Source: a virus
Lineage: Duplodnaviria > Caudoviricetes
Reading direction: 5' to 3' (one strand)
IMG/VR virus record: IMGVR_UViG_3300020235_000102
Coordinates: 1-40,822 of that record
DNA length: 40,822 bases
The first letter of the stretch is position 1; every line of letters begins with the position of its first letter. Made by a program: the position numbers and the translations under genes. Of the stretch, positions 1-40,822 are shown in pieces. The notes beneath the pieces were generated by a model that searched no databases, was not told the origin of the DNA, and saw nothing but the letters and a program-made list of their open reading frames with translations.

Positions 1-141
1 CGTCCAACCTTTGGTTCATTAAATCGCGCTGTTCTAATAATTGCTCTTGTCGCATCTATTCCATCCTGAACCGGGATTTTTGATACAATGTCGAACGAAA
101 AGCCCAACGCAAGCGCGAATTCGACCCTTGTCTTTCCGGTC
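1..141. repeat. 141-bp terminal overlap identical to 40682-40822 (circular assembly overlap)
   Basis: The first 141 nt (cgtccaacct...tttccggtc) recur exactly at the window end. The terL reading frame continues across the junction. Confidence 0.97.
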
Positions 142-1139
142 GTGAAATCATGGTTTTCAAGGTCGTGGGGTCCCCAGTGTTCGTCGAAGTCGTACGGATA
201 AGAGCGGACGTCCCTAATCCACTCGTCAAGAGCCTTGTTCCGCTGCTCGGCGTAGTCGATAATAACCGGCGACCCGTCGTCGCCGCGCTGAGTGAAGATA
301 ATAGAAGTTGCATCTCTAAATCCTATGTCCCACCAAGTTTGGACTTGCTTGCGTGGATCATGCGGGAAATACCCGATCCGACCCTCTTCTTCTGCAAGAT
401 TAAGTTCGCTCGTATAGAATGCACCTTCCATCCCTGCTTCAAAGCTGCAAAAATACTCCTGAAGAATCTTTTCCTCAGACATGCCCTCAGCACGTTCTTC
501 TGCGATGATATCTGGGCTAATGACATGAGTGCCGTCCGGTCGGAATGTATCGTCCACTGTAAGTAGGCTAGAGAACCACCTAGGATTGGCTTTAGCCATG
601 TCAAAAAGTTTCTTGCCGTGATTCTTGCCTCTAGGGGTGTATATAAACAATGCCCATCCGCCGTTTTCCGCCAAGATTGGGCGAATATAGTCCCACGCCT
701 TTGGGTCGGCGACTGCGAACTCGGAAAATATGACTCCAACAGGATTAGTTCCGACGAGACTATCATAGTTATCTGATCCTACTACCTGATAAATTGAACC
801 ATTGCGAAACCTTATCTGCATATCCGAATTGTTGATCGGATTGTCCAACGTACGCATTTCCTTGGGAAATGCTTGGTCGATCATTTTGCGACCTTCTCGG
901 TCGATACCGTCCCATATTACTCGTCGTCCCTGTTTAAGTGTTGGCAACATATGCCAAATCGTGCCGACTCGCATTTGTGATGATACAGCGGACAATTGTA
1001 AACAACAACTGTCTTTACCGCCGCGCCGATGCCATACACAACATCCACGCTTTCGATCGAGGCCACCCTCGAACATGTATTGAAAGAGAGGGGCCTGATA
1101 GTCACGTGCTTTCCATTCATTCGGAAGACTTAGCGCCAC
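1..1139 (-). CDS. terL: Terminase large subunit, N-terminal part (continues at 40681..40399; about 473 aa in total)
   Basis: Missing from the ORF track because it runs off the window. Manual translation from GTG 1139 gives MALSLPNEWKARDYQ...VWHRRGGKD (Walker A), GVIFSEFA (Walker B), IYTPRGKNH and WWDIGFRDAT (nuclease Asp). It is in frame with the 40399..40788 ORF. Confidence 0.95.
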   Translation of the reverse strand, partial: MALSLPNEWKARDYQAPLFQYMFEGGLDRKRGCCVWHRRGGKDSCCLQLSAVSSQMRVGTIWHMLPTLKQGRRVIWDGIDREGRKMIDQAFPKEMRTLDNPINNSDMQIRFRNGSIYQVVGSDNYDSLVGTNPVGVIFSEFAVADPKAWDYIRPILAENGGWALFIYTPRGKNHGKKLFDMAKANPRWFSSLLTVDDTFRPDGTHVISPDIIAEERAEGMSEEKILQEYFCSFEAGMEGAFYTSELNLAEEEGRIGYFPHDPRKQVQTWWDIGFRDATSIIFTQRGDDGSPVIIDYAEQRNKALDEWIRDVRSYPYDFDEHWGPHDLENHDFTTGKTRVEFALALGFSFDIVSKIPVQDGIDATRAIIRTARFNEPKVG

Positions 1140-1368
1140 TGTTGGCCTTCTTTTTCAAGGCTCTTTTGGCCTGATTGAGTTCCATGGTACCCCTTATTAA
1201 CAATTTAACCGAGTCCCGGGCAGCTGCTAGTCGATTTTGACGCTCATTCCATGCATCATTTGTACCCTTCTTTTTAAGAGGCGAATTGGCTATTTTTTTA
1301 AAATGCGCAGCCATCTTAAGTGTGGCTTGAGCATTAGTAATAGTGGGTTTCTTGTTAGCTTCGGGCAT
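1117..1368 (-). CDS. Small basic hypothetical protein
   Basis: 83-aa ORF between terS and terL on the same strand, overlapping the terL start. Confidence 0.6.
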   Translation of the reverse strand: MPEANKKPTITNAQATLKMAAHFKKIANSPLKKKGTNDAWNERQNRLAAARDSVKLLIRGTMELNQAKRALKKKANSGAKSSE

Positions 1369-1371
1369 TGA

Positions 1372-1470
1372 CTATTTATTGCGTAGCCACTTCAGGACTC
1401 TCTGTCTCAGCCCCCGGGTTGTTGGAGGTTTCGCCGGGTTCCTGACCCTCCGTTTGCGCTTCCTTGTCAC
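1372..1470 (-). CDS. Putative 32-aa Arg/Lys-rich peptide (MTRKRKRRVRNPAKPP...)
   Basis: GTG start just after the terS stop, with GAGGA upstream. It fills the gap to the next gene. Confidence 0.4.
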   Translation of the reverse strand: MTRKRKRRVRNPAKPPTTRGLRQRVLKWLRNK

Positions 1471-1472
1471 CG

Positions 1473-2030
1473 CTAGCTTTCCTCGCTGCCTTCCGAGCTA
1501 ATTTGTCCGCTACTTTCGACATCAGTATATTCTCCTTCAACAGTTATGCCCAGAGCTTGGTGGTTTATATTGATCGTTAACCCACCTGAGACTACCTCTG
1601 GGATGGTAAAGCCACTATGCTTGGCCATCAGATCGATTGCCTTACCATATGCGGCCATATTTGTAACTTTTCCTGACCATTGCTCACCATCCCGGTCAAC
1701 TCCCTTGATATTCATGTCACCCTTTGCCCTTGGGAGAAAACCATGGAGTAGCTCATATTGGACCATATCGCGAGTAATGAGAGACTCAGCGGCGAGTTCA
1801 TCGCCCAATAAATTAATGAACCGGGCAATTTTTGGGTTACGGAGTAGTTTAACGCCAGCATTGGGGCTACGCTGAACAGCCGTTGCAGCCCTACGGTGAT
1901 CGTAGTCGACAAGGAATTCATAGCAGAACAGCCTTTCCTGCGGTTCAAGTGCCTGTTCGGCTAACTTCAACTCGTTCGGTTCGGATTGCTCCGATGATAC
2001 GTCCGTCAATGCGAGTTCTTGCTCGGCCAA
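1473..2030 (-). CDS. terS: Terminase small subunit
   Basis: QERLFCYEFLVDYDHRRAATAV...LLRNPKI matches the TerS N-terminal HTH pattern. It lies upstream of terL and has a TTG start with GAAGGA. Confidence 0.85.
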   Translation of the reverse strand: MAEQELALTDVSSEQSEPNELKLAEQALEPQERLFCYEFLVDYDHRRAATAVQRSPNAGVKLLRNPKIARFINLLGDELAAESLITRDMVQYELLHGFLPRAKGDMNIKGVDRDGEQWSGKVTNMAAYGKAIDLMAKHSGFTIPEVVSGGLTININHQALGITVEGEYTDVESSGQISSEGSEES

Positions 2031-2148
2031 TGTCCTTCATCCTTTCATCAAGCATGAATTTGCGTTCCTCTAATGCCTGAGGCTTGGCTGCTTCAACCAA
2101 AGTTAAAGGCGGTAAATCTCTGAAGATCGAGGGGCGCATGATCTGGGA

Positions 2149-2183
2149 AGTATACCACATGCCGGGGGGTCCTGTCAAGTATC
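2149..2183 (-). promoter_or_regulatory. sigma70 promoter for the terS/terL/portal operon
   Basis: Minus strand reads GATAC-TTGACA-18 nt ending TGTGG-TATACT. Confidence 0.8.
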
Positions 2184-2535
2184 GGAAGGCGATCGCAGAG
2201 GGAACACGCAAGGCGATTCTTCTTTTTTGGCGCGCATGCGCGTTTTTCCCTATAGGGGAGACAATGGCTGCCGAAGGATCGCGATTCAAAGGGAGCGGAG
2301 AGAGAATAGATCAGCCCGTGCGGAACCCCTATGAGCGCGGAACAGCGGGTCCCATCTTCTGGGGGGTACTACCCGCCCAACGCGCTTCCAATTTTTGGCG
2401 CGCCCGTTCCTTTTTTGCGACGAATTGCCATCCCCCATACCCGGTGCGCGGAGCGGCGCGGGGGAACGCGTCGACCGGGGCGCGACCGGGTGCCCGAATG
2501 CGGCGCGACGCGGGGGCCGAACGCGTTGACGACGC

Positions 2536-2569
2536 GATACTTGACACGGCGGCTCGGCTGTGTTTTAAT
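2536..2569 (+). promoter_or_regulatory. sigma70 promoter (early P1)
   Basis: GATAC-TTGACA (2541-2546), 17-nt spacer, TG-n-TTTAAT (2564-2569). Confidence 0.75.
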
Positions 2570-2641
2570 GGGGTGTCGGTGCGGGACACGGCCCCCGCAA
2601 TCGACGGCACCACGCTCTTTTGGCCGACACAGGAGCACGAC

Positions 2642-3028
2642 ATGGGCAAGACCCAAGAGAACGCGGTCGAGAAGACCGAAGTAGAGGGAACTCCGAAGCG
2701 CAGCAAATCGGAGCAGATGCGGAAGTACAAGGCGGGCTACGAAAGCTATCAGGCCGCGAACGGAAGCATCTCGATGGACAACGGCGATCCGATTGCCTTG
2801 GCCCTCCGGGGAAGCAGCCCGGAAGCGGTGATGGCAGCAGCCGAGAAGCTGAAAGGCCTCGAAGCTGGGACGTTGGCAACCCGGTACATCGACCGGAACC
2901 AAGGCGCTAAGCGCATGAACTCGGGCAACATCATCCGGGGCTGCGTGAAACGGGGCGACAAGACCCAAGCCGAGGTGGTTGCAGCGATCAAGGCCGCCAG
3001 CAAGGACCTGAACACGGTCACCAAGTAG
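2642..3028 (+). CDS. Early protein, paralog of 8133..8636 (RMNxGNxIRG motif)
   Basis: ACACAGGAG RBS precedes ATG 2642, directly downstream of P1. The upstream extension in the ORF track runs through the promoter and is unlikely. Confidence 0.85.
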   Translation: MGKTQENAVEKTEVEGTPKRSKSEQMRKYKAGYESYQAANGSISMDNGDPIALALRGSSPEAVMAAAEKLKGLEAGTLATRYIDRNQGAKRMNSGNIIRGCVKRGDKTQAEVVAAIKAASKDLNTVTK

Positions 3029-3034
3029 GACGGC

Positions 3035-3052
3035 GGGGGGCTTCGGCCCCCC
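3035..3052 (+). terminator. GC hairpin with cUUCGg tetraloop after the first early gene
   Basis: GGGGGGC-TTCG-GCCCCCC. The U tract is weak, so this may be a stabiliser or leaky terminator. Confidence 0.55.
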
Positions 3053-3119
3053 AACTTCCCCAATGGGCCTAGGAACACTGGACCCATCGTGGAATCATCC
3101 ACCAACATAGGAGCACAAC

Positions 3120-3347
3120 ATGTTCATTACACGACGAGCACTAACAGACGCAGGATTGGACGTCACCTTTGACAAGCACGGGCTATCGATACAAGGAACC
3201 ATACAAATGCCCGATGAGGTCCATGAACACGTCGACGCAATCGCCAACCTGATGCAGTTCACCCCAATGGACGGTGACAGGTTGAGGGAACACGTAGCCA
3301 GCGTTGGCATCTGGACCGCATTGCGGAACTGCCCAACCGAACTCTAG
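3120..3347 (+). CDS. Hypothetical early protein
   Basis: TAGGAG RBS before ATG; 75 aa. Confidence 0.7.
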   Translation: MFITRRALTDAGLDVTFDKHGLSIQGTIQMPDEVHEHVDAIANLMQFTPMDGDRLREHVASVGIWTALRNCPTEL

Positions 3348-3657
3348 GGACTGATTGACGGGCCAAGGACGGCCCAATTAGGAACACGCGATACCTGAGG
3401 AATGCTAACAGGAGGGGGCATTGTGCCTGACTTTCGCGTGGTGGAACACGTTTTACCGCCCCCGAACCGACGGAACATGAAAGTGGAGTTTGGGGGAGAA
3501 TGCGTTCATAAATCCGAAGGCGTTTGGAAGTGGAGTTACGAACACGTTCTTATGAATCAATTGCAAAGTGAACCCGGGGAATGGCGCGGGAACCGAGGCC
3601 GGAGAAGGCAGGACGGGGGAACCGACCCACGAACCACCTGAACGTATCGAGTTGCCC

Positions 3658-3890
3658 GGTCACCCGGTCACGCCGTGACCGCCGGTTCGAAACGGGGAGC
3701 CACCGGGGGGGGTATTCGCGGACAGAAGACCCCCGGGGGGACCCCCCCCTCCATTCTTTTTTTATTTTTTTTTAGAAAAAGTGACCAGAGTGACCGGGTG
3801 ACCCACCCCCGTCGTTCGGGGCCTGAAACACAGGAACCCCAAATGACCGGTCATTGCTGGTCATTCTCCTCGCTTTGTCACGCTTTATCA
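3658..3890. repeat. Inverted and direct GTGACC/GGTCAC repeats flanking G/C and T homopolymer tracts (candidate origin or genome-end signal)
   Basis: Perfect 14-bp inverted repeat at 3658-3671 and 3790-3803, palindrome ATGACCGGTCAT at 3843-3854, and a T/A tract at about 3757-3780. Confidence 0.6.
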
Positions 3891-3908
3891 CGCGAGATTC
3901 TCCGCACA

Positions 3909-3949
3909 ATAAACAGATACTTGACAGAGGCCCCCCGCTGTGGTACAAT
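3909..3949 (+). promoter_or_regulatory. sigma70 promoter (early P2)
   Basis: ATAAACAGATAC-TTGACA (3921-3926), 17 nt, TGTGG-TACAAT (3944-3949). Confidence 0.85.
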
Positions 3950-4017
3950 GGGGGTCTGCCCGGGGCGCGGCCCCGGCAATCAGAATGACCGGGCAATCCC
4001 GCCCACAGGAGCACGAA

Positions 4018-4314
4018 ATGCCAGAAGTAGTAACGTTTGGTTTGGACGAAATCGACGGGGGCGAGGAGTTTTATGAACTCACCCCCAAGAACATCGGTGA
4101 ATCGTCGCAATGGGGGACGCCGGTAAGATATTGGCGTCAATTTTTTGATTACGTCGCCATGGAAGTCCGGAGCGACCACAACCACCTAGCAATACAGGTG
4201 ACAGGCCCGGACCCCGAAGTTTGCAAACGCCTGTGTCGCGCCTATTTTGACGCGGCCACTGCAATCGACGCAGTAATCTCGGAAGAGGCCAGCAAGCGCC
4301 TCAAATTCAAGTGA
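4018..4314 (+). CDS. Hypothetical early protein
   Basis: CACAGGAG RBS before ATG 4018, downstream of P2. Confidence 0.75.
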   Translation: MPEVVTFGLDEIDGGEEFYELTPKNIGESSQWGTPVRYWRQFFDYVAMEVRSDHNHLAIQVTGPDPEVCKRLCRAYFDAATAIDAVISEEASKRLKFK

Positions 4315-4481
4315 ACGACCCACGCGGGAAATATCATTGCACACCTTCTGAGTACAGAAGCTACCAGAAACGGCTTGTGCAATACCGGCGCGCATTCGAC
4401 AAGAAACAAGCGCAGGCCGCAATTGCCCGGCTAAACCAGTACAATGAACAACTGAAGAACACGCCTCATTTCGTGGCGTGA
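4311..4481 (+). CDS. Hypothetical 56-aa protein (MNDPRGKYHC...)
   Basis: GTGA start/stop overlap with the upstream gene; manual translation. Confidence 0.55.
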   Translation: MNDPRGKYHCTPSEYRSYQKRLVQYRRAFDKKQAQAAIARLNQYNEQLKNTPHFVA

Positions 4482-4496
4482 AACAAGGAAAGTGAA

Positions 4497-4676
4497 ATGG
4501 AAAATGTAGAAATGGAAGTAATCGACGGTGTGTTACAAATCACCGTCATTTTGTCCAAGGATTTGGGCCTGAGCAAATCAGGGAAGTCCCGCAAAATCGC
4601 CACCACCGGGGGCAACGTTAAAATCCCCGGGGGCGGAGACGCGATAATCGGGCTGAACATCTACCGGAAAGTGTAA
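4497..4676 (+). CDS. Small conserved hypothetical protein (59 aa, SKSGKS-x-x-IATTGGN type)
   Basis: AAGGA RBS. MENVEMEVIDGVLQITVILSKDLGLSKSGKSRKIATTGGNVKI...IGLNIYRK resembles a widespread small protein family. Confidence 0.75.
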   Translation: MENVEMEVIDGVLQITVILSKDLGLSKSGKSRKIATTGGNVKIPGGGDAIIGLNIYRKV

Positions 4677-4681
4677 AACTC

Positions 4682-4708
4682 AAGTCCCTTCTCGCGAGGG
4701 GGCTTTTT
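4682..4708 (+). terminator. Rho-independent terminator
   Basis: AGTCCCTTC-TCGC-GAGGGGGCT stem (with G:U pairs) followed by a T run. Confidence 0.7.
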
Positions 4709-4730
4709 GATTTACAAACAGGAGAAGGAA

Positions 4731-4952
4731 ATGGCAAAGTTCGAAGTACAAAGCCAGTGCGAAGCAACATTAGAATTAGAAGCCCACGAAGCAGAACTCA
4801 TAAAGCTGATGTTGGAGAACTTTATCGAATGTGAGCGTTGCATGTCGATTGAGGAGCAACTTGGCCTATTCAGTGAGGACGGTCAAACCTTGGACGAACG
4901 TAACTATGGTTCGGTCGCAAAGGAAATTTTAAAAGCACTGGAGGACACGTAA
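4731..4952 (+). CDS. Acidic hypothetical protein
   Basis: CAGGAG RBS before ATG 4731. Confidence 0.7.
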   Translation: MAKFEVQSQCEATLELEAHEAELIKLMLENFIECERCMSIEEQLGLFSEDGQTLDERNYGSVAKEILKALEDT

Positions 4953-4953
4953 C

Positions 4954-5091
4954 ATGAAAGAAGAATGGTTAGATGAAATTAGTGTAATAATTGACAACCA
5001 CATTGCAGAATTAGAGAAATCTGGTCACTCAACAGCGGATGCAATAGATGAAACTAAAGAAGATGTTAGATGCTCTTTAGAATCTTTATAA
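4954..5091 (+). CDS. Acidic hypothetical 45-aa protein
   Basis: GGAGG RBS; MKEEWLDEISVIIDNHIAELE... by manual translation. Confidence 0.6.
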   Translation: MKEEWLDEISVIIDNHIAELEKSGHSTADAIDETKEDVRCSLESL

Positions 5092-5106
5092 CAACAGGAG
5101 AAAGGA

Positions 5107-5304
5107 ATGACACACAAAATCTGGTGTGAAATCTCAGGGGGTGTCACGGGTTACCGTGCCGCTTACTTGAAAAGCAAGGGCGTAATTATTACGTTCCCAA
5201 CCGAAGCAGCTGCACAAAAGCATGCTGATCATTTAACAATGATAGCAAATCGTGCAATTCACAGCACAGCCAATCACAAATACACGGTGGAGGAATCAAC
5301 ATGA
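5107..5304 (+). CDS. Hypothetical protein
   Basis: CAGGAG RBS; 65 aa. Confidence 0.7.
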   Translation: MTHKIWCEISGGVTGYRAAYLKSKGVIITFPTEAAAQKHADHLTMIANRAIHSTANHKYTVEEST

Positions 5305-5477
5305 AATACAGGGCAATAGCACGTGACCCCGAAATTGGGGCACCAAGGGTAAGCGGGGCAGGTGACACCCCGGAGGAAGCTCAAATTAACTGTCTTAAAA
5401 GACTTTGCAAATACCTGCAAGAATCACCACGTTGGGTGGGCGCGGGAGAATTTAAACTCCGGGTAGAGGTTCTGTAA
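5301..5477 (+). CDS. Hypothetical 58-aa protein (MKYRAIARDP...)
   Basis: GGAGG RBS, ATGA overlap upstream and TAATG overlap downstream. Confidence 0.65.
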   Translation: MKYRAIARDPEIGAPRVSGAGDTPEEAQINCLKRLCKYLQESPRWVGAGEFKLRVEVL

Positions 5478-5773
5478 TGAGCATAAAACCAGAGACGGGA
5501 CCAAGCATTAAGTTGTTAGCGTCCCGATTTGCAGAAGTAACTGCCAAGGTGGATTTCATTGGCAGGGACGGAAATCGTGAACACGACTACGAAGCGGATG
5601 CACGTTGGTATGTCGCCTACAATTTGGCTGAGGAAGCCAGAGATTGTAACTCGGCCAGAGATTGGGGGCACGTTTTCTTGAACGGGATGCCGCCTCTAAC
5701 CGATGAAGACGTAAAAGATTATCTGGTAGAAGGGATGCCAACGGATGCCGAAATCATGGCATGGTTTGTCTGA
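5477..5773 (+). CDS. Hypothetical protein
   Basis: Translationally coupled 98-aa ORF. Confidence 0.7.
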   Translation: MSIKPETGPSIKLLASRFAEVTAKVDFIGRDGNREHDYEADARWYVAYNLAEEARDCNSARDWGHVFLNGMPPLTDEDVKDYLVEGMPTDAEIMAWFV

Positions 5774-5813
5774 TAAACAGATACTTGACAAGAGGCCCCT
5801 CATGTGGTACACT
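5773..5813 (+). promoter_or_regulatory. sigma70 promoter (P3)
   Basis: ATAAACAGATAC-TTGACA (5785-5790), 17 nt, TGTGG-TACACT (5808-5813). Confidence 0.85.
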
Positions 5814-5847
5814 GGGGGGTGGTCCCGATCGGGCCAGAGGAAGTGCA

Positions 5848-6048
5848 ATGAAAGTTCGAGTTACGGATGCGACACAAGAAGACCATATTCATGACGAAGG
5901 AGACTTCGACGAAGTTTGGGCACAAATGGGGTGTAACGTGAAATTTATGTTACAAACCTACGATCCGAACGTCACGTGGCTGAATCTTTATTTATCACAC
6001 GACGGGAAACCGTCATTTACGCGCACGATAGTGCGAACACAGGAGTAG
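5848..6048 (+). CDS. Hypothetical protein
   Basis: GAGGA RBS before ATG 5848, downstream of P3. Confidence 0.65.
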   Translation: MKVRVTDATQEDHIHDEGDFDEVWAQMGCNVKFMLQTYDPNVTWLNLYLSHDGKPSFTRTIVRTQE

Positions 6049-6052
6049 CAAC

Positions 6053-6469
6053 ATGGGAATGCACCAAACGGTAAAAGAGGCGCTAGTAAGCGCCGCTGAG
6101 CAGCAAGTCGAACGTGACAAGCAGCTGACAGCAAATGCAAGCTGGTACCACCGCAACAAAAACGGTATCAAGGAAGTAGCCCAAGCGCTGAGAAAGATTG
6201 ACATTCGATCAGCGGAGGTTAACGGGGAAGAAGTTGATATCTCCATAACAGGCGACAAGCACGTGTTACAGGCGATCTTTGGGGCCTTTCGTAAGCTGGG
6301 ATATCAAACCAGCAAGCGACCACTGAAAAACGACAGTTACTTCTATTGTCGTTGGGAGAAGGAGGGTAAGCCCACCTTCTACTTCACGTTCTCATCAACA
6401 GTCTGCAAGCGTGTGAAAGTTGGCACGAAGATGGTTGAGCAGGACGTTTTCGAGAACGTTTGCGAATGA
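6053..6469 (+). CDS. Hypothetical protein
   Basis: ACACAGGAG RBS; 138 aa. Confidence 0.8.
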   Translation: MGMHQTVKEALVSAAEQQVERDKQLTANASWYHRNKNGIKEVAQALRKIDIRSAEVNGEEVDISITGDKHVLQAIFGAFRKLGYQTSKRPLKNDSYFYCRWEKEGKPTFYFTFSSTVCKRVKVGTKMVEQDVFENVCE

Positions 6470-6675
6470 GCGGTGAGACACCGACGTTAGGTCCTATTAC
6501 CGGTTACACGGTAGCAGTTTTCAGGTTGGTCGAGGATGGCCAACCTGCGAACTGCATAATGGAAGAAGACCTAAAACTGTCGAAGGTGGGCGGTGCCCAC
6601 GTTACCAATGTTGATGCCATAATCATGATGATTGAGGACGCAGTATTTAAAGAGGAAGAGAAACATGAATCGTAA
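6466..6675 (+). CDS. Hypothetical protein
   Basis: ATGA overlap with the upstream gene. Confidence 0.6.
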   Translation: MSGETPTLGPITGYTVAVFRLVEDGQPANCIMEEDLKLSKVGGAHVTNVDAIIMMIEDAVFKEEEKHES

Positions 6676-6874
6676 ACTTCAGATTCTCAGAGATACGTTT
6701 GCAAGTGAACTCTTCGGAATCAAAGTCATAATCCTGTATATCGGATTTGCAATCGTACTAGGTCTTATTGTGGGGGTATTTGCCACCACAGCAAGTTGTA
6801 TGATTAGCCCACCCAGTGGTATGGGATTTTTCAGTTGCACGATAGCAGAATTTAGTAACTTTAACCTCTTCTAA
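6665..6874 (+). CDS. Small membrane protein
   Basis: Hydrophobic stretch VIILYIGFAIVLGLIVGVFATTA; GAGGA-type RBS. Confidence 0.65.
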   Translation: MNRKLQILRDTFASELFGIKVIILYIGFAIVLGLIVGVFATTASCMISPPSGMGFFSCTIAEFSNFNLF

Positions 6875-6886
6875 AGGAGAAGTGGT

Positions 6887-7678
6887 ATGCCAACAGAAAG
6901 ATTAAACATATCCATGGCCAAATGGACAGGGTTAACAGAACCACCCCCCAAAGAATTGGGTGATTGGGTCGAAAACCTCAGTACCAGAAATATCAACAAA
7001 CTGGCTAAAATTTCCAGTAACATTCACAACACAGTAGATGAAACTGTAAAGTCCATCGCTGCCGGTAAAATAAGACTTGGACAGTTATTACTGGAGGCAC
7101 AGCGAGAATTTGGAAAGTACAGCAGGGACTTTACCAAATGGCGTGTAGAACAAACCCCAATCAAAAGCAAACAACACGCGCTGTATTTGATGCAAATTGC
7201 AACCAAGTTTGCTGACTCACCAAAACTAATCGAAAGTGCAAACTTCAGTGTCCTGCAAGAGTTGGTCTTAGCCGATAACGAGACAATCAAGTGGGTCGAG
7301 TACCACATTGATGCTGGTAATCCACCTACGGTGGCAGAGGTTCGTGAGAAGGTGAAAGAGTCCAAAGGCACCAGCAAGAAGGGTGTTGTCCAAGTTGGTG
7401 CAATGAGCGGGGCGGGGATAAGTCCCCACGCGCAGATTAACCAGATCACGCAAGCTAGTCTATCGTTGCGCATAAGGGCGGTATTGGACCGGAAGATGAA
7501 GGGGATCGATGCAGATTTCTTGATCCTTGGAATGGACCCAGACCCACAAACGCCCTGCCACCCTGAATCACTCAATGCGATCAGGGACCTTTGGCAGGAA
7601 GAGGCACAAAACCCGGATGAACTCGCTGCAATTAGGGATTCATATGACCGGATAACACAGGAGTTTGAAAATTGGTAG
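6887..7678 (+). CDS. DUF3102-like domain protein
   Basis: AAGGAG RBS. IRLGQLLLEAQREFG...FTKW...ALYLMQIA fits the DUF3102 pattern. Confidence 0.65.
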   Translation: MPTERLNISMAKWTGLTEPPPKELGDWVENLSTRNINKLAKISSNIHNTVDETVKSIAAGKIRLGQLLLEAQREFGKYSRDFTKWRVEQTPIKSKQHALYLMQIATKFADSPKLIESANFSVLQELVLADNETIKWVEYHIDAGNPPTVAEVREKVKESKGTSKKGVVQVGAMSGAGISPHAQINQITQASLSLRIRAVLDRKMKGIDADFLILGMDPDPQTPCHPESLNAIRDLWQEEAQNPDELAAIRDSYDRITQEFENW

Positions 7679-8007
7679 ACGAAATTTCGGAAGAAACTCT
7701 TAGGGCAATGCACAATGATATGGTTGATTGTTCGAACATCGCATCATCAGCGCTTGCGCTGGCAGCAAATCGTTCAATGGACCTTAAAATCCCGGTGCAG
7801 ATAACCCTACTGACGCTCAAGGTGCTGATTGAAATTAACATTGAGAGGGACGTAAAGAGAAAGACCCTCCCTAAACCAGCACTGGAGCTTTGTGAAGCAA
7901 TAGGACTTGATCTGGAGAAAGCCTCTGCAATAGCTCACAGTGAACTGGAGAAATTAATAAGAGCTTGGATAAAGACGGCCAAGTTCAAGGAGATAACAAT
8001 TAGTTAG
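7672..8007 (+). CDS. Hypothetical protein
   Basis: ACACAGGAG RBS before TTG 7672. Confidence 0.65.
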   Translation: MVDEISEETLRAMHNDMVDCSNIASSALALAANRSMDLKIPVQITLLTLKVLIEINIERDVKRKTLPKPALELCEAIGLDLEKASAIAHSELEKLIRAWIKTAKFKEITIS

Positions 8008-8014
8008 AAACAAA

Positions 8015-8032
8015 GGTCCCGATACCGGGACC
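8015..8032. terminator. Hairpin GGTCCCG-ATAC-CGGGACC
   Basis: Intergenic stem-loop identical to the core of the terminator after the capsid gene (36599-36616). Confidence 0.5.
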
Positions 8033-8044
8033 CGCATTTCGCTA

Positions 8045-8085
8045 ATAAACAAGTACTTGACAGGGACCCCTAGGTGTGGTATACT
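8045..8085 (+). promoter_or_regulatory. sigma70 promoter (P4)
   Basis: TAC-TTGACA (8057-8062), 17 nt, TGTGG-TATACT (8080-8085). Confidence 0.85.
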
Positions 8086-8132
8086 GGGGGACCCTGCGGG
8101 GTATCAGAAACCAACGCCAGAAGGAGATTCCC

Positions 8133-8636
8133 ATGGCAAATGCTAAGAAAGAAGAAGCAGTAAAAGAGGTTCGGATTAAACCGAAGCTTGAAAATTACGT
8201 TACAGGCGTAAGCGGTTCCGGCAAGCGGACCAAGAACTGTGGTGATGAAATTGCCTCAGCGCTCGACGGTTTCACGCTGGAAGAAGTCCAAAAAGTCGCA
8301 AGTGAAATGCGCGACATACCTGTTAAGGACCTGAGCGAGAAGTACGCTCACCTTAACATCGGCCAGCAACGGATGAATCTGGGTAACTTGATTCGCGGTG
8401 CCGTTGCCAAGCTGGACAAAGCACACGACAAGGACAAGGCTGTTGTACCGGGCCTCAAGACCTTGAAGGTGCTTTGCGATCCGTTTGCCGGTGCGGTAGC
8501 CAAACGCACCAAAGCAGCAGCGGACGCTAAAGCTGTGCGTGAAGCAAAAGCTGCTAAATCGGCTGAGGCGAAAGCTGCCACTGCCAAGAAGAAAGCAGCC
8601 GACGCCAAGAAAGGCGACACTAAGAAAGCCGCTTAG
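8133..8636 (+). CDS. Putative DNA-binding protein with Lys/Ala-rich histone H1-like tail; paralog of 2642..3028
   Basis: AAGGAG RBS; YAHLNIGQQRMNLGNLIRG core; C-terminal KAAADAKA...KKKAADAKKGDTKKAA. Confidence 0.8.
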   Translation: MANAKKEEAVKEVRIKPKLENYVTGVSGSGKRTKNCGDEIASALDGFTLEEVQKVASEMRDIPVKDLSEKYAHLNIGQQRMNLGNLIRGAVAKLDKAHDKDKAVVPGLKTLKVLCDPFAGAVAKRTKAAADAKAVREAKAAKSAEAKAATAKKKAADAKKGDTKKAA

Positions 8637-8639
8637 GCG

Positions 8640-10067
8640 GTGTTCGAGTACAAAGTCCCTCCAATGGGCCACCAGTTGGTGGCCCTGCGGAAGGCGTACA
8701 GGCTGAAAGAGTACGCCTTGTTCCATGAAATGGGGACCGGTAAGACCTACACGGCAATCAATTTAGCAGCAGCGCGTTATCTAGCGGGTTTGATCGACGC
8801 GCTGGTAGTTATATGCCCAACCCCCATAAAACACATCTGGGAAGCTGAACTCGAAAAGTTCTGCCCAGTGGATTATTCATGTTGGGTATGGGAATCAGGG
8901 GACCAACTCGACCAAAAGTGGTTCAGGGTCAAGAAGGATGAGCTTAAGATTCTGGTGATCGGAGTCGAATCCCTATCAATTAAGAATGGTCGATCCACCT
9001 GTGCGATCGAATACTTCAAGCGCTTTCATCGATTTATGTGCGTTGTCGACGAATCCAGCCGCATCAAGAATTGGAAAGCAGCCCGTACCAAAGCGGTTTG
9101 TGAGGTTGGGGGCTGGGCCGAATTTAGACTCATTTTAACTGGAACACCAGTGACGCAGGGCCTTGAAGATCTGTTCGGCCAATTTCTCTTCCTGAATGCC
9201 AAGATTATCGACTGCAAGAACTACTTTGTCTTTCGCAATAAATACTGTGTGATGGGCGGATTTCAGGGTAAACAGATACTAGGTTACCAGTTTAAAGAGG
9301 ACTTGCTGGGCAAAATAGCCCCCTTCACCGATTACGTGACTAAGGAACAGTGCCTCGATCTACCTGAACAAGTCTATCCAGAACCAATATCAGTTAAACC
9401 CACCGATGAACAAAAACGTGTTATGAAACAAATGAAGACAGAATACGCGATGGAAGATCAAGGTAAAGAAATCACAGTTAGTACGGTTTTAGAGCGGACT
9501 TTACGATATCAGCAGGTCATTGGGGGTACATTCCCCTATGAGGAAGAAGATGGTACATACAAAACGATTCCTATCTCCGGAGGAAATCCTAAACTCGACG
9601 CAACTCTTGAGTACATTGGAGATATACCAGATAACGCGAAGGTTATCATATGGGCTAGGTTTGTACCAGAGATCGAATATCTTATTGAGACCATTAGGAG
9701 AGAGTACGGAGAATCCAGCGTTGTGGACTTCTATGGCGCGACAACTCCTGAACAACGCCCAATCAACAGCGAACGCTTCCAATCAGACCCTACGTGCCGT
9801 TTTATCGTCAGCAATCAGACGGTCGGCGGGTATGGACAGACTTGGACGGCTGCAACTTACGCTGTCTACTATTCCAATACATTTTCCTATGAGGATAGGT
9901 ATCAATCAGAAAGTCGGCCTCATAGAAAAGGGCAACTCAATAGGGTTACGTACCAAGATATTGAAATGGCTGTACCTCAAGACCGCATGATATTGAGGGC
10001 CATCCGGAAAAAGAGAAACCTAGCCCAAGAAGTCGAGGCGACGCTATTAGAGTCTTCGGCATCATAA
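8640..10067 (+). CDS. SNF2-family (SF2) helicase
   Basis: HEMGTGKT (motif I), VVDESS (II), LTGTP (III), GGYGQTW (V), RYQSESRPHRKGQ (VI). Confidence 0.92.
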   Translation: MFEYKVPPMGHQLVALRKAYRLKEYALFHEMGTGKTYTAINLAAARYLAGLIDALVVICPTPIKHIWEAELEKFCPVDYSCWVWESGDQLDQKWFRVKKDELKILVIGVESLSIKNGRSTCAIEYFKRFHRFMCVVDESSRIKNWKAARTKAVCEVGGWAEFRLILTGTPVTQGLEDLFGQFLFLNAKIIDCKNYFVFRNKYCVMGGFQGKQILGYQFKEDLLGKIAPFTDYVTKEQCLDLPEQVYPEPISVKPTDEQKRVMKQMKTEYAMEDQGKEITVSTVLERTLRYQQVIGGTFPYEEEDGTYKTIPISGGNPKLDATLEYIGDIPDNAKVIIWARFVPEIEYLIETIRREYGESSVVDFYGATTPEQRPINSERFQSDPTCRFIVSNQTVGGYGQTWTAATYAVYYSNTFSYEDRYQSESRPHRKGQLNRVTYQDIEMAVPQDRMILRAIRKKRNLAQEVEATLLESSAS

Positions 10068-10104
10068 ACCAATACTTGACAGAGAGGCTCGGATGTGCTA
10101 TACT
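10064..10104 (+). promoter_or_regulatory. sigma70 promoter (P5) for the replication operon
   Basis: ATAC-TTGACA (10076-10081), 17 nt, TGTGC-TATACT (10099-10104). Confidence 0.85.
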
Positions 10105-10149
10105 GGTAGACCGGGTGGGGGCCAGCCCCGCCTAACACAGGAGTAGTAA

Positions 10150-10605
10150 ATGGAAGACGACCGAAAATTGCAAGTAGAAAGCGCCCTAACAGGCGTACCT
10201 TATGACCAACTCGTAGCCGCTATGATTGCGGCCCAGAACCACCATGCTGAAATGAAGTCTGCCACAAGTGAAGCGTGGGACGAAGTTTGTCTAATTGCTC
10301 GGCAAATAATCCCTAATCGGATGGATGCTGATAATATCCAAAATATCACGGTAATCCTACCGGATGGCAGTAAAAGACAGCTCTTGATTATCGATCAGAT
10401 CAGCGTGAAAACGCCACCTGAGAAAAAGCTTGAGCTTTGGGAGTGGCTACGCAATCACAACGCAGCCGAGATAATCACTGAAACGGTGAACTCCAGCACC
10501 TTAGCGGCATACGTACGGCAGCAAATGAGAGAAGGGGACCCCTATCCCAACGACATTTGCGAAGTAAGCGCCTACGCTACCGCTTCCCTTAGAAAGGCGT
10601 CGTAA
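10150..10605 (+). CDS. Conserved phage replication-module protein (gp33-like)
   Basis: ACACAGGAG RBS. The WLRNH...IITETVNSSTLAAYVRQ pattern is typical of small proteins preceding SSB/PolA genes. Confidence 0.75.
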   Translation: MEDDRKLQVESALTGVPYDQLVAAMIAAQNHHAEMKSATSEAWDEVCLIARQIIPNRMDADNIQNITVILPDGSKRQLLIIDQISVKTPPEKKLELWEWLRNHNAAEIITETVNSSTLAAYVRQQMREGDPYPNDICEVSAYATASLRKAS

Positions 10606-10790
10606 ATGACTCCTGTGTGTGGGTTATGATCCCCCCTATCTGCCAATTGGATCACTTAGCGCGACTAGGATTAAGAGTCACTGATTATGTTACGGGACCC
10701 CCTCGCTGGCGTAGCTGGAGTCGCGCTACTTATTTACACGGCAATTGGCTCCGCCGTAAGGGAGCCTAGAACCTAAGTTAGGAGAAAGAA
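10606..10790 (+). ncRNA. Candidate structured RNA or leader
   Basis: 185-nt gap with stems 10657-10666/10719-10728, 10642-10649/10742-10749 and 10747-10752/10761-10766. Confidence 0.4.
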
Positions 10791-10791
10791 A

Positions 10792-11559
10792 GTGGCAAAA
10801 TCCAAAGATGTAACAGTAGCAAGCCAGACAACGTTGGCTGAACGCCCAGACTACATGGGCGATAAAGGAAGGGGATCGGAAGAGGTGACTATTTCCGACA
10901 TCACGATCCCCCGGTTGTCAATGGTGCAGGACTTAAGTCCTCAGCGGAAAAAGAACAACGCTGAGTATATTGAGGGCTGCGAAGAAGGTATGCTGTTCAA
11001 TACGGTGACCAACCAGCTTTATCCAGAGTCGGTCCTGTTTGTCCCGGTGTACTTTCGTCTGGAGTGGTTAGTTTGGAAGCATCGGGATGCCGGTGGTGGT
11101 TTGCAGGGAGTGTGTGCGACGCAAGACGAGGCAGTAGCCTTAGTCGCTGATCATCCACTCGCAGGGCAAATGACCGACAAGAAAGAGCCGGTACTCGAAG
11201 TTCAAGACACGGCCCAGCATTTTGGGCTGCTGTTGGACCCTGACTCACCCGCCGAAGCACCACACGCTACTGAGATTGTTGTATCGATGTCGAAGTCGCA
11301 GTTGAAGCCTAGTCGGCAACTCAACAGCCAAATCCGCATTGCCGGGGGCGACCGTTTTGAACGGTACTACCGGTTAAGTGCGGTGCAGGTTGACGGGGCC
11401 AGAGGCGAGTATTACAACTGGAAAGTCGAGCAACTTGGATTCGTTAGTGAGGCAATCTTTGCGCAAGCAGAGGCCTTATACGAGTCCGTTGTCTCCGGCA
11501 AACGCGACGTAGAACGCGACGACACAACTTCCCAAGAAGAGGAAGATAGCAACATGTAA
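10792..11559 (+). CDS. Putative single-stranded DNA-binding protein
   Basis: DITIPRLSMVQDLSPQ...YIEG...GMLFNTVT pattern, an acidic C-terminal tail, and position upstream of the polymerase. Confidence 0.7.
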   Translation: MAKSKDVTVASQTTLAERPDYMGDKGRGSEEVTISDITIPRLSMVQDLSPQRKKNNAEYIEGCEEGMLFNTVTNQLYPESVLFVPVYFRLEWLVWKHRDAGGGLQGVCATQDEAVALVADHPLAGQMTDKKEPVLEVQDTAQHFGLLLDPDSPAEAPHATEIVVSMSKSQLKPSRQLNSQIRIAGGDRFERYYRLSAVQVDGARGEYYNWKVEQLGFVSEAIFAQAEALYESVVSGKRDVERDDTTSQEEEDSNM

Positions 11560-11566
11560 GTAATTT

Positions 11567-11593
11567 GGGGTCCCGAGGTCGGGACCCCTCTTT
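11567..11593 (+). terminator. Rho-independent terminator
   Basis: GGGGTCCCG-AGGT-CGGGACCCC followed by TCTTT. Confidence 0.65.
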
Positions 11594-11614
11594 CATCGCC
11601 ACAGGAGTAAGGTT

Positions 11615-11881
11615 ATGGCCTTCGAGCATAGAGACAACACCGGGTCCATCTTCAAAAATCAGTACAAAACCAAAGATAAGCACCCGGATCACCAAGGTGG
11701 TTGCAAGATCATCTGCGAAAAGTGTGGTCACGCAACCGAGCTACGCATTTCTGCGTGGGTCAATGACCTCAAAGATAATGCGGGTAAATACTTCGGCCTA
11801 GTGTTTAGTAAGCACCAAGCCAAGGAGCAATCCACCCCGGTACGCACAGAAGAAGATTTCGACGACGATATCCCCTTCTAA
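11615..11881 (+). CDS. Small ssDNA-binding-type protein (DUF736-like) with CxxC and an SSB-like DDDIPF tail
   Basis: GSIFKN...KHPDHQG...ISAW...GKYFGL; CEKC; ends EEDFDDDIPF. Confidence 0.75.
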   Translation: MAFEHRDNTGSIFKNQYKTKDKHPDHQGGCKIICEKCGHATELRISAWVNDLKDNAGKYFGLVFSKHQAKEQSTPVRTEEDFDDDIPF

Positions 11882-13725
11882 TGTACCCGGATTTGTCCCG
11901 CTATCCGTACTTTGCGTACGATACCGAGACTACCGGGTTACGCTATCCAGTAGATAAGGCCTTTGCCTGTTCTATTGCCGTGCCCGGTGGAGATTCGTGG
12001 TACTTCGATTTCCGGCGACAGCCAAAAGCCATCGAGTGGCTGAATGATTCTTTTGAACGATTGTCCGAAAGTGCCCACATCATTTGCCACAACGCGCCAT
12101 TTGACGTGTCGATGTCGGCTGTCGCCGGGATCAATATCCCCTTATGCCTACTTGACGACACGGTGGTAAGAGCCTGTCTAATCAATGAACACGAAGCCTC
12201 CATATTCCCATGGAATAGGCACAAAAAGCCCGGGGGCTACAGTTTAGACTACCTTTGCCGCAAGTACATAGGCAAGGGTAAGAAGGAAATTGATGTCACA
12301 AACATAGCCGACCTCCCCTATGAAGAGGCTGCTGAATACGGGGCATGGGACGCTGTATTGGCTCTTGAACTTTGGGAGTGGCAGGAAAAGCAAATTAAGG
12401 ACCAAAATCTCTACCGGATCACGGAGCTTGAACGGCGTTGTATGCCAATTATCATTGAGTCCCAAATGGCCGGACTCAGAGTGGACCTTGACGAAACTGA
12501 ACGGGCGATGGAGGCAATGACCCCTCATATCGCTGATTTGCAACACCAAATGAATGACATAGCGGGGTGGGACTTCAACGTTAATTCCGGCCCCCAGATG
12601 ATTAAGCTGTTTGACCCGACCAAGACCAATTCGGGCTGGTGGGTTGGGCGCAATAGGATTGGAACAACGGACAAGGGTGCACCCTCGTTCAAGAAGGAGT
12701 ATCTTGAAGAACTTGCAGAGTTTGACCCACGTGCCAGAATGGTCACCGACATTAGGTCCGCTCTTAAGACCCGGGATACTTTCCTCGCTAAACATATACT
12801 TGAACATGCGATCGGGGATCGAGTTTACCCGACTATCAATCAAACTGTCCGGGAAACAGGTGGTACGAAATGGGGGCGATTATCCTATGTAGACCCGGCC
12901 ATGCAACAAATCCCATCCCGTGACAAGACTACAGCGGCTATCGTTAAGCCTTGCTTTTTACCAGATGTGGGGCAATGTTGGCTAGACTATGACTTGGCTA
13001 GCTTCGAGGTTAGAGTCTTTGCGGCACTCGTTGGGATGTATAATGACCATCTAGTTAAGTTATATCAGAAGAATCCACGACTAGATTTCCATCAAATGGT
13101 AGCGGACTTGACCGGGTTGAAGCGCAATGCGGAGTACGGTGGGGAGCCTAACGCTAAACAATTAAATCTCAGCATGATCTTTTCCCAAGGTGCTGGGGCA
13201 ACCGCCCAGAAGATGGGCATGGAGACAACAGATGCTGAATTCACAGATCAATGGGGAGACAAGATTAAATATCAACGTGCCGGGAACGATGCTTACCGAA
13301 TTATCGATAAATATCACTCTAAAGTACGTGGAGTCCGAAAGTTGGCTGAGACAGCTAGAAGAGTGGCTGAAACACGAGGGTATCTCCGAACTAAGTTTGG
13401 ACGCCACATTCGTTTCCCGAAACGGTACAAAAGTTACAAAGCAAGTGGCATACTCATTCAAGCCACCTCCGCCGACATAAATAAGGAGAATTGGTACCTC
13501 ATTGACGGGGCTTTGAATGGACACGGGCGGATAGTTCTCAACACGCACGATAGTTATAGCATGTCAGTTGATATAGACAAGTTGGAAGAGTTAAAAAAGG
13601 ACATAGTAGGGGCAATTGAGCGAGAATTCTTAGGTGTACCGCTCCTACTTGATTTGAATGGGGTTGGGTCGAACTGGTGGTCGGCCTTAAAGAATGAGGG
13701 GATAGAAGGTGCTGTTACCGATTAA
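11881..13725 (+). CDS. dpoZ: Family A DNA polymerase with 3'-5' exonuclease, DpoZ-like
   Basis: Exo motifs YDTETTG, HNAPFD and YGAWD. Pol motifs GRLSYVDPAMQQIP, A = DLASFEVR, B = NAKQLNLSMIF, C = THDS. Linked to purZ. The PolA call is firm; the dpoZ name is inferred. Confidence 0.85.
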   Translation: MYPDLSRYPYFAYDTETTGLRYPVDKAFACSIAVPGGDSWYFDFRRQPKAIEWLNDSFERLSESAHIICHNAPFDVSMSAVAGINIPLCLLDDTVVRACLINEHEASIFPWNRHKKPGGYSLDYLCRKYIGKGKKEIDVTNIADLPYEEAAEYGAWDAVLALELWEWQEKQIKDQNLYRITELERRCMPIIIESQMAGLRVDLDETERAMEAMTPHIADLQHQMNDIAGWDFNVNSGPQMIKLFDPTKTNSGWWVGRNRIGTTDKGAPSFKKEYLEELAEFDPRARMVTDIRSALKTRDTFLAKHILEHAIGDRVYPTINQTVRETGGTKWGRLSYVDPAMQQIPSRDKTTAAIVKPCFLPDVGQCWLDYDLASFEVRVFAALVGMYNDHLVKLYQKNPRLDFHQMVADLTGLKRNAEYGGEPNAKQLNLSMIFSQGAGATAQKMGMETTDAEFTDQWGDKIKYQRAGNDAYRIIDKYHSKVRGVRKLAETARRVAETRGYLRTKFGRHIRFPKRYKSYKASGILIQATSADINKENWYLIDGALNGHGRIVLNTHDSYSMSVDIDKLEELKKDIVGAIEREFLGVPLLLDLNGVGSNWWSALKNEGIEGAVTD

Positions 13726-15886
13726 CGATGTCCGGGATATTGACCGGATCAAAGATTTCAATACTAAAATACATCAAGCTGCAAGACTGTACGCGGACAA
13801 TGGAATACCAGTCGTACCCTTGCGACCGAATAGCAAAATCCTGCCCGAACGAAAAACGGGCATCAATTACTTTTCAAGCTCTACCAAACCAAAGACCATG
13901 GATAAATGGTTCGGCCCCGATGGGCGATACCAAGGTTGGAATATAGGTGTGGTTTGCGGGGCTGAGGTCTTTGTAGTCGACCTCGACTTACATGGCCGGG
14001 AGAATGGACTTGAAAATTGGGATGAATTTAGGGGTGATAATAATATCAATTGCCCTACCGCCCAGACACCCACGGGGGGTCGACACTTATACATGCGGTG
14101 GCGGGACAACCTTACGAGTAGCTCCGGGAAGCTCGCCCGGGGTGTCGATACCCGGGGAGGCGACGGGAAGCCCCGCTCGCATGTAGTCTGTTGGCCCTCG
14201 GTGACAGAGGATGGGTCCTATAGCTGGCTGACCGGGGGCGACATACCCGATACGCCAGAGTGGATATCGGACGCGATGGGGATACCTTGGTCCGCTAAAC
14301 CGGGCCGTGGCAATGAGGAGGTCGGGCAGGACGACGAAGAATTTAAATATGAGCTACATCAAGTTGCCGCCATGCTGGACCACATTGACACCAACGTTTT
14401 ATCGTACGAGGAATGGTTATTTGTGGGACAGGCGATTAATAGTCAGCACCCTAATAAAGATGGACTCCAACTTTGGGACGCGTGGTCGGCCAATGGCGAC
14501 CGTTACGTACAGGGGGAGTGCCAAAAACGCTGGCCCGGATTTAATCCCTCTGGCCCCATACGAATTGGGTCACTTGTTTATTTCGCTAAACAGGGTGGAT
14601 ACGACCCAAGCAGCGACCCTGCGCGCTCTGGGGACTTTGAAGACTTAGTGGATCGGATGAACGAAGATAATGCTGTCCTGCTAACCGGGGGTAAAGTACG
14701 TATTATCCACCGAACCAAGGATGGTGGAATTCACATATTAGGGACGGGTGACTTCAACACCCTGATGTTCAACAAAATAGTGACCATACCCAATAAAAAA
14801 AGTCGAACCACCGAAGCTGACATTTGGATGGGCCACCCAATGCGCCGGGAGTGCATAATGGGTATGGGCTTCTTCCCGGATGAACCACTGTGGCATGAAG
14901 GTTATGTTAACATGTGGCGAGGCTGGGGAGTTGACCCGGTGGAGGGGAACTGGGATATGTTCAAACTCCATATTCACAAAATCCTGTGCGATGGAAATGA
15001 GGAGTTGTCCAATTTCGTCTATGATTGGATGGCCGACATGATACAAGACCCGATGGACCCCAAGGGCACCGCAATCGTGATGCACGGCAAGGAGGGAACT
15101 GGTAAGGGGACCTTCTGCGAGATACTGGGTAAGATGGTGGGACGGAATCACTATGCACACGTGACAAATGAGCGCCACCTAACGGGCAACTTCAACTACC
15201 TATTTATGGAGTCACTATTCGTATTCGCAGACGAGGTAATCTACGGAGGCTCAAGATCAACGGCTGGTATACTCAAGGCGATGGTTACTGAAAAGCAGTT
15301 GGTGTGTGAACGTAAGGGTCTTGACCCCTTTATGTACGATAATCGCATCCGACTTGCTGTAGCCTCCAATGAGGATTGGTTCATACCCGCAGGGCCGGAG
15401 TCAAGACGGTGGCTCGTGCTGGAACTCAATGACGAGAAAGCAAATGATCGCAATTACTTCAATAAACTCTACACTCAAATGTACGAAGAGGGCGGGTTAG
15501 AGGCAATGATGTACGATTTACAGACCCGCAAGATTAAGAGTAATTTGACCAAGGCGATAGTAACTGAAGCGCTTAAAGCTCAGCGGGACATTTACCGATC
15601 CACTGGCGATTCAGTTGATATGTGGATGGACGAGTGTGTTGGTAAAGCCGATCTTGGAGTCCCGGACGAGGGACAAGGAGGTTGGCCAGATGAAGCCGAT
15701 AGAATGACCCTATTCGAAGCCTACAACGCTTGGGCCAAAGATGGGAAAATAAGAACTAAGGGCACAGCCCACTTTTATAGGAAGCTAGAAGGATATGGAT
15801 TTGTTAACTTTAGACCAAGAACCGATGGGGTCAGGAAACAGCGGTACAAAATCCCTCCCCATGCCAAATTCACAACCGAAAGTTGA
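13709..15886 (+). CDS. Primase-helicase: Prim-Pol (AEP) domain, PriCT-2 and P-loop NTPase
   Basis: NIGVVCG, VVDLDLH, TPTGGRHLY (Prim-Pol); YEEWLFVGQAI...WDAWS (PriCT-2); GKEGTGKGT and VFADE (NTPase). Confidence 0.9.
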   Translation: MLLPINDVRDIDRIKDFNTKIHQAARLYADNGIPVVPLRPNSKILPERKTGINYFSSSTKPKTMDKWFGPDGRYQGWNIGVVCGAEVFVVDLDLHGRENGLENWDEFRGDNNINCPTAQTPTGGRHLYMRWRDNLTSSSGKLARGVDTRGGDGKPRSHVVCWPSVTEDGSYSWLTGGDIPDTPEWISDAMGIPWSAKPGRGNEEVGQDDEEFKYELHQVAAMLDHIDTNVLSYEEWLFVGQAINSQHPNKDGLQLWDAWSANGDRYVQGECQKRWPGFNPSGPIRIGSLVYFAKQGGYDPSSDPARSGDFEDLVDRMNEDNAVLLTGGKVRIIHRTKDGGIHILGTGDFNTLMFNKIVTIPNKKSRTTEADIWMGHPMRRECIMGMGFFPDEPLWHEGYVNMWRGWGVDPVEGNWDMFKLHIHKILCDGNEELSNFVYDWMADMIQDPMDPKGTAIVMHGKEGTGKGTFCEILGKMVGRNHYAHVTNERHLTGNFNYLFMESLFVFADEVIYGGSRSTAGILKAMVTEKQLVCERKGLDPFMYDNRIRLAVASNEDWFIPAGPESRRWLVLELNDEKANDRNYFNKLYTQMYEEGGLEAMMYDLQTRKIKSNLTKAIVTEALKAQRDIYRSTGDSVDMWMDECVGKADLGVPDEGQGGWPDEADRMTLFEAYNAWAKDGKIRTKGTAHFYRKLEGYGFVNFRPRTDGVRKQRYKIPPHAKFTTES

Positions 15887-16844
15887 TCTAGTACTTGATC
15901 TTCAATTCGGTAGTACGGGCAAGGGGCTGATCTGCGGCTACTTGGGTGAATCGGGCGAGCATGATACTTGCATGACGGCTAACATGCCGAATGCTGGGCA
16001 TACTTACATCAATAAGAAGGGGACAAAGTACATATTTAAGGTGCTACCAAGTTCGGCGGTTTGCCCTAGTATCAAAACGGTGATGATCGGCCCGGGCGCG
16101 GTATTTGACTTAGACCGGCTAAAACAGGAAATGGTATTTCTTAGAGCGGACCAAACTCTTCGAATTCACCCTGCTGCAATGGTGCTGATGCCAGAACATC
16201 GGAAAAAAGAAATGGCGACATTAGGCCACATCGCCAGTACGTGCCAAGGTAGCGCAGCTGCCATGGTGGACAAGATATGGAGGAGTAACCCATCCATCGC
16301 CAAAGACGTGCTTAGAGACACCAAATTTGAACAGTACCTTTGTCCCAACGCTGAATGGCAGATGCGATTAGCAATGTCAGACGGTATACTTGCAGAGGGG
16401 TCGCAGGGCTATAGTCTCGGGATTAATACTCACTTCTATCCCTATACTACCAGTCGTGATTGTGGACCTGCGGCCTTTCTCTCTAACATGGGCATACCAC
16501 TTGGCATGCTCAGTCGAATAATCGGCACCTGTCGTACCCTGCCAATCCGTGTTGGGGGCAACAGTGGCGATTGTTATCCGGATCAGGAGGAGTTAGATTG
16601 GGACGAATTAGGTCTCGAACCTGAATTGACGACTGTCACCAACCGGGTACGCCGCATCTTTACTTACAGTAAGTTGCAAATCGAGGAGGCCATTTGGTGG
16701 TGTGACCCTGATTTGGTCTTCCTCAACTTCGCCAATTACGTCGAAGCGGACTACGTAAAGAATATCGTAGCTCATATTGACGCTTTCAGTACGGTTAGGT
16801 GGGTCGGATTTGGCCCAGCCTATGACGACATAGGAGTGATATAA
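15861..16844 (+). CDS. purZ: PurZ, 2-amino-deoxyadenylosuccinate synthetase (PurA paralog)
   Basis: DLQFGSTGKG (Ser in place of the Asp of PurA GDEGKG), NAGHT, EGSQG, YPYTTSRD, TTVTNRVRRIF, and NFANY in place of the PurA TKLD motif. The start is uncertain (15795, 15825 or 15861). Confidence 0.93.
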   Translation: MPNSQPKVDLVLDLQFGSTGKGLICGYLGESGEHDTCMTANMPNAGHTYINKKGTKYIFKVLPSSAVCPSIKTVMIGPGAVFDLDRLKQEMVFLRADQTLRIHPAAMVLMPEHRKKEMATLGHIASTCQGSAAAMVDKIWRSNPSIAKDVLRDTKFEQYLCPNAEWQMRLAMSDGILAEGSQGYSLGINTHFYPYTTSRDCGPAAFLSNMGIPLGMLSRIIGTCRTLPIRVGGNSGDCYPDQEELDWDELGLEPELTTVTNRVRRIFTYSKLQIEEAIWWCDPDLVFLNFANYVEADYVKNIVAHIDAFSTVRWVGFGPAYDDIGVI

Positions 16845-17173
16845 TGGAGGATGTACCAATAGGTAATAGCCTCGCTGACATTAGGGTAATTTCTAAGGCC
16901 ATCAAAAAATGGGCTGATGAAGTTATGCCCCATCGTTTGCCAGCAGACGCAATCAAGAAACTCTCAATGGAGGAAGTGCCAGAGTTATGGAGAGCTTTAA
17001 AGGACTATGGGACAGTAGACCCCGGTGAAATAGCCGATGTCCTGATCCTTGCCCTTGACATCTGTGAATTGTCCAAAATTGACCCACTAGAGGCGATACA
17101 TGATAAGATGATCATCAATATGGGTCGAACATGGAAGTTTGAACACGGGGTATTACAACACGTGGAGGAATAG
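16844..17173 (+). CDS. mazZ: MazG-like nucleotide pyrophosphohydrolase (MazZ, (d)GTPase)
   Basis: KLSMEEVPEL...DPGEIADVLILALD...AIHDKMIINMGRTW...GVLQH closely resembles cyanophage S-2L MazZ as I recall it. Coupled to purZ by TAATG. Confidence 0.85.
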   Translation: MEDVPIGNSLADIRVISKAIKKWADEVMPHRLPADAIKKLSMEEVPELWRALKDYGTVDPGEIADVLILALDICELSKIDPLEAIHDKMIINMGRTWKFEHGVLQHVEE

Positions 17174-17175
17174 AT

Positions 17176-17397
17176 ATGCAAACAAAAACAATGAGCATGA
17201 TTGAGATGTTCACCGGCAAAGTGGCAGGATATATAATATTTGTAGCGGCCCAAGTAGTAATACTACCGTTATACTATGATGTTCAAGTACCAATAACCGA
17301 TAATATGCAAATAGGGCTGATGTTCTCGGCTATAGCAACGTTTAAAAGCTACGGAGTCCGACGATTCTTTAATTGGTGGCAATGGGGAAGAACATGA
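17176..17397 (+). CDS. Small two-TM membrane protein
   Basis: GGAGG RBS; MQTKTMSMIE...SYGVRRFFN pattern with two hydrophobic segments. Confidence 0.75.
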   Translation: MQTKTMSMIEMFTGKVAGYIIFVAAQVVILPLYYDVQVPITDNMQIGLMFSAIATFKSYGVRRFFNWWQWGRT

Positions 17398-17900
17398 GCA
17401 GTAGGGGCGAAACAAAAATGTGGAAGTACCTTCGTCCTAAGTTGAAAGCTTATGGACATTTTACGAGGATAGAAAGCCATGAAACAGCTGTCGGAACTCC
17501 TGATGTCGACTATTGCATCAAAGGATATTGTAACCATCTTGAACTCAAATTTACAGAAAGTGAGAAGAGAGGATTTCGACTCCGCCCTTCGCAAGCTGGA
17601 TGGTTCAGACGGAGAGTTAAAGCTGGAGGTCAGCCTTGGCTCTTGGCACAAAGTTGTATTCGCGACAAGCGGGGATACGTGCTGGTTCCGGGTACGAACG
17701 TACCGGCGCTTGCCCGTTCAACTAAAGTTACCGATTGGTTAATGGCAGGGATAATGGTATGGGAAGACAAAGTAGACGTGGAAGAACTAGTAATGTTCTT
17801 AAGTACCTACCTAATAGTAGATTCACAAGAAGGTGGAAATGGGACCGGGGAACAAGGGTCCTCTGGATTGATATTGCCATCAGTAAAGCTAGTGACTTAG
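17394..17900 (+). CDS. PD-(D/E)XK nuclease (VRR-Nuc/resolvase-like)
   Basis: ETKMW...TRIES...GTPDV...LELK...LRPSQAGW...AGG; ATGA overlap. Confidence 0.85.
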   Translation: MSSRGETKMWKYLRPKLKAYGHFTRIESHETAVGTPDVDYCIKGYCNHLELKFTESEKRGFRLRPSQAGWFRRRVKAGGQPWLLAQSCIRDKRGYVLVPGTNVPALARSTKVTDWLMAGIMVWEDKVDVEELVMFLSTYLIVDSQEGGNGTGEQGSSGLILPSVKLVT

Positions 17901-18041
17901 AATGGGCACATGATATGATGATGGCTCAGGGGCCATGTATTGTTATGTTCCGAGTTCATCAGATCATATGGACTTATTACATAGGTGCGGCGACAAGTAA
18001 TATGTATAATAATATTACCATTGGCCAAGAAATGTATGACC

Positions 18042-18191
18042 TTATGAACGTCGCCTTTTCCGCCGCTTCTTCTTCGGCTTCTTGGAATGAGAAATGAACT
18101 TTTTAGCGGCTTTCTTGCTGATGCCTATCTTACCCTTCCCAGAGGCAGCGGCGTACATTGCCCGCCGCTGCTTGGCTGATTTAAATGGCAT
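18042..18191 (-). CDS. 49-aa highly basic peptide (MPFKSAKQRRAMYAAA...KKKRRKRRRS)
   Basis: Manual translation; TAATG-coupled to the holin stop. Confidence 0.7.
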   Translation of the reverse strand: MPFKSAKQRRAMYAAASGKGKIGISKKAAKKFISHSKKPKKKRRKRRRS

Positions 18192-18592
18192 TATTTCGCT
18201 TTCCCTTTAAGCTTCTCAACCGTACGCATCGTACCCAACAGTCCGAGCATACCAAGGGTGAGTTGCATGATCACCGTCGCTGGGAGTTCCGGTCCGGGTT
18301 TATCAGTAATCCACTGAATCCATGGATTGATGATCATCATGTTGAGTACCCCCATACCGCAAACCCAACCGATCCAAGGTCGCCAACCGGCAACAAAGAT
18401 TGACCTGTGCTGAGCCTCGATCTTGTTGATCTCGGTTTGGACCATGTGCGGCTGTTGGGCAATCCGCATTCGAATCTCTTCGTGGGTCAGTTTCTCATCT
18501 TTCGATGTGAAGAGGTTGTCGAGCACATTGCCTACAGCTGATATAGCAGGAATAGCGTCACCAACACCGAAAATTTTACTTAGAAAGCCCAT
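18191..18592 (-). CDS. Holin, 3-TM GTA-holin type
   Basis: LFTSKDEK...INKIEAQHRSIFVAGWRPWIGWVCG...GMLGLLGTMRTVEK. Confidence 0.88.
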   Translation of the reverse strand: MGFLSKIFGVGDAIPAISAVGNVLDNLFTSKDEKLTHEEIRMRIAQQPHMVQTEINKIEAQHRSIFVAGWRPWIGWVCGMGVLNMMIINPWIQWITDKPGPELPATVIMQLTLGMLGLLGTMRTVEKLKGKAK

Positions 18593-18693
18593 TAGTCAAA
18601 CAGAACTAGGGCCAAAATCGCCCACGATAGGATGTAATGAATCCCGCCCCGATATTTGGCCTCAAAGGCCTTAATTGCTAGTAAATACTCCAT
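18592..18693 (-). CDS. 33-aa membrane peptide (MEYLLAIKAFEAKYRGGIHYILSWAILALVLFD)
   Basis: TAATG overlaps on both sides; hydrophobic C-terminus. Confidence 0.6.
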   Translation of the reverse strand: MEYLLAIKAFEAKYRGGIHYILSWAILALVLFD

Positions 18694-19139
18694 TAGTCGT
18701 TATCCTCGATTGTGATCCAAATTTCCTCTAGGGCAAGTGCCCCAATAATGGCCTCATACAAGCGCGTATACGCTGCAACTGATGTGGTTACCATACCTCG
18801 TTCAGTAACATTTTGTATTTGACCATCCCCTACGAGAATGCAACCCTCTGAGTGGTCGTCATTATTGCCCGTATGAATGTACACATATTCGAACTCCGGT
18901 ACATCTTGAAGGTGTAGCATTCCCATATGGAAATCAAACCTTTTACCGTAACGTTTGGTCATTCCACCTACATTACGGAGTTTAATTTGATATCGACCCA
19001 CTGGGATTCGAGTTTCCCCCGGGATTTTAGGTTCATTAAATTGATCTTCCAATGAATAGCAGAAGAATTTACCGTTTACACGGAGCAGACCAAGAGAAGA
19101 TTCATCCCCGCCAGAAAATCGAGTGACCTTAATTTCCAT
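18693..19139 (-). CDS. DUF5675-family protein, putative endolysin
   Basis: FCYSLED...KIPGETRIPVGRY...DVPEFEYVYIHTGNNDDHSEGCILVG; adjacent to the holin. Confidence 0.85.
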   Translation of the reverse strand: MEIKVTRFSGGDESSLGLLRVNGKFFCYSLEDQFNEPKIPGETRIPVGRYQIKLRNVGGMTKRYGKRFDFHMGMLHLQDVPEFEYVYIHTGNNDDHSEGCILVGDGQIQNVTERGMVTTSVAAYTRLYEAIIGALALEEIWITIEDND

Positions 19140-19423
19140 TACCGGCTAGCTTCATTGATCAGGTACTCTGTAAAGATTGTCTCAAACCGTTCTTGTGACT
19201 CAAGTGCTGTTTCTATGTTGGTCTCGATGTTTCCGATACTACCCTTGATCACCTCTATGTCGATGATCATTTGGGAGGTATCGGGTATCACAAGTTCTGA
19301 GACCTGAGCTTTAACCTCGTTAGCGATCCAGAACTGCGCCGCCATTCCGAGGACAGCAAGTACGAATCCACCCCCAAGGAAGCTTAACACTCCTATTGCT
19401 ATTGATCTACTCTTCGGAGTCAT
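19139..19423 (-). CDS. Single-TM coiled-coil membrane protein
   Basis: ATG 19423 with GAGG RBS; IAIGVLSFLGGGFVLAVLGMAA TM segment. Confidence 0.7.
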   Translation of the reverse strand: MTPKSRSIAIGVLSFLGGGFVLAVLGMAAQFWIANEVKAQVSELVIPDTSQMIIDIEVIKGSIGNIETNIETALESQERFETIFTEYLINEASR

Positions 19424-19985
19424 TTTCAAGCCTCTGTATAGTTTGCTGTGCATAATCGCGTCGTTGCTGTGCTGCTCTTGCAGCGGCTCGATTACCTGCT
19501 TCAATTCTGGCGAGACGTTTTTCAAATTCCTGTGCCCTTTCCTCGTCGTCGTTGTCCTCAACCATGACAATTACTGGTTCAAAAATTGGGTTATTTGTCT
19601 CTTTTGGTGCGGAGAACGTAAGTATTTCCACGCAACGATCGCCATATAGCTTTGAAGTGGGCTTATGGAAACATCGCATTTGTGCCGCTTCGACGTATTT
19701 ACCCTGCTCGTCCAATATCCCGGCAATACACCAAGGATCGTATTCCCAATTTTGACGCTGCCAGATAATGATACCGTACTGTTCAGTGACAACACACTGA
19801 GCAGCCCTGCCTAAATCAACATCACCCAACGATTGAGCAAGTGCCAATGATGTGTTTTTACTTACCTGATCGCCACTTATCAATTCAACAATTGTGTCAG
19901 AATCATTACAAGAATGACCACGGCAATCATCATCATCACCATTAGCAAATGCCAGTACTGGTAACAATAAGAGTAAATATCTCAT
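19407..19985 (-). CDS. Secreted Cys-containing protein
   Basis: Signal peptide MRYLLLLLPVLAFA, six Cys and a helical C-terminus. Confidence 0.7.
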   Translation of the reverse strand: MRYLLLLLPVLAFANGDDDDCRGHSCNDSDTIVELISGDQVSKNTSLALAQSLGDVDLGRAAQCVVTEQYGIIIWQRQNWEYDPWCIAGILDEQGKYVEAAQMRCFHKPTSKLYGDRCVEILTFSAPKETNNPIFEPVIVMVEDNDDEERAQEFEKRLARIEAGNRAAARAAQQRRDYAQQTIQRLENDSEE

Positions 19986-19986
19986 G

Positions 19987-20490
19987 TCAGCTCAGTTCTA
20001 CCGTCAGGTCAAGAAGAGCTTCAACTTGATCCTCATGGGTGATTAAGGTACGAACTCGGAATATGGCTTCGGTTTCTGTCAACCCTTGGGTGTTCCGGAA
20101 AAGCATCCATCTTCTTCTTTCAAGTACATCGCCACCTAAGTCAGTCCAAACACCAACTGGTGCGGCCTCAACAAAAAAAGGCTCGTCAGTCGATACAAGT
20201 TGTACTTCATAACCAAACCCAATGTTAGGAGTGAGTCCCGGCTCGTACCACTCGTCACTGGGCGAAAAGACTGGATCGGTGTGGCTTGGAATAACTTGTA
20301 ATGTTCCATCTCGCTTTAAGAGAATCTGTATGTTGGCAGAGAATCCGGCTTGGAAAACACGTCGGGATTCATACGTCCCATCCGTCATTTTAAGAAAATC
20401 GTCTTCATTAGGAAACCCACCCCCCGCTCCTGCAGCAAGACCTGCACCACCAGCGCTAGGAATACCGGGTGCTTGGTGAATGATACTCAT
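19987..20490 (-). CDS. Putative virion or tail-associated protein
   Basis: Coupled to the tail fibre gene; beta-rich composition. Confidence 0.6.
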   Translation of the reverse strand: MSIIHQAPGIPSAGGAGLAAGAGGGFPNEDDFLKMTDGTYESRRVFQAGFSANIQILLKRDGTLQVIPSHTDPVFSPSDEWYEPGLTPNIGFGYEVQLVSTDEPFFVEAAPVGVWTDLGGDVLERRRWMLFRNTQGLTETEAIFRVRTLITHEDQVEALLDLTVELS

Positions 20491-21359
20491 GCTACAATGT
20501 TACTAGTGCCCCACCACCAAAATTCGGTAGTGCTGCGCTTCCAAAGTGAACCAAGGAATCCTGTTTCTAAGACCCAAGATTCCGTCGCTGCCTTCGTTGT
20601 CCGAGTTCCATCCGCTGCTATGTGGATCGCGGTAACACCGGTACCCACTAATAGGGTAAGATCACCGGCACCCTCGTTGGACAACCCGTAAAGTGCACCC
20701 GTGTCAACATCCGCATCTTGATCGATTGTCCACGTTTCAGTGTCGGCATCCTCATTAAGGATCAGCGCGCCGTTACCTAGGTCGTCGAAGGCATAGGCCC
20801 CGTCTTCCAACTTCGGGAACATTACATTATAGCCTACCTGACGTTTGACCCCGCCAGTCACCGCGTTGTTGACGAACAGCTTGCCTACCAAATTCTCGAG
20901 AGTTACATCATCATCGCCGAGGGCTGATAAAGGGGCTACTTCATATTCTTTAGTGGTGTCATTCCACCGTAGCAACTGACCTTCAATCGTGCCAGCTGGC
21001 AACCCTTGGGATATGGCATTTACAGTGCCCAAAAGGTCTTGGATCATCATTACTATCTTATCCAAGCCGAACTCGTGCGATTCTGAATCAAATGGATCGT
21101 AACGGGTGTAGTCCAACTCTTGACTCTGCGGAGTGGCTCGTATAATCGTAAGTTCCTGATCAAGTGGCGGAGCCACTAAATAAGTAGCCGTTCCACCCGG
21201 GCTGGCATCCTGATCTACGTTCAACGCAAAGGTGTCAAAATCGTCAGTGAAATCAACACTGAGCCACGCAATGTCATCAACCCTAAAATCGAAGTTGAAC
21301 ACGGTTTGTGCCCCGTCACCTACATAGGTTACGGAGTTAACGGTAGCTTGGACGGTCAT
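20487..21359 (-). CDS. Tail fibre/adaptor with T7 gp17-like N-terminal domain
   Basis: MTVQAT...YVGDGAQTVFNFDF...LTIIRATP...HEFGLDKIVMMIQDL. Confidence 0.85.
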   Translation of the reverse strand: MTVQATVNSVTYVGDGAQTVFNFDFRVDDIAWLSVDFTDDFDTFALNVDQDASPGGTATYLVAPPLDQELTIIRATPQSQELDYTRYDPFDSESHEFGLDKIVMMIQDLLGTVNAISQGLPAGTIEGQLLRWNDTTKEYEVAPLSALGDDDVTLENLVGKLFVNNAVTGGVKRQVGYNVMFPKLEDGAYAFDDLGNGALILNEDADTETWTIDQDADVDTGALYGLSNEGAGDLTLLVGTGVTAIHIAADGTRTTKAATESWVLETGFLGSLWKRSTTEFWWWGTSNIVA

Positions 21360-21386
21360 AATCTAATCCTTGGAAACAATCAATTG

Positions 21387-24300
21387 TCATGGGGCACCAG
21401 CAGGTTTAAAAAATTGTGGACCTTTAACTGGCTTCTTAATTATGTACTGCCTTTCTTCATCTGTTATTTCATACCCTTCTTCTCGGATCGCGAATTGTAG
21501 GTCAATATATTCATCAACGCTGACCGCATGTTGAATGATGTACGGTTGCTTCACACCCTCTGGTCCAATACGGTAGTACTCGCTGTTGTCCTCGCTGTGT
21601 TCAATCAGGAAGTCCAGCATATCCAACCTACCAAATTGGCTGCCCATGCTTATAACTTCACGTAATGCCCTATCGCCCTCTGAACCGGGGCCAATATTAC
21701 CTTCCTCAACCCATTCATCCCAGATTCTTAGTTCCATTAACGCTTTAACAGCACGATTGCGCATTTCACCTACTCGCCGCTCATATTCATCATACACGTA
21801 CCCTTGGCCATTATCCATCCACCATAGATCAATACCATCTTTTAATCCCCCGGGCCAATCAATAGACGCATTTGGCTTGCTGATTGGGATACGGGCATAA
21901 GCTATAGCCATACTAGCTGGGTCAGAATCCTCTGGGTCCCTGATGTTAAATGGGACTATTGCGCGCCAGAAAGCACTACCATAACTATCCTTTGGTTCGC
22001 CTCTCCAATCACGACGGGGGGCCAACTCTGAGGAGTGCCATGGTGAAGCATTCTTCATTTGCTTCACCACTTGGAGCATTAAATTCGGCGCAGCAGTAGT
22101 ACGTTGTGTCACATCGGCAGGTTTACGAAAGTCACGGAGTAAATTGGGTACGAGTACCGAGTTAATCATACTGGCTGCAGTTGCTTGAAATCGACCCTGC
22201 TCTTTAGAAGAGATTGCGGTCAATACATCGGTCGCAGAGGACAAATAGGATTCGTCAAGAATCATATCAGCGGTGTATAATAGACCTGCACCGATCCACT
22301 CACCGAAAGGTTTATTTTGCTGCTGGGTCATGGCATAGTAGTCAAATACTGACGCTATAGTGGCCAACGATTGACCACCCGGGGCTGCGCGCTCTATTGA
22401 AACCCACTTGCCGTGAATTTTGACGGAGTTAGGTTGCCATCCTGCGGCTATCCATACTTGGCGCTCTTCCCAGTTACCCGGGCCAGTACCAGTGATCAAA
22501 CCTTCCTCGTGAAGATGTTGTACCGTTAACCACAAACCAGCCGCTATCGTGAGTTTGGCTATAGCCTCTTGACTCTCCCGTTGGGTGCCGTTTATTATGG
22601 CTTGATACGTCTTATTGGGGGTCATAAACTGCTGAACACCGATCGTTTCCATTGAATACTGTAGCAAATTCGCTGGAGTGCGCACAAATGGGATGATCAT
22701 GTTGACCGTAAGGCTCTGGTTCTGCATACTTGCTACACCATCGGCTATGACGGTAAATAAACCTCCATACACGCTGGGGTCATTGGTGTAGGTTTGTTTG
22801 GCGGCGTAAGCCTTAGCTTCACGTTCGGCTGCAGCACCAAGTTCATCGAAATTTTCAAGGTAATGGGCGTACCGTTTCTTATAGTCCTTCTGTAAATGAA
22901 CTTCATCATACCTAGCCCTAATGCTAGCTATTTCATGCATCTTGGATATATAATACTGATTCTTAAAGAAAGCATCGCCAGCCTCAAGTACCCGGACCGG
23001 AGTAGTGCCTATCTTACCAAGCGCAGTTTTAGGTACATTTATGATATTGTACCTAAGACCAAGCTCGTTCCAAATCTTGCCCTCACCAATATCCCGACCC
23101 ATGGCAATTTCCTTGGCCAAGAATAAACTGTCCATAAAAGCAGCCCGATGGCCCTGCAACTCAGCATAGTATTGGTGTCGGGTCATTCTGTCGGCAGGAT
23201 CAGGCTTGTACTTAGGGTTAATTACTGATAGCGCTAAATCCCGGGCATAGGCGAGATTGTTGATACCCATACGTACCGGGGATACCGCCAAGTGCATGTA
23301 TAAACCCGAAATTGTATTGCCCATGAGGTTGAAAGCGTGTGTACGCCAACTTGACAACATCTGGTTGTACCTAATATGCAACAGGGCCGAAGCGTATTTG
23401 TTCCCCCAAATGTTCTTGCTGAGCTTACTGATCATCGGTACTATGCCCGCGTTAAGATCACCCCGAGTAACTTTTGGAGAGGCAAATTCAGCCATTATCT
23501 TAATAGCTCGTTCGGTATTAGCACGACCACCCTGCATGGCTATTGAGTCCATCATAGCCTGACCAAAGTCGTAGACTCCCTCGGTGGGTTTCGACCGGAG
23601 GGTATTCAATTGACGGGCAGCGTTACCGGATACTCCGTAAAAGAGGTCCCGGGTAGCCACAAACACCGCATGGGCATTATTAAAATACGCCATATCACTG
23701 TCAGAAAGTCTACCCTCATGATCGATCTTATTGGCGAGGAACTTGGATATTTCCGCCATACCACGACCCTGTTTATTGTAGGTATCTCTAAGAAACCTCA
23801 AATCTGCCGGGGTCCAATAAGAGGCAATCGGCTTCTGGGTAATATCAATCCCAAGTTTTTCCATTTCCTCAACTTGTGCCTTCTGCTCCGCATGGGTCAT
23901 TTTAACCGGTCTTAATTTAAGTTCACCCGACAATACTTGCTCGTTCATGACCATCATACGAGCAGCAGTATCACTGAATGGGTTCAATTCCATTGGACCA
24001 GCTTTTTCCGGAATCGGGGCCTTATCAATTACTTCGAACTGCTTACGACGCATGCTGAGTTCATCACCGGTTAATTTATTCCTTAACCGATACCAACCAT
24101 TCTTGGTACGACCTATCACTTCATACTGTACATTAAGATCGTCTATAACAGTACTGCCTTTTTGACCCGGCCTTTTTAATACGACATCGCCCTTTTGCAG
24201 TTCCTCTACTTCCATAACCTTCCGTACCAGCGCCATCGTTTCTGCGTCAGTCACATCTGGAAGAAATATATCTCGTTCATTCCATGCATCTTGAAATATT

Positions 24301-26642
24301 CGAGCTTCTTCATCACTGGCAAACTTGTAAATTATTTCACCCTCTTCGCCAAGGATATCGTGAATTTCGATGTCTAATTCATTGGCCAAACTCTCCACAT
24401 CAGCTTGATATGTGGGGTCTTCAATATCATCTACAAATCGAACCTCATTGCCTGCCTGTTTATCCCATGCCTCTTTAAACATTCGGGCTTCTTTAACATT
24501 GGCAAACTGATAAACTATTTCATCAATATCTAAAAGCTCATCCTTTGGCGTCCATGGTTTCTTGGGGTGAATGATATTAGATAATTCAGGTACATCTAAT
24601 TTACCATCATAAATTCTCGAAAGAAATAATATTAATTCATCAGGTGTACCCTCAATTTTTAAGGAAAACCCATCAACTCGTGATTCAGCTTTTACTTTGA
24701 GACCCAAGCCCTCCGCCACATCCTGAAGAGGGCCATAATGCTGAAAAGTACCAACTACTTCTAATTCATTGCCTACATAGTTAAGATGCATAGCCTGTTC
24801 TTCAGCATTAATAACATCGATAACTGTTTGAAATCCTTCCTCACCACCAATAACGCCCTTATCGCCTGTTATATCGTGAATTTCAATATCAAGTTCATTG
24901 GCCAAACTCTCTACTTCAGCTTGATATCTAGGGTCTTCAATATCATCTATAAACCGAACCTCATTACCCGCCTGTTTCCCGGCTTGCCGGGAGGTAACTA
25001 TGCTGCCTCTAAATGGAGTCGCTCTCCTTATGACAGGTTTACCCGGCCTCATACCAGTGGCCTTATGAACAAAGTCAGCCTTGCTATTGGGAGACCCACC
25101 AGCTATAGTGAATATTCGTAATCCTTCCTTACCACTAATAGAGTAATCAATCCCTAGTGCATCGGCAAGTGATTCGAGCCGCTTGTAATTGCCATCCTGT
25201 TGGAAGAACGTTACATTTCCATTGCTCTCTAAAACCCACCTGTTGTCCTTGAAGGATATTTGCTCCATGTAAACGCCAAGCTGCTCCACACTCTCAACTG
25301 TATCGAGCCGGGGTTCCTTGGCAATTGCATGTGCAGCGGACACTTCGTCCATAATCCTGTATATTTTCTTATAATCGACGCTACCATCTTCCAGCCGGGG
25401 TACAGTACCAGTCTCGGCAAGAATAGCCTTGGCCTGTGCCTTACCCTCTGGGCCGGTGAAATGGCCCAGTATTTCGCCTAATTCCTCTATGCCTATTTCT
25501 TCCATGGCTCTTTCGTCAAGGAAAACGTCCCGGGCTTTCATCATGGCTTTATCTTCATCCATCGCCTTGACAAATTTATCGATCTTACGACCAGCCCAAG
25601 CACCGCCGGCAGCGCCCAGTATTGTACCTAAGCCAACGCCCATGGAAGTAGCTATTCCGACCCGACCATAATCAATTTCCTCTCTGGCTCCGACTTCTTG
25701 CTCAATCTTCTGCTTAGTAAGATCGAACCCGCCAGCCAACGTGCCACCTTCAATGGCACCGGCTGTGGCACCAACAAGAGCACCCTGTATGGCCTTCTTA
25801 AGTCCAGTCTTAGCTAAGGCTTTAGCTGCACCTTTGGCTACAATGGAGCCTGCCCCGAGTCCGATATAAGTAGTGGGGTCAGTGGCAATCTCACCTAGCG
25901 CTCCAGCAAAGTCCATTTTCGACCCACTGGAGTGGTCGTACATATTCATCATGTTCAAGAAGGCTAGGGCCAATTCTGGATCGTCAGCGGTCATAATCCT
26001 CTTGGCCATGGCTACGGTATTCACCACGTTCCAATTAAATCCAGACATGATATTACGCGCCCACTTCCCGATTTCATAATCATTCAGTGGTCTGAATTCT
26101 TGATACAATGTCTTGGCCTGCCAAGCTTCCATTTGACGGTCTTGCAGACTCCTAGGGGGATTCATGTAATCATACAAGATACGGGCTTCTTTGATGAAGT
26201 CCGCAGATTGGGTCATCTGATACGTCGAAGGTGGCTCATAGTTAACCGCATCGGCTTCCGGTGGGGGTGCCCACATACCCTCCACAAGTTTCAGATCGGT
26301 CGGGTCGTCGTCCCCGCCTTTCGATGGCTCTCCGGCCTCACCGGGACCACCACCGTCCTCATCGGGACCGGGGGTCGGTACCTCGGTACGGAGTATATCC
26401 TCCTCGCCGCCCGTGGCCACGGAGAGCGTCCCCAAGCTCGCGGACTCTTCTTTCTCCTGACCTTCCATGAAGAGATTATACACATCATTATCGGGCATTT
26501 CGGTGTTAGGCATTGACTCCCGCCACAGATCAAATTGCTCCGCAAGACCAGCAGTTTCCAGTCTCTCGCGCCTAATAGTCTCCGCCGCTGCTTTTATCGC
26601 AATCGTTGCAGCTGATTGTACTTCTTCTGCTTCACTACCCAT
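21387..26642 (-). CDS. Large internal virion (DNA ejection) protein, 1751 aa
   Basis: Size, position after the tail tube genes, a Gly/Ala hydrophobic block after DPTTYIG, and the IIPFVRTPAN motif. Confidence 0.8.
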   Translation of the reverse strand: MGSEAEEVQSAATIAIKAAAETIRRERLETAGLAEQFDLWRESMPNTEMPDNDVYNLFMEGQEKEESASLGTLSVATGGEEDILRTEVPTPGPDEDGGGPGEAGEPSKGGDDDPTDLKLVEGMWAPPPEADAVNYEPPSTYQMTQSADFIKEARILYDYMNPPRSLQDRQMEAWQAKTLYQEFRPLNDYEIGKWARNIMSGFNWNVVNTVAMAKRIMTADDPELALAFLNMMNMYDHSSGSKMDFAGALGEIATDPTTYIGLGAGSIVAKGAAKALAKTGLKKAIQGALVGATAGAIEGGTLAGGFDLTKQKIEQEVGAREEIDYGRVGIATSMGVGLGTILGAAGGAWAGRKIDKFVKAMDEDKAMMKARDVFLDERAMEEIGIEELGEILGHFTGPEGKAQAKAILAETGTVPRLEDGSVDYKKIYRIMDEVSAAHAIAKEPRLDTVESVEQLGVYMEQISFKDNRWVLESNGNVTFFQQDGNYKRLESLADALGIDYSISGKEGLRIFTIAGGSPNSKADFVHKATGMRPGKPVIRRATPFRGSIVTSRQAGKQAGNEVRFIDDIEDPRYQAEVESLANELDIEIHDITGDKGVIGGEEGFQTVIDVINAEEQAMHLNYVGNELEVVGTFQHYGPLQDVAEGLGLKVKAESRVDGFSLKIEGTPDELILFLSRIYDGKLDVPELSNIIHPKKPWTPKDELLDIDEIVYQFANVKEARMFKEAWDKQAGNEVRFVDDIEDPTYQADVESLANELDIEIHDILGEEGEIIYKFASDEEARIFQDAWNERDIFLPDVTDAETMALVRKVMEVEELQKGDVVLKRPGQKGSTVIDDLNVQYEVIGRTKNGWYRLRNKLTGDELSMRRKQFEVIDKAPIPEKAGPMELNPFSDTAARMMVMNEQVLSGELKLRPVKMTHAEQKAQVEEMEKLGIDITQKPIASYWTPADLRFLRDTYNKQGRGMAEISKFLANKIDHEGRLSDSDMAYFNNAHAVFVATRDLFYGVSGNAARQLNTLRSKPTEGVYDFGQAMMDSIAMQGGRANTERAIKIMAEFASPKVTRGDLNAGIVPMISKLSKNIWGNKYASALLHIRYNQMLSSWRTHAFNLMGNTISGLYMHLAVSPVRMGINNLAYARDLALSVINPKYKPDPADRMTRHQYYAELQGHRAAFMDSLFLAKEIAMGRDIGEGKIWNELGLRYNIINVPKTALGKIGTTPVRVLEAGDAFFKNQYYISKMHEIASIRARYDEVHLQKDYKKRYAHYLENFDELGAAAEREAKAYAAKQTYTNDPSVYGGLFTVIADGVASMQNQSLTVNMIIPFVRTPANLLQYSMETIGVQQFMTPNKTYQAIINGTQRESQEAIAKLTIAAGLWLTVQHLHEEGLITGTGPGNWEERQVWIAAGWQPNSVKIHGKWVSIERAAPGGQSLATIASVFDYYAMTQQQNKPFGEWIGAGLLYTADMILDESYLSSATDVLTAISSKEQGRFQATAASMINSVLVPNLLRDFRKPADVTQRTTAAPNLMLQVVKQMKNASPWHSSELAPRRDWRGEPKDSYGSAFWRAIVPFNIRDPEDSDPASMAIAYARIPISKPNASIDWPGGLKDGIDLWWMDNGQGYVYDEYERRVGEMRNRAVKALMELRIWDEWVEEGNIGPGSEGDRALREVISMGSQFGRLDMLDFLIEHSEDNSEYYRIGPEGVKQPYIIQHAVSVDEYIDLQFAIREEGYEITDEERQYIIKKPVKGPQFFKPAGAP

Positions 26643-28396
26643 TAGTCTGGACCCGGAATTGAATTTTGAAATTGATGGTATAAAGGATCGTCTGGCTCCA
26701 ACATCATTCTTTGATCAGCCGGGGGTACGCCCTGACCCTGATAAAATTGGCCATATAACTGCGATATTTGATTAGTCCGGGCTGGACCAAGAATGGCCAT
26801 ATTGTCTGAGAACCACAATAGGAAGTCCTGCTGTTGAGAACGAGTAAAGATACGTTCTCTCTTGTCCTCTGTCATAAAAGGTGCGGCCTGTGGTACTAGC
26901 TCTAAAAAGCGGGCATTTATGCCGTTCGAAAAGTTCCGTGGGTCATAGACATCCTTATTCGAGTTTACAAAATCATTCGGCTTGGCATCAATACCATACT
27001 GTTGCATGTAATTATCCAGCGATAACTTAAACGCAATAGCCGCTTCTATTTGATTCTGATTGCCACCAAGTGCCGCGACAATTTGGCCTTCTAAATCGTA
27101 CTTGGATCGCGTCCACAGGAACAAGGAGCCAAGAGCATCCTTATACCCCAAATCGTCTAGCGATGCCTTAACCGCTGCATTGATTTCCTTATTCAGGATA
27201 TTGGCATCTGTACCACTAATCCATGGTGCCCTACCAGAGGGTGTGCCATTCGGATTAAGACCCATAGACCCATTGATGACTATAAGTTTTAGTAAATTGG
27301 CCTTGTCTATAAGGCGCATGTGGCCCTCGCCCCCAACAAACTGGAGCCTTGATATCTCAAGCCGATATCTACTCAACGTCCATTCATCACTAGCTTTGGT
27401 GGCAGGGCCAGCGGCTATGGCGTTCTTGAAACGCCAACCATCTGATTGAGTAATATCTTGTGATCTGACTGCATCATTCACACGCTCGGCATCAAGTCCA
27501 ACAGGGCCATGATAATCTGCAAACATATCATCAGAATTACGCTCTTGCCGTTCAATATCCGCAGCTTTAAAATCTCTACGCCTTGCGTCCATTTGGCCCG
27601 ACATAGTGCGCATTTGATCTGGTGACATACGATTTCCGTTGGTCCACATTTGCTCCTCAATCTGATCAATCTGATCAAGAGAAGTAGCGGCTAATATAGC
27701 ATTCTGTACATCCATCTGATCAATTCTTGGCCCTAATGCGGATAATTGGTTTTCGACCCACACTGGGTTTTGGCCAAGGATAAATTGACGTGCAATTATC
27801 TCTTTAGCCTGAGACTCCCGAATATTGCTGGGAGCATTTGAGGATATGATACCCTCAATAGCACGTTCTGCTTGAGCCTGACCGTAGGCTTTAGACCGAG
27901 CAGCATTGGCCTTGGCAATAGCCAAAGTTCCGGGGGCTACATACCGTTCGATCATTTCAGTCATCCATTTCGCACGAGCCTCTGGATTTACAATGGTACT
28001 CGCATGTTGACTAAGAATCTCTGCTACGCCTTGATCCCACATTTGCTCCGAAACTTCATGAGTAAATATCCGGGGATTTGTAACCGTGTCACGTTCACCC
28101 GCTTCATTAAGCGCCAGCATTTCGTCAGAATATTCAATACCCTCCGGAATTTCATTCAGATCAAGCATATTCTCATTTACTAACTTAGCTCGAAGTTTAG
28201 ATATTTCTTGGGCTGCAGTCCCAGTGGCCTCATCAATTTTAGCCACATCAGCCTCACCCTGCATCGCATCAACAAGACTGATCCCCGCGTCAAGAAGTCC
28301 TTGCGCAGCTTGGCCTACCCTCTGATAATTGGGCTGTTGAATATTGCCCGAGGCAAATTCACCTACAGGCTGTTGTACGATATCAGGTAACTTCAT
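26642..28396 (-). CDS. Internal virion protein
   Basis: 584-aa helical protein between the gp14-like gene and the giant ejection protein. Confidence 0.7.
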   Translation of the reverse strand: MKLPDIVQQPVGEFASGNIQQPNYQRVGQAAQGLLDAGISLVDAMQGEADVAKIDEATGTAAQEISKLRAKLVNENMLDLNEIPEGIEYSDEMLALNEAGERDTVTNPRIFTHEVSEQMWDQGVAEILSQHASTIVNPEARAKWMTEMIERYVAPGTLAIAKANAARSKAYGQAQAERAIEGIISSNAPSNIRESQAKEIIARQFILGQNPVWVENQLSALGPRIDQMDVQNAILAATSLDQIDQIEEQMWTNGNRMSPDQMRTMSGQMDARRRDFKAADIERQERNSDDMFADYHGPVGLDAERVNDAVRSQDITQSDGWRFKNAIAAGPATKASDEWTLSRYRLEISRLQFVGGEGHMRLIDKANLLKLIVINGSMGLNPNGTPSGRAPWISGTDANILNKEINAAVKASLDDLGYKDALGSLFLWTRSKYDLEGQIVAALGGNQNQIEAAIAFKLSLDNYMQQYGIDAKPNDFVNSNKDVYDPRNFSNGINARFLELVPQAAPFMTEDKRERIFTRSQQQDFLLWFSDNMAILGPARTNQISQLYGQFYQGQGVPPADQRMMLEPDDPLYHQFQNSIPGPD

Positions 28397-28794
28397 CCTT
28401 TCATACCATAAACAGATGAAGCAGTATTAAGGCCACCAATAACGGCACCCAATCTATTAGCATCTGCAGTAACACCCGCACTCTTAATACCGAGCCTTCT
28501 CGCCCTTTCACTGTAAGCTTTCATCCAATCAAGTTCCTTCTTGAATTCTTGGCTCATTGTGTCAATAAACCCTTGAGCACTGGACCCACCAGTGTGCCTA
28601 ACACCGGAAGCTTGGCTCTTGGCTACAGCTACACCGAGTACCTGTCCCTGAGTGAATTTACGCCGACGAATTTTCTCAAGGTTATCCTCATACGCAAGTC
28701 CCACTCGCTCTATATCCACGTCTTCTTGTTTGCCGGCACCGAATAGTCCCATACCCGCGCTAAATATACCCGCTGCTGCCGCTACCCATCCCAT
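28393..28794 (-). CDS. Internal virion protein (T7 gp14-like position)
   Basis: MGWVAAAAGIFSAGMGLFG N-terminus; QASGV...GSS motif. Confidence 0.75.
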   Translation of the reverse strand: MGWVAAAAGIFSAGMGLFGAGKQEDVDIERVGLAYEDNLEKIRRRKFTQGQVLGVAVAKSQASGVRHTGGSSAQGFIDTMSQEFKKELDWMKAYSERARRLGIKSAGVTADANRLGAVIGGLNTASSVYGMKG

Positions 28795-29405
28795 TATCTT
28801 GTCCTCGGTCCAGTTAGCCTATTGCTTCTAGCAATTTCCGTCCTACCCTGACTTCCGTCAGAGTACCGAGCGTCAGCCAATTTGTCTTGATACATTAACT
28901 CCATCTGCTCAAACATTCTACGGTTCTCTGTAAATGTCATACAGGTGTCGGCAGCTAAACGTGCAGCAAACGCATGAACGAAAGGAGCTGGATATTGATC
29001 GGTATTCGTGTTGCGAAAGATGAAATGACACCAGATAATTTCTTCACGGGCAATTATATATTTACCCTCTTTGACCCACTTGGCGTTCCGGAAATTGGAG
29101 TCTTGAATTTGAATACCTATGAAGGTCCCGCCGCCAGTGGGTCTATAAACCCTGAATACCCTAAGCACATCAGTTGGAATTAGGAACTTAAACCCCTCCC
29201 CGAATGCTGGTTCCTCTGAAATGGGGGACAATATTTCCCGACGTAAGGCAAAGGTCCAAGCGGTATCAGCCAATATCTTGTCCCGGGATGGGCCAAAATT
29301 GGCTTTCATGACCTTTGCTTCGGTTTGGCTATCATCCAGATCATTGATCTGATTTTGCCCAAGCCACGACAGCGCTAGATTTGCAATTCCCACTTGATTA
29401 GTCAT
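28794..29405 (-). CDS. Tail tubular protein A/adaptor
   Basis: IANLALSWLG...INDLDD...WTFALRR...IPTDVLR...FVHAFAARLA. Confidence 0.88.
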   Translation of the reverse strand: MTNQVGIANLALSWLGQNQINDLDDSQTEAKVMKANFGPSRDKILADTAWTFALRREILSPISEEPAFGEGFKFLIPTDVLRVFRVYRPTGGGTFIGIQIQDSNFRNAKWVKEGKYIIAREEIIWCHFIFRNTNTDQYPAPFVHAFAARLAADTCMTFTENRRMFEQMELMYQDKLADARYSDGSQGRTEIARSNRLTGPRTR

Positions 29406-31846
29406 TAGACTTCCGTACTGGTTACCTTGCCAAATATGGCGGTTATTTCCGTTCGAAGCGGCTTATCCTGTGTTATAAACAAATCACCTTCACCTGATCC
29501 AAGATCAACAACATCAACATCACCCGTGATAAATGGTTCACCTACCCCCATTGGGGAAGAAGGGGTACGATCCTTTGGAAATTGGCCTTCAACGAGCGGT
29601 ATAGCTGAGTTATTCAATCGAAGAAATACCTTATTCCATCGACGCTTGCTTACTTGTGACGTACCACGATTCGATACGCCTTCAAGTGACAACAATTGAA
29701 TGTCATTCTCAAAGAAATGCCCAAAATATGCGCTGGAGCCGAATGCCCATTCTTCTAGCGGCTCAGAATCCCCTGCGGTTATCAAAACACTGGGGTGAAC
29801 AGTATATCCAATACCAAACGGTGCTACTGGGTCTTGCCTTTCAACCACCACATTCACAGTTTGATCATCAAGATGATCTAACCCAGTAGCAATACCCGTA
29901 ACCTCGTCTACACCCGTAAGTTTACAAGCATCCAATGTCGCTATAAGCCCCGAATTAAATGCTAATACCTCATATGCAACATTAGCAGTATTGACGAATC
30001 CAACCCGATTCACAATCATAACGAGCTTATTACCCAAAGAAGTGTTGATTGAAGTAATATCCATTATTTTGTTAATGGGTTGTGTAACAGAACCATTATT
30101 CGCTGTAATTAATTTCCAAAACCCAATCACGCTCTCAGGGTAATAATACGTGGCCATGGCCAACGAACCATCAGTCAACAAGAAACAAGCTTGATATGAG
30201 GGTTCATCAAGGTACACTACCCTCCTAACAGGGCTATTAAAAAATTCTTCAACTAATAGGGATATTTCTTTCCCATCCCACCCAAAATTAGTGCCACCTT
30301 CATCTGCAAAAGTTCTAATTTTTTTGCGACTATTTGAGGTATACATCATTTCACGGCCAACTACAAGCGGTTGAACGCAATTAGAACCCCAATCAGTCTG
30401 TTTAGGGAAAGAGAAATCATCAAATGCAATAACACCCAAATCCGATGTACCAATTACTTCTGATATATCAGTATTAATAACCAATTCTTTCCGACTGGTT
30501 AACGTCTGAATACGACCAGCAGACGATAATGGGAATTCGTATGGATCGTCCTTGGAATTAGGAGCAGATGCATCAAAATCGGCATAGTTCCCGGACCGGG
30601 ACCCCCACACTGTGGCAGGTTCATTAAGAGTAGCCGCTAAAACTAGCCTACCCTCATGAAGGGCACAAGCTGCTGGGAAATTGCCCGAAACCCAGACATT
30701 TCCAACAGGTGCCACAAATGGGTCAGGGTCTATTACCGCTGATAAATCCTCTAATGTCCATTCACCCAAAGCATTTCGTAATCTTTGAGTTTCCACTTCT
30801 GGGTGGGTTAAATAGGCCATTTTCTCGCCGGGGTCCACACAAAATTGAAGACACTCTAACTGATCACTGGTATATGGGGATGCAAAAGTTGCATCGCTAC
30901 CCGAACCACCAGCTAATGGAATTTTAAAACTACTTACCCCTACATCGAACATGATATCGACAATAGTAGTAAATGTTCTAAAAATAGGACTTAAATCCGG
31001 AATTGTGAGCGGACCTATATACGCTATACCGACTGTCAACCAAAGGGTATTATTTCCGCCACCCGGTATAAAATTAAAGGTGTGATCCGAAAACTCATTG
31101 TTAACGGCTATGGTGATATCAGTAGTAAATACATCCCCCGGAATTTGCTTTCCGGGGAGAGATGCAACTTCCACCCGTACTACTACGTCGTCTAGTGGCA
31201 AATCGCCCAATAAAGTTAATTGATTCGCACTAAAATTGGTACGCCACCGGACTTTTAATTCCGCTAGATTTGTTTCCGCACCGGCAGGGATAGTAATCGA
31301 TGGTACATTTCGTAAAGCCGCACCTTTCGCTCCTTCAGGACTATCATCGATTAATAACGACATTCTCCAGTAAGCATCTTCAGTGCCTTTGTTAAAAGGA
31401 CCCAAGAGTACTGACGAAACACTCGGCTCGGTAAGGTATATATTTTGAGTGACAGCTATAATAAAATTCGCAAATTGTCCCGCATATAGGTTATCAACGA
31501 TCAATTCGTCAGAAACACCGCCTACGATTACAGTACCATCCATCGAATTCTTTAATGTAATATTGGATTCACCAACCTCAACAAGAATGTCATTATCTAT
31601 CCCGAACGGGAAAGTAAACACACGGATACCACTTATCGCTGGATCATCGTCCACCCAATTATCATCGTCAACTTCGGCAATCCACTTACTGCCTTCTCTT
31701 AACTTTATTGGCCCTTGAATCTGGGGAACCCAATTTCTGGCCCTTTTAAGACCAGATTGGTACGCAGGCGAAGTTGTACGACCACGAAGTTTCTCGCCAA
31801 TTTCACCAGCCGAGAAAGATTCTTGTATGGGTGATACACGTGGCAT
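29405..31846 (-). CDS. Tail tubular protein B/nozzle
   Basis: IQESFSAGEI...YQSGLKRARN...QGPIKLREG; HEGRLVLA; WGSRSGNYADF. Confidence 0.88.
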   Translation of the reverse strand: MPRVSPIQESFSAGEIGEKLRGRTTSPAYQSGLKRARNWVPQIQGPIKLREGSKWIAEVDDDNWVDDDPAISGIRVFTFPFGIDNDILVEVGESNITLKNSMDGTVIVGGVSDELIVDNLYAGQFANFIIAVTQNIYLTEPSVSSVLLGPFNKGTEDAYWRMSLLIDDSPEGAKGAALRNVPSITIPAGAETNLAELKVRWRTNFSANQLTLLGDLPLDDVVVRVEVASLPGKQIPGDVFTTDITIAVNNEFSDHTFNFIPGGGNNTLWLTVGIAYIGPLTIPDLSPIFRTFTTIVDIMFDVGVSSFKIPLAGGSGSDATFASPYTSDQLECLQFCVDPGEKMAYLTHPEVETQRLRNALGEWTLEDLSAVIDPDPFVAPVGNVWVSGNFPAACALHEGRLVLAATLNEPATVWGSRSGNYADFDASAPNSKDDPYEFPLSSAGRIQTLTSRKELVINTDISEVIGTSDLGVIAFDDFSFPKQTDWGSNCVQPLVVGREMMYTSNSRKKIRTFADEGGTNFGWDGKEISLLVEEFFNSPVRRVVYLDEPSYQACFLLTDGSLAMATYYYPESVIGFWKLITANNGSVTQPINKIMDITSINTSLGNKLVMIVNRVGFVNTANVAYEVLAFNSGLIATLDACKLTGVDEVTGIATGLDHLDDQTVNVVVERQDPVAPFGIGYTVHPSVLITAGDSEPLEEWAFGSSAYFGHFFENDIQLLSLEGVSNRGTSQVSKRRWNKVFLRLNNSAIPLVEGQFPKDRTPSSPMGVGEPFITGDVDVVDLGSGEGDLFITQDKPLRTEITAIFGKVTSTEV

Positions 31847-32235
31847 TATTGAGCGTCGATATTAGCTTTCAAAGCCGCGTTCACTTGCGCAGCAGTACGG
31901 TCGGGGAGTGAATGTAGGCTACGAAGAATATTGAACTCGTTAGGGAGCAGTTCCACTATCGCCCTCACAACTCGCTCAACATCAACTTGATTTTTGGCCG
32001 TCGCCTTCTGGCTATCACTCGTCGCTGTGGCAATATCGGTGTCAATCGTGGATTGTTCTCCCCCTGTTGCAAGTCTTACTGTATCGCTTGCAGGAGGATC
32101 AATAACCCAATACTTCACAGGTTGTCCGGTAACAGCGGATAAATCTGGATTGATAATCCAATCAGCAATGTCAAAGTTCGGTGTGTTCACCGACTGTATG
32201 AATTGGCCTGTAGTTCTGTTAAGTACATCACTCAT
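31846..32235 (-). CDS. Tail-fibre-associated hypothetical protein
   Basis: SVNTP...WIINPDLSAV motif; coupled to both neighbours. Confidence 0.65.
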   Translation of the reverse strand: MSDVLNRTTGQFIQSVNTPNFDIADWIINPDLSAVTGQPVKYWVIDPPASDTVRLATGGEQSTIDTDIATATSDSQKATAKNQVDVERVVRAIVELLPNEFNILRSLHSLPDRTAAQVNAALKANIDAQ

Positions 32236-32924
32236 CTTAAAATCCCTTCAATGTAGGTTGGTGTCCCTAATGGATCACCGTTAAATTGCCCACTGCCAAA
32301 GTCTTTTATTGATCCAGTTACGGTTGCCGTTTGTCCCGGTGCTTTTTCAGCTTGTGTCCAGCGATGCAATAAACCGAAAACAATATTATCCTTGCCAAGC
32401 AATACCAGCATGGTTTGTAATTCTGCAAGCGAAAGCGCACGATCATAAACTCGCGTATCGTCAATTGACCCATCCAATTCTCGCTCAGGTGTGCTGCTAA
32501 CAATAACTGCTGCGAGTGCGGTTGCTTTCGTGTTAGTAACGATGTCTCCGGTTTGTGCGCCTATGCCTTCTTGCACCGCATTAAAAAATACTCTTATATT
32601 CGCGCCGTCATAAGTAACTGCCCAAAATGTCCAAACCCCATTGGGAAAAACGCTTGTACCATCTACCGTTATGATGCCAGCGCTTGTATTGATAACTCCG
32701 CGTATTGCATTCGGTGCATCAGTATCCTCAATTTGCGCCGCCCACACTTTGCTGCTATTGCTGAAGCCGCTGCCTTTGGCAATTAACTGCGCTTCGTCGC
32801 CGCTATCTTGACTGGTAGGGTTTACCCATCCGGTCATTGACATAGCGCCTGTTGCCGCTGGCACGTTTAACTCGCCCAGTTCAATGGCGCGGTCTGCCGC
32901 AATGCCGGGGAAGTCCAGACTCAT
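32232..32924 (-). CDS. LamG/ConA-like jellyroll domain protein
   Basis: SMTGWV...WTFWAVTYDG...LDGSIDDTRVYDRALS. Confidence 0.88.
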   Translation of the reverse strand: MSLDFPGIAADRAIELGELNVPAATGAMSMTGWVNPTSQDSGDEAQLIAKGSGFSNSSKVWAAQIEDTDAPNAIRGVINTSAGIITVDGTSVFPNGVWTFWAVTYDGANIRVFFNAVQEGIGAQTGDIVTNTKATALAAVIVSSTPERELDGSIDDTRVYDRALSLAELQTMLVLLGKDNIVFGLLHRWTQAEKAPGQTATVTGSIKDFGSGQFNGDPLGTPTYIEGILR

Positions 32925-35299
32925 GTAAAGCTCACTTTCAGATTTGCAAGAATCCAGTCACCCGTTAAGTCTGAGCCTCCAGTTGGAGCGACTCGCACCA
33001 ACTCGAACTGAGTAAGTTCTCCAGCAGTTATGCCAAGCGTTGCCAGCGTGACACTCTGCGAGTCTTCTTGGAAGAACTCGTTAGTGGTGAAGTTAAGATC
33101 GGTCAACTGTGTTGCTGAACTCCACGCCTGAACTGCCGCATTGTCTGGTATACCACGGTTATAGATGTCAAGCCCAACAGTAACTGCTCCACCCGGAGTT
33201 GTCTCCGCTCTTGACCTAAAAGCAAAGACAATATTCGTTGCACCAGCAGGAACCTCAAATTGGAATCCAACACCTTCTTCAGCCGTATCATCAAACGCTC
33301 TTACAGTCAGTCCGTTATTGTTACTATCAGCGACCGCAGGAGCAAGTGCATTAACTGTCCAGTCAGCATTATTTGGATTCTCAAGTATGAGCGGCGAGAA
33401 CTGGAACTCAGGTAAGCCGCCACCGCCACCCGGAGTCGGTGACGCATTAAAAAGTACATCCCAATTCGTAGCATCGCGCCCTATGAATACTCCAACCGCT
33501 CCAGCACCTATAGTGATCGACGTATCAACTCCAGCACCAAGATCATCCCCAGATGCTGGGAACAATTGAAGGTCGTTAGCTCCGTTGTTGATAACAACAA
33601 GTCGCACTCCCCCCACTACTACGAACGCAGTAAGCGCGTCACCTGAATTCGCTACTGTTGAAATCTCATTATAAGAACTGAGCAGATCGAGTCCGCCTGC
33701 TTGGGTCTGCGTAACACTCGCGGTCAACCCAACTTGGTTCTCATTAGTCTGGATAATGTGACTAGAAAGCTCTGCCAAACGTAGAGCTTCAATTCCGCCA
33801 ACAGGGAAAGTGAGTATATCTAGGCCAGCAGAAGCAAGACCTGTATTCGGGTCAGACCTTCTCGGAATAAATCCCGGAACCAAAGCACTCGCAGCCCCAC
33901 TCTCTATTTTGGGACCTGTTCCCGGCGCAGCAGCAAACGCAGTTGCCTCCCAAAACCATCTTTGAGTACCCGCTATAACCACCCCAAGATTATCGTCTAT
34001 GCCTTCATTGAACCCTGTGTCACCATCACCCCATGCCAGTGACGGAAGCGCCGGACTACCGAGTAACGCTCCCGGTGAAATAATGAATTGATCTTCCGCC
34101 GCTTCTACTGCACGAGCAATTTCCACTCCGCCAGCAGCAAGTCCAAGAACATCGGCACCGGTATTAAAGAAACCTGTATCGGAGTCCCCAGAGAAACTGT
34201 AAGTCGGGTTTGCGACTGAACCAGCATTGAGCAATAGTGGGTCAGGGACACTACCACTACCAACAAATGTTGCGATTTGATCCATCGTGGCTTCTGAAAG
34301 AACACCACCATCATTAAGGATTACTGTGTCGGCTCCAGCAAGTGCACCAGCCGGAGGTTGATCAGTAACCGCTGTAATATCGAGCGCCAATGCGCCAGAA
34401 CCTGTGACCTGACCCGTATGCGTTGCGTTCGTAACCTTGGCAGTATTAGCCGTGACGGATGCATTATTGCCAACTTCGGTGTCGAAGTCGCTGATCTGCG
34501 ATGCCGGGATTGAAATCGCAGCTTGTGCAAAATGCTCAGAGGTAAGGAAATTTAAAAGTGCGTCATGGTCGATTGCAGCCTCATGTTGCGTAACAGCACT
34601 TTCAGGTACATTCGCGTCCGGAATATTGGCCCAGACAACAGCAGCGGACAGATCGTTCGCTTCTGTTAGCAAGTATGCCTGCAGATCGCTGATCTGGCTC
34701 TCGGTGATCGTCAAGGCGGCTTCATGTTGGGTAACTGCGCTCTCGGGTACATTCGCATCCGGAATATTGGCCCAGACAACAGCGGCACTGAGGTCATTGA
34801 TTTCTACGAAACCAACAGCCCCACCGATTTGTAGGGCAACCAAGCATCTAGCATTATTAGCGTGAAGGTCCCCACTGGCTTCAACTGTGCCTACAATGGT
34901 GAACCAGCCCGTATTGTCTGTGATGGGCGCACTTACATTAAATACCATAAACTCAGCAGAATCACCCCGGGTCTGAATGTACAGCCTGTCGCCTGTAGTA
35001 ATAAGGCCAAGGAGATTGGAAATATCAGTGCCGTTACTAGTAAGATCATCAATAAAGATATTAGTTACGGATGCTGGAGTCGCATTGTTATAGCGAAACT
35101 TGCCCGAGCCGGGGTCCGCTGCCACAATACTAGTGTCAAACCGATACTCTGCGGTAAGTAAGCCTCCGCCTCCACCACCCGCATTAAGTATCTGGGCAAG
35201 GCTAGTACGCTTACTTGCCCCGCCTTGATTCGTTGCATACTCGTCAGTTTCTGCTAGGGTTACTACCGCAGGAGCGCCAGAAATTTTAAGGTCGGCCAT
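32921..35299 (-). CDS. Tail fibre / receptor-binding protein, 792 aa
   Basis: MADLKIS start; ADPGSGKFRYNN and GSVANPTYSFSGDSDTGFF fibre motifs; internal repeat. Confidence 0.85.
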   Translation of the reverse strand: MADLKISGAPAVVTLAETDEYATNQGGASKRTSLAQILNAGGGGGGLLTAEYRFDTSIVAADPGSGKFRYNNATPASVTNIFIDDLTSNGTDISNLLGLITTGDRLYIQTRGDSAEFMVFNVSAPITDNTGWFTIVGTVEASGDLHANNARCLVALQIGGAVGFVEINDLSAAVVWANIPDANVPESAVTQHEAALTITESQISDLQAYLLTEANDLSAAVVWANIPDANVPESAVTQHEAAIDHDALLNFLTSEHFAQAAISIPASQISDFDTEVGNNASVTANTAKVTNATHTGQVTGSGALALDITAVTDQPPAGALAGADTVILNDGGVLSEATMDQIATFVGSGSVPDPLLLNAGSVANPTYSFSGDSDTGFFNTGADVLGLAAGGVEIARAVEAAEDQFIISPGALLGSPALPSLAWGDGDTGFNEGIDDNLGVVIAGTQRWFWEATAFAAAPGTGPKIESGAASALVPGFIPRRSDPNTGLASAGLDILTFPVGGIEALRLAELSSHIIQTNENQVGLTASVTQTQAGGLDLLSSYNEISTVANSGDALTAFVVVGGVRLVVINNGANDLQLFPASGDDLGAGVDTSITIGAGAVGVFIGRDATNWDVLFNASPTPGGGGGLPEFQFSPLILENPNNADWTVNALAPAVADSNNNGLTVRAFDDTAEEGVGFQFEVPAGATNIVFAFRSRAETTPGGAVTVGLDIYNRGIPDNAAVQAWSSATQLTDLNFTTNEFFQEDSQSVTLATLGITAGELTQFELVRVAPTGGSDLTGDWILANLKVSFT

Positions 35300-35305
35300 G
35301 GTTTA

Positions 35306-35665
35306 TTACTCCGTTAACCAGACGCCGCCACTTTCAGTGGCCCATGCGTCAGTGTTCTCTTCAAGTTGCCAGTTATCCACAGCGGGGCCACCACCAAAAG
35401 AACCACCAGCTTCCCAAAATTGTTTTAACTGATCATTTAAAGCGCCCGTAAAGCCATTAGCAGCTAATACTGTGCGCCACATATCATTAACATGCCCGGG
35501 AGCCGCACCCTGAGCAATAAGCATAGAACGGATACGGTCATTGAGTGTAAGACCACTACCACCCTGCGTCAATGCCCATGCAAATAGCAGGTCATTAGTG
35601 GTGGGAGGTACTAAGGGCAATTGTGCCCGTAGCGCCTCGAAACGCACATCGGAAATGTGGGGCAT
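35306..35665 (-). CDS. Virion protein with C-terminal (W/L)xxExG docking-type motif
   Basis: Three short ND-containing helical repeats and a DNWQLEENTDAWATESGGVWLTE tail, directly upstream of the fibre gene. Confidence 0.65.
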   Translation of the reverse strand: MPHISDVRFEALRAQLPLVPPTTNDLLFAWALTQGGSGLTLNDRIRSMLIAQGAAPGHVNDMWRTVLAANGFTGALNDQLKQFWEAGGSFGGGPAVDNWQLEENTDAWATESGGVWLTE

Positions 35666-35796
35666 TAGTAACCCCTAGGTGACCGCATAAGTCTCGATCG
35701 TTTCTTAATCTTCGACCGTTTTGCCATCTTCGACCGTTTCTTGATCTTCGACCGTTTCGGTCGGGCCTTCATCTTGCTTCCCTTGTGGTACGGCAT
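35665..35796 (-). CDS. 43-aa protamine-like basic peptide (MPYHKGSKMKARPKRSKIKKRSK...)
   Basis: GAGGAG 7 nt before ATG; stop is TAATG-coupled to the next gene. Confidence 0.65.
   Translation of the reverse strand: MPYHKGSKMKARPKRSKIKKRSKMAKRSKIKKRSRLMRSPRGY
35690..35761. repeat. 18-bp tandem repeat (core ATCTTCGACCGTTT), 3 copies plus 1 degenerate
   Basis: Cores at 35708, 35726 and 35744; degenerate copy at about 35690. Confidence 0.85.
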
Positions 35797-36040
35797 CAGT
35801 TGGCTCCTCATATCTGGCCAGTTTAGCGGCCAATTCAGCGTTCTGCACTCGAAGGGCTTGCACTTCCTCATTCTCTTCGACAGCGAGGATTATCTCTGGT
35901 CTGCCTTCAAGGTGAGCCAGTATCTTCTCCAAGGATTGATCCGTCATTTGGATCATCTTGGCAATTTGACTGGGTAATGTACCCTCTTTATGCAACCGTT
36001 TAATTCTGGCGAACTGTCTTGCGTTTGCTCCGACTCTCAT
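35705..36040 (-). CDS. Hypothetical protein with possible HTH and coiled coil
   Basis: AAGGAG RBS before ATG 36040; IKRLHKEGTLPSQIAKMIQMT is HTH-like. Confidence 0.7.
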   Translation of the reverse strand: MRVGANARQFARIKRLHKEGTLPSQIAKMIQMTDQSLEKILAHLEGRPEIILAVEENEEVQALRVQNAELAAKLARYEEPTDAVPQGKQDEGPTETVEDQETVEDGKTVED

Positions 36041-36083
36041 TGGAGTTCTCTCCTTATTATGGATGTACTTTGGAAACATTTTA

Positions 36084-36578
36084 CTACGGGGAAACAGCCG
36101 GTGCTGCAAGCGTCTCCCTAATGAAATCCTGAACCTTTCTGGCCCAAACATTTCGGTTAGTTGAGGAACCAAAACCACCCATACCAGACTCATTTGAACC
36201 GCCTGAATCGGCGCTTGGTGCACCGGAGAGTGGAATATTATAAGAAATCCGAAACCCATCTTCGGTAATGGCAGGTGCGACAGCAGCGTTACCAACTACC
36301 ACATCGCCTTTAACAGCGGGTACTGCGGCGAGGGTTGCAAAATCAGTGGCTAACGTGCCATCTGGCCATTGTGCTTCCCGCAGAACATCGATCATCTGTT
36401 GGAGCGCACGTTCAATCAGCCGCCGAAACTCGGAACTTCCAGCAACCCACAAATTATCGCCAACTTCAACGACAAACTCACCCGCACTGGGGGCAAGGGT
36501 AGCGGTTAGATCACCACCGTCAGTAGCAATCTCAGACTTATTAAAGTCCGAATCTGATACAGTAAATCTTGTACTCAC
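36084..36578 (-). CDS. Putative capsid-associated protein
   Basis: AAGGAG RBS before GTG 36578; lies directly after the capsid gene. Confidence 0.65.
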   Translation of the reverse strand: MSTRFTVSDSDFNKSEIATDGGDLTATLAPSAGEFVVEVGDNLWVAGSSEFRRLIERALQQMIDVLREAQWPDGTLATDFATLAAVPAVKGDVVVGNAAVAPAITEDGFRISYNIPLSGAPSADSGGSNESGMGGFGSSTNRNVWARKVQDFIRETLAAPAVSP

Positions 36579-36590
36579 GATTTTCTCCTT

Positions 36591-36618
36591 AAAAAAGGGG
36601 TCCCGATACCGGGACCCC
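36591..36618 (-). terminator. Rho-independent terminator after the major capsid gene
   Basis: Minus strand GGGGTCCCG-GTAT-CGGGACCCC-TTTTTT. Confidence 0.85.
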
Positions 36619-36644
36619 AACTCACACTTCGCCAGAAGTACGGG

Positions 36645-37529
36645 TTAAATCGTGTCTGCCAGCTGCAGATTGACGATATGCTCGTCCTCGACGCGAACCG
36701 CGCCGATTGTCATGAACGAGTAAATGCGCCATGCGAAGCTGATTGACGGGTCTTCGGCAATCCGGGAAGTGACATCGCGATCAACCATCAAACCAATCGC
36801 TTTCATCGTCAAAGCGAAACAGTCAATGTCAGTACCCGGGGCGGTTGGATGGTTCAACCGTGTGGAGACAATCCACTGGTATCCCATCCAGTTATCGATG
36901 TAGCCCATTTCCGCGAGAGCCTTGACATAAACGTAATCGCCGCTGGTCGCTTCCGTTAGCTGCAAGAGCTTCCGGGCCTGAACAGGGCCAATTACCATAC
37001 ATTTTAGCTCGTCGGGATCGATGTCGTTGTCGAGGAACTTCTCCGTTACCTGCGTCACGAGATCGAAGTTGAGACTGGTGTCATAAACATCAACGGTCGC
37101 ACCGAAAACCTTCTGGCTATCGGGGAAAGTGTTGGCTACACCAAGCCCATCGAGGGCTGTACCGGTTGCGGCACTGATGATTTCGTCGTCGAACGCTCGG
37201 CTCATTGCATAGCCTTGCGACTGTGCGAGATTCGAGTTCGGGTCGATAATCATCTGCACGATATCTTCTTGCTCGGTGGAATCACCTGTATCGTACGTTA
37301 CCGGTACGCTTACGCGTCTTGACCACGGCCAGTCTTGAACCGGAGTCGCTTGTAACCGGGTGCTCTTGACCTGCGCTTCCGCAGTTCCGAGGCGCTCCCA
37401 GTTGTGTTCTTCGGAATTAACACCACGTTCCGTCACTTTCGAACGGAGCCGCGATGGCTTCTGTTGCGCCAGATGGCGCAGGATACTTTCGTATGTTGAT
37501 ACGAAAATATTGTCGACTGTATTAACCAT
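36645..37529 (-). CDS. Major capsid protein (BPP-1/T7-like podovirus type)
   Basis: HLAQQKPSRLR, AMSRAFDDEII, TSGDY, WMGYQWI, GAVRVEDE; has its own promoter and terminator. Confidence 0.92.
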   Translation of the reverse strand: MVNTVDNIFVSTYESILRHLAQQKPSRLRSKVTERGVNSEEHNWERLGTAEAQVKSTRLQATPVQDWPWSRRVSVPVTYDTGDSTEQEDIVQMIIDPNSNLAQSQGYAMSRAFDDEIISAATGTALDGLGVANTFPDSQKVFGATVDVYDTSLNFDLVTQVTEKFLDNDIDPDELKCMVIGPVQARKLLQLTEATSGDYVYVKALAEMGYIDNWMGYQWIVSTRLNHPTAPGTDIDCFALTMKAIGLMVDRDVTSRIAEDPSISFAWRIYSFMTIGAVRVEDEHIVNLQLADTI

Positions 37530-37667
37530 GAGTGGCTCCTACGTTAAAGATTAACCGCTTGGAGCTACCCGATTTGACTCGGACCCTCAGCTTAGGGATT
37601 CCGTCCCTCACTGGAGGTGATAAAGGACCCAGACTTGGGCTGCCCTCCATCGATCTCATTCCCGGGG

Positions 37668-37696
37668 AGTATACCACACCCGGAGGCTCGTGTCAA
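37668..37696 (-). promoter_or_regulatory. sigma70 promoter for the major capsid gene
   Basis: Minus strand TTGACA, 17 nt, TGTGG-TATACT. Confidence 0.85.
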
Positions 37697-37710
37697 CCCT
37701 CGAAAGGTCG

Positions 37711-38526
37711 CTACCCCCCACCTGCAGCAGCGGCCCTATTAAGATCAACAACACGCTGTATATACTCTTTGTGCTGTGGATGATGGGCATCCCAATACGG
37801 ACCTTTTGAATCTGCCATAATTTCCTCAACCCGAGCCTTGGCTTCGGAAGGAGCTACCCTACTAGTATACTCGTCCTTATTGAAGTTAATTCCCTCGGTA
37901 CCAAGCTGCTTGCCAATATTATGGAGCCACTTGGCTGCAGAAGCCGGGAGCTTACCATTCGCGGCCAATTCCAGCATTTCCTTAGGTGCGCCAGTGCCCT
38001 TCATTACAGCATCGACTAGCTGGAGGTTATCATCGTAGACAATCCCCCACTCCTGCTTGAGTGCACGTGTATCCGCAACGAATTGATCAGTTGCCGCTTC
38101 TTGCTGGACAATTGTAAACTCATGTAGAGCAGCTACCATTTTACCATATTGGGTCCTAGATAACCCCAGTCCATGGGCAAGGTTGGCGAAATCCGCCATT
38201 TTGGTCGCGTCCATTCCCTCCGGGTGTTCGTACCCCGTAGCTTCATCCGGTCGCCCTAGCGTCTTGTACAACGCATTCATGGACTCTTTATCATCCACAT
38301 TGGGTGTTTGAATTAGACCGGGAACTTTATCACCAAGCTTGGCGTGAAAGGCCTTCATTGCATCGTCCCCGGCTTCTGGCCCCGGGATACGAATTGACTG
38401 GCCGATCATGGCTTGACCGTCGATAAACTGCTGAGCAAGGCTACTCACATCCTTGACATCCGCTAGGCTCTTGTGAGCTTTTAGCTCGTCGGAGAGATTA
38501 TCCCTCCAATTCGGTTCGTCTGGCAT
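37711..38526 (-). CDS. Capsid scaffolding protein
   Basis: WRDNLSDEL, LGRPDEATGY, LKQEWG, PYWDAHHPQHKEYIQRV; between portal and capsid. Confidence 0.85.
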   Translation of the reverse strand: MPDEPNWRDNLSDELKAHKSLADVKDVSSLAQQFIDGQAMIGQSIRIPGPEAGDDAMKAFHAKLGDKVPGLIQTPNVDDKESMNALYKTLGRPDEATGYEHPEGMDATKMADFANLAHGLGLSRTQYGKMVAALHEFTIVQQEAATDQFVADTRALKQEWGIVYDDNLQLVDAVMKGTGAPKEMLELAANGKLPASAAKWLHNIGKQLGTEGINFNKDEYTSRVAPSEAKARVEEIMADSKGPYWDAHHPQHKEYIQRVVDLNRAAAAGGG

Positions 38527-38764
38527 TTTCTTTATACCTTATCATCTGGCGAATGTATATTACAACGTCACGTCTACCGACTTTGTAGTTTGTTTCCGCA
38601 TCATTTTTCCCGAGTAACGTCTCGGGATTAAATTCCTCTTCTAGAGCTTCAAGGATTTTCACACCAATTGGCGAAGTGAATAACTTGTGAAAATCCCCTG
38701 CCTTCTTTCCGAGGGCTTCTATCGCAGCTTCTTTAGGCCGCTTGACTTCCTTCTTCTGGTCCAA
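38498..38764 (-). CDS. Bbp19-like small protein
   Basis: FTSPIGVKILEALEEEF...TNYKVGRRDVVIYI; follows the portal. Confidence 0.75.
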   Translation of the reverse strand: MDQKKEVKRPKEAAIEALGKKAGDFHKLFTSPIGVKILEALEEEFNPETLLGKNDAETNYKVGRRDVVIYIRQMIRYKENARRTELEG

Positions 38765-40409
38765 GTCCCGGTACCTCCCTTAGTGCTGTCTCACCTTCTC
38801 CAAGGGCCTTCATGCCCTTACCAACCTGCTCGTCTTCCATGCCCTGCTCAGTCCGCTCCTGCGCTGCTGCGCGATCTTTACGTATCTTCTTAATCTCTGC
38901 ATCAGAATGCATCAATTTCGCGGGTACTCCCTCCAAACTGCCGAGTTCTTTACCAATTTCATCCCAATTCGGGAGGTCCAAAACCTCAGGAGCAACTTGA
39001 CTGAGTTCGGCAAGAGAGGCGACCCACCTGCTGACACCAGAAGCGATATCCGCTCTTTGCGCTCGTACCAATGGCCCGGTGTATATAATATCCAACTCGC
39101 CATTGGATTCTTCTGTGATAATAGCGGGAAGTTCCCCAAATTGTCCGGCTCGGTATAGGATATTAAATGTGCGTTGGACGAGTGGGTCCAAGTAATCCGA
39201 TTGAAGTCGTCCAAGTGTAGGTCCCAGCAACCTTTGCATAAGTTCATAGCGAGTTTGAACCTCGGTAGCGGTCATTGCTGGAGATTCCTTAAGCTCCAGT
39301 TGATCTACGTAAAAGATAGACCGTATGCTCTGTTTCAACGATTCGCGCTGGAGTTGTGATACATCAAAACGTGCACCAGACTCGTAAGGCTCCATCGAAT
39401 CCATTGACCGCACAACGGTCAGGCCAGCAGGTTCCAAGTCCAAGTCGGATAGAAGACCCCGTTCTGTTACTTTTGTCGGAGGGTCGACCACCTTCTCTGT
39501 TGCTTTAAGTATAAGCTCCACGAGGCTGTTGATGGTCAGTATATCCGGCAATGCGATCATTGCTGGGCCGTGACCCCACATGGACTTGGAAGTTTTCCGC
39601 CACCGGGGGACGAATGCAGGCATTTCATAATACCCACCTTCCTCACCCAGTTCATAGGCATCAGAATGTAAAATATGCTTCATACCCCACGGACGCTCTT
39701 TGGGTGAGAGTGTCTTAGAAGTATCAGCATCCTCTTTATCTTTACGAGGATATATGCACATTATTACTGCATGCTTCTTGTCCATGGCTTGAGCGGTCAG
39801 GGACTGTTTGTACATCGACTCGGATACCCCTTCTTCACCAAACTTGGTTACGATCTGGGTAGCGGTCCACATGTAACGCCTGTAGGTACGGTGTGCTTGT
39901 CCGGTATGGTCTTGCTCGAACCAAGTCTCCTCGATTGGGACGGATTGGAAGTTTAACTTCACAAACTTACCGTTCTTCTCGATAACTTCCTCAATGATCA
40001 TGGAAGTGCCGTATGACACGAGGTCAATATACGTCTCGTTGGCCTCCAGATTAAAGTTCGAATCCTGCAACGCTGTAAAACACTTGTGAGCAGCCTCTTC
40101 GAGCCACTGGCGGGCTTCTTTATCGTCGTTAAGGTCTGTTTGCCGCCACGCTAGCTCAAACCAGCGTATAGCGGGGCTAGTAAGAGAGCCATGTATACTA
40201 GCAGCAAGAGTATTAGTAGCGTCCACCGCTGTAGAGTCGAATATCTCACGATTATCCCTCCACGTTACGGCATGCTCTGTGTTAATATCCCGGAAGAAGT
40301 CCCCACGGAATGGAACAACGAGTTTGTTAATGGTTTCCCATACATCCTCAACGGTCTTGCGTTGTGACACCAGAGCGTCGAAGCGTTTTCTAATTTCCTT
40401 ACCGTCCAT
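38733..40409 (-). CDS. Portal (head-tail connector)
   Basis: IFDSTAV, LTSPAIRWF, VPRW...WGHGPAM, MTATEV, RLLGPTLGRLQSDYLDPLV. Confidence 0.95.
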   Translation of the reverse strand: MDGKEIRKRFDALVSQRKTVEDVWETINKLVVPFRGDFFRDINTEHAVTWRDNREIFDSTAVDATNTLAASIHGSLTSPAIRWFELAWRQTDLNDDKEARQWLEEAAHKCFTALQDSNFNLEANETYIDLVSYGTSMIIEEVIEKNGKFVKLNFQSVPIEETWFEQDHTGQAHRTYRRYMWTATQIVTKFGEEGVSESMYKQSLTAQAMDKKHAVIMCIYPRKDKEDADTSKTLSPKERPWGMKHILHSDAYELGEEGGYYEMPAFVPRWRKTSKSMWGHGPAMIALPDILTINSLVELILKATEKVVDPPTKVTERGLLSDLDLEPAGLTVVRSMDSMEPYESGARFDVSQLQRESLKQSIRSIFYVDQLELKESPAMTATEVQTRYELMQRLLGPTLGRLQSDYLDPLVQRTFNILYRAGQFGELPAIITEESNGELDIIYTGPLVRAQRADIASGVSRWVASLAELSQVAPEVLDLPNWDEIGKELGSLEGVPAKLMHSDAEIKKIRKDRAAAQERTEQGMEDEQVGKGMKALGEGETALREVPGLGPEEGSQAA

Positions 40410-40822
40410 TATGATTCCTCAGTGTCCCATCATCGTTAAACATCCACGGATACATATCCATTGCGCTTTGCTTTTGACTTTGCTGCTTGCCTCTTATTGC
40501 ACTTCTTACACCAAACTGAGCCGAGGTGACTTTAATGCCTCCAATGTAATCGCGCCACCCAACCGAGAGATAGCGCATAGCATCTGCGGGGTGACTCGCC
40601 CAATCGTGAAGGGGTTTGTCTCTGAACATTTGGAGTCGATCGTCATACTCACGCCGATAACTATGCAATCCGTCAAGAAGGCGTCCAACCTTTGGTTCAT
40701 TAAATCGCGCTGTTCTAATAATTGCTCTTGTCGCATCTATTCCATCCTGAACCGGGATTTTTGATACAATGTCGAACGAAAAGCCCAACGCAAGCGCGAA
40801 TTCGACCCTTGTCTTTCCGGTC
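40399..40822 (-). CDS. terL: Terminase large subunit, C-terminal part
   Basis: DGIDATR...PLHDWASHPADAMRY nuclease end; joins 1..1139. Confidence 0.95.
   Translation of the reverse strand, partial: TGKTRVEFALALGFSFDIVSKIPVQDGIDATRAIIRTARFNEPKVGRLLDGLHSYRREYDDRLQMFRDKPLHDWASHPADAMRYLSVGWRDYIGGIKVTSAQFGVRSAIRGKQQSQKQSAMDMYPWMFNDDGTLRNHNGR
40682..40822. repeat. Duplicate of bases 1-141
   Basis: Exact match. Confidence 0.97.

What the first reader, a model, noticed from the sequence alone, without database searches (positions are those of the whole stretch)
11881..17173. 2-Aminoadenine (Z-base) genome pathway: DpoZ-like polymerase, Prim-Pol, PurZ, MazZ
Seen: a PurA-fold protein with GSTGKG rather than GDEGKG and NFANY rather than TKLD, coupled to a MazG-type enzyme in the same operon as a PolA. 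Established: these substitutions distinguish PurZ (dGMP + Asp, ATP/dATP donor) from PurA, MazZ supplies dGMP from dGTP, and phages S-2L and phiVC8 use this route to replace adenine with 2-aminoadenine. Inference: the virion DNA of this phage contains Z:T pairs, and it is a divergent phiVC8-like podovirus.
Basis: partly seen in the sequence, partly recalled or inferred. Interest (0 to 1): 0.85.

Follow-up and report, generated by a model that had tools for sequence, protein, structure and literature searches.

The report
Z-DNA phage missing its adenine remover
This complete phage genome carries the known genes for building DNA with 2-aminoadenine (Z) in place of adenine, but the gene that normally destroys the adenine building block (datZ) is replaced, here and in several relatives, by a small predicted membrane protein, so its DNA is likely only partly substituted.

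Summary
The genes are real. PurZ and DpoZ pass NCBI's curated cut-offs, and MazZ is the S-2L type (MazZ-1), not phiVC8's. The Prim-Pol protein is the family's usual primase-helicase. The window is a complete circular phiVC8/ZP6-like podophage genome.

The datZ slot (mazZ, slot, nuclease) holds a 73-aa DUF7220 protein, while a sister phage about 83% identical has an intact datZ there. An independent study's contig bridges both junctions.

In this clade, 7 of 19 informative clusters carry DUF7220 and 12 carry datZ, never both. Outside it, 75 of 75 carry datZ. The cassette moves laterally. All clade polymerases lack exonuclease helix E1. purZ stays under purifying selection, and palindrome use looks Z-like.

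Best reading: Z-rich but incompletely substituted DNA. Z itself is not shown. The scan has noted the full cassette often, and one datZ-less jumbo phage, but not this swap. Verdict: new variant of a known kind.

The parts
11881..13725 (+). DpoZ, phiVC8-like clade; exonuclease insert shortened by about 17 aa (helix E1 lost)
   Evidence: NF038380 705 bits, cut-off 500; 7pbk 625 bits vs Klenow 104; insertions 1-3 and L430/F434/G523/S558 = phiVC8 L455/F459/G548/S583; insert 38 aa vs 54-57 aa
13709..15886 (+). Primase-helicase (Prim-Pol + PriCT_2 + DUF5906); orthologue of phiVC8 p28, not Z-specific
   Evidence: Pfam; 42% to phiVC8 and ZP6
15861..16844 (+). PurZ, ATP/dATP type (ORF open from 15795; likely start 15861)
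   Evidence: NF038379 312.6 bits, cut-off 300; 27 of 30 mapped pocket positions identical to phiVC8 PurZ; 6fm1 360 bits
16844..17173 (+). MazZ-1 (S-2L / DUF550 type) nucleotide pyrophosphohydrolase
   Evidence: 7ody E 1.6e-12; 16 of 21 S-2L pocket and metal residues identical, including I68/D72 = I56/D60; 39% to S-2L MazZ and 39% to the SH-Ab 15497 DUF550 domain
17176..17397 (+). DUF7220 small hydrophobic protein occupying the datZ slot
   Evidence: PF23858 69 bits; one predicted membrane helix, 3 acidic residues, no His; sister L008 has datZ between the same flanks, with breakpoints near 17160 and 17404
17394..17900 (+). Conserved nuclease-like gene (phrog_2165; annotated 'nuclease' in ZP6 and 'DNA helicase' in phiVC8) that follows datZ in relatives; right flank of the slot
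   Evidence: ATGA overlap with the DUF7220 stop
8640..11881 (+). Upstream replication genes (SNF2 helicase, Pam3 gp33- and gp34-like proteins, SSB), same order as phiVC8/ZP6
40682..40822 (.). 141-bp repeat of window 1-141: circular assembly, so the genome is complete and absence of datZ is meaningful
   Evidence: 478-codon open terminase frame across the join; 100% complete, direct terminal repeats

Best explanation
This complete podophage encodes PurZ, MazZ-1 and DpoZ but no DatZ, whose slot holds DUF7220, so it likely makes dZTP and likely packages Z-rich DNA that still contains some adenine. Inferred mechanism: MazZ turns dGTP into dGMP; PurZ adds aspartate using ATP or dATP; host enzymes finish dZTP; DpoZ prefers dZTP, but host dATP is not destroyed, so some A is incorporated. 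Shown: datZ and DUF7220 alternate in one slot across this clade, and the cassette moves between lineages. Inferred: DUF7220 is a mobile accessory gene that enters by recombination in the flanking mazZ and nuclease genes and does not replace DatZ chemically.
For: Intact PurZ, DpoZ and MazZ signatures. No DatZ, HD, DUF5664, dUTPase or NDT gene in the complete genome, with positive controls ringing. Sister L008 keeps datZ with W20/I22 and the HD residues. Both junctions are bridged by a contig from a second study and present in a separate assembly, L088. purZ dN/dS is 0.116-0.117 in two DUF-DUF sister pairs vs 0.12-0.17 in four datZ-datZ pairs; 10 of 10 checked purZ variants in the laid runs are synonymous. 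A/T-containing 6-mer palindromes are barely avoided (0.84) while GC-only ones are (0.49), as in 8 of 8 purZ genomes. Published: phiVC8 DpoZ still inserts A at physiological dATP, and DatZ is invoked to explain total absence of A (PMC8599892); incomplete clusters gave lower substitution in E. coli (PMC8342488).
Against: No chemical evidence of Z at all. The palindrome signal is a long-term average, cannot separate DUF7220 from datZ genomes, rests on 6 hand-picked controls, and T7 shows the same ratio (0.41). datZ loss occurs only in the clade with the shortened polymerase, which could mean full compensation rather than leakiness. The window's purZ branch has more amino-acid changes than its sister's (12.5 vs 7, with equal synonymous change), although primase and nuclease show the same excess. 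That DUF7220 always sits in exactly this slot is not explained by hitch-hiking alone.
Confidence: 0.5

Rival explanations
1. Substitution is still complete because DatZ is redundant in this clade: the short-exonuclease DpoZ is more Z-selective, MazZ-1 also hydrolyses dATP, PurZ consumes dATP, or the host's dATP pool is low.
For: All 8 datZ-less clusters fall in the one clade where 19 of 19 DpoZ rows have the shortened insert. This MazZ is as close to the SH-Ab 15497 DUF550 domain as to S-2L MazZ (39% each), and the SH-Ab fusion hydrolyses dATP (PMC12884076). S-2L PurZ uses dATP (PMC8342488). E2 and exonuclease mutants of phiVC8 DpoZ keep their dZTP preference (PMC8599892).
Against: 12 of 19 clade clusters keep datZ under purifying selection (dN/dS 0.07-0.17), so it is still useful. 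MazZ does not sort by slot state and keeps the guanine determinants I68/D72. The SH-Ab protein also has a DUF5664 domain, which hydrolyses dATP on its own in phage Wayne and is absent here.
Confidence: 0.3
2. The datZ-less phages make essentially ordinary A-DNA, and the remaining Z genes are on their way out or wait to regain datZ by recombination.
For: Slightly more amino-acid change on the window's purZ branch. mazZ dN/dS is 0.08-0.12 in DUF pairs vs 0.04-0.11 in datZ pairs. At least one datZ also moved laterally (L012/L014 datZ pS 0.34 vs purZ 0.72).
Against: purZ, mazZ and dpoZ are full-length in every datZ-less locus whose contig spans them. The state recurs in 8 clusters and in several samples. 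Palindrome use is Z-like in 3 of 3 DUF7220 genomes.
Confidence: 0.11
3. DUF7220 is a non-homologous stand-in for DatZ, lowering dATP by a membrane route (export, or inhibition of a host enzyme).
For: Strict mutual exclusivity in one slot (0 of 22 clusters with both), translational coupling to both neighbours, and purifying selection on DUF7220 (dN/dS 0.07-0.25).
Against: 73 aa with no catalytic-looking residues. Homologues occur in 61 phage records, of which the 50 listed are mostly from genera not in the purZ list, and 8 inspected contexts share no neighbour. 10 of 12 viral DUF7220 loci have no Z gene within the DNA held.
Confidence: 0.07
4. The datZ-less arrangement is an assembly chimera.
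For: The window is a metagenomic assembly, and the laid runs hold several related phages.
Against: Contig X2 16466-17507 bridges both junctions with no gaps. L088 and six other clusters show the same order.
Confidence: 0.02

Closest known systems
Vibrio phage phiVC8 (Enhodamvirus) and Alteromonas phage ZP6 (Mareflavirus): dpoZ-primase-purZ-mazZ2-datZ-nuclease
   Same: Podovirus genome plan and gene order; PurZ 50-52%, DpoZ 49-50%, primase 42%, capsid 45-50% identity; PurZ and DpoZ signature residues.
   Different: No datZ (DUF7220 instead); MazZ-1 rather than MazZ-2; DpoZ lacks helix E1; a separate PurZ clade with 100/100 support.
Cyanophage S-2L Z-cluster (purZ-mazZ-datZ; PMC8342488)
   Same: MazZ-1 type with conserved metal and guanine residues; PurZ pocket.
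   Different: S-2L has a non-selective PrimPol and depends on DatZ; this phage has DpoZ and no DatZ.
Stenotrophomonas phage BUCT555
   Same: Same order including a MazZ-1/DUF550 gene after purZ.
   Different: Keeps datZ and the long exonuclease insert.
PurZ0 phages Wayne and Ghobes (DutZ/DmtZ/DUF5664; PMC12884076)
   Same: Z genomes without DatZ; shorter E1/E2 region reported for Wayne-like DpoZ (PMC8599892).
   Different: They have dedicated dATP-destroying substitutes and a different PurZ and DpoZ clade; none of those substitutes is found here.

Membership tests
PurZ | Ser in place of the PurA catalytic Asp13 | tested here: met
   S40 aligns with E. coli D14 (Met-counted), phiVC8 S14, S-2L S23
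PurZ | ATP-type pocket N-F-x-N/Q instead of TKLD, and T262-type loop | tested here: met
   N311/F312/N314, T279-T282, G340/P341
PurZ | Scores above the curated PurZ model and below PurA; groups with phage PurZ | tested here: met
   NF038379 312.6 vs cut-off 300; TIGR00184 86.7 vs 395.6; PDB ranks phiVC8 PurZ 360, S-2L 220, 7vf6 108, E. coli PurA 32 bits. No tree with PurA or PurZ0 rows was built; 7vf6 = PurZ0 is recalled.
PurZ | Converts dGMP + Asp + (d)ATP to dSMP, not IMP | not testable with these tools
   needs enzyme assay
phiVC8-like DpoZ | Insertions 1-3 and L455/F459/G548 (PMC8599892) | tested here: met
   All present; insertion 1 reads RETGG rather than GEDGG; NF038380 705 vs cut-off 500
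phiVC8-like DpoZ | Extended exonuclease helices E1/E2 with R161 and M165 | tested here: not met
   About 17 aa missing, removing E1. R161 aligns to K135 in the five-row alignment but to a gap in the 108-row alignment; M165 = V139. The exonuclease catalytic residues D14/E16/D75 are intact.
phiVC8-like DpoZ | Prefers dZTP over dATP | not testable with these tools
   needs primer-extension assay
MazZ-1 | Metal ligands E35/E38/E50/D53, R83, guanine determinants I56/D60 | tested here: met
   E44/E47/E62/D65, R95, I68/D72
MazZ-1 | (d)GTP-specific activity | not testable with these tools
   sequence equally close to the SH-Ab 15497 DUF550 domain
Z-cluster (datZ-mazZ-purZ triad) | datZ or another dATP-destroying enzyme present | tested here: not met
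   tblastn with 5 DatZ, best E 0.019; 6-sequence HMM, best E 5; HD_3, YfbR-like, DUF5664, dUTPase and NDT all 0 in G000. An enzyme of an unknown family cannot be excluded.
Fully substituted Z-genome phage | dZ replaces all dA in virion DNA | not testable with these tools
   only an indirect palindrome signal
phiVC8/ZP6-like podoviruses | T7-like portal, tail tubular proteins, shared capsid and gene order | tested here: met
   identities of 45-53% point to a separate genus (no formal taxonomy run)

The most novel reading that the evidence does not exclude
A widespread uncultured phage clade toggles its DNA chemistry by swapping one gene cassette: datZ carriers package fully Z DNA and DUF7220 carriers package naturally mixed A/Z DNA (or full Z DNA from a polymerase that needs no dATP depletion), with both alleles kept by host defences.
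Probability: 0.3. Interest if true: 0.75.

Novelty: new variant of a known kind. Interest (0 to 1): 0.5.

Why it matters
How adenine is excluded from Z genomes (polymerase selectivity or dATP depletion) is unsettled: S-2L relies on DatZ, and phiVC8 DpoZ alone leaks A in vitro. This clade supplies near-matched natural pairs, about 83% identical across the operon, with and without datZ, so the question becomes directly testable. Either outcome is useful: natural partial-Z genomes, or a DpoZ/MazZ set that works without a dATPase, which matters for engineering Z-DNA in cells, where the full cluster is toxic (PMC8342488). It also warns that purZ plus dpoZ does not by itself prove a fully substituted genome.

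Tried and rejected
Hidden datZ elsewhere or across the circular join: none found. A compensating gene shared only by DUF7220 phages: of 56 window genes tested against 16 genomes or loci, only DUF7220 itself was confined to and shared by them; many of those loci are partial. The 263-aa clade-wide protein 6887-7678 as a hidden hydrolase: the single-sequence model was uninformative (pLDDT 42) and the Atlas points to DUF3102-like clusters. MazZ co-evolving with slot state: not seen (6 changes, shuffled mean 6.1). A fixed enzyme partner of DUF7220 in other phages: none in 8 contexts; the Atlas gave only DUF7220 clusters. 4-mer palindromes gave no clear signal. Host: the genome scan returned 14 loci, none above 48% identity, so no host assignment; only 3 of the 14 were examined (all datZ). 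Two extra close DpoZ contigs end before purZ. The whole records of L097, L098, L093 and L105 are not held, so datZ elsewhere in them was not checked; G001 and G002 lack it but are only 73% and 81% complete.
Full report
WHAT THE WINDOW IS. The 40,822 bases are one circular phage genome. The first and last 141 bases are identical, the terminase large subunit reads as one 478-codon open frame across the join, and the record is classed as 100% complete with direct terminal repeats. Portal, capsid, tail tubular and internal virion genes make it a podovirus. Its best cultured matches are phiVC8-like Vibrio phages and Alteromonas phage ZP6, with the same gene order and 42-53% identity in the core proteins. 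Near-identical DNA occurs in one subsurface and four marine metagenome runs from two studies, one of which may be the source. The host is unknown.

PurZ passes the curated PurZ model (312.6 vs cut-off 300) and fails purA (86.7 vs 395.6). It has Ser40 at the PurA catalytic Asp and N311/F312/N314 at TKLD. Of 30 pocket positions taken from PMC8342488 (Results read), 27 are identical to phiVC8 PurZ. The polymerase passes the DpoZ model (705 vs 500) and has the three insertions and L455/F459/G548 equivalents described in PMC8599892 (Results parts 1-2 of 3 and Discussion read; alignment). MazZ matches solved S-2L MazZ with 16 of 21 pocket and metal residues; three of the five differences are at positions the paper calls unique to S-2L. 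It is MazZ-1 and has no hit to the MazZ-2 of phiVC8 or ZP6. The Prim-Pol protein has the same domains as phiVC8's primase and is ordinary replication machinery for this family.

In phiVC8, ZP6, BUCT555 and 69E27.1, datZ lies between mazZ and a conserved nuclease-like gene; S-2L also has it directly after mazZ. Here that slot holds a 73-aa DUF7220 gene. Five DatZ proteins find nothing in the circularised genome (best E 0.019), nor does a six-sequence profile (best E 5). HD_3, YfbR-like, DUF5664, dUTPase and NDT models give no match in G000, while controls ring (the first DUF5664 search had no ringing control, and was repeated with SH-Ab 15497). A sister phage (L007/L008, PurZ 90% identical) aligns at 83.6% up to window 17160 and 82.0% from 17404, and carries a 166-aa DatZ in between, with the W20/I22 specificity pair and HD ligands of S-2L DatZ (residues from passages of PMC8065100). 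The datZ-less order is not an artefact: a contig from a second study spans 16466-17507 without gaps, and a separate assembly, L088, has the same order.

HOW GENERAL IT IS. I classified 166 purZ loci: the window, 5 cultured phages, the best 80 of 187 viral hits and the best 80 of 246 metagenome hits, so the sample favours closer relatives. They collapse to 108 clusters at 95%. The window's clade (PurZ at least 60% identical, support 100/100) has 22 clusters: 12 datZ, 7 DUF7220, 3 truncated, none with both. One truncated locus, L100, ends in the DUF7220 N-terminus, making an eighth. Of 86 clusters outside, 75 have datZ and none has DUF7220; 11 were set aside (8 end before the slot; L033, L086 and L113 are other genome types with no datZ hit in the DNA held). 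Fisher's p is 5e-6 for 7 of 19 vs 0 of 75, ignoring relatedness. On the PurZ tree the slot state needs 6 changes, at least 4 forced by strong branches, and is no more clustered than shuffled labels; a quick DpoZ tree gives 5 and 4. The DUF7220 genes of the window, L013, L102 and L108 group together (100/99), although purZ pairs L108 with L011 and L102 with L098 (100/100 each). Synonymous distance is lower in DUF7220 than in purZ in 20 of 21 pairs, against 27 of 55 for datZ, and one datZ pair also looks transferred. So the cassette moves laterally. datZ is the likely ancestral state from the outgroups, but gains and losses cannot be ordered from these trees.

A SECOND CLADE TRAIT. The exonuclease insert that holds helices E1/E2 is 38 aa in 19 of 19 in-clade polymerase rows (duplicates included, both slot states) and 54-57 aa in 88 of 89 outside rows; L158 is the exception. 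Helix E1 is lost and the catalytic acidic residues remain. In phiVC8, E2 and exonuclease mutants keep their dZTP preference, so this does not predict loss of Z selectivity. Its link to datZ loss is a correlation within one clade.

IS THE PATHWAY STILL USED? purZ dN/dS is 0.116-0.117 in two DUF-DUF sister pairs, 0.12-0.17 in four datZ-datZ pairs and 0.109 for the window vs L008; dpoZ is 0.05-0.08. Ten of ten checked purZ variants in the laid runs are synonymous. Against this, the window's branch has 12.5 amino-acid-changing differences in purZ vs 7 for L008, but primase and nuclease show the same excess. GC-only 6-mer palindromes occur 34 times vs 69 expected, and A/T-containing ones 482 vs 577. 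All 8 purZ genomes (3 DUF7220, 5 datZ) show this pattern: ratio 0.40-0.70, A/T-containing 0.81-0.88. Of 6 hand-picked controls with no annotated purZ, five have ratios of 0.93-1.52 (two on about 3 expected counts) and T7 has 0.41; five avoid A/T-containing sites more strongly (0.52-0.68). This fits a lineage whose adenines have long been masked from restriction (PMC12944874 passages: 53% of 147 enzymes blocked or partly blocked), but it cannot date the loss or give the Z fraction.

WHAT DUF7220 IS. It is hydrophobic, with one predicted membrane helix, three acidic residues and no histidine. It occurs in 61 cultured phage records with no fixed neighbour in 8 inspected contexts, and 10 of 12 viral loci found with a clade alignment have no Z gene nearby. 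A full-text search found no paper naming it. It is most simply a mobile accessory gene and not a nucleotide hydrolase, but its strict use of this slot is unexplained.

MECHANISM. Shown: gene content, residues, the swap and its recurrence. From established biochemistry of homologues: dGTP to dGMP (MazZ), to dSMP (PurZ), to dZTP (host enzymes), with preferential use by DpoZ. Inferred: with dATP left intact the DNA is Z-rich but mixed (0.5), because phiVC8 DpoZ inserts A at physiological dATP and the authors invoke DatZ for its total absence, and incomplete clusters lower substitution in E. coli. Rivals: full substitution by compensation (0.3), ordinary DNA with a fading pathway (0.11), DUF7220 as a functional stand-in (0.07), artefact (0.02).

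NOVELTY. The pathway is well known, and the scan has noted complete cassettes on other DNA many times. Papers say that 'most' PurZ phages encode DatZ (PMC8515928 passage; PMC12884076 parts 1, 3, 4, 5 of 7 read), and PurZ0 phages lack it but have DutZ/DmtZ. I could not see the presence/absence figure of PMC12884076 (its supplement text has no 'DatZ'), the supplements of bioRxiv 10.1101/2025.10.22.683976 (abstract and Results part 2 of 3 read), or the 2021 Science and 2023 PurZ0 papers (recalled only); any of these may list datZ-less PurZ phages. Five literature searches showed no listing that describes a datZ/DUF7220 swap or the short-insert clade. PMC11354583 (passages) was not relevant, and PMC13128860 was seen as abstract and outline. 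Verdict: new variant of a known kind, interest 0.5.

Noticed in passing
window 2536, 3916, 5780, 8052, 10071 (+) and 2161-2184 (-): Repeated near-consensus sigma70-type promoters with an extended -10 element, and a recurring strong Shine-Dalgarno motif: host-polymerase-driven early and replication transcription.
   Followed up: no
window 16847-17342 (runs X2, X5): Contigs of a co-occurring relative rejoin the window inside the 3' end of DUF7220 after 503 different letters, suggesting another datZ-less variant with a diverged mazZ in the same samples.
   Followed up: no
L026, L028, L035, L039, L047, L050, L052, L071, L081, L114, L129, L139, L141, L145, L160: Out-of-clade purZ loci where datZ directly follows purZ with no MazZ-1 or MazZ-2 hit: the mirror-image loss.
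   Followed up: no
L033, L086, L113: purZ homologues with no dpoZ, mazZ, datZ or nuclease hit in the DNA held; L033 lies on a 120-kb contig.
   Followed up: no
L158:564-2423: An out-of-clade DpoZ with the same short exonuclease insert, apparently an independent loss of helix E1; it keeps datZ.
   Followed up: partly
window 18693-19139 vs L008:13153-13608: The lysis-enzyme slot is also swapped between the sister phages: DUF5675 in the window, peptidase M15 in L008.
   Followed up: no
L013, L093, L096, just after the slot gene: An extra small gene with the same start sits between the slot and the nuclease in both DUF7220 and datZ carriers.
   Followed up: no
window 2639-3028 and 8076-8636: Two paralogous phrog_8941 proteins of unknown function, also found in phiVC8 and ZP6.
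   Followed up: no
clade DatZ proteins (L009-L017, L095, L096, L107): S-2L DatZ K116, a phosphate-binding residue, is Q or H in 9 of 11 clade DatZ proteins aligned.
   Followed up: no
L022:11221-11813: datZ appears as two pieces in this record of a VP2-sized genome (possible frameshift or sequencing error).
   Followed up: no
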